Positions 1 through 64,000 of a DNA stretch of 64,000 nucleotides are shown piece by piece; the stretch's first letter is position 1, and each line of letters begins with the position of its first letter. The position numbers were made by a program, and so were the translations under genes. The stretch is from Piromyces finnis finn (taxonomy: Eukaryota; Fungi; Neocallimastigomycota). The notes under the pieces were generated by a model, which searched no databases, was not told the DNA's origin, and saw only the letters and a program-made list of their open reading frames with translations. The stretch lies in contig MCFH01000008.1 of assembly GCA_002104945.1 (NCBI GenBank), positions 1,054,001 to 1,118,000 on the forward strand, given 5' to 3'.

Positions 1-54
1 ATAAATATGAGCATTTTTTGATTTTTAACTCTCTTTTCTTTTACGTAATAATAG

Positions 55-308
55 CTGATTTAACATATATGGAAGACGGTAATCCAAATTTCATAGATAA
101 TAGAATCAACTTTACAAAAAGAAGTCTTATTTCAACATTAATCAGAGAAATACAACAATATCAATCAATACCATATACTGTTAAGCCAATTAAAGAATTA
201 CAACAATTACTTCAATTCCAAATATACTCTGAAGATTTAGAAAAAATGGAAAAGAGACTTTATGAAATAAGTCTTCAAAGAGAACCTCGTGTACAACAAC
301 AATCTTAA
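55..308 (+). CDS. Last exon of a RasGEF (CDC25-type) guanine nucleotide exchange factor; gene starts upstream of the window
   Basis: Acceptor TAG at 52-54, then DLTYMEDGNPNFIDNRINFTKRSLISTLIREIQQYQSIPY, matching the RasGEF C-terminal pattern DLTFIEEGNP..INFxK..I.EIQ.YQ..PY; stop at 306-308. Confidence 0.88.
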
Positions 309-1444
309 TAACAAAAATTATAATTAAAATTTTTTTTGATTTTTTCTAAAGCATTATTATATATCATTTTTTTATTTAATTTTTATTTAAAAGTCATTCT
401 AAAATTAAATAGTAATGTAAGAATAATATGATAATTAATCATTGATATTATAGTAAAGTTTTTTTTTTATGAAAGGAATCTATAATACTTTTATAATAAA
501 ATAATTATGACATTTTAATAAAATATTTTTATAATTATTAAAGTTTAAAATATCTTTTATTTTATTTTATATTTGTTAGTAATCATTTTTATATATTAAA
601 ATCTTTTTTTAATACATGGTTATATATACTCAAACCTTTTTTTTTAAACATCAAAATTATACAACTATATCAATATAAAAAATAAAAAACTATTTAAAAA
701 TTTATATTTTTAAAAAATTATTGATTTAAAATTTTAACTTCTAATAATGATTTTTATATAATAATTCTTTAGAAAGTTAAAATAAAAATAAAAAATGAAA
801 TTATTCATATTCCTCTTTATTATTATTTTATAATGAGTATTTTATTACTATTTTATTTAATCTTAACAATAGGCTTTAAGATTATCCAGTATTATTTTTA
901 TTTTTAATAAATTATAGTATTATAACATACTTTACATAACATTTTTTATCACACAAATAATCTAACCCTCTAATATAAAATAATAAAATGATGGCTAAGT
1001 AGATACTTTTAAAAGCTATTTTACAATAATTAATATTATAAAGAGAAATAAAAAATAAAAAATAAAAAAAATAAAAAAATTAAGCTCATTCAACTAAGTA
1101 TAATAAATTAAGAATTAAGAAAACTTAGTAAAAAATTAACCATATAATATTAAACGAGAATAATAATGCTTTGTAATCACTGATAAAAACAGGAAAATTA
1201 ATAAATGTAACAGAAAAATAATATAGCAGAAAAGAGTTATGAAATTCTAGTTAATTGGATTTACTTTTAAATATTTATTTAAGTTAACAATTAAAGGGAA
1301 AGATTCTAGTAACAATATAGAAAGCCATTTTGTAAGTATTAATTTATTTCTTTATCTATTAGAAGAATACAGCCTACAAAATGAATACTCAAGTAATATA
1401 TTTGAAGAATAAAAGTTTGATTCAAATTCAGACTATGATATTAC

Positions 1445-1797
1445 TAAACATTCCAATTTAAATAAATTAGATATAAATGAAAACCAATTAACTGAAATAT
1501 TTAAAAAAATCCAAAAATTTAGAAAAGTTATACATATTTAATTCAAAATACATTACTAAAAGAATTAGGAAATTTAACTAATTTAACTAATTCGACTTTT
1601 TGCTTTAATAATTAAGAAAAATTACCAAAAGAAATAGGAAAATTAGTCAATTTATCTGAACTAGATATATCTTATAAGTTAAAAGAATTACCAATAGAAG
1701 TAGGAAATTTATTCAACTTAATTAAATTAAATACTTTAATAATAATTTAAAATTTTTATTAAAAAATGTTAGAAAATTAGTCAATTTAGCAGATTAA
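1445..1797 (+). pseudogene. Decayed leucine-rich-repeat (LPxEIGxLxNL type) gene fragment
   Basis: Pieces SNLNKLDINENQLTEI / LLKELGNLTNLT..FNN*EKLPKEIGKLVNLSELDISYKLKELPIEVGNLFNLIKLN / FNNNLKFLLKNVRKLVNLAD*; in-frame TAA at 1613-1615 where Leu is expected, plus several frameshifts. Confidence 0.85.
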
Positions 1798-2434
1798 TTA
1801 AACAAGTGTTCATTATTAGATTGTAAAGGATTACTTGTTCTAGTTGTTGTTTTAATTTGAATAGCAGTTCCAGCTGTTCTTTCTCTTGAAGTTGTAGTTG
1901 TTGTACCAGGGATGTATTGAGAAAACTTTTTATTATTTTATTATTATTTTTTTTAATTATATTGTAAAGATTTTTATTTTTTTTGTTTGAATTATTTATT
2001 TATAAAATGTATTATAAAATTAAGAATATTTTATAATTGGAATTATTTTTAATATTTATAGTGGCATTGATAATGAAATTATTAACATATTTATAGTGAT
2101 GAATTTAAAATTAAAGTGAAAGTATAATGTAAAACATGAAAGAAGATTGTAAAATGTTGTTCTTAAATGATCTCCCACTCCATTTTGTCATACTGCTAAA
2201 TAATTATATGTAAAAATTTACCACAAACTTGTCTAATGTTGTTTGATAATAATACTATAGGATAAATTATTTATACAGTAATTTTAAAAAAAATTAAGAA
2301 ATTTACTATAAAATTCTGTATTTTAAGATTTACTAGTAAATGATTGGTTCTATATTCTAAAATAAAGTAGTATATATTAATATTTATTCTTTATACTTTT
2401 TTTTTAAATTTATATATTAATCCTAATAATAAAG

Positions 2435-3003
2435 ATGTCCTTAGCATCTCCATTTTTAATTGCCTCTGGTCTTGGTATGAGTTTTAGATAATTTTACTTT
2501 TATTTAATAATAAAATATATTCAATTTTTTTGTTTTTAATTTCAATTTGTTAATCCAATATTATTCAATAATTTATTAAAATTATCAATATAATAGTTGG
2601 TGCTGCAGTAGTTGGTAAAGTTGCTTACACTGCTATTGGTAATTCTTCTGCTAAATCAGTTAGTGGAGGTATTAAAGCCAGTAAATTTTACAAAGGAGGT
2701 TTTGATGCAAAATTAACTAAGCGTGAAGCTGTAAATATTGAATTGTTTTAATGAAAAAAATAATAATATCATATTTATCGTTTTAAAATGTTAATTAATA
2801 TCTTTTTATAAAATATTCATATAATATAATAATACAATCGATAGGCATTAATTTTGGGTGTAAGAGAAAATGTCAGTAAAGAAAAATTAAAAGATGCTCA
2901 TAGAAAGATTATGTTATTAAATCACCCAGATAGAGGAGGTTCACCATATATTGCTACTAAGATTAACGAAGCCAAAGAATTACTCGATAAAACCGCTCGT
3001 TAA
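2435..3003 (+). CDS. PAM18: Mitochondrial import motor J-protein Pam18/Tim14 (DNAJC19-like); exons 2435-2474, 2597-2730, 2845-3003
   Basis: Spliced product [24 protein letters not shown]...[62 protein letters not shown]; HPD motif; GT-AG introns in phase; missed by the ORF track. Confidence 0.96.
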
Positions 3004-3721
3004 TTTATTAAATATTTTTATTTATTGAAGAAAAATAATCATCTTAAAAATCTATTTAATGTTAATCTTTAAGTAAAAATGAATTAATATTCCAGAATAA
3101 TGAGAAAAAAAAAAAAAAAAAAAGAAGAAATAAGAAATAATAATATAATAAACATCAATATAAATAATAGAATCTTAAAAAGTATTTTCAACGTGAATAA
3201 TCATACAATTATTAAAAAAATATCAGTTTAATATCATTATTATCAAAAATACAATTAAAATAATAATGATTACAATAAAGAATAATAATAATAAATATAA
3301 AATTCATAAATATTAAACAATTTGTAAAATTATATATCCATACAAAAAACAATATATGATATTATTTTAAATTATTTATTAATAAATTAATAATATTGAA
3401 TAATTAAATTTATTTTGTTTTCATTTATATATAATGTAATTTTATATATTTAATTTATTTAATTATATTTTTATTATAATAATAACTATTAAATATATTA
3501 TTGTGTAATATTAATGAAGTGAAAATATAACGTAATTAAAAATCCAGGTTTTTCCTTTTTTTTTTTTTTTTTTGTTAATAAATTTAACATTTTGTAAAAG
3601 TTTAGAATATTTGAATAGTATATTTAATAGATAAACTTTTTATTTTAATTTTTTTTTTTATTACTAATCCGTGATATAACTATTATTACTAGATATTTTA
3701 TAATATTCTAGTATATATCGT

Positions 3722-5695
3722 TTATACTAATATGTGATTTTCTTTAGCCCATTTTTTCATAACTCTAATGATATATTCAACTTGTGGATTAGAAGTATTG
3801 CGAATCATAGTAATAATATCACGGAATAAATCTTTTGGTTCTTGTCCTAATACAATTTTCTGGAATACACCAATACATGCACCTCTTTTACCTTCCCAAT
3901 ATTCAGGATTTGGATCTAATCTTTCAAGAACATCAAATGCTTTTGCGGCATAGTAATAATATTGCATCTAATATTAATTATTATCATATTTTTTTAAATA
4001 ATATTTGTTAATATTATAGTAATAATCTTTCTATAATTATAAATGCGTCTAAATATTTTAAAAAGAAATACTTTATAGCAGTCATTAGCAATGAGTTGTA
4101 GTAAACTGAATGATTCACTTGATGTTTCCATCTTTAAATATAATTCCCATGCCTGACGTGGCTTTTTATTCATTATATCTTTATATTAAAGTTAAATTGT
4201 AAAAATAAATTTCAATTATTTTATATACATTGGGATATATCTATTTTTTATATATTAATATATATAATATTTATGTAGAATTAATTTATTTACAGCATCT
4301 TGCTAAGTGACTTAAATAAGTATATTCATTCTTTATTTTTTCACTTTGAATCATTAAAAATACTTCTTCTGCTTCTTCATATGCTCCAGTTGCTACTTTA
4401 GCTTGAGCATAGTTATAATTAAAAGTATCATCATTATAAAAGTAACCCTATTATAGGTATATTAATATAAAATTTAGTTTTTACTGTTAATAAAGTAATA
4501 TAACAATTCTTTTTTTTTTTTTTTTTATTTTGAATTAAGATATAAATAGATTATTAAAAGTTTTATATAAATTAGATACATACTTTAATAGAATTTAAAT
4601 AAATTAATACATCATCAAATTGTTTAAGTAAGAAGAAACAAGATACCATACATTGTCTTCCAGGTATTGTATCACATTCACTAGCTGAACCTCCAACTAG
4701 TTGGAAATATTGTTGTGCTATTTTAAGATGTTCTCGTGATTCTTGCTCTTGACCTAAAACTGAATTTACAATACCTTTTAATATATATTCTTGAGGAGTA
4801 CTGGGTTCAAAATTTTTCATTAAATTAAATGCAGAGAAGATATCATCATTTTTTAAATAATAAATAATTAAGTTTAATCTTGCTTCTGGAACAACATCTA
4901 ATAATGGTGGAAATACTTGTAATGCACCTTCTCCATTTCTAAATACAGCCTTTTTTCATTTATATTCAATTAAATTTAAATGATATATTTAATGTAAAAA
5001 GTTTAAAAATGGTTATATATTTATATATTTATTGTAATTATATATTATTTATATTGTATTACAGTATTATGTTTTATTAAATCCTCAGCAAATTTAAATT
5101 GTGAACTAGTTTTCTCAGTTAATACTTTCATTTCTGCTTCAGCAGCTTTTCCATTATATAATTTGAAATGATTACAAGCTTTTAAATTTAAAGCAGTTAC
5201 ACTATCTGGATAATGCTGTAAATATATTGAAATAACTTCTTGGGAAACATCATAATAATCTAATTTGTAATAACATAATGCAACATAAACATTTATAGCA
5301 TAATAATCTCTATTATTTAAAATAAATTTTAATAAATAAATGTTAAAATTAATTAATTAATTTAAGAATTATTATTTTTTTTTTTAAGCTACCTATTTTC
5401 TAATAATATTCTTTTATATATATCAATAGCTTCTTGATAATGACTTCTTAAATAGTGAATTGAAGCTAAACATAACTATTAAAAAGGATAGATATAACAA
5501 AATTACAGTTAATTAATTATTATATTAATCTAGATCATTAATTATATATAATTAATCATATATACTTGATCTTCAATAACATCTTGTAAATTATGATGAT
5601 AACTCATTAATCTCTTTTCATCATTAAATTTATGTGACAAATGAAATAATAAACGATTTTGCAATTTGCATGTTGGTCCTACATAAATATATTGA

Positions 5696-5740
<45 letters not shown>

Positions 5741-6579
5741 TGCTTAATATTAAGTATAATATTATTATAAATAAATATTATAATAATTGGTGATTATCAA
5801 TAAAAATACCTTTTTGTGCAGCTTTATCCGCTTCTTCATATAATCCTAAGAAAAAGTAACAACAACCGAGATATAAATATATCAAAGGATCACAATTTGG
5901 ATCTTTTGTCATATTTAAATAAATCTATAAATATTATTAAATTAATAATAGTAAAAATATTTTATATTACATCAATTATTATGATATATAATATGTATTG
6001 TATCTTTTATATATTATTGAAAATTTAAAAAAAAAAATTAGTTAATATTTTTTTGGTAATTTATAATTTATAAATACCTCCATTGCTTTTTTATAATCTC
6101 CTAAATGAAAAGCTGAATAACCAATCCATAAATCAATTGTATTTTCATTAATTAACCCACTATCAGAAAAATTTGAAAGATTATTAAGTAAATTATTATT
6201 TCCAGGTCTATTATCATTATTATTAAGATTAGCTTTAATAAACTGATTCAAATGAAAAATTATTAGTGAAGGAGAAAGTGACGTTTTTTTATTTTTTTAA
6301 AAATAAGAGTGTAAGTTTATATATTTATTAATTGATTAATAATAATCACATACTTCTAGTAAAGTTAAAGCTCCAACATAATCACGCTGGTCAATAAATG
6401 ATTCTATCTTTGGAATTTTACTATTTTTTTTATCATTTAAAGAGGTATTCGATTGCTCTACAGCTGGTTTAACTCTTGATAGCATCTGTTTTTTTAATTT
6501 TTAATTATTAAAAGAATTAGTCATTTATTCCTTTTTTCTTTTTGTTATAAATTCATTATTAGTATTGTATTATTACCAT
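3722..6579 (-). CDS. IFT56: Intraflagellar transport protein 56 (TPR protein TTC26/DYF-13), multi-exon
   Basis: Exons translate to [107 protein letters not shown], collinear with TTC26 as I know it. Confidence 0.97.
5692..5741. repeat. (AAT)n microsatellite in an IFT56 intron
   Basis: About 15 consecutive aat units. Confidence 0.85.
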
Positions 6580-7078
6580 TTTGGTAAATTATATTTATCT
6601 ATTTAAATTAAATGAAGCAATAAAAAAAGAGAATGTTTATTGTTATTACAATTTAAATTATCTCAAATAAAAAAAAAAAGTTTTATTAAAATTAAAAATA
6701 AGTTTTAAGCCAGATTTTGAAAAAGAAAATAAATTAAAAAATGAAATTTTATTTGTAAATAATATTTAATTAAAAATTATAATAAATTTTAAAACTTTAA
6801 TTTTTTTTTTTTTTTTTTTGAAGAAATTAAAATATAAAAAAATTATTTTTAAAAAAAAAATAAATATAATTTATATATATTTTATTAATTGGTAATTTTT
6901 TATTTATAATTTTTATGGTTAAATCATAGTTTTAAATGTGTTACTGTTACATATATAATTTTTTATATAAAAATAATAATTTTTAAATATAATAATAGTA
7001 TTAATCAAAATATGTTGTCTATTTTGTGATAAATGATGAGCCTATTTAAATTGTAATATATTGAATAATTTGTGGAAT

Positions 7079-8640
7079 TTAATCTTTAATACGTAATCTA
7101 TCTAATACTTCATTATTAAGATTAGATACTGCTTGGTTTTCTTCTTCTTGAGTAGCATTATAAGCAATATGTTGTTGATTCATTGGATTATCTGGTGATT
7201 TCTTCCATCTCTTTTGAAGCATTTGTTTTAATTGAGTTCTTCTTAAATGTGGATTTTCCTCCTTTAAAATAGGTAAAGTTTTTTCTTCAAATATAGCGTA
7301 GGCAGACTTAACACGTCTTTCTGGATGTCTATCAATTTTATTATTATTGTTGTTATTATTACCAGAACTTTCTTCTGGTTCATTAATTGCAGACATCAAA
7401 TCTAAAGCATTATCAATTCCAGAAGCACCAAATTCTTCAGTCTTTTGTTGACCGAATTTTGGTAAACTATCAGTACTACTAGAATTGGAATTGTAATAAT
7501 TGGCTCTTCTTTGGAATTTTCTTGCGTCTTCTTTAATATTTCCTCTAATCTTTGATTTGGATAATTCTTCTTCTTCTTGTCTCTATAATACATTTCATTT
7601 TGATTAATGGATATAAAGCATAATTTCAAATAAGAATTTGCTACGAAAATGTTATTTTTTATTATTAATAATAAATATATATTTTCTTACTAAAAGTTCG
7701 GCATTTTGTTGCTTCTTTAATAATTGTTCTTGCTAATAATAAAAAGTAAAAGAAACAATATATAAATTGTTTTTAAATTAATATATTTCATTTTAATTAT
7801 ATTGAAATCACATTTTTTAATTTAAGATTCGAATTGACATTTCGAATTAAAAATAAATTTTAAACAAGATTTTCATAAATTTTTATTATTCTATTATACT
7901 ATAATTATATTTTTTATTTTTATTTTTTCATATTATATTTTATTTTTATACTCTTTTCTTTTCGGCTAATAACTTTTTGCTTTGATCTTTAGCACCTTTT
8001 GACCATTCAAGAGCTATTATTATTTTTTAAATATTTATATTTATGAATATTATGATAAGTGATTGTTATTTATGAAAATGAAATTATTCACATTTTCATA
8101 GCTAATAAAGTAATATAAAGATTTTTTCTTTTTTTTTCTTTTTTATTTAATTTCTTTATTTTTTTATTATTACAAATATTAATAATAAATTTTTAATGAA
8201 TAACCTTCTTCTCTTTCTTTTTGTTCAGCAATAAGTCTATCTTTTTCAGCCTTAACTTTTGCTTTTCTTTCATTAGCAGCAGCAACTATTATTTTTTTTT
8301 TTTTAGTTTAAGTTTTAATTATAAATAAAACAATATTATTTTAATTTTTCTTTCTTTCTTTCTTTTTTTTTTCTTTCTTTTTTTTTTTATAATATTTTTG
8401 ATTAAAATTTTAAATTATTATAAATTTAAAAAATATAAATTGAAAATTTTCAAAATATACTTATAAAATAATTATATAATAAACAATAAACATTATTTAA
8501 TATATAGCTTTTGAAAGAACAAAATATTAAAATTAAACTTTTGATAAGTATATATTAACATAAAAAATAAATAAATAATAATAATTATGTAATTTTTTCG
8601 TAATACCTTTTGAATTAACTCCTTTGAATTTCTTTGCCAT
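7079..8640 (-). CDS. CCDC124: CCDC124/Lso2/Oxs1-family protein (DUF1014; ribosome-associated), multi-exon
   Basis: Exon 1 MAKKFKGVNSK (ATG 8640), Lys/Glu-rich coiled-coil exons, C-terminal IDRHPERRVKSAYAIFEE..LPILKEENPHLRRTQLKQMLQKRWKKSPDNPMNQ signature. Confidence 0.93.
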
Positions 8641-9122
8641 TTTTATATCTTTAAATATATATTGTATTTTGAATAAATTATATTATTGAGAGTTAATTGA
8701 ATATATATAAGTCTTGCATTCAATTGTAATATATATAAAAAATAAATTACTTACATTATTAGATGAAGCTATTAATAAAATATAAAACTTAAATGTTTGT
8801 AGGTATAATTCAATTTTATAGTAAATTTAGGATATGATTGGTTAAAATCAATAATTTCTATAGAAATAATCAAATATTATATTATTTATTATTTATTATT
8901 AATTTATTTATTTATTTATTTTATTATTCTCTTTATAATAATTTTTAAAAATTTCATTGATTTCTAATATTTTATTTTAAATTGTTAAATTTATTTCATA
9001 AAATAATTTATACATTTATTAATTAAATAATATAAAGACTAAATAAGTAATAAAAATATTTTTCATTTCTATAGCTTTATAAAATTATATTATTATTCTA
9101 TTAAAATAATTCAATTATTTTC

Positions 9123-12100
9123 TTATGAGTCTGGGTCAAAAATGGCATAACAATTTGATAGTATAACTTCAACAACTTTACATTGATATTTCATATCAAT
9201 AAATTGATCTGCTTCTGGTCCGTCAGATTTAGTTGAACTACAACTACCGAATAATGTAGGACCCCATATAATAGATAAGTTTGATATTCCCATTTTATTA
9301 ACTTTTTGATTAGCTGATACTCTGGTAATAGTAATAAATGGTATTATTATTTTATAAATAATTAATAAATGGGTTTTAATAATTATTTAAAATACCCTTT
9401 AAAAATTTACCTGTCTAAATGAGCTATCAAATATCTTAATGTTAAGTAATTTGGATCTGGTAATCTATTAACCAATTCATGTATTTCTACTAGTCTCTTT
9501 CTATCATCATCAGTTTCTACATTTTATTTTAAAATTAAAAATCGAAAAAGAAAAATTAAATTAAATGTTATATAATAAAAATTATATGGATTAAATAAAT
9601 TTAAAAGTAATAAATGATATTTACTTGATGCTTCAATAAATTCATTGTATAATTCTTGTGTAAATAATGAATCAGGAAGTTCTCTAAAGTACAATTTAAG
9701 TACCCCTGTAACATTATTAAGAGTATCTTGAACATTCGAATCTTCTGCAAGAACTACTTGACTGGCATCTCTATCAAATTGTGTTCTCAATTTCTGAATA
9801 GCAGAATTGGAACCAGATAATCTGTAAACACCAACTGTGTTTAATCCTATAATATATACAGATAAATTCAATGTTAATAAAGAAACCATAAGTAGAGAAT
9901 TTTATATAAAAGTAAATTAGTATAAATTATTTACCATATCTTTCGATAAAGTATGCACATTTATTTAAAATTTCTGGAATTTCAGTATTATCTCTTGCAA
10001 GTTGTTCAGATAAACTGACACCGAATATGGTTTTTGGATGAATAATAGAATATGTTTCTGGTTGCTAATTATATAAAAAAATATTTTACAAATGTTAATG
10101 TTAAAAAAAGTCATATAAAAATGATGTCGAAAAAATATTATATACCATTTTGTATTCACTGAATGGGATATCGTTCTTTTCGAACTTTGTTCCTTTAAAT
10201 AATGGTTTTCTAACATATTCAATAAAGTCACCAGCATTATCAATTTTTTGAATGATTTTTCTTAAACCTTGAGCTTTAAAAAAAAAGAAAATAAAAAAAT
10301 ATTAAATTTGATATTTCTAGAATTTTTTTTATTTAATAAAATAAATAGCAATCAAATAATATTTAAATCGATTGTAATAAATTTTTAAATAAAATACCTT
10401 CATTTAATGGACTAATAGTTGTAGCATCTGACATTAATGCATTTTCATAATCAAGAGAATATTTTCCAAGATTGTATTGTAATGTATTGTCACATTCATC
10501 ATTAGCTTCTTTTAATGACTTTTATAAATTAATATAGAAAGAAATTTAATATTTTATATATAATACGTAATACGAAATAGAATATAATCATTATTATTAT
10601 TGTTATTTTAAAATACTTTTAAAATTCTAGGTAAATTATTTCTAAAGAATTCTCTTCTAATAGTATTTGTACTAATTAATTGAACTTTGAAAGCTTCATT
10701 TGCTTGAGCAGCCTTATTTCTAGTTTCATCTTCATTCTTTTGAAGCTGATAATTATATAATATTAATAATTAATTTCATTATAAGTATCATAATCATAAT
10801 ATCTTTATATAATATACAATTATTATAATACTATCGATATTTACTTTTGTTGGGTTAACAGTATTTTTACTAAATAATGACTTTTTCCTAATTGTATTAT
10901 ATCCATTTACTTGGTTTGACATACTAACATTACCATAATGCTCGACAAATTGTCTTTCTTTTTCTAAAATTGCTTCTTCCCATGCTTCACTGCAGGTTTC
11001 ATACTTGATCTTTGCCTAATGTATTTATATTTTTTAAAAGAAATTATACGATGATAAATATATAATTTCTTTTTATTAATTATTCTATACATTACTATTA
11101 TTATATACCTTTTCTAACAATGATTCAGAATCAATAACAGCTTTTTGATGCTTCAATCCGGCTTCTTTTAACTATTTTTAACAAAATAGCGAATTTAAAA
11201 AATTATTAATTTCATATTCATTCAAAATTAAAGACAATTAATAGTTCTTATATACCTGTTTTCTACTTCTTTCAGTATTTTTTAAAAGAGTGAATAAATT
11301 ATCTGTAACAGTACCTATTGATTCAGCAAATTTTAAACGATTATTACCAATTTTTTCATGTAGTTCAATAAATTGATTCCAGCTATCATTATATGAACTT
11401 CATATATTATTTAAATTAAATTTTAATATTTTTAATTTATAAAAATTTATTATTTTTTTTATTATAGTCTTTGTCAAAATTTGTAATTAAATATACCCTT
11501 GCTTATTGAAAATTTTTTCTTTTCCAGTATTTTCAAATGTAGTTTGACATAATTTTAACATAGCTTTACCATATTCTTCTTCAATAATTGCTCTCTTTTT
11601 TAAGAACGCTATTGCATCCTTCATTTATTTAATGGCAATATTATATATTTAAGTGAATGCATATTTATTTATATGAAAGATTAACAAAAAAAAAAAAAAA
11701 AAGATTTATTTTTTATGATTATTATACCTTGCATGAATTTGTATTTTGTTTAACTCTATCAAGAATAACTTGGAAACCATTTTCAATTTCACATAAAGCT
11801 TGAATAATCCATTCACTTTCACTTGATTGTGTATTTTTCTTTTCGGTAACATTATTATCATTTAAGACATTTAAATCAATTATACCATTATTTTCATTTG
11901 ATTTGTTGTACATATTATTATCTTCAATAGACTTAGTACTTTGATTTAAAGTAGTTGAAGATGAAACTTGATTAACCGATGGATATATATTTTGTTTTAT
12001 TTGACTTATATTAATACTTCCAATACTAGTACTTGTTGGTGCTCTTGAAGATCTACTTCTTCTATGACATGAAATATTTTTTTCTTCATCTGGCAAATTG

Positions 12101-12246
12101 AATATTTCAGGTCCACTTACACTTTTAGTTTTTTTATGTTTTGTTTTTTTTAAACTCATTCCAGAAATGGTACCTGTTCCTTTTGTCATTAATGATGCTA
12201 TTTCAGCATTATTTAATGGACATGCTATGGGATCTTGTGTTTCCAT
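9123..12246 (-). CDS. F-BAR + RhoGAP protein (fungal Rgd1-like), multi-exon
   Basis: F-BAR: NGFQVILDRVKQNTNSCK|DAIAFLKKRAIIEEEYGKAMLKL; RhoGAP: IFGVSL..IPEILNKCAYFIERYG|LNTVGVYRLSG (Arg finger), VTGVLKLYFRELPDSLF, NKMGISNLSIIWGPTL; stop 9123-9125. Confidence 0.9.
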
Positions 12247-12788
12247 ATTTTATTTGAATATATATATTAGTTACTTTTATTTTTTATTGTTAAAAAATTA
12301 AATGATTTTATATCAATAATTATGATATGAATATTGTATATAACTAATAAAAAAAAACTAATATTTTTTTATTAAATAAACTGTTCAAAATTTGATAATT
12401 AAACAAAATGAGAATAATGAAAAAACCTTCAAAAAATTATATTAATCTAAAATGATATATTTAAATTTAAAATTAGATTAATTCACCAAATTGTTAGCCA
12501 AATCTATTATTAATCTAAATTTTATTATTAATTATTTTTTCTTTGCATAATATAAATTAAAAAAGTTAATATAAATAAATAAATTCTCTCTTTGCAATTT
12601 TTTCAATTATATAAATTTTCAGGTTATGTGATACATTTTTCCTAAATTAAAATTATATTCTTTTTTTATTATTTTATTTCATTAAATAATTATTTAACTT
12701 TTTTTTTCAAAGTTTTAATGTTATGGCTTTACAAAACAAAATATCATATTTTTTTTTTTTCATCAAATTTCAAATCAAAAGCAAATGT

Positions 12789-12822
<34 letters not shown>

Positions 12823-13481
12823 CTCAAAACATAAACTATTCCTCTATATATTAAAACAAAACAAAACAAAACATACACACCCGCACACACATACAAAAAA
12901 AAAAAAAAGAAAACAATATAAAATGTGCTTTTCTCTTTTCTTTATTTGATTTAATTATTTATTAGCGGTATATTTATAAATTTTAATATTGTTATTTTAC
13001 TTATTATAGTTTTTATTTATATGTTAACTTTAAATTTATATATAGTACAGAGTATTAAAATTATTGTATTTAACCAATTAATCCTTTATACTTTTACGCT
13101 TTTACATTTATATTATTAATTCAATTTATTTATTGCTTTCTTTTATTAGGATGTATGAACCATTAACCATTCTTTTAAATACCTAAATTACTTTTTTACT
13201 TTAATAGTTTAATTTATGATTGTACATACTTTTAAAATTTATAAAATATATTTTGTTTATTAAATATATATTAAATATTGTAACATTAAAATTTTTTAAA
13301 AAAAAATAATTTTCTTTTTTTTTTTTTTTTTTTTTTAAAATTTTAATAATAATAAAAGATAAGAAAAATAAATAATGATTAATAACTAATAAAAGAGAAA
13401 AAAAAAAAAAAAACATTTCTTTTTTTTTTTATTCCCAGGAAAATAATAAAATATTTTATAAAATAGTAAAGTTTAAAATAA

Positions 13482-15047
13482 ATGTCAAAAAAATCACCAA
13501 TAAAGAAAAAAAGAGAAATATTTCCCTTAGATTTTATTACAGAATTATTTGGATTATCACCAACTGAATTTTTGGATGAAGTTTTTGATTCAGCAAATAT
13601 TGTTTCAACGAGTGTAACCGATGCTATTCAAGAATATTTAGATACAGAATATAACAAAAAATATGGGGAACAGTATAAAGATGAAATAGAAACAGTAAAT
13701 TTTCATTCTTTTTTATATATTTTGAAATCTAATTTTATTTTAATATAATGAAATCCAATTTATTTATAAAATTTCAATTTAAAATTAACTAGAAATTTCA
13801 TCTGAATACAATTTTCAATGTCATAAAATTATACAAATTATATAATTCAAAATATTAAATTATAATATATATATATGTATATTGTTTTTATTAAAATAAA
13901 TTGTTTTATAGGGAATTTGTAAATTAGAAAATTTATATCAAGATGCTATCGATCAGAGTACGGATGTTTTACAACTCTACTTTATTAATAATTGTTTATC
14001 AATACCAAATGATATTTCAGAAATTGAATTACATTTACCTTATGAAAAGGTTTATATAATTAAAATGAAATGATTAAAATATAATAGAAAATTATTTTGA
14101 ACTAGACACTTAAATTTTACTTTATTGTAAAAAATAGGATTTAGATTTCAACATTAGTGACAATGATGAAATGAAGATTGATAATGATATTAAGAAAATG
14201 AAAGAATTGATAATTGCAGTAAATATCAAATTTCTTATTATATATATAATTGCTTATTTAAATAAAGAATAAATAATAATATTTATTTATTATTGTATAA
14301 AGAAAAAGTATTTTAATACATTAGCACGAAATGCCATCAAACAAGATAAAGAAAAAGTTGAGAAATTAAAAAAGATAAAGCAAGAAATTGATAAATTAAG
14401 AAAAATCGAAAAAGATAGTAAAGGTGAGCATATAAATTTTAAAATTTTACTGTTAACAAAAATAAAGAATTAAATTTCTTTAAAATTAAATCAATTTTTT
14501 TTTTTATAAAAAAATACTCTATTGCGAAATTGGGTAATAAAGTATACCCATTACATGAATCTTTATCCTATTTGGTAAAAAACACTAATGAACTGGAATT
14601 GCTAATGGAAAGAACTAAAAAAGAATATAAAAATGTATCATTTGAAGATATGTTTTCGGAAGAAAGAAAGCGCGCAAACTTTATTAATAATTCTATTGCA
14701 TCACAACTTAATCATTTCAATAGTCAAAACATGGATTCATCTGTATCATTATTTAGCAATATTAATAACAGTACATCAACTACAACTTCATCATCTAATA
14801 ATAGTAATAGATATAATAATGATTTTATTTCAACGGACGAAAATAAGAAATATGCTGAAGAATATAGAGTATTAACGAGTATTACTACAAAGGAAAATGC
14901 TCAGGTAATAAGATATTAAAATTTGAAAAACAATAATTATTTATCTGAATTGAAATAATTGTATTAATAATATAATTACGTATATATACATATATAAATA
15001 TAAAGTGGGTTCTCGATAATTTATTAAATATATCTGATGAAAATTAA
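13482..15047 (+). CDS. MIS12: Kinetochore protein Mis12/Mtw1; exons 13482-13694, 13912-14049, 14138-14218, 14303-14423, 14543-14904 and a tentative 15006-15047 (otherwise ends at 14919)
   Basis: FITELFGLSPTEFLDEVFDSAN..EIETGICKLENLYQDAIDQSTDVLQLYFINNCLSIP resembles the Mis12 N-terminal domain (EHFGYxP..IDDIINAVN..EIE.G..KLE.L....D...D..E.Y..RN.L.IP); exon phases consistent. Confidence 0.75.
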
Positions 15048-15963
15048 AAAGTGGCATGTTATTCATGTTATTAATATCATCAATATGAAAATGGTTCATA
15101 ATTATAATATATTCAGAATAATTCGACATAATTTAAAAACTGAAATTCAATCTTTAATATAAAATAGAAGTCTTCTCTAATTTACATACATGCATATATG
15201 CATATATTTTATCTTTTAATATTTATTAATCTTTTTTTTTTTTTATCTACCTTTTTTTTCCCTTTCAATTTTTATATTTTTACAAAATTTTTCAAAAAAA
15301 AAAAAAAAAAGTTTATTTTAAAACTATTGGGATGATAGAACATTATCCTATTGATTTTCCTATGTATCTATTAAAAAATGATAGCTTTTATGATCAAAAG
15401 GTTTTATTAAAAACCAAACCAAACTAAGCCTAATGATATATAAAAAAGGGATATATTATTATATATATATAACTTTAAAAAAAAAAAAAATAAATATTCT
15501 TCACTTTTTATATATATTTTTAAAGAATATTATTTATTGATTATAATTTACATATATACACTGCTATTTTAATAATAGTTAATAATATAATAGTTAATAA
15601 TTGATCTCTTTTTTTTTTTTTTTTTTTTTTCATAATTATATTTCAAAATGTAATATGCATTACAAAATATTAATACAAATTAATAAAAATAAAAGTATTA
15701 TTTATTAAAAAGTAGGTTATAATATCTTTATTCTTTTAATTCACTCATTATTTATTTCAATATTAGTAATAATAGATACAAAATATATATACAGAGGTAT
15801 AAACAAAATTTTATTAATGTATGATATTTATTTTTTTTTTTTTTTAACTATTAATGAAGATAGTGATTGAAGGTATAAATAAACAAGTTATTAAATAAAT
15901 ATATATATATATATATTTTCCATTTTTTTTTTTTTTTTTTTTTTTTCTACTTTTATATAAATA

Positions 15964-17290
15964 TCATTGATCTATAGTTTTTACGGCTTCCAATAACAAA
16001 TACATTGGATTACTATTTTTTATTATATTGTTTTGTTCAATAAGTTGATTTGAAGATGAGGTATTATTTATAAATGTGGATGATAAATCTTTAATATTAT
16101 TATTAGTAAAATATAAATTATTATTAGGATTATTATTAGGATAATAACTATTGTTAGTGATGCTATTGATATTATTATTATTAATAATATTATTATTGAT
16201 ATTGTTATTATTGCTGTTATTGTTACTGTTGTTGTTATTAAAATTATTTTCAAGGTTAGTATTATTAAATGTTTGACGAATGGAAGAGTATAATTGTTTC
16301 TGATTCAAAAGAGTGGATGAAAATGTTGAAGATGACGAATTATTATTATTTTCCTCAAGCCAGGACAAGTTATCACTTATTCTTAAATAATGATTTTTTT
16401 GAAACATTTCCTTTGGTAAGATTTTATATTTTCTGTAGCATATTGCTTGATCAACCGCTTTTTTAAAAAGTTTAGATCGACTTCTAGCACACCGTTGAAC
16501 TAAATATCTATCAAATGGTAATATATATTTTGAACTAGATATTATCCAAGCCCTTTTTATAATTAAATAAATTATGATAAGAATAATTAGTGTTTGTTGT
16601 AATTTTTTTTTAAAAACAAAAAATAAATATTTACTATTTTTCTTTTTTTTTTTATTTTATTTTATATTATTTTTATTTATATTATTATTGTTTATTATTA
16701 TTCTAATTTATTATAATATTATTATTTATATTAATAACAATAATAATTACAATTTATATATACCAAAAAGTTGAACGAGTATAAAAGAAATATTAGAATT
16801 TTTCTTTATTTCGGGTTTTTTTGGAATAGCAATATTTCTATTCATTAAATCAATTTCATCAACGATAACTCCAGGCCAATGGACTGTTATTTTTAGCTTT
16901 TATTATTATCAAAATTAGTTTAAATGTTTTTATATAATAAAAAATTAGAATAAAAAAAAAAGTCTCATTGTTGAAAAAAAAAAGTATTTTGATGATTCAA
17001 AAAAAATATATATATTTTTAATAAATGTTTAGTCTATTTACTTTATTAGTATTTGAATAAGGAAGAACCCAAAAAAGATTATGTACATCACCAGTTAATG
17101 GTAATTGGAGAAGTATTGATGGTTGTGGTAATTTTAAAGGAATATTAAGATAGTCATTTTTATCTTTAGTTTTTGTCTTTGGTATTTTTTTAGCTTTTTC
17201 ATTATTTTTATCATCTTTTTCCTTAAATATAATTGGTTTTTTCATATTAGATATCTTTAATATAGTCACTCTATTTGATGTTTTCACCAT
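15964..17290 (-). CDS. PWWP-like domain protein with Asn-rich tail; exons 17290-17042, 16896-16751, 16552-15964
   Basis: Spliced NLFWVLPYSNTNKLKITVHWPGVIVD...ILVQLFGIYKLAWII..YILPF..LFKKAVDQA follows the PWWP pattern (W..WP..I..V.FFG...AWV..L.PF..F.KAV.EA); phases 0 and 2 match. Confidence 0.65.
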
Positions 17291-18175
17291 ATTTTGATTT
17301 TTTTTTATTTAAGACGTATAACTTTTTTAAACAAAAGATTTGAATTTTTTTTTTTTAAAAAAAATATTATATTTATTAATTCAAAAACTAAAAAATAAGA
17401 AATTAAACAATATATTATTATATTTAACTATAGATTTATATTATACAATATATATATATAATTTCAAAATATATTCTTATGCTAATGATAATAATAAACT
17501 ATAAATCAATGAATAATAAAAAAAACTTCAATAATATCAGAATTAATTTAATTTAAAATGGATTTATGAAGCTCTACTACAATAACCTTTTTTTTTTTTT
17601 TTCTGTTGTTGTTTACCAAAATATTTCAATGTTAAAAAAAAATTTTAAAATTTTAAATATTTATTTTGTAATATTTTTTTAAGGTATAATTACATATAAA
17701 CATTTTTTTTTTTTTTTATTAATACATTTTAAAGTTTTATGATAATTTATTATTACAAATCTTTTCACAAATCTTATCTTTTTTTTTCTATTATAAAAGA
17801 TGAATAACTCTGTATATATATGAATAAAGTTTTTTTTTTTTTTTTTATGAAATTTGTAGATGTTAAAAAAAAATATTATATTATTGATTTTTTTTATTTA
17901 TAAAGTATTCTATTTCGAAAATATAAAATATAAAGCATAATTCTTTATTATAAAAAGTTTTGGTATTTAAAAAAAAATAATAATAAAAGATTTTATATAA
18001 ATTATTAATTATTATCTCTTATGATAATAAAAGAAAGGAAAATAATAAAAATATTAATATAGGGATTTATTTATTTAAATATATATACATTTTTTTTTAA
18101 TAATAATATTTTTATTTTCTTTGTTTTTAGTTTAAATTAATTTAACGCTATAGGTTTAAATCTAAGTTTTATCTC

Positions 18176-18216
<41 letters not shown>

Positions 18217-18250
18217 GTTATTATTAATTGTTATTAATTGTTATTATTAA
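18176..18250. repeat. (ATT)n microsatellite with GTT variants downstream of ZDS1
   Basis: Direct reading of tandem att units. Confidence 0.85.
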
Positions 18251-18368
18251 TATCTTGATATATTTTATTTTATTTTATTTTTTTTATTTCATTATTTAAT
18301 TTATATTGTTATCTTTGGTGGTTTTTTAATTATTTTGATTTATCTTATATATATAATTATTCAATTGA

Positions 18369-21314
18369 TCATATTGTGATAACACTCAATCTTCTATTTT
18401 TTAGTACGGCTAAAGGAATTTCATCTTCATCATCGTCATCATCATCATCGCTGATTGAACTTGAAGAAGAGTAATCATAACTATTAAACATTTTATTATT
18501 CGGTGAAGAAGAAGTTGGATTGTATTTATCAAATTGATCATGAGATATAGAATGATTAAGTTTTTTATTGCCTAATTTCACACTTTTTTCTGAAAAAGTA
18601 TCACCAAGTGGTTTAATCTTTGAATGGTGTTTTGATTTTTTAGAATTTTTTATATTTATTTCTTTATTTTCTAAATGTTTAGTTGAGCTAGGTTCATTAA
18701 GATCTATTAATTTCTTTTGATTAATTATCCTCTTACCTCTACTCTTTTTTCTGGAATCTGATCTAGGTTTAGGAAGATTGAAATTACTTGAGACTAACGA
18801 TATTGGTGTATTTAATTGCTTTTGATTTTTAAGTGTATTAATTTTCAATCTTTGGTTTGATAAAGATCTTCTCTTTTTTGGAGGTCTTATGTTTTTAAAT
18901 GGTATTTTATAGGCAGCATCCTTATACTTTCTAATATATTCTTGCATAATATTATTTATATAAACTTGTTGTATCATAGGACGATAGGTTGTAGCTAATT
19001 TTGTATGTGATAAAGAATAAATAGTATCTTCAGCTTCACGAGTTAATGGTTTAAAGATAAGAGGATAGGTTAAAATGTAAGCTTTTGTAATGCCTTTTCC
19101 TTGACGATAATTAATATTTTTATCAGCAAGGTTTGTCGATGACTTTGTTTTAAAGAATGAAAATGGTGATTTAGGACTACCGACTGAACTTTTTTTACTC
19201 TTTTTAGGACTTTCATCTTCCTTTTTATCATCTTTACCAAAAGATGACCACCATAACGACCATCCTGACTTGATGGATAAATTTTCTTTTTTATTTTCAG
19301 CTTTAAATGAATCATATATTAATGGCACATTTTCGACACTATCATCAGCATTAGGTAAGAAAATTTTTGATGAGTTTTCTTCCGTTATCTTTTCTTCCTC
19401 CTTTTTATTTTCGGATTGCGATAAGAATTCTTTGGGTATAGAAGATAAATCTTGTAAGGTGGAAGAAGATGATGGGTTTATTGTTGGCAATGTATTTAAT
19501 GAATTAGATTCAAATGTTTCAGGGAAAAGGGATGATGGGGATGTATCGATAGTAAGTTTTAATTCTATCTTTTCATTTTGAGTTGGCAAAGGCATTTGAT
19601 CCTTATTTCCAACATTATCGACTTCTTTATCATCATCTCTTTTATTAATTACTTCTTTCGTAGCATTATGAGATGAGGTTTTTCCTACATTATCGTATGC
19701 AGTATTTTCTCCATCAGCAATTAAAAATTTCTTTGATGGATTAAAGATATTGGCACGTTGATTCTTTTTAAGGGACTGAATGGTATCAAATGTTTTATGT
19801 CTTTGAATTTGATTAATGATAAGTTCACCATTATTTGAAATATTTTCTGGAGTAATGACACTAGCACTCTCAGCATACGATTTTGTTCTTCTAATACTAA
19901 GACGACGACCAAACATATTACTTTTTGAATTGGCTTCTGTAGACATTAATTTCTTAAATTCTAATGGATGAACTTCTGGTTGAAGATAAGATGGAACCCA
20001 ATAAAGATGATTTAAATCATTTGTTTGAATGGTTACACCTGAAATGTTAACTAAATGGGTGGTGGGTTCATTTGGATCGTTGGAAAGACAGGTTATAATT
20101 TTAGGAGAAATATGCTTCGAATCCATTACTGGTATAGTTTTGCTCTTTATAATTGAATCAAAACTATTCGAATTTGTCGTTGGCATAAAGTAGCTTAATG
20201 ATGATTTACTTTTCATTATGTATTTCGAATCAAGACTTTCATCATCACAACTATCATCACTATTATGCTTTTCATCGTTTGGGACTGGCTTTTCATTTAT
20301 TTTGCATATTTCTTCATTTGTCTTTTCTAATTCATTTTCTATTTTAATAATGCTTTCACTATCCGAATCTGCACTACTATTACTTTCACTATGTTTACCA
20401 TAGTAATAATCTTTATAATAGGTAGAGCATAAATCTATTAATTGTTGATCCATATACTTCTCACTATCTCTCTTAAATAATTCATTAATTTTTCTTGACC
20501 TTTCACTATGAATTGGTTTTTCTATAGAACTATACGATTTTTCATCAAAAAAGAATTTTTCAGGATTTTCAATCGTTTTATCCTTTTTTGAAGAATATGA
20601 ATGTACACTGGAAGAATCATGAGGTTGAGATGATTCACCAACTGAGGAATCTGAACTAGACAATTCTGAGCTGGGAATTATGTTATTAATTTCATTTAAA
20701 GTTTCTTCAGTCAAGGTTATTGTAATTTTTGAACCCTGAACAAGAGTAATAGCCGAACTCTTATTTTCTAAATTAGATTTAATATCAAAACTATTTTTTA
20801 ATAAATTCTCTGTAGAAGAAGATGGAGTAATATCTGAATTTGAACGTTTAATACTTAATTTTTTATTTTCATTATCTTTTAATTTTGATGATGAATTTTT
20901 GTCATCTTTTGATAATGAACGTGATAATGAGCATTTATCAAATAAATTACTGTTATAATAGTTTACATCATAATTACTTGAACTTCCTCTAGCCGGTATA
21001 TTTGATGAATATCTTGGAGGAACAGAAAGTGGTTTAGTTTCACCCTCCTCTTTTTTATGTTTGTTATTTAAATGAGGGGGTTTTTCTAATGAAAAAGATA
21101 CCCTTTGTTTATCACCATTTTCTGAATGGTCTTTTATCAATTTTGTAGTGGTCACTGAACTAATTTCACTAAAATTTTTCACAATATTCTTTGTAATTTT
21201 TTTTTGTAATTTATGTGAAATAAGTGATATTAAACTCTTCTTTTTTTTTGCTTTTTTTAAGCCCTCTGGTTTTAAATTGTTATATGTTGAATCTGATTTA
21301 GAACCGTTGGCCAT
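18369..21314 (-). CDS. ZDS1: Zds1-like regulator of PP2A-Cdc55, single exon, 981 aa
   Basis: LYWVPSYLQPEVHPLEFKKLM (fungal Zds LFWVPAxxHPE motif) and PLTREAEDTIYSLSHTKLATTYRPMIQQVYINNIMQEY (Zds_C pattern ERAIYRLSHLKL..PRRPL.QQV..SN.M..Y) in a Ser/Lys-rich disordered chain. Confidence 0.82.
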   Translation of the reverse strand: MANGSKSDSTYNNLKPEGLKKAKKKKSLISLISHKLQKKITKNIVKNFSEISSVTTTKLIKDHSENGDKQRVSFSLEKPPHLNNKHKKEEGETKPLSVPPRYSSNIPARGSSSNYDVNYYNSNLFDKCSLSRSLSKDDKNSSSKLKDNENKKLSIKRSNSDITPSSSTENLLKNSFDIKSNLENKSSAITLVQGSKITITLTEETLNEINNIIPSSELSSSDSSVGESSQPHDSSSVHSYSSKKDKTIENPEKFFFDEKSYSSIEKPIHSERSRKINELFKRDSEKYMDQQLIDLCSTYYKDYYYGKHSESNSSADSDSESIIKIENELEKTNEEICKINEKPVPNDEKHNSDDSCDDESLDSKYIMKSKSSLSYFMPTTNSNSFDSIIKSKTIPVMDSKHISPKIITCLSNDPNEPTTHLVNISGVTIQTNDLNHLYWVPSYLQPEVHPLEFKKLMSTEANSKSNMFGRRLSIRRTKSYAESASVITPENISNNGELIINQIQRHKTFDTIQSLKKNQRANIFNPSKKFLIADGENTAYDNVGKTSSHNATKEVINKRDDDKEVDNVGNKDQMPLPTQNEKIELKLTIDTSPSSLFPETFESNSLNTLPTINPSSSSTLQDLSSIPKEFLSQSENKKEEEKITEENSSKIFLPNADDSVENVPLIYDSFKAENKKENLSIKSGWSLWWSSFGKDDKKEDESPKKSKKSSVGSPKSPFSFFKTKSSTNLADKNINYRQGKGITKAYILTYPLIFKPLTREAEDTIYSLSHTKLATTYRPMIQQVYINNIMQEYIRKYKDAAYKIPFKNIRPPKKRRSLSNQRLKINTLKNQKQLNTPISLVSSNFNLPKPRSDSRKKSRGKRIINQKKLIDLNEPSSTKHLENKEINIKNSKKSKHHSKIKPLGDTFSEKSVKLGNKKLNHSISHDQFDKYNPTSSSPNNKMFNSYDYSSSSSISDDDDDDDEDEIPLAVLKNRRLSVITI

Positions 21315-23841
21315 CTTTAAAAATTAATAAATTAATAAGTTATGAATAGTATCAAATTACCCTTTTATATTTATTGTTTGAAATTAGGAAGCAAAAAAAT
21401 AATTCCTATAATTTTAATACTATTAATAATTCTTCTGATACAAATATTTATTCGTTATTTGTATCAGAAAATACCTTTATTAATATATTATTTTATAGTA
21501 ACTAATATGAGAAATTATTGTTTTGTTATAATAATGACTATAGAGTATATTATTAATAATTTAAACAGATATTTAAATTCTCTATTGATTATTTGTATGG
21601 ATACACCCTAATGAATTGCTTTTATTTTAATTTGCAATACTTTATAAATTTTATATATATTTAAAAATTTACTAATCTTTATACTTCATTCCTTTGCAAA
21701 ATTTTAAAAGTTATAAATTAAAATTTATTTATCTAATATTATTATTTTAAGATGTTTTTTTTTTATTCTATTTTTTTTTTTTTTTAATTTCTTTGTTTGC
21801 TGCGACTAGCCATTGAAAAAAAAAATAGTTTGAATATATATAGTTAATGTTATAATAATTATAGATTATTCTTGATCATTAATAATATATATCTATAAAT
21901 AAAATCAAAGAAAAAAAAATAATAATAATTAATAATTTCCCTTTTATTGTACTTTTTTTTTATGACATACCTATATCTTTGATAAATGTTTCACGAATAA
22001 AGTTTTTATTATGTATTTTTATTTAATAAAAAAAACCTAAGAATGAAATAAATAGTTTGTTGGGTTAATATATAGAATATATATAAATATTAAATATTGA
22101 AGGTATGAAAAAGTATGAAAAAAAAATAGTTCAACACTGTACTTTCTTATGAAATTTATTATTAATTTTTATTTAAATATATTATAATTGATTTAGGTTT
22201 TATTTTTTGTTATTTTTGATTTTTGATTTTATATTTATTTATTAATATGAATAGATTTATAGTTTTCGTTTCTATTATTCTTACTCTTATTATATTTAAC
22301 TATTCATTTATATTTTGATTTTGATTTTTAAATTTTGATTGTTTTACTATTTTTTTTTTTTTTTTTTTTTTTTTTATTATTACTATTATTCTTCTTTTTA
22401 ATAATTTATTTAATTATTAATTTTTCATTTATTTATATTTTAATTTTTCTATTCATCCTATTATGGTAAATTAATGTCCTTTGAAAATATAAAATATTTT
22501 AATTTTTAATATAAAAATATATTATAATAATATATTATTTATATATTATTGATTAAAAAGAAATTGTAAAATTTAATTTATTTAATGATTAAAGTTGTTT
22601 AATGTTTAATTTCAAACTATCCATATTTAGTATAAAAAATATAAAATAAAAAAATGAATTTTTTCTTTAAATAATAATTTAAAAATGGGCCACGATCTTA
22701 AAAGATTTTAAATAAACAATTAAAAGTCAACATCACTATGTTTATTGAAAGTTATTTTTTAATAAAAAAAAGTAAATCAAGTCACCTTTTATTTAATAGG
22801 AATATCTAAAGAGTGGAATAAATAATTATTTTTTTGTCACTTGTAACACTTTTTGGCCATGAGTTTTATTAGAGTTTATACATTAAATTTATTTTATTAA
22901 TTATGTTTTTCTTTTCTTTTTTATTAAATGAAATATTTTGTTTTTTGGTATTCAATATTAATTAAATATTAATTAGAATTAAATCAGTATATACAACTTT
23001 CAAATTGACTTTGAATTAACTTTTTTGAAATGTAAAAAAATGTTGAATTCAATATTCAATAGAATAATTTATTTATTATTAGTTGTTAAAAAAAGTAAAA
23101 AAAACTAAAAGTTTGTGTAAAACACGTATATAAATGATTAAGAATTTGCATAGACAGTCAAATTTTATAAAATTTAGTGAAATTGATTCTAAAAAGTTTC
23201 AAATGTTTTATAAAATCGTTAATTGAAAAAAAAAAAAAAGAAAAAAGAATAAAAAAAATTTACTGACACTTTTCCCTTTTTTTTTATAAAAATAGAATAG
23301 AATCAAATTTTGGTATATATTAATGTTAATATATGGATTTAATATATTAAAATATATTAATTTAAATTTTTCAATTTATTATAATATATTAAATGATAAA
23401 AAATAAAAATAGTTTTTTTATTATTAAATAGACTTTTTTGATTATTTTTAATACTTAAAGGGTAAAAGTGGTTTTTGAAATGAAGAAGACTTCATTGTAT
23501 AGACAAAGAGATAAGGAAAATACATTTAAATAATTAGTTTTTATTGTCCTTCCTATTTTATTATCATGAGAAATGAATAGTATCTTTTATAAATACCATT
23601 ATAAAAATTCTTTATACTTTTTTTTTTTTGATACTTTTTATCATAGAAAACTAAACTATATTAAATAATAACTATATAAAGTATATATTATATTTATATT
23701 TTAATATATGAACACTATATTGTATTAATTAATTTAATATATGAAAACTATTTTTAATATAATTTTACTATAAATTTTTTGGGTGGGAATAAAGGCCGCT
23801 GATAATTTGTCAGTTTGGTGATATTCTAATCATTCATCATG

Positions 23842-23844
23842 TAT

Positions 23845-23923
<79 letters not shown>

Positions 23924-23942
23924 GTTAGTTAGTTAGTTAGTT
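23842..23942. repeat. (TTTA)n tract grading into (GTTA)n
   Basis: About 20 ttta units followed by about 5 gtta units. Confidence 0.9.
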
Positions 23943-24277
23943 TGTTACATACTATATTAGTTAAATACCAAACTAAAAAAAATGGCTTCAAATTACTCAT
24001 ATTTTACTGTTTTAACTTTATATTTCTTTATTTTTTTTTTTTGATATATATCAAATAACAATAGTATTAATTTTATACATATTCATGAAATATACAATAA
24101 ATAATATTTATTATTTTTAATGATTATAGATATATTATGATTATTATGATAACATTATAATAATAATTAATTATGCATAATTTTTAAAAAGAAAAGAAAA
24201 AAAATAAATGAATAGTAATAATATAGTGCATTTGATAAAAAAAAAAGTATTTTTATTAATCAGATTTATTATAATGA

Positions 24278-27576
<3,299 letters not shown>

Positions 27577-30500
27577 TATTGACTTTTAATTTTTTTTTTT
27601 TTTTTTCTTCTTTCTTATTGAGATTGAGCAAAAAAAAAAAAAAAAAAAACAATAATAGAACAGTAATTAAATTAGGATTTATCAATTTTTTTTTCGATTT
27701 CCTTTAATATAGTTCCAAAATTTTTAGTATTATTAATATTTCATAAAGGTTTAATAAAAAAAAAAGAAAGAAAGAAAGACAAATTAATTATTAACTAATT
27801 AATGTAATTAATATTTTTTTGATTTTAAAAAGGTTAATAAAAAGCATTTTTTTTAGCTTTATTAAAAATTTCCTTAAATGTATTTACATTATGTAATTAT
27901 TATGTATACAATACATTAACATAAAAATTATATATCTATAACATAATTATTATAGAAAAAAAAAAAAAAAAGATGTTATGATAATTAACATCTATATTAT
28001 TCAATATCATATTTATTTTAAAATAAAAAATTAAAAAATTTATTATTGTTTAAATAGTATTATATGTAATTTGTATAATATCAATTTAAAATGTTTCTTT
28101 ATAATTATTTATAATGAATAGGAATATATCATATATCATATAAATTAAATATCCATAAATAATGTTTTTATTGGAAAAGAATTAATGATTTATCTTATAG
28201 ATTACAAGAGAATAGATAAAGTTAACATATTAAAACTTTTAAAATATCATTATTCATTTCTCAGAAAGATTTTTCATGAATTTTTTTTACCCAGTTTGGA
28301 TAACGAATTTATTAAAAAAAAAAAAAAAAGATTTAATTAAAATATGAATAAACCTTAAATTCTTTGTCAGTTATTAATGTATGACTAATTTTAAAAACGG
28401 ATAGTATTAATAATCATTGCATAATTTATGTTTTTTTTTTTAGTAAAAAAAATGATTTATTATATTTAATTTAATATGCATATTATTCAAAATACAGAAA
28501 ATTTCCAATAATTCTTTATATATTTTTAGATAGCTTTATAACTTTAAGAGGTTTCACTATAAAATTTATAAAGATATATAAAATTAATATCATTAATCTT
28601 CGTTAACCATTACCTATAAAAAAAAAGTTTATCAATTAAATAATATAATAGGGTTATCTTTTAACATTTGATAATTATTTTCATATATAATCTTTTTTTT
28701 TTTTCTTTTTGGAAATAATAAAGTTTATAAATAATAACCTTTTTTTTTTATTTTTTACTTAAAAAAAATAAGGTTTTTTAGATTTCATTTCATTCATACA
28801 TCATTAATATAATAAAAAATTAAATCATTCTATTAAATTTTATTTTTTAAATATATATTTTAACCTAGCTAATCCTAGTTATTCAAATGTTCATTTAATA
28901 AAAAATGTATATATATAATATATATATATATGTGCTTTTAATAACAAAAAGAAAAAATAGATGTTTTCAATTAATAAGTAATGAAATCCAAAAATACATA
29001 GAATAACTAATTTATCATTAATAATAATAAGTATATATATATATACTAATAGTTCAAAATTATTCAAGAAAAAAAAAAAAAAAAAAAGAATGATATGAAC
29101 GATATTAGATAGTCATTAATTTTTAATAAATTTTAAAGAATTATATTAATCTTCGGATCTAAAATATTTTAACATTAAACTTTAAGATTAGTGGCTGTTT
29201 TTTTTTTTTAAAAAAAAAATATAAGAAAAAAAAAAACAAAGTTATAACAATATCAAATATATTAAAGATATATTATAGTAATGAAGTAGAAATGATGTAT
29301 AATATATAAATAATTCAATATATTTAATTCTATAATTAATTTATTAATAATAATAAACATGGAAAACTGATGACTATTTCATTAAGAAAAATAAAAAACG
29401 TTTTAACTTTAAAAAAATTAATTTTTTAGTAAAATTTATGTCACCCTTTTTCAATTACTTTTTTCTTTTTACAATATTATTATTTCTTAAGAAAAAAAAA
29501 ACTTTATATTTTTATATCTATTTGTTAATGATATTAATTTCATAATTATTATTTTAAAATAAAACTTTTTGATAATGAAAAACCTTTTCAAATATATATG
29601 ATAGATGTAATCATCTCATCCTCCATTTTTTATACATGAATAATATATTAAAAATCTACATTATTAAATAATTATAAAGTTTTGAAGTTTGGTATATATA
29701 TACTAAATATAATAACTATTTTTATTAATAGTATTAATATTGAAAATATTATATAAAAAACAAAAATCAGTACTTAATATTTTATTATAAAAATTAAAAA
29801 ATATAATATGGAAAATATTTTTGTTTTTGAAAAATGGAAAGATGATAATTAATAATTCATAATAAATATGGATATAAAGACATGCCATAAAATATTTAAA
29901 ATATTCAATAGTATTATTATTCTTTATTATATAGGGTTGAACAAAGTATTATAAACTTTTTTCTATACTATTACTTTTAAGAAATTGCATTGATTTTTTT
30001 TAATATACATCAATTAATATATAATATTAATTTATTGATGAATGAATATTATAATCTGAACTTTTTTTTTTTTTTAATTAAATATTTTAGTTTTTATTAT
30101 TATATTACCTTTTATAGTTTCACATTTTAATTAAAAAAAATTTTTTTTATATTATTATTTATTTAAAAAAAATGTTTTTTTTTTTTTTTACTATTATTTA
30201 AAATAATTAAACTATTTTAAATTTGAAAAAAAAATATAATTTTTTTTTATATTCATGATATATAAAAAAAGTACCTTTTTTTTTTTAAAAAAATATTTTC
30301 TCTCTCTTTCTTTTTTTTCTTTTTTTATCTATTTTATATAAAAGTCTTTTTTTTTTTTTTATATAATAATAGCAATACACATATAATTGAACTAGACAAA
30401 AATTTTATTCTACAATTTTTTTTGTATTAAATGTAATAACCAAAAAAAAAGATAATACTACAATAATAATAAATATATATTAAACAAAACAAAAACAAAC

Positions 30501-33134
30501 AAACAAAAAAATGGAAATTCTTTTGGTTTTATTATATATATTATATATTAGATATGGATATTGATTAATTAAAAATGAAATAAAAAGTATTATAAGGATA
30601 AAAACATATAATCAAATTTTGCAGAGTTTAGTAAAGATAAAAAATATTATTATCATGTATAATTAATGAAACTAGTATAATGTTTTGATTACAAAGAATA
30701 CCTATAAAATACGAATAAATATAAAGAAATATAGCATCATTTAATAAAAATAATATTTATTTAGTATATTCTTTTTAAAAGAAGAAATATAAAAAAGTTT
30801 TTAAAATATTGTTACTAATTAGCATTAAAAAGATGCTATAAATTAATTTTTATTTTAATAACAACAAATAAAAGTATAAAAAAAATTAAATAATTAAAAA
30901 TTTTAAACTAACCATTTATTTATTTATTTTTTAATTTCTCCTATTTTTTTTTTTTTTTGGATAAATCTCATAAATAAAAAAAAATACTTTTGTGTATGTA
31001 CCACCACATCAGCAAGGGAAATTAAAACGATTGCCAAAAAAAAAAAGAAAGAAAAACCCAATAAATTGATAAAATGAATATTTTTAAATAGAATTAAAAA
31101 AAATATTAATAATCCATAAAATTGATTTATAAAATATATGAACAACAGGAACAATTTATTTTATAAATGATTCTTAAATATAACTCTACATAATTTTTAA
31201 ATATAATCATCATTAAATTAGCTTTTATTTATATCATACATTATTTAAAATACTCAATAGATCATTTAAATTTAATATTATATTATCTATTAATAATCCA
31301 TTTTTTAATGACGAGTTAAAAAAATACAAAACTATAAATATTTTTATTATCATACATCTATGTGTACAAACACTTTTTCAAATCTTTTTCATTTAGATTT
31401 ATAAAAAAATTAAATAGTAATTAGTAATTAGTCATTTCCATAGGAATATCAGTAAATTTCTGAAAGTATTTATTTCATGAAAAAGAAAACTTTTCAAAAG
31501 TTATCAATCCTTTTCTATCATCTTTAAAATAAATAAAATACTATTATTGATTAAATATATCCATTAACTTTCCAACAATAATTCAATAAATTATACTACA
31601 TCTTTTAATATAATAATTACATAAATTGTTTTATTCGATTATTTCATTTTGTTTTTATCTATACTATTCATAAACAGAATAGTGAATAGTCGCTAAAAGT
31701 AGCTAAAAGTAGCATTCATCACTCTCTCTAGTTAAACCATCATTAGTTCAATAATTATTTTTATGAGGAATTTCTATTCTTGCATTTCCCTTTTTTCTAT
31801 ATACAATAATTTTCTATCAATCATAGTTTTAGCTAGGTACAGAATAGATAAAATAACAATAGAAAATAATACAAATAATACACAAACACAATTCTATATT
31901 AATAATAAAATTAAAGGGGTTTTCTATAATAAATAATAAAAAAAAATATCTCACTTTCAAAATAATAATAAAAAAACATTTAAAATAATGTTTTATAATT
32001 ATTAATAACCAATAAGTCTTACTATTATAAAAATAAAACGTATCTTCTCAACTCATTCAAAACTATTCTTTATTAATAAACTTAAATTAGAATTTAAAAA
32101 AAAAAAACTCTTTTTTTTGAAAACTTTTTGTTTATTTTTTTTCACCAAAATTAATATATACAACGTGTGTAACCTAAAAAAAAAGAAAATCTAAAAAAAG
32201 AAATTTTTATATTAAATACAAAAAAAAATTTAGAAAAGTACAAAAAAAAGAAATATTATTATTTAAACAAACTTTAAAAATATAAATTATAATATAAAAA
32301 TATAATCATTAGTATTTAGTACAAAAAAGAATAGAAAAACATCCTCTATTTAAAAAAAGGTCAATTTTTATTGAGAACTTTTTAAACTTTTGACACAAAA
32401 AATAAAAAAGTCTAAGAAAAAAAATTCTAAAACATTTAACCAATAAATTTTGATAAAAATAAAAATTTAAAATTCAATTCGGAATTGAAATTAAAATTAT
32501 AATAAATAAGGTTTGATGTATGAAAATCTTTACTACCTATCAACTTAAAAATCATATAAAATAAAGTTAATATTTTACTATAAAATTACACTATTCAAAA
32601 TAATATATTGTAAAGTGACATTTTATAATATATTAAATTATTCTAAAACTAACACAAAAATTCCATGCCAAAGTTTAAATTTCAATTTTTATATTAAAAA
32701 ATAAAAAACAAAAAAATACAAAAAAATACTAAAAAAATCACTTGACATTTACGAGAGGTAGCAAGAACAGCACCACACAACTATTGTGGTTATCCTAGCC
32801 TAGAAAAGTTATTTTTTATTGTAGATATCCATCCTATTGACATATTACTATAATAATAATTAATTAATTGCTATAGTTTAAAATAATAATTGTACTAGTT
32901 AGGTTTTTAATAAAAAAAAAAACCTCTTTTTTTTAATATATACATGTCACAAAAAAAGAAAAAAATACATTCACTATTGATTATAGAAAAATAACAAAAA
33001 AATTAAACATTATACCTATTTATTATTATTTTTATTATTATTACACCTGTTAAAGCAATACTAGTAATCATTCATTGTATTCATCTTATATCACTTTTGA
33101 AATAATAAATATAAACTCATTAAAGAAAAAAAAA

Positions 33135-36100
33135 ATGAAACATAATAATACTTCATTGAATACAGAATCTATTAGAAATGAAAGAACTGGTGTAATAATT
33201 AACGAAGAAAATAATAGTATCTCTGAAAATGAAAATGAGGTTGAGGAAAGTACGAATGAAAATGGGAATGAAATAAATAAAGATACTACCAATGAAAGTG
33301 AAGATGAAAATAATGAAGATGAAAAATTAATTAAACAACAAAAAGGTAAATATATATATATATATTTTTTATACAAATAAATATAAATTGTTTCGCATTA
33401 TTAGAATAATTGTAAAAAAATATTTCAATAATCGTGTTAATAACAGTTGTTTATTTAAAAAAAAAAAAGTAACAACCACCACACAACACTTTTTGAATAA
33501 ACTATTTGAATACATTTGATCATTTAATGTAACATTTTTATTTCTTGGTAGATTATCATCATAATAAATAGTCAATATATTATGCAATATATTAACAAAA
33601 GTTTTTTAAAAAAGGTTTTATTATCTATTAAATATATTTCAATATATAATTTAATTAATTTATGAATATATCAATTTATATTAAAAAGAATTTTATTAAA
33701 ATATAAAAATTTAAAAAAAAATATATAAATAATTTAATTTTGTACCAAAATTCAACTTTTTTTAATATTTAACAAAAAAAAGAAATGTAAAAGGTTTAAA
33801 GAGGAATCAACCTTCACAATAATAAAAATAAAAAAGAATAATTTAAAAACAGAAAAAAAAATAATGAATTAATTATTTCTATAAATGCTAGTTATTTAAT
33901 AATATTATTAAAAGCATATTTATACATTGTTAATTTATTATATTTTTTATATAATATAATTTATAAAAAAAAAAAAAAAAATGAAAAATTACATATAAAT
34001 ATATAAATATCCATTTTAAAATAATATAATAAAATCTTGTCATAACAATTAAAATTTAAAACCATTTCAACAATAAAACCAAAAAAAAAAACATACGTAT
34101 AAAATAAAATAAATAATTTATTAAAACATAAATAATTAAAAAAAAAATAGAGAAAAAAAAAAAAGATAAGAAGAAAAGTAAAGAACCTCAATCCATTCAA
34201 ATAAAAAAGTATACAGTTTTTTTGGTAAGTGTATAATAGTATAATTATAAAATATAAATATAATAATTTCAATTAAAAAAATTATAAAACTCTATGATAA
34301 TGGAAGTATATAATAATAAAAAAAAAAGAGTAATAAAACAATTGAAAGATAATAAATAAAAATATATACAAACTTATCAATTAATTACTTCCAATGATAC
34401 TATCTTAATAATTAATACTTATTAGTAAAAAAATAAAAAGAAAAAAAGATTATTTATTACCTTTCAAAAAAATAATATATAATTTTTATGTAAAATAAAA
34501 TTTTAGTAAAATAGTATTTTTAAATAAAATGGAATAAATTTTCTTTATCATAATAAAAATAAAATTATTAATGAAAAATAGAATAAGAGTATTAATAAAA
34601 AAAAAAGGATTTACTAATGTTTATTACTAAATTTTTTGATTTTACAATTAATTCTTTATTACACTCAAAAAAATCAATGAAAAAAATAATAATAGTTAAT
34701 ACTGCACTATCTCTGGCATTTACTAATATTGGTACTAGGATATTATATGAATTGGATTAGTTTACTATTCTATTGGGAACTGCCTTTATGTAAGTTTCAA
34801 TACATGTTATATTCTTTTATATATAAATTATATTATTTAATAATAAACTTTCTTAAAAAATCATTATATATAGATATCTTTTTATCTTTTTCAGATGTAC
34901 TTTTGGAAATGCTTTTTAATAGTCCAAACAAAGTTTCACCTATTCCACTTTATAATAGTTTGATTCCTTATACTTTTTTTTTAATATTATCAAGAGAGAA
35001 GCATCAATTGTATAATATATTGTGGTTTATCTCTATTACAATAATATATTCTCAAAAAACCATGAAAAATCTTTTACTTCATTTGTTTATTTTTACATTG
35101 CTTTTTTCAGGTATATAATAAATATATAATTACAAGAAACTAAATTAATAATAATAAAAAAGAAAAATGATAATTTTACTTTTTAAACCAAAATAGAATA
35201 TTCATCTTTACCTTTCAAAATTAAAAGAATTAATTATTTTAGTGTTAATAGTGAAATCTTAATAAAATTAATAATGATGATAATAATGATGAAATCCTTT
35301 TTACCACTAAAATCATTTTTCAAACCTTCACAACTCATAAAAAAAATTTTTATTTTCTAATTAGCATTTTATTTTATATAATTTTATATAGCAATTTATG
35401 TTATCTATATTTGTGTAATTAATCAAGTCGTTTATAAAGATATTGCTATAGCCTCAATTGTTTGGCTTGCAAAAATAAAACCAAAAAATTATCAAATATT
35501 TGATAAGAAAATTTATAATATTCTTTTAGAATCTAGTTTTTCATTAATTTATATTATAATTATTTTAGCTATCATTTGTACGCTAAAATATAGCTCAAAT
35601 AATTATAAGAAAAAAATAGAACTAAAAGAACATATATTATACCTCATAAAAGAAAATAAAAAATTAAACGAAATTCAAAAGTAAGTTATTAGTTTTTTTT
35701 TTTTTTATCATCATCATCATCGCAATAATAATCTTTAATTCATTTTATATTTTGAAATTCAATGATATTTATACAATCATTAGAAAAAAATTATATAAAA
35801 ACTTGGATCAAGATCAATTTTTATATAAAGTTATTTCAATATTAGATAATATAAAAAAAAAGAATAGTAAGTAATCATACTATACGCTTAAAAAATATTC
35901 AATTATAAAATCTATATATTAATTTTAATATATTTGTTTTTATATTTATTCTTTAATAATAGTATATAATCAATCATTAGTTAACGATATTGATAATTCA
36001 ATTTTTTTAATACTCTCAAATAAAAATATTTTTGAAAACTTTGATATAGAAGAAAATATCCTTTATATTATATTAATAATAATTTAAATATTTACCTTTT

Positions 36101-36776
36101 TTTTTTTTTTGGCTAGTAATTATATTTATTATTATCCTTAATGGTAATTTCGTTTTTTCTTTTAAAAATATCCACATAATAATATAGAAATATATAGATA
36201 TTTAAATGTTATTACAGAATACGACTCTGTTTATTCTTTTTCAACAATAAAAGATGAAGAAGACATGGAGAAAAAAAATAAAGATATGAATAAAAAAAAT
36301 AACAGCAATTTTGAATTTCCATTATTTAGAAACCCTAGTATTAACATTTATGAAATTGAAGAACATTTAAAAACTTGGATGGATTTCAATTTTGATATAT
36401 TTAAACTTTCCAATATAACAAATTGCCAACCAATTTTTTATTTAGGAAAGCATATTTTTGATCAACATAATTTTAATAAACATTTTAATATTAAACTATC
36501 GACATTAGAATCCTTCTTAACAACAATGGAAAATCAATATCATATGGTATATATATCGCCCCTCTTTTTTTTTTTTATATTCATTATTGATATTTTATTT
36601 TCAATTCACAATTAAAATTATAAAATAATAAATAGTATAATTGAAAAAATATTAACAATAATAATAATAATAATACTAACAATAATAATAATAATAATAC
36701 TAACAATAATAATAATAATAATACTAACAATAATAATAATAATAATACTAACAATAATAATAATAATAATACTAAC

Positions 36777-36819
<43 letters not shown>

Positions 36820-38138
36820 TATGGAAACCCCTTTTCCTAAATATATCATTTAAAACAATAATAATTTTATTAGGCATTACCTTACCATAATAATATACAT
36901 GCAGCGGATGTACTACATGCTATGAATTATTTCATTTCACATCCAGTACTAGATAATTTATTAACTATTGAAGAAAAATTTGCATGCATTATTTCTGCAA
37001 TCATTCATGATATTGATCATCCTGGTATAAATAATTCCTATGAAATAAAACATTCTGAACCACTATCTGTTATCTATAATAATAAATCGGTAGTGATATA
37101 TTTTTTTATATATTATTATAAAACGTCAATGATGTTTTTTTTTTTATAATAATAATAATAATTAATAATATAATTTTATCCTTTGAAAATCTAAATTATA
37201 GGTCTTAGAAAATCATCATTGTGCATTAGCATTTAAAATACTACATGAATATATAAATTGTAATATTTTAAAAAATGTCACTAAATCCCAGTATACCTAT
37301 ATAAGGTCATTAATTATAGCAATGGTTCTTGCAACAGATATGGCTTGTCATAAACAATTTGTAGATGAATTCACTGAAAAATTAAAAAATCAAAGTAAGT
37401 ATTATTATAGAGATTATTATTCATTGTTGCTAGAAAAAAAAAATAAAGAATTGAAAAAATAAAATTTAATATATTTTTACAAAAAAAAAAAAAAAAAAGA
37501 AAAATTTATACTAATTTTTTTTCTTTCTTTTCTTCGATTTCTTATATAAAATGAATAGCTTTTAATATTGAAGATAGTAAAGATAGAAAATTACTATTAT
37601 GCATATTAATTAAATGTGCAGATATTTCTAACCCAACCAAGATTAATAAAATATCAGTACAATGGAGTAATCGTTTATTTAAAGAAAACTTAATACTGGT
37701 TAGTAAATAAAGTTTAATATATAAAATAAATTATAGAAAGAAAATAAAGTACTAATTTGATTACAATTGTTTATTTCATAAAAAAAAAAATAGAGTGTTA
37801 ATGAGAAAAAACATCAAAATTATAATTTATCACCACTACTAAAAAATAACTGTACATCAAAAAGTGAAAATCAGACAAGTTTTATCAAAATATTTGTGAA
37901 ACCTATTTATCAATTATTAGGATCATTTTTAGAAATAGATGATTTTATTGCCATAAGACAATTAGAAGAAAATTATAATTTCTGGGAAGAGTAAGTATTT
38001 TTACCTAAATAGTATTTTTTTTTTTAAAAAAAAGTCAATATTATTAATTTTCAATTCTTTATATTTTTTTATATATATGTATAATTTTTTTTTTATTATT
38101 ATCCATATGAACTAATTTTTACTAGGTATAATGGATAA
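33135..38138 (+). CDS. Multi-pass membrane class I (HD-type) 3',5'-cyclic nucleotide phosphodiesterase, ~736 aa, 13 exons: 33135-33345, 34151-34224, 34696-34789, 34874-35110, 35392-35680, 35784-35866, 35963-36055, 36176-36546, 36874-37089, 37202-37394, 37559-37698, 37794-37990, 38126-38138
   Basis: Catalytic motifs PYHNNIHAADV, IIHDIDHPG, SVLENHH, LATDM, KCADISNP, NQTSFI; hydrophobic helices in exons 2-5; all 12 junction phases agree and exon lengths sum to 2211 nt. The catalytic domain is secure; attachment of exons 1-2 rests on phase matching only. Confidence 0.85.
36056..36175 (+). other. AT-AC (U12-type, minor spliceosome) intron in the PDE gene, 120 nt
   Basis: 5' end ATATCCTTT (U12 consensus RTATCCTTT); TCCTTAAT at 36135-36142 (U12 branch consensus TCCTTAAC); ends CCAC at the first AC after the branch site; removal restores the frame (DIEE-N-NNIEIYRYL). 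Confidence 0.82.
36655..36818. repeat. Compound (AAT)n repeat with a 24-bp higher-order unit containing TACTAAC, 5 copies, in a PDE intron
   Basis: tactaac at 36674, 36698, 36722, 36746, 36770. Confidence 0.9.
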
Positions 38139-39074
38139 ATTTTTAGCTAATAAGGATTAAAGAGAAAGAAAGGGGAAAATGTTTTTATATTTTTTTTTTT
38201 TAAAAAAAAAAAGTTTTTATATAATATTTACATAAATAATTACTATTTATATATATATATATTTATACATATTTTTTTTTTATTCTATTTCATAATTTTA
38301 AAGTTTTAAAAGTGATAGTAACATAATAAAACTTATATACCATTTTTTTTTTTGTTTGTTAATTATTTATATTAATTTTTTTTTTTTTTTTAAAAATTAT
38401 TAAATTTTTTAAACCTATATAGGTTTATCCTTTATGATGTTAAATAGTATTATACCTTTTTCAATATACATATATATTTTTTAGAATTTTATAAAATGTT
38501 TTTTTTTTTTAAAAAAATAAAAAAGCACACCAAAATATATGTATATATATTATATATATATATTATTAAAAAAAAAACTTTACTGTTAAAATAAAACGTA
38601 AAAATGTATAAATAAATAAAAAATAAAATAAAAATAAAATCAATAAAATAAAAAAATTCTCTATTTAAATGATACTAAATCTATGTTAAAGAATAATAAA
38701 AAATAATAATACAAATAAGTATAATTTGCTATTTTTTTTTTTTTTTAATTATTATTTTCATGAAATTTAATCAATTTTAGAAAAAAAAATATTTCGATAG
38801 ATCAATATAAAAAACTAATTACTAAAAAAAAAAAAAAAATTGAAATAGGTAGATATTTTAATAATAATTTAATCGTTTGATAGTTAGGAATATTGAAGGA
38901 GAATGATAAAATAAATTGAAATAGTTTAAATATTTATAAAAGTATCTTTTGAAATAATATGGAAATAAATATAAATAATAATAGGAAAAATAAAAAAGAT
39001 ATATACAGATAATCATCCTTTTTAAAACTATAGAGTTTAATTTAGAATAGATATATATAAACTATACAATAAAA

Positions 39075-40065
39075 TTAATAGGCATAAATTGGAATATCAA
39101 CATCCTCTGAATATTCCATATACATTGGTTGTTGAACATATTCTATATATTGTTCTTTTACTTCTTTTGCCTTTTCTTCACGATCTTTTTTAATAAGTAG
39201 AAGAATTAATACAAAACCAATAAAAAAACCTGAAGAAACAACAATAACAGAAGTTCGAGTTGACACTGTATTTCCATTTTTCTTGTTATTATTCTTTTTT
39301 GAACAACTATTGTTATTTTTATCACAATATAAAGAAGGAATACATTCAGAATCCTTTTCACATTTTTCTCCTTCCATTTTTCCACAAACCCCATTGTCCG
39401 ATTGACAAATGTTAAGAGCAGCAAGTTCAATTTCCATTTGACATTGATTTGAAATACAACGGTGGGAAGGACAATCTTCATTTGTGGTACAATTTAAAAT
39501 TAATTTTTTTTCTTGTGGAATAATAGTATCTTTTAAAATTGGTTCCTTTTCTTTTTTTAATGCTTCATGAAAAATAGGAATTTCACAGTATCCTGAAACG
39601 CATTTATTTGAAGGACATTCTTCATTTGTAGTGCATTGGATGAAACTACTTGTCATGGTAGGTGTAGCAGTAACTGTGCTAGTAACAGTGGTAGCACTAT
39701 TTATTTTTGTTGGGAATTCGTTTAGAGTATCATTTTTCAAAGAATGATTTTCATAAAGATGGTCAGGATAAATACAATAGGATACACCGTCAATAGCATT
39801 TTTCCTACAATCTATAGCTCCTTCAGAACAATCCAATAGGGTTTGACATTCTCTTTTTATAATTAAATATAAAAATTAATATCTTATTTATTGATAATAT
39901 GGATATATATATATATATATTTTATTATATAAACTATAAATTATTAATAAAAATATAAATTTACTTGTTTTGAGTAGTTGAAATTTGGCTTTGACCAAAA
40001 GCAATATTACAATTTAACCAAAATAAAGTAGTTTTTAATAAAGTACTAGTTTGTAATTTAACCAT
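39075..40065 (-). CDS. Cys-rich type I membrane/surface protein, paralogue 1; exons 40065-39965, 39852-39075
   Basis: Signal-like MVKLQTSTLLKTTLFWLNCNIAFG; repeated CTTNEECPSNKCVSGYC / CTTNEDCPSHRCISNQC / CEKDSECIPSLYC modules; Thr-rich linker; C-terminal TM VIVVSSGFFIGFVLILLLI followed by KKDR. Confidence 0.85.
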
Positions 40066-40900
40066 TTTTTTTTCTCTTTCAAGTCTATTTTATGTTGGTA
40101 ATTATAGTATTTGATAATTTTTTATTATTATTTTTATTATTAATAATATCTTCTTTTTTGTTTTTGTTTTCAATAACTTGTGATAACTTTTAAAAAAATA
40201 TTATTATTTTTTAAAATTGAAATTATATTTTTATTATTATTGTTGGTATTGTTGTTGTTGTTGTTGTTGTTGTTGTTATTTTAATAAATATTAAATAAAA
40301 TAATATTTATTTTTTTCTTTTCTTTTTCGTTTTTTTTTTTAAAAAAAGTTCAATTTTTTTTTTCTTTCAAAAAACAAAAAATTTTGGGATTTTCTTGATT
40401 ATTTATATGAAAATCTTCTTTTTTTTTTTTTTTTTCCAAATTAAGGTTTATTTTCATTTAATTAAATAGAAATTTTTGAAAAAATCTTTTTTTTTTAATT
40501 TAATTTTATTTTAACTGCCAGGCCAGAAAATTCTTTTGATATTTTAGAAATATTAATGAATGAATAATTATTAAAATAAATAAATTTGATGTGATCCCCA
40601 TTAAAAAAAAAAATTAAGCAGTGCCATATGAACATAGGAATTTTTGGCTACCCTTTTTTTTTTAAGGGTATAAAAAATTATTGAGAATATTATTTTAATT
40701 TATTATAATAATAGCTATTCTATTAAAAGTAGTTGCTAACGTGAATAAAGGATCATTTAAAAATTAGTCCCTCATTTCCTTATATCTTATAAATGCTTAC
40801 TAAAATTCTAGAAGAAATCGAAATTCTGACTATTTAAATTAAAAATATTTGTCGTTCATCTATTAATTATTCTATCGTTTTTCTATATTAATATTATTTA

Positions 40901-40952
40901 TTTATTTATTTACTTATTTACTTATTATTATTATTATTACTATTATTATTTC

Positions 40953-40988
<36 letters not shown>

Positions 40989-41032
40989 CTTACTTAATTA
41001 ATTAGTTAGTTATGTAGGTAGATAGGTAGATA
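40901..41032. repeat. Compound microsatellite (TTTA/CTTA/ATT/GTTA/GGTA units)
   Basis: Direct reading. Confidence 0.75.
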
Positions 41033-41544
41033 TTCCTTTCCTTAGTTTATCAATAAAATAATAAAGTAAAAAATAAATTTCTTTTTCATTACTCTTTTCA
41101 AATAAACATATATCTTCAAAATGAAAATGTTAGAAGATAGAAGAAAATTCCTTTTTTTCTTCAAAAAAAAAACATATCATCAATTTTCTAATTATAATTA
41201 TATATTTTTTATCTCAACAAACATATTATAAATTATGTTTTCTTTTTAAATAACAAACTTAAATTTACAAGAATGACACTTTTAACACACTTTAAAAAAT
41301 TAAACAAAAAAAAAAGGTTTAACTTTTTTTATATACTTGGGAATTTTATTATATCAAAATTTAAAAAAAAATTAATATTTTTATATTAATTTTTATTTTT
41401 TATTTTATCTTTTAATATTTTGTAATAAACAATTGTTTGTTCTATCGATATTAAAGTTTTTTTCAAATTATAAATTAATGGATTCGCATTAGAACTACTT
41501 TTTTTTTTATTATTTTTATGAAAACGAAAAAAAATAATTTTAAA

Positions 41545-42300
41545 TTATACAAAAGCAGGTACAACTATAATAGTAGTAGCAACTTTTTTTTCTTTTTCTG
41601 ATAGTATATCGTACATACCTGGATTTTCTATAGTATCTTCAACATGCTTAGAACAAGCGATAACAAAAACAACAATGACAAATATTATAACAACTATACC
41701 AATACCAATACAAATATATAATGTAGTTTTGTTTGATTTTTCTGGTTGATTGTTGTTATCCAAAGCCTTCTTATCAATACATGTCATTGTAGGAGTATCA
41801 CAAGTAGATGAAAGACATTCATTATCACTAGTACATTTTTCACCAATTAATTTACCACATTGATATTTAGTATTTTCGATACTACAAAATGAAAAAGTGG
41901 AATTATTATTAATAGAACATTGACCATTTATACATTGATTTTGAGAGCATTCCTTTCCCGAACAATTAATAGTTATGTTATTATTTTGTTCAAGTAAACT
42001 ATCTTTATTAATACTATTATTCTTTACAAGGTAACAAGTTTGAGCGTCAGTACAAAGGTATTCTGGATAAACACAAGAGGAATTAATTCCATTACTATCC
42101 TTTCTACATTCCAATGCTTCTTTTGAACAATCTGTAAGAGTCTCGCACAATGTTTTAATTGATAAACTTGTTATTTTATCTTGAGTATAATTTTGGGCAA
42201 GCGTTAAATCTGAAAGATTAATAATAGTTTCTCCATAAACTAAACTACATAAAATGAAAATAATACTTGATTTTACAAAATTATTTAATACAGAATTCAT
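41545..42300 (-). CDS. Cys-rich type I membrane/surface protein, paralogue 2, single exon, 251 aa
   Basis: Signal MNSVLNNFVKSSIIFILCSLVYG; CETLTDCSKEALECRK..SCVYPEYLC aligns with paralogue 1 CQTLLDCSEGAIDCRK..YCIYPDHL; CGKLIGEKCTSDNECLSSTC; TM LYICIGIGIVVIIFVIVVFVIA. Confidence 0.87.
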   Translation of the reverse strand: MNSVLNNFVKSSIIFILCSLVYGETIINLSDLTLAQNYTQDKITSLSIKTLCETLTDCSKEALECRKDSNGINSSCVYPEYLCTDAQTCYLVKNNSINKDSLLEQNNNITINCSGKECSQNQCINGQCSINNNSTFSFCSIENTKYQCGKLIGEKCTSDNECLSSTCDTPTMTCIDKKALDNNNQPEKSNKTTLYICIGIGIVVIIFVIVVFVIACSKHVEDTIENPGMYDILSEKEKKVATTIIVVPAFV

Positions 42301-42607
42301 TTTTTATTTTCTTTTAGTAATAATAAATTTAAATCTATGTATTTAATGATATAACTATTTAATGTTTATTAACACTTAAAAATAATATTTAAATATATAA
42401 TTGATATTGTTTTTTTACTTTTTTACTTTTATTTTTTGATAATTTATTTTTTAATTTTTATATAATATCTAAACTATTATTAGGTATATTATATATTTGT
42501 ATGTTTATTGTTGTTTTAAGTATTTACTTTTTATTTATGTTTATAATAATATTCTTATTTTTTTTTAATTCTAATAATAATACTATTAATTATTTTTGAA
42601 TATCTTC

Positions 42608-42698
42608 TTTTTTTTTTATTGTTATATTATTTAAATGTTTTGTTTTAATAACTTTTTTTTTTTTATTGTTATATTATTTAAATGTTTTGTTTTAATAA
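42608..42698. repeat. Two-copy tandem duplication, period ~47 bp, upstream of paralogue 2
   Basis: attgttatattatttaaatgttttgttttaataa begins at both 42618 and 42665. Confidence 0.85.
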
Positions 42699-44565
42699 AT
42701 TTTTCAAAGATTTTAAAAAACTGGATGAATTTTTTTTCTATTTATTCTCAAATCTAATAAACTTTATTAATTATAAAAATTCATTCTTTAAATTAAAAAA
42801 AATTTTATTTTGTGTTATTTCAGGCACTAAACTTTATTTACCTATAAATGCAAAAAATAGGCAGTAAAAATCATAAAGTTTACAATTTAAAAAAAATAAA
42901 TAATTATAATTATTCATTCCATGAAAATTGCTATAATTAATAAAAAAATAAATACTACTTTATATTCTTTTAAAAAAAAACATTGTATTATGTATAAAAT
43001 AAATATCGAAAAAAAAATTTCAACTAAAATAGGAGAGATGCCTATTTTTATATATTTGACCCACCTAAAACGAAGCATTTCCTAAATCTATTAGGAAACA
43101 CGGCGGGTCATATATAAGAATTAAAAAATAATATAGAGGGATATGAATTAATTAATGGGTGAACCATTAAAATCACCTAAAATTAAATAAATAAATATAA
43201 AAATGATAAAAATATATTGTTATTAGTAATTCGCATGTTCTAAGAATATTCATGAACAATGATTTTTAGTAGTTTAATTAGCCACATTTTGTAGTATAAA
43301 TTTATTCAAATTTCCATTAATTCAATGGAGTTATTAGAAATGTTAATAAAGTTAATAAAGTTAACATAATTATAAAAACCTAAATTAACAACTTTTAATA
43401 AAAAAAAAAAAAAATAATTTAGTAGATAAATTGGATTTTACATTATAAACGTTTTATGAAAAGACGGGTGGATAATTTTTTTTTAAAAGATACAATACCT
43501 AATAAATGAAAATATATATACATATATATTACATATATGGGTATATGGGTATATAGATGGATATAGATGTTGAATGAAATAATAAAACAATAATTTACTA
43601 TAAAATTTTAAATAGTTTCATATTACAAAAACTATAGAAATATACCCTAATTTTATTGAAAAAGAAATCTTTTTTTTTTTTTATAATAAATTCATTCATA
43701 TTAATTTATTTTATTATTCAAATTATTTCAATTAAAATGAATAGACAAAGTCAACAATTATAGAACTATAATTATTCTATAATTTTTGAAAATAAAAAAA
43801 AAAAAAATTAAATAGTAATTCCAAAATAGTCAATTATTGTCATAAAGACATGCTTTCACAAAAAAAAAAAAAAAAAAAAAAAAAAAGGCCTACAGAAGAA
43901 CTAAATAATTATTTATATATAAAAAATGTATATAGAATAAATAAAAGCTTTAAAAAAATAAAATTAAAAAAGAAAACTTTTTTTTTTTAAGGAAGAAATA
44001 TATTAAATGATGTACTTTTTTATATTTTAATTTATTTATTTATTTATTTATTGTCCGTGATATTATTTTAAATGTTATTATCATTTAGAAATCGTTCAAA
44101 ATAATAATGAAAAAATGAAAAAAAAAAAAAAAAAATTAATAGATATGAAAATTTAGTATTATGATATTTAATGTAATTGAATAAATATGATGCTTATAAC
44201 AATAGAGGTACCAAATAATTAATATAATAATAGTAATTAATTGTTAATCTTATTATTTTTAAATTTTTTTTTTTAAGGTTTTTTAAATTATAAATATAAT
44301 TAAGAAGAGATGAATAAATAATAATAAATAATGATATTAGAATATTATATAAATAACATATCAATATCTATAAAATGAAAAAGTGATATGTAATTATTTT
44401 CTGTTTCTGATTCACTTTCTTTTTTTCTGATTTAATAATAATGTGTTTTCCGTATCAGATAGATAAATCTGTTATAGTAGTAATAAATAGTGATTAAAAA
44501 GCAATTGTATGATAATTGCTTTTTTTTTTTTTTTTAATTATATAATGTTTTCTTTTTCAACCTCC

Positions 44566-47352
44566 TTACAATTCAAAGGATGATCTCTTGTTGAATAAAA
44601 TGTTCATCAAGTTTTTTAAATCTTCCAAGCTTCCGCTATGGGCATCTTCAATATCTTCAATTTCAAGACTAAAGAATAATTTGTTTGATTGTTGAATTTC
44701 ATTAATAAATTCATTATTACTTGTAACATTATTTCCATAGGTAACATCCGTAATCATGGTATTATTAGCAATATAAGGAGAGGTAACTTCAAAACCGTAG
44801 AAATCAATGGTTCTATCTGGATTAAGACGTGGTAATGGTGCCTTCTTAACCTTACCATAACCAGTAACATAATCTGGGAAATATGGTTGTTCAGTACCAT
44901 AAATATTATAAGTACTAACCAAGTATAATGGTAAGATATCAGTAGTTTCTGAATACTTGTGACCAAGTATTTCGTCAACATAATTCTTGTAAAGAACACG
45001 AACTGGTTTGAATAAATCACGGTAGAATGGGAATGGTGCATTTCTAAAGTATCTGTAGGTAGTGATGAAATATTCGCCAAAGTAACTCATAATAACAGAA
45101 TAGGTATTGAAGAAATCTTCATGCTTACTTCTTTCATAATCTAATTCATCTTCAGGAATAACATCATGTAAATTGTATTTTGGATAGAATTTCTTACTGA
45201 AAAAGAATCGTGGGTGAACATAATTAATAAAGTAATGATTATTAGCAAGGTATACAAATCTTTCGGAAATACCTGGAATCTTATCTAAATACATTTCAAT
45301 GGCATGGATATTTTCTGAATCAGCTGCTGATTCTGGAAGAATTTCTGATTGATGAATAATCTTAACTCTTTGGTTGGAAGATTTTATCCAAGATAACTCA
45401 CTATCAACTTCTCTTTGGGTAACAATAAATATATTACCCTTGAACCAAGGAAGGTACATATCAATAGAACGCATGGAATACTTTAATTCATTTATAACAT
45501 TGTTATTATTTGGTTCTGCATTTTTTAAAATATAAACAAAGGAAATATCCTTTGCCCATTGCCACTCATCACTTAAACTTTTTCCATTATAGGATAAAAG
45601 GAAGTCAACTTCACTAGATTCTCTGTCACTAATTTCTTTCTTTGGACCTGAAATGGCTTCCTTTTTATCCAAGTAGTCACTAATGATGTTTAATTTATAT
45701 TGGTACACAATTTGTTTAAATTTGTAAATACTTTGTTCCTTAAAAAGACTTCCAACTGAATCAGTAATATTATTACTAAAAGAATTGGTTTTATTAAAAA
45801 TAGGCATAATTTCTTTTTCCACTTCAATATATTCTTCTTTTTCAAATTCAGATGGATCTGGATATCTAGTTACCATGTATTCAGTAAATTCATATAATGA
45901 TTTTTCTTTGGTGTAGGCATCATTGAAATTATAAATTAAAAGATTAGTGTGAGTCTTGTATAAATTGAAATATCTTCTATTTCTTCTGGAATCATCAGTA
46001 ATTTTTCCAAATTTAATAAATTTATCAGCAATTGGACCAGAAACAATTTTTACTGAATAATCATTTATAGTTCTGTTGGCTGGTAAAGTATAACCCTTGA
46101 AACTCTTTGCTTTTCCCTTTCCTCCGAATTTCTTTGGAAATTCTTTATGTTTAGTAACATATTGAACAAATGTTTGGTAAAGATAAATAACTTGTGGTTT
46201 GTATGGACTTCTGAATCTATCAGAGCAAACAATTTTTAATTCATCCTTAAATAATTGACGATATGGTTCATATAAATCACGATAAAATACATGGCCAGTA
46301 TGATATAAATCACGGTACTTGAATTCTTTATCAAAGTATTTTCTAATAATTTCACGAGTGTAATACTTTGTAGCTTGGAAAATTTCATGAATCATATTTA
46401 ATCTAATAATTTCATCAATTTTGCTTTTTTCAAGATCAGCGATGTGACGTCTATAAACCTTTGGGTAAAAAGTTTTACTGGTGAAGAAAAATGCAGGGTG
46501 TACATAATTATTTAAGAAAATATCATCATTGAAATAAATAAAACGTTCTGTAATACCAGGGATTTTATCGAAATATAATTCAATAGTTGTAGAATCATAA
46601 GTTGGGAAAACATGTTCGGGGAAAATATCTCTATGATAAATAATTTTTACTCTTGGATTTGAAGTATCTAACCACTTTGGAATTTGATCATTAGTAACAA
46701 TGTAAATTGTACCTCTATGCCATGGTAAATACTTTTTTAAAGAACGAAAAGAATAGCGAAGTTCATCGGCTGAACGATCTCTACTGTTATATTCTCTAAT
46801 ACCACCGTTATACTTTGACTTAATATCTAAGAAATCAACATCATTGCCATCAACCCATGTATAAACAATAGATATATCTTTAACCCATTCCCATTCCGGT
46901 TCAAGTTCACCACCTTGATAATTGACAATACATTCGGTTTCATTATATTTCTTATTTTCGTCAATTGGGCTATCATATAGAATTTCTTCAGCGTTATTTT
47001 CGTTATTGTTGTCATCATCAACAATATTTCCGTTATTGTTATCATCAACATTATTTTCGTTATTGTCATCATTTTCAAAATCATTGTTATTATCTAAAAT
47101 GTCATTAATTTTATACTCTTCATGAGCATAATCTTCAGTGTCTAAATATTCTTTATCATTTTCATCTTTATCACTTTTTAATAACTTTGAATTATCATTA
47201 AGAATTTTTTCAGCAAAATTAGCTTGGTCATTTAATAAAATACCTTCAATATTATCTACATTTTGATTTACTTTTGAGCCATTAAATATAAGGAAAAAAA
47301 TACCAACGGTAAGAAGAGTTAATAAAATGATAAAATCTTTTTTATACAACAT
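44566..47352 (-). CDS. Stealth-family sugar-1-phosphate transferase, type II membrane, intronless, with two tandem Stealth modules (928 aa)
   Basis: CR1 DISIVYTWVDGND; CR2 DELRYSFRSLKKYLPW..IYIVT..IELYFDKIPGITERFIYFNDDIFL; CR3 HTGHVFYRD..DRFRS; CR4 IYNFND; second copy DISFVY, ELKYSMRSIDMYLPW, IEMYLDKIPGISERFVY; N-terminal TM FIILLTLLTVGIFFLIF. Confidence 0.92.
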   Translation of the reverse strand: MLYKKDFIILLTLLTVGIFFLIFNGSKVNQNVDNIEGILLNDQANFAEKILNDNSKLLKSDKDENDKEYLDTEDYAHEEYKINDILDNNNDFENDDNNENNVDDNNNGNIVDDDNNNENNAEEILYDSPIDENKKYNETECIVNYQGGELEPEWEWVKDISIVYTWVDGNDVDFLDIKSKYNGGIREYNSRDRSADELRYSFRSLKKYLPWHRGTIYIVTNDQIPKWLDTSNPRVKIIYHRDIFPEHVFPTYDSTTIELYFDKIPGITERFIYFNDDIFLNNYVHPAFFFTSKTFYPKVYRRHIADLEKSKIDEIIRLNMIHEIFQATKYYTREIIRKYFDKEFKYRDLYHTGHVFYRDLYEPYRQLFKDELKIVCSDRFRSPYKPQVIYLYQTFVQYVTKHKEFPKKFGGKGKAKSFKGYTLPANRTINDYSVKIVSGPIADKFIKFGKITDDSRRNRRYFNLYKTHTNLLIYNFNDAYTKEKSLYEFTEYMVTRYPDPSEFEKEEYIEVEKEIMPIFNKTNSFSNNITDSVGSLFKEQSIYKFKQIVYQYKLNIISDYLDKKEAISGPKKEISDRESSEVDFLLSYNGKSLSDEWQWAKDISFVYILKNAEPNNNNVINELKYSMRSIDMYLPWFKGNIFIVTQREVDSELSWIKSSNQRVKIIHQSEILPESAADSENIHAIEMYLDKIPGISERFVYLANNHYFINYVHPRFFFSKKFYPKYNLHDVIPEDELDYERSKHEDFFNTYSVIMSYFGEYFITTYRYFRNAPFPFYRDLFKPVRVLYKNYVDEILGHKYSETTDILPLYLVSTYNIYGTEQPYFPDYVTGYGKVKKAPLPRLNPDRTIDFYGFEVTSPYIANNTMITDVTYGNNVTSNNEFINEIQQSNKLFFSLEIEDIEDAHSGSLEDLKNLMNILFNKRSSFEL

Positions 47353-49033
47353 TTTAAATAATATGTTATATATTACAATATATTGATATATTTGTATAGT
47401 TTAAAATAGCTTTAAAATAATAATAAATATAATAATGTAAAATAATTTAAATTGTAATTATTATTTAATTTTTTCTCTTTTTTTTATTTCTCACAAGAAA
47501 AAGAAAAAGAGATAATTATTTCAAATAATAAATTAATATATAAAGTGATAGTTTTTTCCTTTGATATATGTACTATGTATAATTTAATAAAATTATTAAT
47601 ACTTGTTATATAAGCATTATTTAATAAAGATTTAACTTTTAATCTACACTTTTTGTTAATGGAAAAGAAAAAAAAAATAAAAAGAATACAAAATAAAAAT
47701 GATGAAATAATAGTAATTTTTTTTTTCAATTTTTTATGTAATCTACATAATTATTATATATTATCAATAATAATTACCAATATATAGAGTTTTTATACAG
47801 AAGTTAATTAAAAAAATATATTATCAATTATAATATATGGATGTAACATTTAATAGATATATAAAACTCTATTCAATATATAATCAAATATATTACAGTA
47901 AAAAATTAATTAAACTTTAATAGAAAGATTTCTTTATATATAATAAAAAAAACAAAAAAAAATTAATTCCTTCCACCATATATAAATAGTTATTACAATA
48001 TATTAATATTAACAAATCATCATTAAGAATTTTAATAGAATGTATTTTATTGTATTATACATTATAAAATGTAAATATATTCAATTTAAAAATTATAAAT
48101 TTATTATTACAAATTACAAAATAATATAAATCTTTAATTAAATGTAAAAAAAGTTTAATTTAAAAAAAAAAATTGAATGTGGCTTAATTAATTAAAGTTT
48201 TATATAGATAATAGTTATAAAAGAAAATTTTAACTCATTTTTCATATCAATTATGTGGAATTATGTGGTACAAGACAAAACAACAAACCTAGTGAAATTA
48301 TTCCAATTATGGTAATAATAGGAAAAAAAAAGGTTAGCTATGCCATAGCCATAATCAAAAATGGCTTCTACCTAATAATACTTCAAATAGAAAAAACATA
48401 ATATAAAAATACTTGCTCTTCCTACTTATTTTAAAATAAATTAAAAAACTATCTTTTTTTTTTATTGTAAAATATCTTTTTTTTTTATTTAAATAATAAA
48501 CAAGTAAAACTTTTAAACAAGAAATAAAGTATTTGGTAGATTATTTACTATTAAAATAAAATGATCATATATTAAATTATATTATAATTTATTAATACAA
48601 TATATTATTTCTTGTATTTAATTATTAATTACCCATTTTATTAAAAAAATTTTTATGGTTGAAAATCGAGTCATATTCTAAAGATGCAACAATTACATTA
48701 CATTGCATTAAATGATTATAACAATACATATGTATTTAAATTACAGCCAATGAAATAAAAAACCAAATTAGTTATTAAATTAAATTTGTTACACTTTCAA
48801 AAAAAAAAAAGGCTACAACAATTATGTTACATTGGACTGTTATCATGTTAAATAAAAAAAATACTTTTTTTTTATCTTTTCATTTAGTAGAATAAAAAAC
48901 TTTTTTTAAAAAAAAAGGAAAAAAAAAACAAAAGAAATATTTTATTTTTCTATCTATTATTTTAAATAAATTGGTTTTATTCTGATCAATTTATTGCCAC
49001 CATCAAATTTATGTTTATTTTTCACAAAATAAA

Positions 49034-49037
<4 letters not shown>

Positions 49038-49075
<38 letters not shown>

Positions 49076-49103
49076 TCTATTTATTTATTTATTTATTTAT
49101 TTA
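49038..49103. repeat. (ATTT)n microsatellite
   Basis: Direct reading. Confidence 0.85.
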
Positions 49104-49522
49104 TAAATAAAAAAAATTTAATGCTTTGTTTTTTGTGTTTATCAAATACAATTATATATTATTATTATTCTATGTATTTTAATTCAAGTACTACATAAAC
49201 ATTTTTTATTATTATTACAGTTTGAGTTTATGTACATTTTTTATTTAAAAAAATCCGATTATTTCTGGATAAAATTTTAATAAATCTTGAAAACTTGAAA
49301 AAGAATTTCTTATACAAATCATGTGCTTTTTTATTTTAAAGGTTAGGTTAATTTTTTAATATTATTTTATTATTTTTTAGTGAAAATACAATTTAGAAAA
49401 CATATTAATATTAAATAAAAAAAATTATATAATGACTTTTAAATATTTAACTATTTATTAGGCAATATAAATACATAATTTATATATTATTATTATATAT
49501 ATTATTATTAATTTTAACAATA

Positions 49523-52500
49523 TTATAAAGCTAACGTTTTAATCCATGAAAAATTTATATCATCTGTGTATGAATCTCTCATTCTTACAAGACATTCATT
49601 AACATTATCAACAGCATCAAAAATATTTTTTCTAATATTAGTAATGAGTTGACGACGGATTTTGGAATTAATCATCGGAGATCCTAATGAATATAATATG
49701 CTTTCAACATATTTTTAAGTAAAAATTATATAATAAAAATATTTTAGAGAATGATATCATGAGGATTTATCATATTAATTCAATTATATATACCCAAATT
49801 TAGAACGATTCACTTCAAGATGTAAATCATCAACAAAACATTCAATCTTTCTTGGTACAATAATTCTATATGGATCATTTTTACATATTTCAAATTTAGT
49901 CATTATAGTTATTCCCTTACCACCAACCTAAAAAAAAAAAGTATTAATATAAAAAAAAAAAAAGATTCTTTAATAATTAGTAAATATTATAAAGAGTGGG
50001 TATTATTAATTTTGCCATACAGTAAAATTAGCAACTCCCCAGTCTGTCATTTTTGGAAAACCTTTTTTCTTATGATACCAGAATGGAACATCTCTAATAT
50101 CTGCTTGAATTTCATAACTTTTTTTTCATATATTCAATATTATAATTATGATGATATATATGATAATATATATGAATAAATTAGATATAAAATATTTTTA
50201 TTATTTATTTATTCATTTATTGTATCCAATTTATTGTGATACATATAAAATACATTTATAAAATATAAAAAAATAATACGTACAGATTCAATGTAATATA
50301 ATTTCTAAAATCATTATTAATAGACTTTCTTAAACCAATAATAGATGAATGTTTAATCTCAATTAATTGTATACATCCATAATGATAGTCGATTATTATT
50401 ATTATAAATATTATAAATGTTTACATTTAATAAAACAAAAATTATATAGATCAATAAATTAATAGATATATAGTTATTACTTTGGCTTCCATAACATTAG
50501 GTAAAAAATTATCACTAGATAAGAAAATGTCTTCCATAACAAGATGATAGTTTGAGTCTTCATATTCTAATCTCGAGATTGGAATATATCTTATATTTTG
50601 AACTACAATCTATAAAAAAGAAAATATCATTATAAACAATAAATAATATAAATTTATGATTTCTTTATAAAATAAATATTAAAGATTATTACTGGAAGAG
50701 ACATAGTAATAATATCTTTAAATAGATCCTTTTTAAAAGTAACTTTTCCATTTCTTTAATATATTATAATAAAGAAAATGATTTAATTATTATCTAAAAT
50801 TGTTATGTTATATATATATTTATGACACTCAGTACTATATAAAAATTAAAACTATTTTTTTACCTATTCATAAAAATATCTTTTGTTAATTGCATTAAAC
50901 TATGGGAAAATCTTCTAGTTAATGGATCAGAAATTAAATGATCCATGTATTTGGAACTTTCATTTAAAACTGTTTCTAATTCATTATGGAAATATTTTTG
51001 ATGAGAATATTTTTCCGAGAAATTTAAAATACCTTCATCTAATAACATCATTCCAACATCAATATATTCTTGACTTTGAATATATTGTGGATCTTTTAAT
51101 ACTCTATACAAATATTTATTAATCTTTGATAAAATTTAAATTATATAAATAATTATAATCATGTATTTATGATAAATATTATAGTATTATTAATAACCTT
51201 TTTAATATATTCTTTTTTAAATTTATCATTTTTAACATATTCACGAATATTTCCCAAAGCAATTAATAATTTATTTAATGAATAGCCTTGAGCAAGATTT
51301 TCCATAATAGTCTTTATATATAGATATAATAGGTATTTTTTTGTATATATACACAATAAATTGATTTTTTTGTTAAATTTCTATTAAAATTAAAAAAAAA
51401 AGAAAATATTTAAATACACTAAATTTACTTTTAAAGCTCTTAAAGATTCAGTAATATTATAATCTTCAATGGAAGAATCCACTGATTTTTCCGCATTTTT
51501 CATAGTATATATACCATTTTTAATAAAATCATTGACTAATTTAATTAAAACTGAAATTGAATTTTGATACAACTCATTTCTATCATTAAAGAAATTTTAT
51601 GTATGTTTAATAATAATAATAATAAAAGGTATTATAAAATGTTAGGTTATAAATTTTTTGTGTTATAAAAACAAAAAATATAATAATTATGTAAATATTA
51701 AAATAAATTTATACCTTTGAACCTCAGAAATGATCACTTGAAGTCTTTTCAAAATATTATAAATAATATCTTTATTAAATTTGGATTTTATAGTATAATT
51801 CATCATATTTATTTTTGATATGGGGATTTTTTGAGATATTTTATTTTTCATAATGCCAAGATTCATATTTTGAACTGAATTAGAAATTCGCTTTAATGAA
51901 ATACTCTCTTTTTTACTTTTGATATCACTTATATCATCTAAACTGTTACTCTTATATAAAGATGATGCCTTTTGAGATGTAATAAAACTAGAAAATGTTG
52001 AGGATACTGGATGTTTCAATTTATATTGATATTTACTTGATCTATACTTGTTTTTATAAATATTATTTTCATCTTCTTCTTCGGTAACCTGATTCTCATA
52101 GAAATTTTTGGAATTATCAAGGAATTCATTAGATTCATAATTTATATCAATTTCTTGATAAAGATTAGAATTATTTTCTTCATTTAATGTTTCATTTTTA
52201 GATGAGTTTGGATTCATTCCATCATGAACACTAACCTTTTGATAAGAATTACTATTATTACTTCTAATGCTGTTATTACTAATACTACCACCTTCCTCTT
52301 TACCTTCGCTTTTTCTAAGATGAGTTGAAGGATTAGTTTTATCATTCATAGAATTAAGTGGTGTTGTAGTGAAATAGTGATATTCTTCTTCATCGTCACT
52401 TTTATTACTTTTATTATCTTTAGAAAATCGACCTGTAGAATTAAATTTTTCATCAAAAGAATGATTATTCTTTTCCAATAACGAATTCTCGTCATATTGT

Positions 52501-52684
52501 AATTTCTCATCTGATTTAGTAAAAGTTTTATTAAACACTTCAACAATAATTTCTTTAATTAATTGGTTTATATCAGAAATAAGATCTTGAAAATTAGAAT
52601 TGGATAAGAAAAGTTGAATAATTCCAAAAATTTCAGAATATACTATAGAAAAAAAAAATAAAAAAAAAAAGAGAGAAAATAGTA

Positions 52685-52728
<44 letters not shown>

Positions 52729-54306
52729 GTAAAATATTTTGATGATGTTATTAAATATATATATAGATAAGATAAATATTTCAACTTGAATATATATATA
52801 TGGAATTTACCTTGTTTAATTTCATTTTTATCTGCTTTACGTTCTCTTGAGTTTCTTTTTCCTAAAAATTTAAATATATTTGTTATAAATAAATATATTT
52901 ACATAGGATATTTAAATGATTTTTTTATATAAAAATATTACCTTCAATAAGATTCGAAGTTAAAGAGGAAGTTTTAGTTGATAATCTAGAATAATAGATG
53001 AGTTTTTGTAAACTTTCATCTTTATTTTTTTCTTGGAGCATTAAATAAATAATATCTAAGAATTCCATCCAATCGTTAAATAAATATTTTCCATCTGCAG
53101 AAAGGTTAACGGAATATTCTCTTAAATGTTGAGAATTTCGAATTTGATTAATGAAAATAAAAAGTTGACTATTTGTAGGTAATTTTCCATTCGCTAAAGC
53201 TTTAAATGCCCCAAATATTTTTCGTTTACGTTGATATTCTTGATACTTTACCCTAGGATCATGAACTGATTTTGGTAATCTAAAAACTCGATTCGGATCA
53301 TCTGCTGGAGAAATAACCATATTTGGAAGTGGTTTATATTTATTGGATTTGGAATGTTTAGTAGAATGAAAATAAGGTCGTTTGGGAAAATTGGAAGGAT
53401 GATTAGTTGAAGAAGAAGTAGATGAAGAAGAGGAAGTAGATGATGAAGATGATGAAGAGGAAGAGGAGGAACTTGAACTGGTCTCTAAAGAAACTCTTGG
53501 ATCATCTAAATAACATTCATCCATGGAACGAGAACGATGAAGAGAATCTGCTTGTCGATAATATCCACCACCTAAAAGAAAAGATCTTGGACGAGGGCGT
53601 GGATCAACACTACGAGAATGGATTTTAATTTGAGATCCTTCCTTAGATTGATTAGAAGAAAGAGAAGAAAAAGAGGTTGAGCGAGTATGTTTTGACATTT
53701 TATAATATTCTGAATTATTGAAAGTGTTGTCCTCACGTTTAGTAGAAGTAAAATCATAATAATATGGTTGATCCGAATGAATTGATGGATTTTGATTCTC
53801 ATAAGAAAAATTTTTCCTTTTATAATTGTACTGATTATTATTAGAAGTGGAGCCTTGCTCATAAATAATTGGATTCTTGAAAGCATTAACATCTAAATCG
53901 TAAAAATTTAATTTTTTATCATCTTTTTTATCAAAGTATGCTTGTAATATAGAAGATTCATCACAATACTTACCAGCAGAATCTGTATTATAATTATAAA
54001 GAAAAAAAATTATTAAAATTTAAAAAAAAAATTAAATTTTATTTATATATATAAGTATAGGTATTTCATTGGATTATTTAAATTACTCGTAGGATAATCA
54101 TTTTCATAAATATTTGGATAATGACTAGAAACATTCTCACCATCAGAATGGGCAACTGGCTTAGACAAACGACGAGAACGACGGAAGTACCTATTTTTTT
54201 TACTTTTGATTTTTATACCTGCCTAAAATAGATTAACAAGAGTCATTAATAATAATAATAAAAAAAAGCATATATATATATTTTTCTTTTTTTTTTTTTT
54301 TACCAT
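49523..54306 (-). CDS. Fungal HAM1-like (DUF5923/DUF4449 type) large protein with long Ser/Asn-rich inserts, multi-exon
   Basis: IFGAFKALANGKLPTNSQL..LSADGKYLFND..LQEKNKDESLQKLIYYS; later exons LISDPLTRRF..LTKDIF, IPISRLEYEDSNYHLVMEDIFL, IQADIRDVPFWYHKKKGFPKMTDWGVANF, FEICKKDPYRIINVPRKIECFVDDLH, IIRQLITNIRKNIFD; family recognised from memory of these motifs. Confidence 0.7.
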
Positions 54307-57300
54307 AATAAAAAATATATAGTTTGATTAATATATATTACAATTATTGTTAATATTATTTACAAATATAGATTATTATTTTATTATTGTAATAATAGTT
54401 TTTTTTTAAAGATTGTTTTTCCTTTTTTTATAAAAAAAGGAATATATAATAAATTGTCAAATTAACTTTTGATTTTATTTTTTATAATATTTTATTGATA
54501 TAAAAGTTAAAATAATAGTAACACTTTTTAAAGGATAAAGTCAAATTAATTTATTAACTACAATAATTAAATAGGTCAAAAAAAAAGAAAGAAATATAAA
54601 TTATTAAATTATTATTAAATAATATCTAAAAATGTTAGTAGTTTAAAATATCATAGATTTTAATTTTTAAAAAGAATGTGTTAAACTTTTAATTTTTTTT
54701 TCACACAAACTATATTTGTATAATTTAACTCTTCTAACAATTCAAAAAAAGTAATAATAATAATGATGATGATGATAATAATAATAATGAAAATTTTACT
54801 AAATAATAAAGTATTCGAAGTCTTCTTAAGAATCTATTAATCTATACCAACAAAATATTATGTTAGAAATATTAATATCTATAATTCAATGGACTTAATA
54901 AAAACAATTTTTTATATTCAATGAATATTTATATTACACAAAAGAAAAGGATTAAAATGATTTTCAGATTATATTATAAGATATTTATTTATTACAACAA
55001 CAAGTACTTTTTTTTTGGAAAAAAAAAAAAAAGAGACATTTAATAATTTTAAAAAATATATTGCAAAAGTGGTTTGATTATATAAAATTAAATATGACTT
55101 TATTATTTAAAACACTTTATATTTTAATTATTATTATATCTAAATTAAACATAAAAGTATAATACATAATTCTTATTGAAAAAAAAAAGTTAATATAAAA
55201 AACCTTTTTTTTATACAGAAATTAAAAAAAAAAGAATTAAATCTTTATTTGATTTTGTAAATTAAAATTTTCATTATTGTAAAGTAAGCCATAAAAAAAA
55301 TAATGATTAAACTTTTATTTATCAATTAATATAAAAATTCAAAAGAATTAACATTTCTTTTTGATTTAATATAGAATGGAGATAGTAATGCATTATTTAG
55401 TTTTAATTAAATATTTTATTTAATTAAATAATTTTTTTTTCATTTTCTTACTATAAAAAAAAAGACCATTAATAGTAATAGAGAAATTTTTAATTTTTAA
55501 TTTCTAATAATATTTATTATTATAAGATTATTAGTAAAAGTATTTTTATGTTAATTTCAAATGTAATTTCTTAACGAAATTTAAATAATCTATTTTCAAT
55601 AAATTAATAAATTTATGTCAATTTCAAAATCAACTCTTTTACTAATAATTATTAGTAATAACATATAATATTTTATATTTTTTAAATTTAATATAAAATA
55701 TTTTTTGATGAATTATAATGTTTAATGAGATATTATATTACTAAATTTCCAATTTATTAGTATAAAATAAAAGTTATCATTTTTTTATAATAAAATGTTT
55801 TGATTCAAAAAAAAAAGTTAGCTTTAATTAATATACATCATTTTAAAATTTAATAAATTGATTCAAATTAAAACTCTAAATCTAAATAGGCAATATTTAT
55901 AATAATTAGTTTTAAAAATTAATATATGAAAACAAACTATAGAACAAAAAAAAAAAAGCATTAAAAAAAATAAAAAAGTATCATTATAGACTTTCAAAAA
56001 AAATATTAATTTATACTTATGCCATACTCTATTGAATTATTATATATATAATGATAAAATGGTAATTTTTTTTTTAAAATATATGAAATAATTAATTTTT
56101 CAAAATATCTATTTGAGAAAATAATAAAATTTTGGCGTGGTTAAAAAAAAAGATAGTGATGTAATTATTAATTAAAAATAATATCAAAAAGTTAAAATAT
56201 AAAATTGTAATTAATCTATTTTGAAATGAAAAAAATTAATTAAATATATTATTATTTTTATTACAACCCTTAAGTATTAATATTAATAATAACAACAATT
56301 TTTTTTTCTCTAAAATATTTCTATTTCAAAATGCAAAGTTAAAATTTTGATGTAGCCAATTTAATTTTAAAAACTTTAATTATATTAATAATTTTTCCCT
56401 TTTTTAGATCAAAAGTTTTTTATTAAAATTATTAATAATAATTAAATTAAATAATCAAAATAAGTTTTCTTTTTTTATAAATTGTGAATATTCATTCTAT
56501 TAATGAAATTAGTATTTAATCATTTAACAATATATTTCAGAGAGATATTCGTCACTTTTAATTAGATTATATATTATTATTAATATTTAATTAATATTAA
56601 TTATAAATAATGATAAATATATAAAACATAAATTTATTTTTTTTGCCATTTCGGAAATATTAATATTTATAATATATTACACTTTATACCAATTTCAGTT
56701 ATTTAAAAAATAAAAATATTTTTTAATTATACTCTAACACTAAATAAAAAATATAACAAACACAAAAATCAATGTTTAAACATAAAATGCATATTATATT
56801 TAAAAAAAAAAAAAAGTAATTTATGAATTTTTAAAAATTTTAAATTAATTAATAGATATTCTCTTTTTTAAAATTAAAGTTTTAACTTTAAATTTTTGTT
56901 TTACATGTATTAAACAACAAAATATTATTGTTATTGACATTTACAAATTTAAAAAATAGTAAATAGCCTTTGAAATTATAATCAAGGGTATGATTATTAT
57001 TAATATAACAAAATATAAATAAAGTTATAATAAGTAATAATAATAATAATAGAAAAAAAATTAAGAATCAACTTTTATTAATATATATTTCCATTTTGTT
57101 TTGTGTTACTTTATTCCCATTTTTCTTTATTTCCATTTTTCTTAATTTCCATTTACTTTATTTTATTTAGTGATATTTTAATTTCTACAATTGAAAAGCT
57201 TTAATTTTTCAATTGTTAATAAACAATATAAGAAATGGAAATTATAAAGTTTATTTTTTATTACTGTTATGAGTAAAAAAAATTAATTAGTTTTGACATT

Positions 57301-60099
57301 CAAAGTTTATTTCAAGGTTAAATAATACTTATTTTAATTATATAATATTAATAAACGTATCTTTTAAATTAAACTTTAACATTTTCGAAAAATATAACTT
57401 TTATTAATTCTATATTACAATATTAATATTAATAGATCTTTATACCCTTATAGAAGTTATTATCATTTTGTATTAAAATGATTTAGTTTATTATTTATAT
57501 ATTCATTTATTTTCTTATTCGTTTACTCATTTTCTTATTTGCTTATTCATTTATTTTTTTTAATTTATTCTCAATCATAAAATAATTAAAAATTGTATAA
57601 ACTATGACTATTTCAATTTTTTAATTATTAAAGATTATTATATTTTTTTTAATTAAATTTTATAGAATTTAACATGTTTATTTATTTTAATTTATTACCA
57701 ACAATTATAAATTTTAAACTATAAATATTATATAATAAAGGGTATTATTTAAAATCTAATATATTTCCTTATTTCCTATTCTATGATAGAATTTAGGTTA
57801 ATCAAAGAAGATATTACTATATAAATATATTTTACAATCTTAATTTTTGTTTTTGTTTTTGTTGTAACATTTTAGTTTTTAAAGTTTAGTTTAGTCGTTT
57901 TGATTAACTTTAATTAATTAGTTAAAATATTTCAATGATGTTCATTTTCTTTGTTAATGGAATTAATATTAAGTGATAATCTATCTGCTTTTTTTTTATT
58001 TTATTAAAAAATGTTTTTTTTTATTTATTATAAAAATTTATGGTAAGTACCTTTTTGACGCCATCTTTTTTTTTTCTTAACATATAAACCATATTAAAAT
58101 TTAATTAACGTAAAAATACACCTATACTCTTTATTGCTCACACTTTTCATTTTTTTTATTTTTTTTTTATAATTATGAATTTATAAATAAATTTAATTAT
58201 AAAGTTAAAAAGGTTATATTTATTTTTATAGTTTTTAAACACATCATTCATCATTATTTTGAATTTTATAAATAGTTATTGTAGTTATAGTTTTTTTTGA
58301 ATAAAATAAATGTTTAAGAATTAATTAAAAGGTTAATAAATCTTTAAATAATTTAAAGATTATAAAAAGGTTAGGATCACATAGAAATTACTTTTGATTG
58401 ATTATAAAATAAAAAAGAAAAGATATTTGTATAAAATTAATCTACATATTCTTTATTATTTAATGGATTTGATATTATAAGTTATACAAGTTTTTGTTCC
58501 ATTTTTTTTTTTAATGTATAATAATGTGGGGAAAATTTAAAAAGTTTTTAATATAAATTTATCAAATTTTTTGATGGTATTTTTTACTATTTAATTATTA
58601 TTATGGTAGTTTTAGAAGAAAACCATTAAAAACTCAATGAAATATTAAAAAAAATAAACTTTGTTTCATTTAACTTTTGTATTATTATATTGTTAATTTT
58701 TAGTCTAAAAATAAAACTTTTTTGATAATAATAAAAAAATATTATTTTTTTTTGAATTAACTCAGTGTAAAAAGATAAAATACCAAGTGTAGTAAAAATT
58801 AATAAAAAAGAAAATGATAATGGCATAAGATTTTTTTAAAAATTACTTAATGGCATAATATTAATTTTTTCTACTCATGCCATCCTATTGATATAAAAAA
58901 TGACACTAATTAAATTAATTTTTATTTTTTAATTATATAGCCATTTTTTTTTATTTTTTCACTTTCCATATTTATCTTAATTACCTGGGGATGACTAAAG
59001 AAGAATGCTTTTTTCATTGATCATGATGTGTGATATGTGACTTTTTTGTATAATTAAAAATGGATCATGTACAAATTCCTCTATATTAAATATACAATAT
59101 ATTATAATATATTCCGTAATATATAAATTACATTCATTTTGAAAATTTCCTTTATTTTAAATAAATTTTAAGAATACTTAAATTATATAAATAATATATT
59201 AGGCCATTCAATAAATAATTTATAAAGTGTAAAATACATAAAAAAGAAGGTAAAAAAAAAAAAAAGTGACGATTCTACTTTTTAGCTAAAAGTTATTTTT
59301 TATTTTTAAAATCTTTAAAAATGTCTATTTATTTTTATAATATATTAAAGTATAATTTTCAAGTAAATTATCTTCATTTTATTATATTAATATAGTTCAA
59401 ATAAAATAAAAAGAAAACAAATAAATTAAAAAATTATAATTTATTCTATATCAAAAATTTTAATTTATTTCATAATTAAATAGACTATAATTTATTTTTT
59501 TATTTTTTTATTTATATACTTCTATTTAATTTTTATTCTGAAAGTTATTTATTGAAGATTTATTTATTCATATATTAAACTTATTTACTTTTAATTATTT
59601 TAAAAATAAATTTTAATATAAACTTTATGAGAGCTTTTTTAAAATAGTATAAAAGAGAAAAGAAAGGACGCTCTATTTTTTCATTTTATAATATTCATCA
59701 ATTCAAATAAAATTCTAAAATATTTAAAAAGAATTAAACCGAAAAAAAAAAAGTCAAAAACATATTTAAAATTCTTATTGATATCTTAATTTTTTAAAAG
59801 AACATTTTAAATTCATTCGATTTTTGTAATATTTTTTTTATAAAAAAAAAAAAAAAACGATTCTTAACATACAAGCTAAAAAAGTAGACTCAAAAAAATC
59901 ATCATTTCATCTTGGAATATATCAAGAATAAATTTAAACTTTTCAATTATATATAAACTTTTATATATTCTCTAATATTAAATAATTTTGGGAAGCTGAA
60001 CTTTTTTTTTTTTTTTTGATAAAAAAACTAAATTTGTAAAAAACTCTATTTTTCTTTAAAATAAAGTATATAACCTTATTTATATATAAAGGAAAAAAA

Positions 60100-60408
60100 A
60101 TGATCGTCTCAAGTACAGAATACAACGAATACCAAAACATATATAATATTCCATCGGTTCAAAATTCATATTATTACAATATTCACAGAGGTCATGAATC
60201 CATAATATCAACATCACCAAGTAATCCAACCTATCTTTGTAATTCTCCATCTAGTATGTGTAGTTCTCCATCAAATATTCATTCTTATTCTTTAATGAGT
60301 AATGATGAATTTGAATCAATACCTCCTTTAGGTCGTAGACGTTCTTCTGCTATCTTAATACCATATCCATCAGTATTGGAAACAATAAAAGAAGTTGAAG
60401 AATTTTAA
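60100..60408 (+). CDS. Small Ser/Pro/Asn-rich protein (102 aa) of unknown function
   Basis: Clean intronless ORF, GC clearly above the flanks, A-rich start context aaaaaaaATG, ends RRRSSAILIPYPSVLETIKEVEEF. Confidence 0.65.
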   Translation: MIVSSTEYNEYQNIYNIPSVQNSYYYNIHRGHESIISTSPSNPTYLCNSPSSMCSSPSNIHSYSLMSNDEFESIPPLGRRRSSAILIPYPSVLETIKEVEEF

Positions 60409-63400
60409 ACAAATGCATAAAAAATTAATTCTACCTTATTTTAATCTAACTTTTTATGTGAGATTAGAAAAATATTATACACAAATATTCCATATTATTT
60501 TAGTATATCAAAAAAAATATATATATATAATGGGGAGTTATTTATAAAGAAGATTAAATTAACCCATTTGAATTTAATCAATAATATAATACATTTTATA
60601 CCAATGAAAAATGAAACTTTAAAGTTTTTCAAGAATATACCAATGGATATGATGATATAAAAAAAAAGAATTCATGTTCATAAAAATTTATTGTATTATG
60701 ATTATATACATAAATATAAATGAATTTTAATAGTTAAAATAATAACAGTATAATTTTATATTTTTACCAAAATTTTGTAAATAGTTTTAAATTACTCTAT
60801 ACTCTCTCTGTATAAATTTTTAATATTAATATTAATATAATTTTGTATATAATTTATACAAATTTTTTTATTTTTACTCATTTATTATAAATATACCAGT
60901 ACCTATATAATAAATTAATAATAAAAAAATTTAATATAAAAAAAAACATAAAAGAATGTTGTGTTAAAAATTAAGTGTAGATTTAATTATAACTGAAAAT
61001 ACTTTAAGAAATAAAATGTTTTTTTTTTTTTTTTATTTTTTAATTATTATTAAGGAATAATATAAAGAAAGCCATAGCAATTAATATAAGATTTGATTTT
61101 TAAATTATTTAATAATTAATCTTATTTTAATTAATTTCATTTATTTCTTTAAAAAGTATATTCATATATTCATTTATTCATCATTCATTTTGTGGATATT
61201 TTTTATAAAGTGTATATTTTCGTTTTTTTTATTTTTAAATAATTAATAATTATAATAATTATTTATAATTTAAAATTTAAAATTTAATTAATGATGGTTA
61301 TTACTTTTTTATATTAAATTTTATTATTTTATTTATTAACAAAGTTTATAATTAATTTAAACATAAAAAATATAATAAGAGTTTTGATACATTAACTTTT
61401 TTTTTTAAATTAATCGTTAAATATTTAAACAAATAACAACATAAAAATACTTTGTAATAAATATATGGAACTAGTATTTATTTTTTATAATAGTTATCAA
61501 GTTCAAAGTAATGATAAATTTAATAATACTCTATAAATTATCATTCATGATTATTCAATTTTGAATATCTCAATTTATTTTCTTTTATATTAACTACAAA
61601 TTATATACTTTTATATCTTTTTTTTTATTAGAAAATAAAGTTTATTTATAATTATTAATAAATAAAAATATTAACACAATAAAAACCATTTTAATGGATA
61701 TTACTTTTATTCTTTTCCTTATACAAATGTTTTTTAATTTTATTATTGATATTATTTATTAATTATTTTTAAATATGTTGAATAATAAAAAGCATAAAAC
61801 AATTAAAATATTTATTTTAATTAACACTATATAAAAAAAAACTAAAATTCTATAAATTAATTTATTACTTTTTTTTTTTTTTTGCAAATAAAAAAAGAAA
61901 AACCAGTTTTATAAAAAAAAAAAATAAAGTTTAATAATTAAAATATAAAGATAAATCAGTATATAGATGTTTTATCATTTAACAAGTTAATTATTATTAT
62001 TATTGTTTTTTTTTTTTTTTGAAATGAATTAAAGTGTTTTATATATATACTAAAAGATATTATATTTTAAATGTGTCTTTATTTGAATTAATGGTTAATA
62101 TCAATTTTATACTATAAATAGTTAGATATTTTAATGAGATTATATATAATGGAAATATACGTTTTTTTATTAATTTATTTCGGTTTTTTTTTTCTTTTTA
62201 TTAAAATTATGTTATTTTTTGATCATTAAAATTAAATAATTATTATTATTTATTTATAGTTTTTAATTAGTTGTTATTTAAAATTTTAAGATTTTATTTA
62301 ATGGATTACTTTATTAAAGCAATATAAAAATAAAAAAGCATCAAAAATTTAATTATAAACAATTTAAATCTTAAAAAAAAAACAATATATATATATAATA
62401 TAAAAAAAAGATAAACATCTTATTTAATAACTTATTTTCATATACATTTTGTTAAAATAAAAAAAGTCAAAACAAAACAAAGAAAAAAATTTTTTATTGT
62501 TTATTAATAAAATAATAATTAAACATTAATCAATTTAAATCGTGTAAATATGCCTTTTTTTTTTTTACCATTACTATTATTATTTTGAAATGAAATTGCT
62601 ATTCTATTAAACATTTTTTAATAATACATTACCTTCAAAAGTTGGATATAATTAAAAAAATAATTCCCATTTTTTTTTTTTATTAAATATAAATATTTAT
62701 ATTTATAATAGAAAATAATGTGAAACCACAATTTTAAATATTTTAATAAATTTTTTGTACTACAAAAATTTTAATGTTTTCTATATAGGATTATATGTCA
62801 TTATTAAAAACATTTACTTGTTCAAATATATAATAACATTTTAATCAGTAAATATATATTAATAGGTAAATAATGGATATTCTAATTCTTATTGATTAAA
62901 AATATTTGTAATTAATATACTACATAATATTATAAAAAGTTATGTTATATATTTACTTTTTGATTTATAATTATTTGTATCAATCTATCAATCCAATTGT
63001 CATTTTCATTTATCTAGATTAATACTTTTAAATTTAATTTCTGTAGATTATCCTTTTTTTTTTTTAGCCTATTTATCAGAAGATTCTAAAAAAAATGGAT
63101 AAAAATAGAATTCTAAATAATTTTCTTATTATTTATTTATTTGATGATTTAATCAATGCAGTAATTTAACAAATTTTTATACCGTAAATGTTGAAAGGCG
63201 TAAAAAATAAAGCCATTTTATTATTGATGGCATTTTAACTATAACACACCACATCATAAAAAATGTGTGGTGAAATTTTAAAAAAGTTTTGATTTAGAGG
63301 TTGGTGACATATATATTTTATAGCTTTTTTTGGTGGGCCACCTTGGATCCTTTTTTTTTTTTTTTTACTTATTGTGTAATGAAATAAATTACAAGGCATA

Positions 63401-63609
63401 ATGAATCAAATGTGGAATAATTGCGGAAGAATATTTGACTATTAATAAATGTTAAAATTGAAAATTCTATTTCGCTTCAACCTAAATTAATTAAATATTA
63501 TCATTTTATTGGAAAATCCATTTTTCATATAAAAGGAGAAAAAAAATCTTTTTTTTTTTTTAATTTTATTTTAATATAATATAATTAATTAATTAATAGT
63601 TATAATAAA

Positions 63610-63780
63610 ATGTCAAAAATATTATCAAAGAGAGCTCAAAAAATTGTTTCTAAACCAAACATTTTATTGAGTGGTATTTCTAAGGTTTTATTAAATCCTT
63701 ATAGTGAAAATAATCTTAAGGGGATTATTAATTTAGGAACAGCTGAAAATAAATTGAATAATAAAGAAATTTTAGAAAAG
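63610..63780 (+). CDS. Exon 1 of an ACC-synthase-like PLP-dependent aminotransferase (class I/II); gene continues past the window
   Basis: LSKRA....NPYSENNLKGIINLGTAENKL matches the ACC-synthase-family NPY..NPxGIINLGxAEN motif; GT donor at 63781, phase 0. Confidence 0.8.
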
Positions 63781-64000
63781 GTAATGAAAAAAAAAAAAAA
63801 ATAACAATAATAAATGAAAATCATTCTTTTTTTTTTTATTGGAATCATAATAAGGATTATTATAACCATGTTTTTATTTATAAATAAAAATAATATTTTG
63901 ATTTTGATTTAATTATTTTTAAAATTTAAAATTTTCATTTCATTCCATTTCTTTTTCTTATTTTTAGAAAAACATTAATAATTATTTTAAAAAACCTTTT

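Follow-up and report, generated by a model that had tools for sequence, protein, structure and literature searches.

A probable U12-type AT-AC intron in a Piromyces finnis phosphodiesterase gene, with its counterparts and absences in related fungi

How can an exon be joined to the rest of its gene if it offers no convincing GT donor? This question is raised by the exon starting at position 35963 of the window (the whole 64-kb stretch of Piromyces finnis DNA analysed here). Read on unspliced, this exon hits an in-frame TAA at 36085-36087, and the downstream reading frame, which leads into the catalytic half of a phosphodiesterase (PDE), is open only from 36166 on. An earlier note, made from the sequence alone, had claimed that the exon lacks a convincing GT donor, and indeed its sole GT or GC is the GTTAAC at 35980. 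When the GT-AG alternatives were enumerated, the sole frame-keeping pair (35980 to 36270) would remove 57 conserved residues, and none of the alternatives was plausible. The note had proposed that an AT-AC intron is removed here by the minor spliceosome, and the coordinates it gave for the 5' splice site, the branch motif and the first AC all hold on direct reading. There are four possible variants: the 120 nt between the exon and the open downstream frame could be a U12-type (minor-spliceosome) intron; they could be an AT-AC intron excised by the major (U2) spliceosome; they could remain in the transcript; or the donor at 36055 could be joined to an acceptor other than the AC. The intron, its signals and the flanking exons are as follows.

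36056..36175, + strand: 120-nt AT-AC intron with U12-type signals, phase 1 (delimited by an alignment gap and by BLAST breakpoints)
36056..36064, + strand: 5' splice site ATATCCTTT, identical to the U12-type consensus (exact, 9/9)
36135..36142, + strand: branch-site motif TCCTTAAT, with the candidate branch A at 36140 or 36141
36143..36175, + strand: T-rich spacer ending in ...AAAAATATCCAC, with the 3' splice site AC at 36174-36175
36085..36087, + strand: in-frame TAA encountered on intron retention (retained read-through ...DIEENILYIILIII, then stop)
35963..36055, + strand: upstream exon (93 nt), encoding (I)YNQSLVNDIDNSIFLILSNKNIFENFDIEE; the exon in L004, a contig of the closest relative, is ~90% identical to it at the amino-acid level
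36176..36546, + strand: downstream exon, 371 nt, 86.5% nucleotide identity to L003, another contig of that relative; holds the Met of the public model

The consensus of the U12-type 5' splice site is a defining feature of this intron class (PMC3584512), and its form /RTATCCTT is found here as ATATCCTTT, read directly as A/ATATCCTTT at 36055/36056 and lying exactly at the boundary that the orthologues define. The U12-type branch sequence TCCTTRAY is found near the 3' end as TCCTTAAT, and the termini, AT at 36056-36057 and AC at 36174-36175, are those of a main U12-type subtype. The spacer contains neither AG nor AC from 36143 to 36173, it includes a run of A at 36164-36168, and the first AC after the branch motif is the one at 36174-36175. 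The junction 36055/36176 produces the codon A+AT in phase 1 and the open frame NNNIEIYRYLNVITEYDSVY..., a prediction of the earlier note that both the translation and the corrected gene model confirm, and excising exactly 120 bases gives FENFDIEE-N-NNIEIYRYL (...FENFDIEE-N-NNIEIYRYLNVITEYDSVY). Minor introns are reported to be biased against phase 0 (PMC10639083), with which phase 1 agrees. In its termini, the exact ATATCCTTT, the branch motif and a phase other than 0, as well as in being the single such intron of an otherwise GT-AG gene, this segment resembles the U12-type AT-AC introns described previously (PMC3584512), whereas its branch motif lies 34 nt, not 11-13 nt, from the 3' site and its spacer is T-rich.

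If the textbook mechanism of minor splicing operates here, the U11/U12 di-snRNP would bind both ATATCCTTT, where the intron starts, and the branch motif TCCTTAAT (36135-36142), 36140 or 36141 would act as the branch A, and the first downstream AC (36174-36175), 34 nt off and hence farther than usual, would serve as the 3' splice site. Splicing would then join 36055 to 36176 and yield the peptide given above, and without splicing the frame would terminate at 36085. The branch-binding sequence of the human U12 snRNA is GUAAGGAA.

The gene around this intron was modelled as follows.

34132..38138, + strand: mapped part of a membrane-type class I phosphodiesterase gene (12 exons, 672 codons open)
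34132-34224, 34696-34789, 34874-35110, 35392-35680, 35784-35866, 35963-36055, + strand: exons of the corrected model up to the AT-AC intron
36176-36546, 36874-37089, 37202-37394, 37559-37698, 37794-37990, 38126-38138, + strand: exons of the corrected model from the AT-AC intron on

The first exon with the start codon, placed further upstream, is not included in this model, hence 672 codons is a lower bound. The model contains no stops and matches the orthologue proteins P0038, P0039 and P0040, which derive from cDNA, along its entire length with 74-76% identity. All of its remaining 10 introns are GT-AG. The assignment to class I comes from the PDEase_I domain together with the HD metal-binding motif (HNNIHAADV, HDIDHPG): the public protein P0042 (annotated as 'HD-domain/PDEase-like protein [Piromyces finnis]', 305 aa), every residue of which is encoded by exons of the window, matches PF00233 with 241.5 bits (1e-71) against a curated cut-off of 24.8. 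Three strongly hydrophobic segments precede the linker that, as far as can be read from the protein sequence, connects an N-terminal membrane region with the catalytic domain of this class I PDE. The intron site falls within this linker.

To define the boundaries independently of the motifs, one needs orthologues in which the junction is already made. A HMMER search with the downstream exon as the query found one close relative, P0001, and a word search from P0001 found P0038 (737 aa), P0039 (626 aa) and P0040 (654 aa). The cDNA contigs of these four sources (P0001/L001, P0038, P0039 and P0040/L080-L084) read DIEE/K-NNN-I/LEVYRYL across the site, and the length of this stretch, DIEE(K)-NNN-I/LEVYRYLNVIT, equals that of the predicted P. 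finnis junction, also at the nucleotide level. P0001 and P0040 are each encoded by one uninterrupted open reading frame on the contig and are therefore transcripts; P0040 was recovered from five separate Logan RNA assemblies (L080-L084). The genomic state is given by metagenome contigs of the closest relative (L003-L012; 86% protein identity), in which the neighbouring GT-AG introns are present at the same places and exactly the 120 nt of the AT-AC intron are absent. In the alignment against L003 (genomic) and L001 (cDNA) there is a single clean gap of 120 columns, 36056-36175, and BLAST places the breakpoints at 36058/36176. Owing to a short ATA repeat, the mRNA would stay identical if both boundaries were shifted by +1 to +3, but known termini (AT..AC) are obtained only for 36056-36175.

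The motifs on their own are neither rare nor over-represented in this AT-rich DNA (17% GC; GC content of the window, 14-26%): from shuffle counts over the window, 6.0 copies of ATATCCTT and 8.8 of TCCTTAAY would be expected, and 2 of each were found. Hence the argument must rest on the positions of the motifs. The start of the 5' motif coincides exactly with the boundary set independently by the intron-less orthologues (chance ~5e-5 per position), and the branch motif lies at most 55 nt from the second boundary (chance ~3e-3), both figures being estimates derived from the shuffle counts. TCCTTAAT is the sole such branch motif on the + strand of the window, and GTATCCTT was not found anywhere in the window. 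The second ATATCCTT, at 45545, lies where the GC content is higher and the sequence resembles a coding part of another gene; there is no branch motif close to it, and it was set aside as a chance occurrence.

Next to these intron-less orthologues stands one that retains the intron. The transcript L002 (protein P0041, 85% identical to P0042) has its downstream introns spliced out, and its open reading frame begins within the AT-AC intron, reading ...TTTTTAAAATATCCAC/ATAATAAT (...TTTTTAAAATATCCAC/ATAATAATATAGAA), which equals the 3' end of the intron in the window; the terminal AAAATATCCAC is conserved. As this transcript carries the 3' end of the intron, the second species has the intron and retained it in the assembled transcript, so that the intron is common to P. 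finnis and a relative at ~80% protein identity. In the maximum-likelihood tree, (P0041,(window, L004)), the trio is supported by 99/98 and the inner pair by 87/80. The intron-less contig is thus nested among intron-bearing genes, which indicates a precise loss in the lineage of L004, the closest relative. When metagenomes were scanned for the pattern GAYATHGARGARAATATCCTT of the 5' junction, 67 loci matched, each of them by chance, and no orthologue was among them. The transcript product of P. finnis itself was not found by protein searches, one of which used a strict E-value that could miss fragments of 216-293 aa.

The linker around the intron site can be aligned with chytrid phosphodiesterases. 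The annotated gene of one chytrid has the following feature.

L085 1924-1991: AT-AC intron of Cladochytrium replicatum, 68 nt, phase 1 (protein P0045, NCBI assembly GCA_025526935.1)

It reads ...AAC AAA AAT G/ATATCCGG...TTTCTTGAC TGCGTATCCCAC/CA ATG GAC, and in its 3' part TTTCTTGAC is followed by 12 nt ending in ...CCCAC/CA; the branch A is 13 nt from the 3' end. Its boundaries were set by colinearity with three intron-less chytrids (P0159/L086, P0054/L087 and P0061/L088), and it is the one intron of the 16 in this gene with termini other than GT/GC-AG. The introns of P. finnis and C. replicatum have equal phase (1), and their sites are equal within one codon: in both genes the split codon encodes the tenth residue counted back from the conserved W/Y-L, and MAFFT sets the chytrid intron one codon off, a one-residue gap being placeable on either side. 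Both are AT-AC introns of orthologous phosphodiesterases with an ATATCC 5' end and a ...CCAC 3' end, whereas they differ in length and in the exact motifs (120 nt with ATATCCTTT and TCCTTAAT in P. finnis; 68 nt with ATATCCGG and TTTCTTGAC in the chytrid).

The earlier note had suggested looking for the intron in orthologues: it is present in the L002 relative and in C. replicatum and precisely absent from L003-L012. The AT-AC intron at the matching site in C. replicatum rules out a recent gain and, together with the retention in L002, points to an intron that is ancient and was lost several times. The simplest history of these sequences would be one ancient AT-AC intron, lost repeatedly, in other chytrids as well as in the closest sampled relative of P. 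finnis.

In Entophlyctis luteolus a GT-AG intron, unrelated to the AT-AC intron, is found seven codons further downstream; its phase is 0.

The feature in which the P. finnis intron departs from its class is the distance between the branch site and the 3' splice site. The optimum for U12-type introns is 11-13 nt, and the short spacing is described as typical and important for recognition, although it is not among the sequences by which the class is defined (PMC3584512). In P. finnis 34-35 nt separate the branch A from the 3' end of the intron, as compared with 13 nt in C. replicatum; the long distance of ~34 nt between branch and AC, on which the earlier note had remarked, is thus borne out (branch A 36140/36141 against AC 36174-36175). 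No branch-like motif is closer to the 3' end of the P. finnis intron than 36135-36142, and folding of the intron and the spacer gave no significant RNA structure (z = -0.3) and none that shortens the path from the branch to the 3' site. Therefore, we infer that the distal motif, 36135-36142, is the one used, as a candidate branch site. In L002 no branch motif is present in the last 43 nt of the intron, and the branch distance in that species is probably about 44 nt, assuming that the motif is conserved just upstream of the record start.

A broader reading, which we put forward tentatively and with some doubt, is that the minor spliceosome of anaerobic gut fungi has been freed from the tight rule of branch-to-3' spacing. 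The 3' site would then be chosen by scanning rather than by a measured distance, as its position at the first AC past a T-rich spacer free of both AG and AC suggests. Spacings of 13 nt and 34 nt in what may be one ancestral intron would form a matched pair, with which a lineage-wide relaxation of the spacing becomes testable.

Transcription of the P. finnis gene itself was approached through the share of words present in sequencing runs, using 266 sampled 31-mers of the region 35380-38000 (standard error ~0.03). If all model exons are present without introns, the expected share is 0.52; if only the exons from 36176 on, that is, the part covered by the public model, are present, it is 0.37; and if the AT-AC intron is fully retained, it is 0.58. 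Runs X1-X4 (one organism; RNA by guess) contain 0.47-0.51 of the words. Given the standard error, the upstream exons appear to be transcribed and the introns to be mostly removed, the word share being silent on the 36055/36176 junction itself. As for the earlier suggestion that slow splicing of this intron plays a regulatory role for the PDE, it is a guess, and the sole hint is the one intron-retaining transcript of the relative.

Returning to the four variants, excision of the AT-AC intron by the major (U2) spliceosome, its U12-like motifs being coincidental, would be in keeping with the 34-nt distance to the 3' site and with the T-rich tract before it, which resembles a U2-type polypyrimidine tract. 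Both are U2-like, and U12-like motifs are common in DNA of 17% GC. However, a T-rich spacer is uninformative in the P. finnis genome, the 5' consensus is perfect (9/9) exactly on an independently defined boundary, and in the chytrid orthologue ATATCC occurs together with a branch motif at the usual distance of 13 nt. The 5' sites of U2-type AT-AC introns resemble GTAAGT with the G replaced by A, and this also counts against excision by the major spliceosome, which we consider improbable. It is slightly less probable still that the 120 nt stay unspliced in P. finnis, the gene being split or a pseudogene of which only the catalytic half is made. The public annotation P0042 does begin downstream of the intron; but no upstream exon is interrupted by a stop, their GT-AG sites are intact and their identity to the orthologue proteins is 74-76%, the intron is common to the relative (~80% protein identity) and to the chytrid, and the observed word share is nearer to the value expected with transcribed upstream exons (0.52) than to that for the catalytic half alone (0.37).

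The junction could also be made from the donor at 36055 to another acceptor, for example the AG at 36186-36187 or at 36216-36217, both of which are in phase 1 and keep the frame, and AG acceptors are the norm in this PDE gene. In this case, however, 4 or 14 residues (NNIE...) would be lost that all orthologues have, the intron-less genomic one among them, and AT-AG pairings have been reported to be disfavoured (PMC3584512). Such a junction is the least probable of the variants. Thus, because of the colinearity with the orthologues, the exact presence and absence of the segment, the intron-retaining transcript of the relative and the chytrid's AT-AC intron at this site, we may conclude that 36056-36175 is very probably a real phase 1 AT-AC intron of the U12 (minor-spliceosome) type in the linker of the PDE. 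The central claim of the earlier note is supported on the same comparative grounds.

The surprise that this note attached to minor splicing in such a fungus was overstated: for both Piromyces finnis and Neocallimastix californiae, a pan-eukaryotic survey had already reported minor introns, along with most or all of the minor snRNAs (PMC10639083). Minor splicing in P. finnis is already known, and the PDE intron does not alter this. An Rfam scan detected no minor snRNA within the 64-kb window. The PDE intron shares with the introns of the survey the organism and the intron class; unlike them, it lies outside the public gene model, and, as the survey used genome annotations (PMC10639083), it was probably not counted. 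What is new is the PDE intron outside the public model, its age as shown by the chytrid, its precise loss in the nearest relative, and the spacing of 13 against 34 nt. The intron offers a clean case of an ancient minor intron common to two fungal phyla and lost both in other chytrids and in a close relative.

The earlier note had also expected the gene to be mis-annotated, and it is: P0042 begins at MDFNFDIF in the exon 36176-36546, past the intron, and is without at least 364 N-terminal residues, including the membrane-like segments. The first in-frame Met codon in this exon is the M of ...EEDMEKK.... With the correction the P. finnis PDE, 305 aa in the public model, more than doubles in length, to 672 aa or more, and a protein so far annotated as just its catalytic half would, judging by its predicted segments, become a membrane-anchored enzyme. 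It would also exemplify a systematic fault of annotation, in which predictors restricted to GT-AG introns break genes at minor introns in these fungi. At the other end, the stop codon of P0042 is a TAA overlapping with the donor site GTAAGT at 37991, so that the final three-codon exon was missed.

38126..38138, + strand: terminal micro-exon G TAT AAT GGA TAA, giving ...FWEEYNG and stop (missing from the public model)

With this exon the corrected P. finnis protein ends in ...FWEEYNG, and the C-termini of the orthologues are ...FWENYNG or ...FWEDYNG.

In a species very closely related to P. finnis, represented by metagenome genomic contigs (L003-L012), the phosphodiesterase gene has lost the AT-AC intron alone, and the loss is precise; the comparable GT-AG introns of the gene are all kept. 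The positions in this relative and in two chytrid orthologues are as follows.

L003 4722-4801, and also L004-L012: site of the AT-AC intron loss.
L085 1924-1991: annotated 68-nt AT-AC intron of the Cladochytrium replicatum orthologue, ATATCCGG...TTTCTTGAC...CCCAC.
L089 about 1363-2179: phase 0 GT-AG intron of the Entophlyctis luteolus orthologue.

The annotated intron of C. replicatum suggests that minor-type splicing is present in the chytrid order to which this species belongs. The GT-AG intron of E. luteolus is not a homologue of the AT-AC intron; its position differs, being 7 codons downstream of the AT-AC site.

The window contains a second copy of the U12-type 5' splice-site sequence.

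45545-45552: second ATATCCTT of the window.

Its surroundings have a higher GC content and resemble the coding sequence of another gene, and there is no branch motif near it; this copy is probably a chance occurrence.

At the 3' end of the gene, the stop codon TAA of the public protein model (P0042) overlaps a GTAAGT donor.

37991-38138 (+): last GT-AG intron, 135 nt, followed by a 13-nt terminal exon.

With this intron and last exon, the C-terminus ...EYNG is regained, as in all orthologues. At the other end, the N-terminal part absent from the public model (window 34132-35680) contains several hydrophobic segments, and the first exon may be situated near 33690-33741. The linker motifs LDxDSP..., SSNQLF.PNL... 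and DV..WL are common to this region and to chytrid proteins named PDE7A by NCBI; hence, judging by these motifs, the membrane-type phosphodiesterase architecture predates the gut fungi.

The intron next after the AT-AC one carries a tandem repeat.

36547-36873 (+): GT-AG intron.
36648-36819, within this intron: 24-nt tandem repeat AATACTAACAATAATAATAATAAT, 7.2 copies, 97% match.

Each copy of the repeat contains TACTAAC, the classic yeast branch-point sequence, and thus the intron offers about seven equivalent candidate branch sites in a row.
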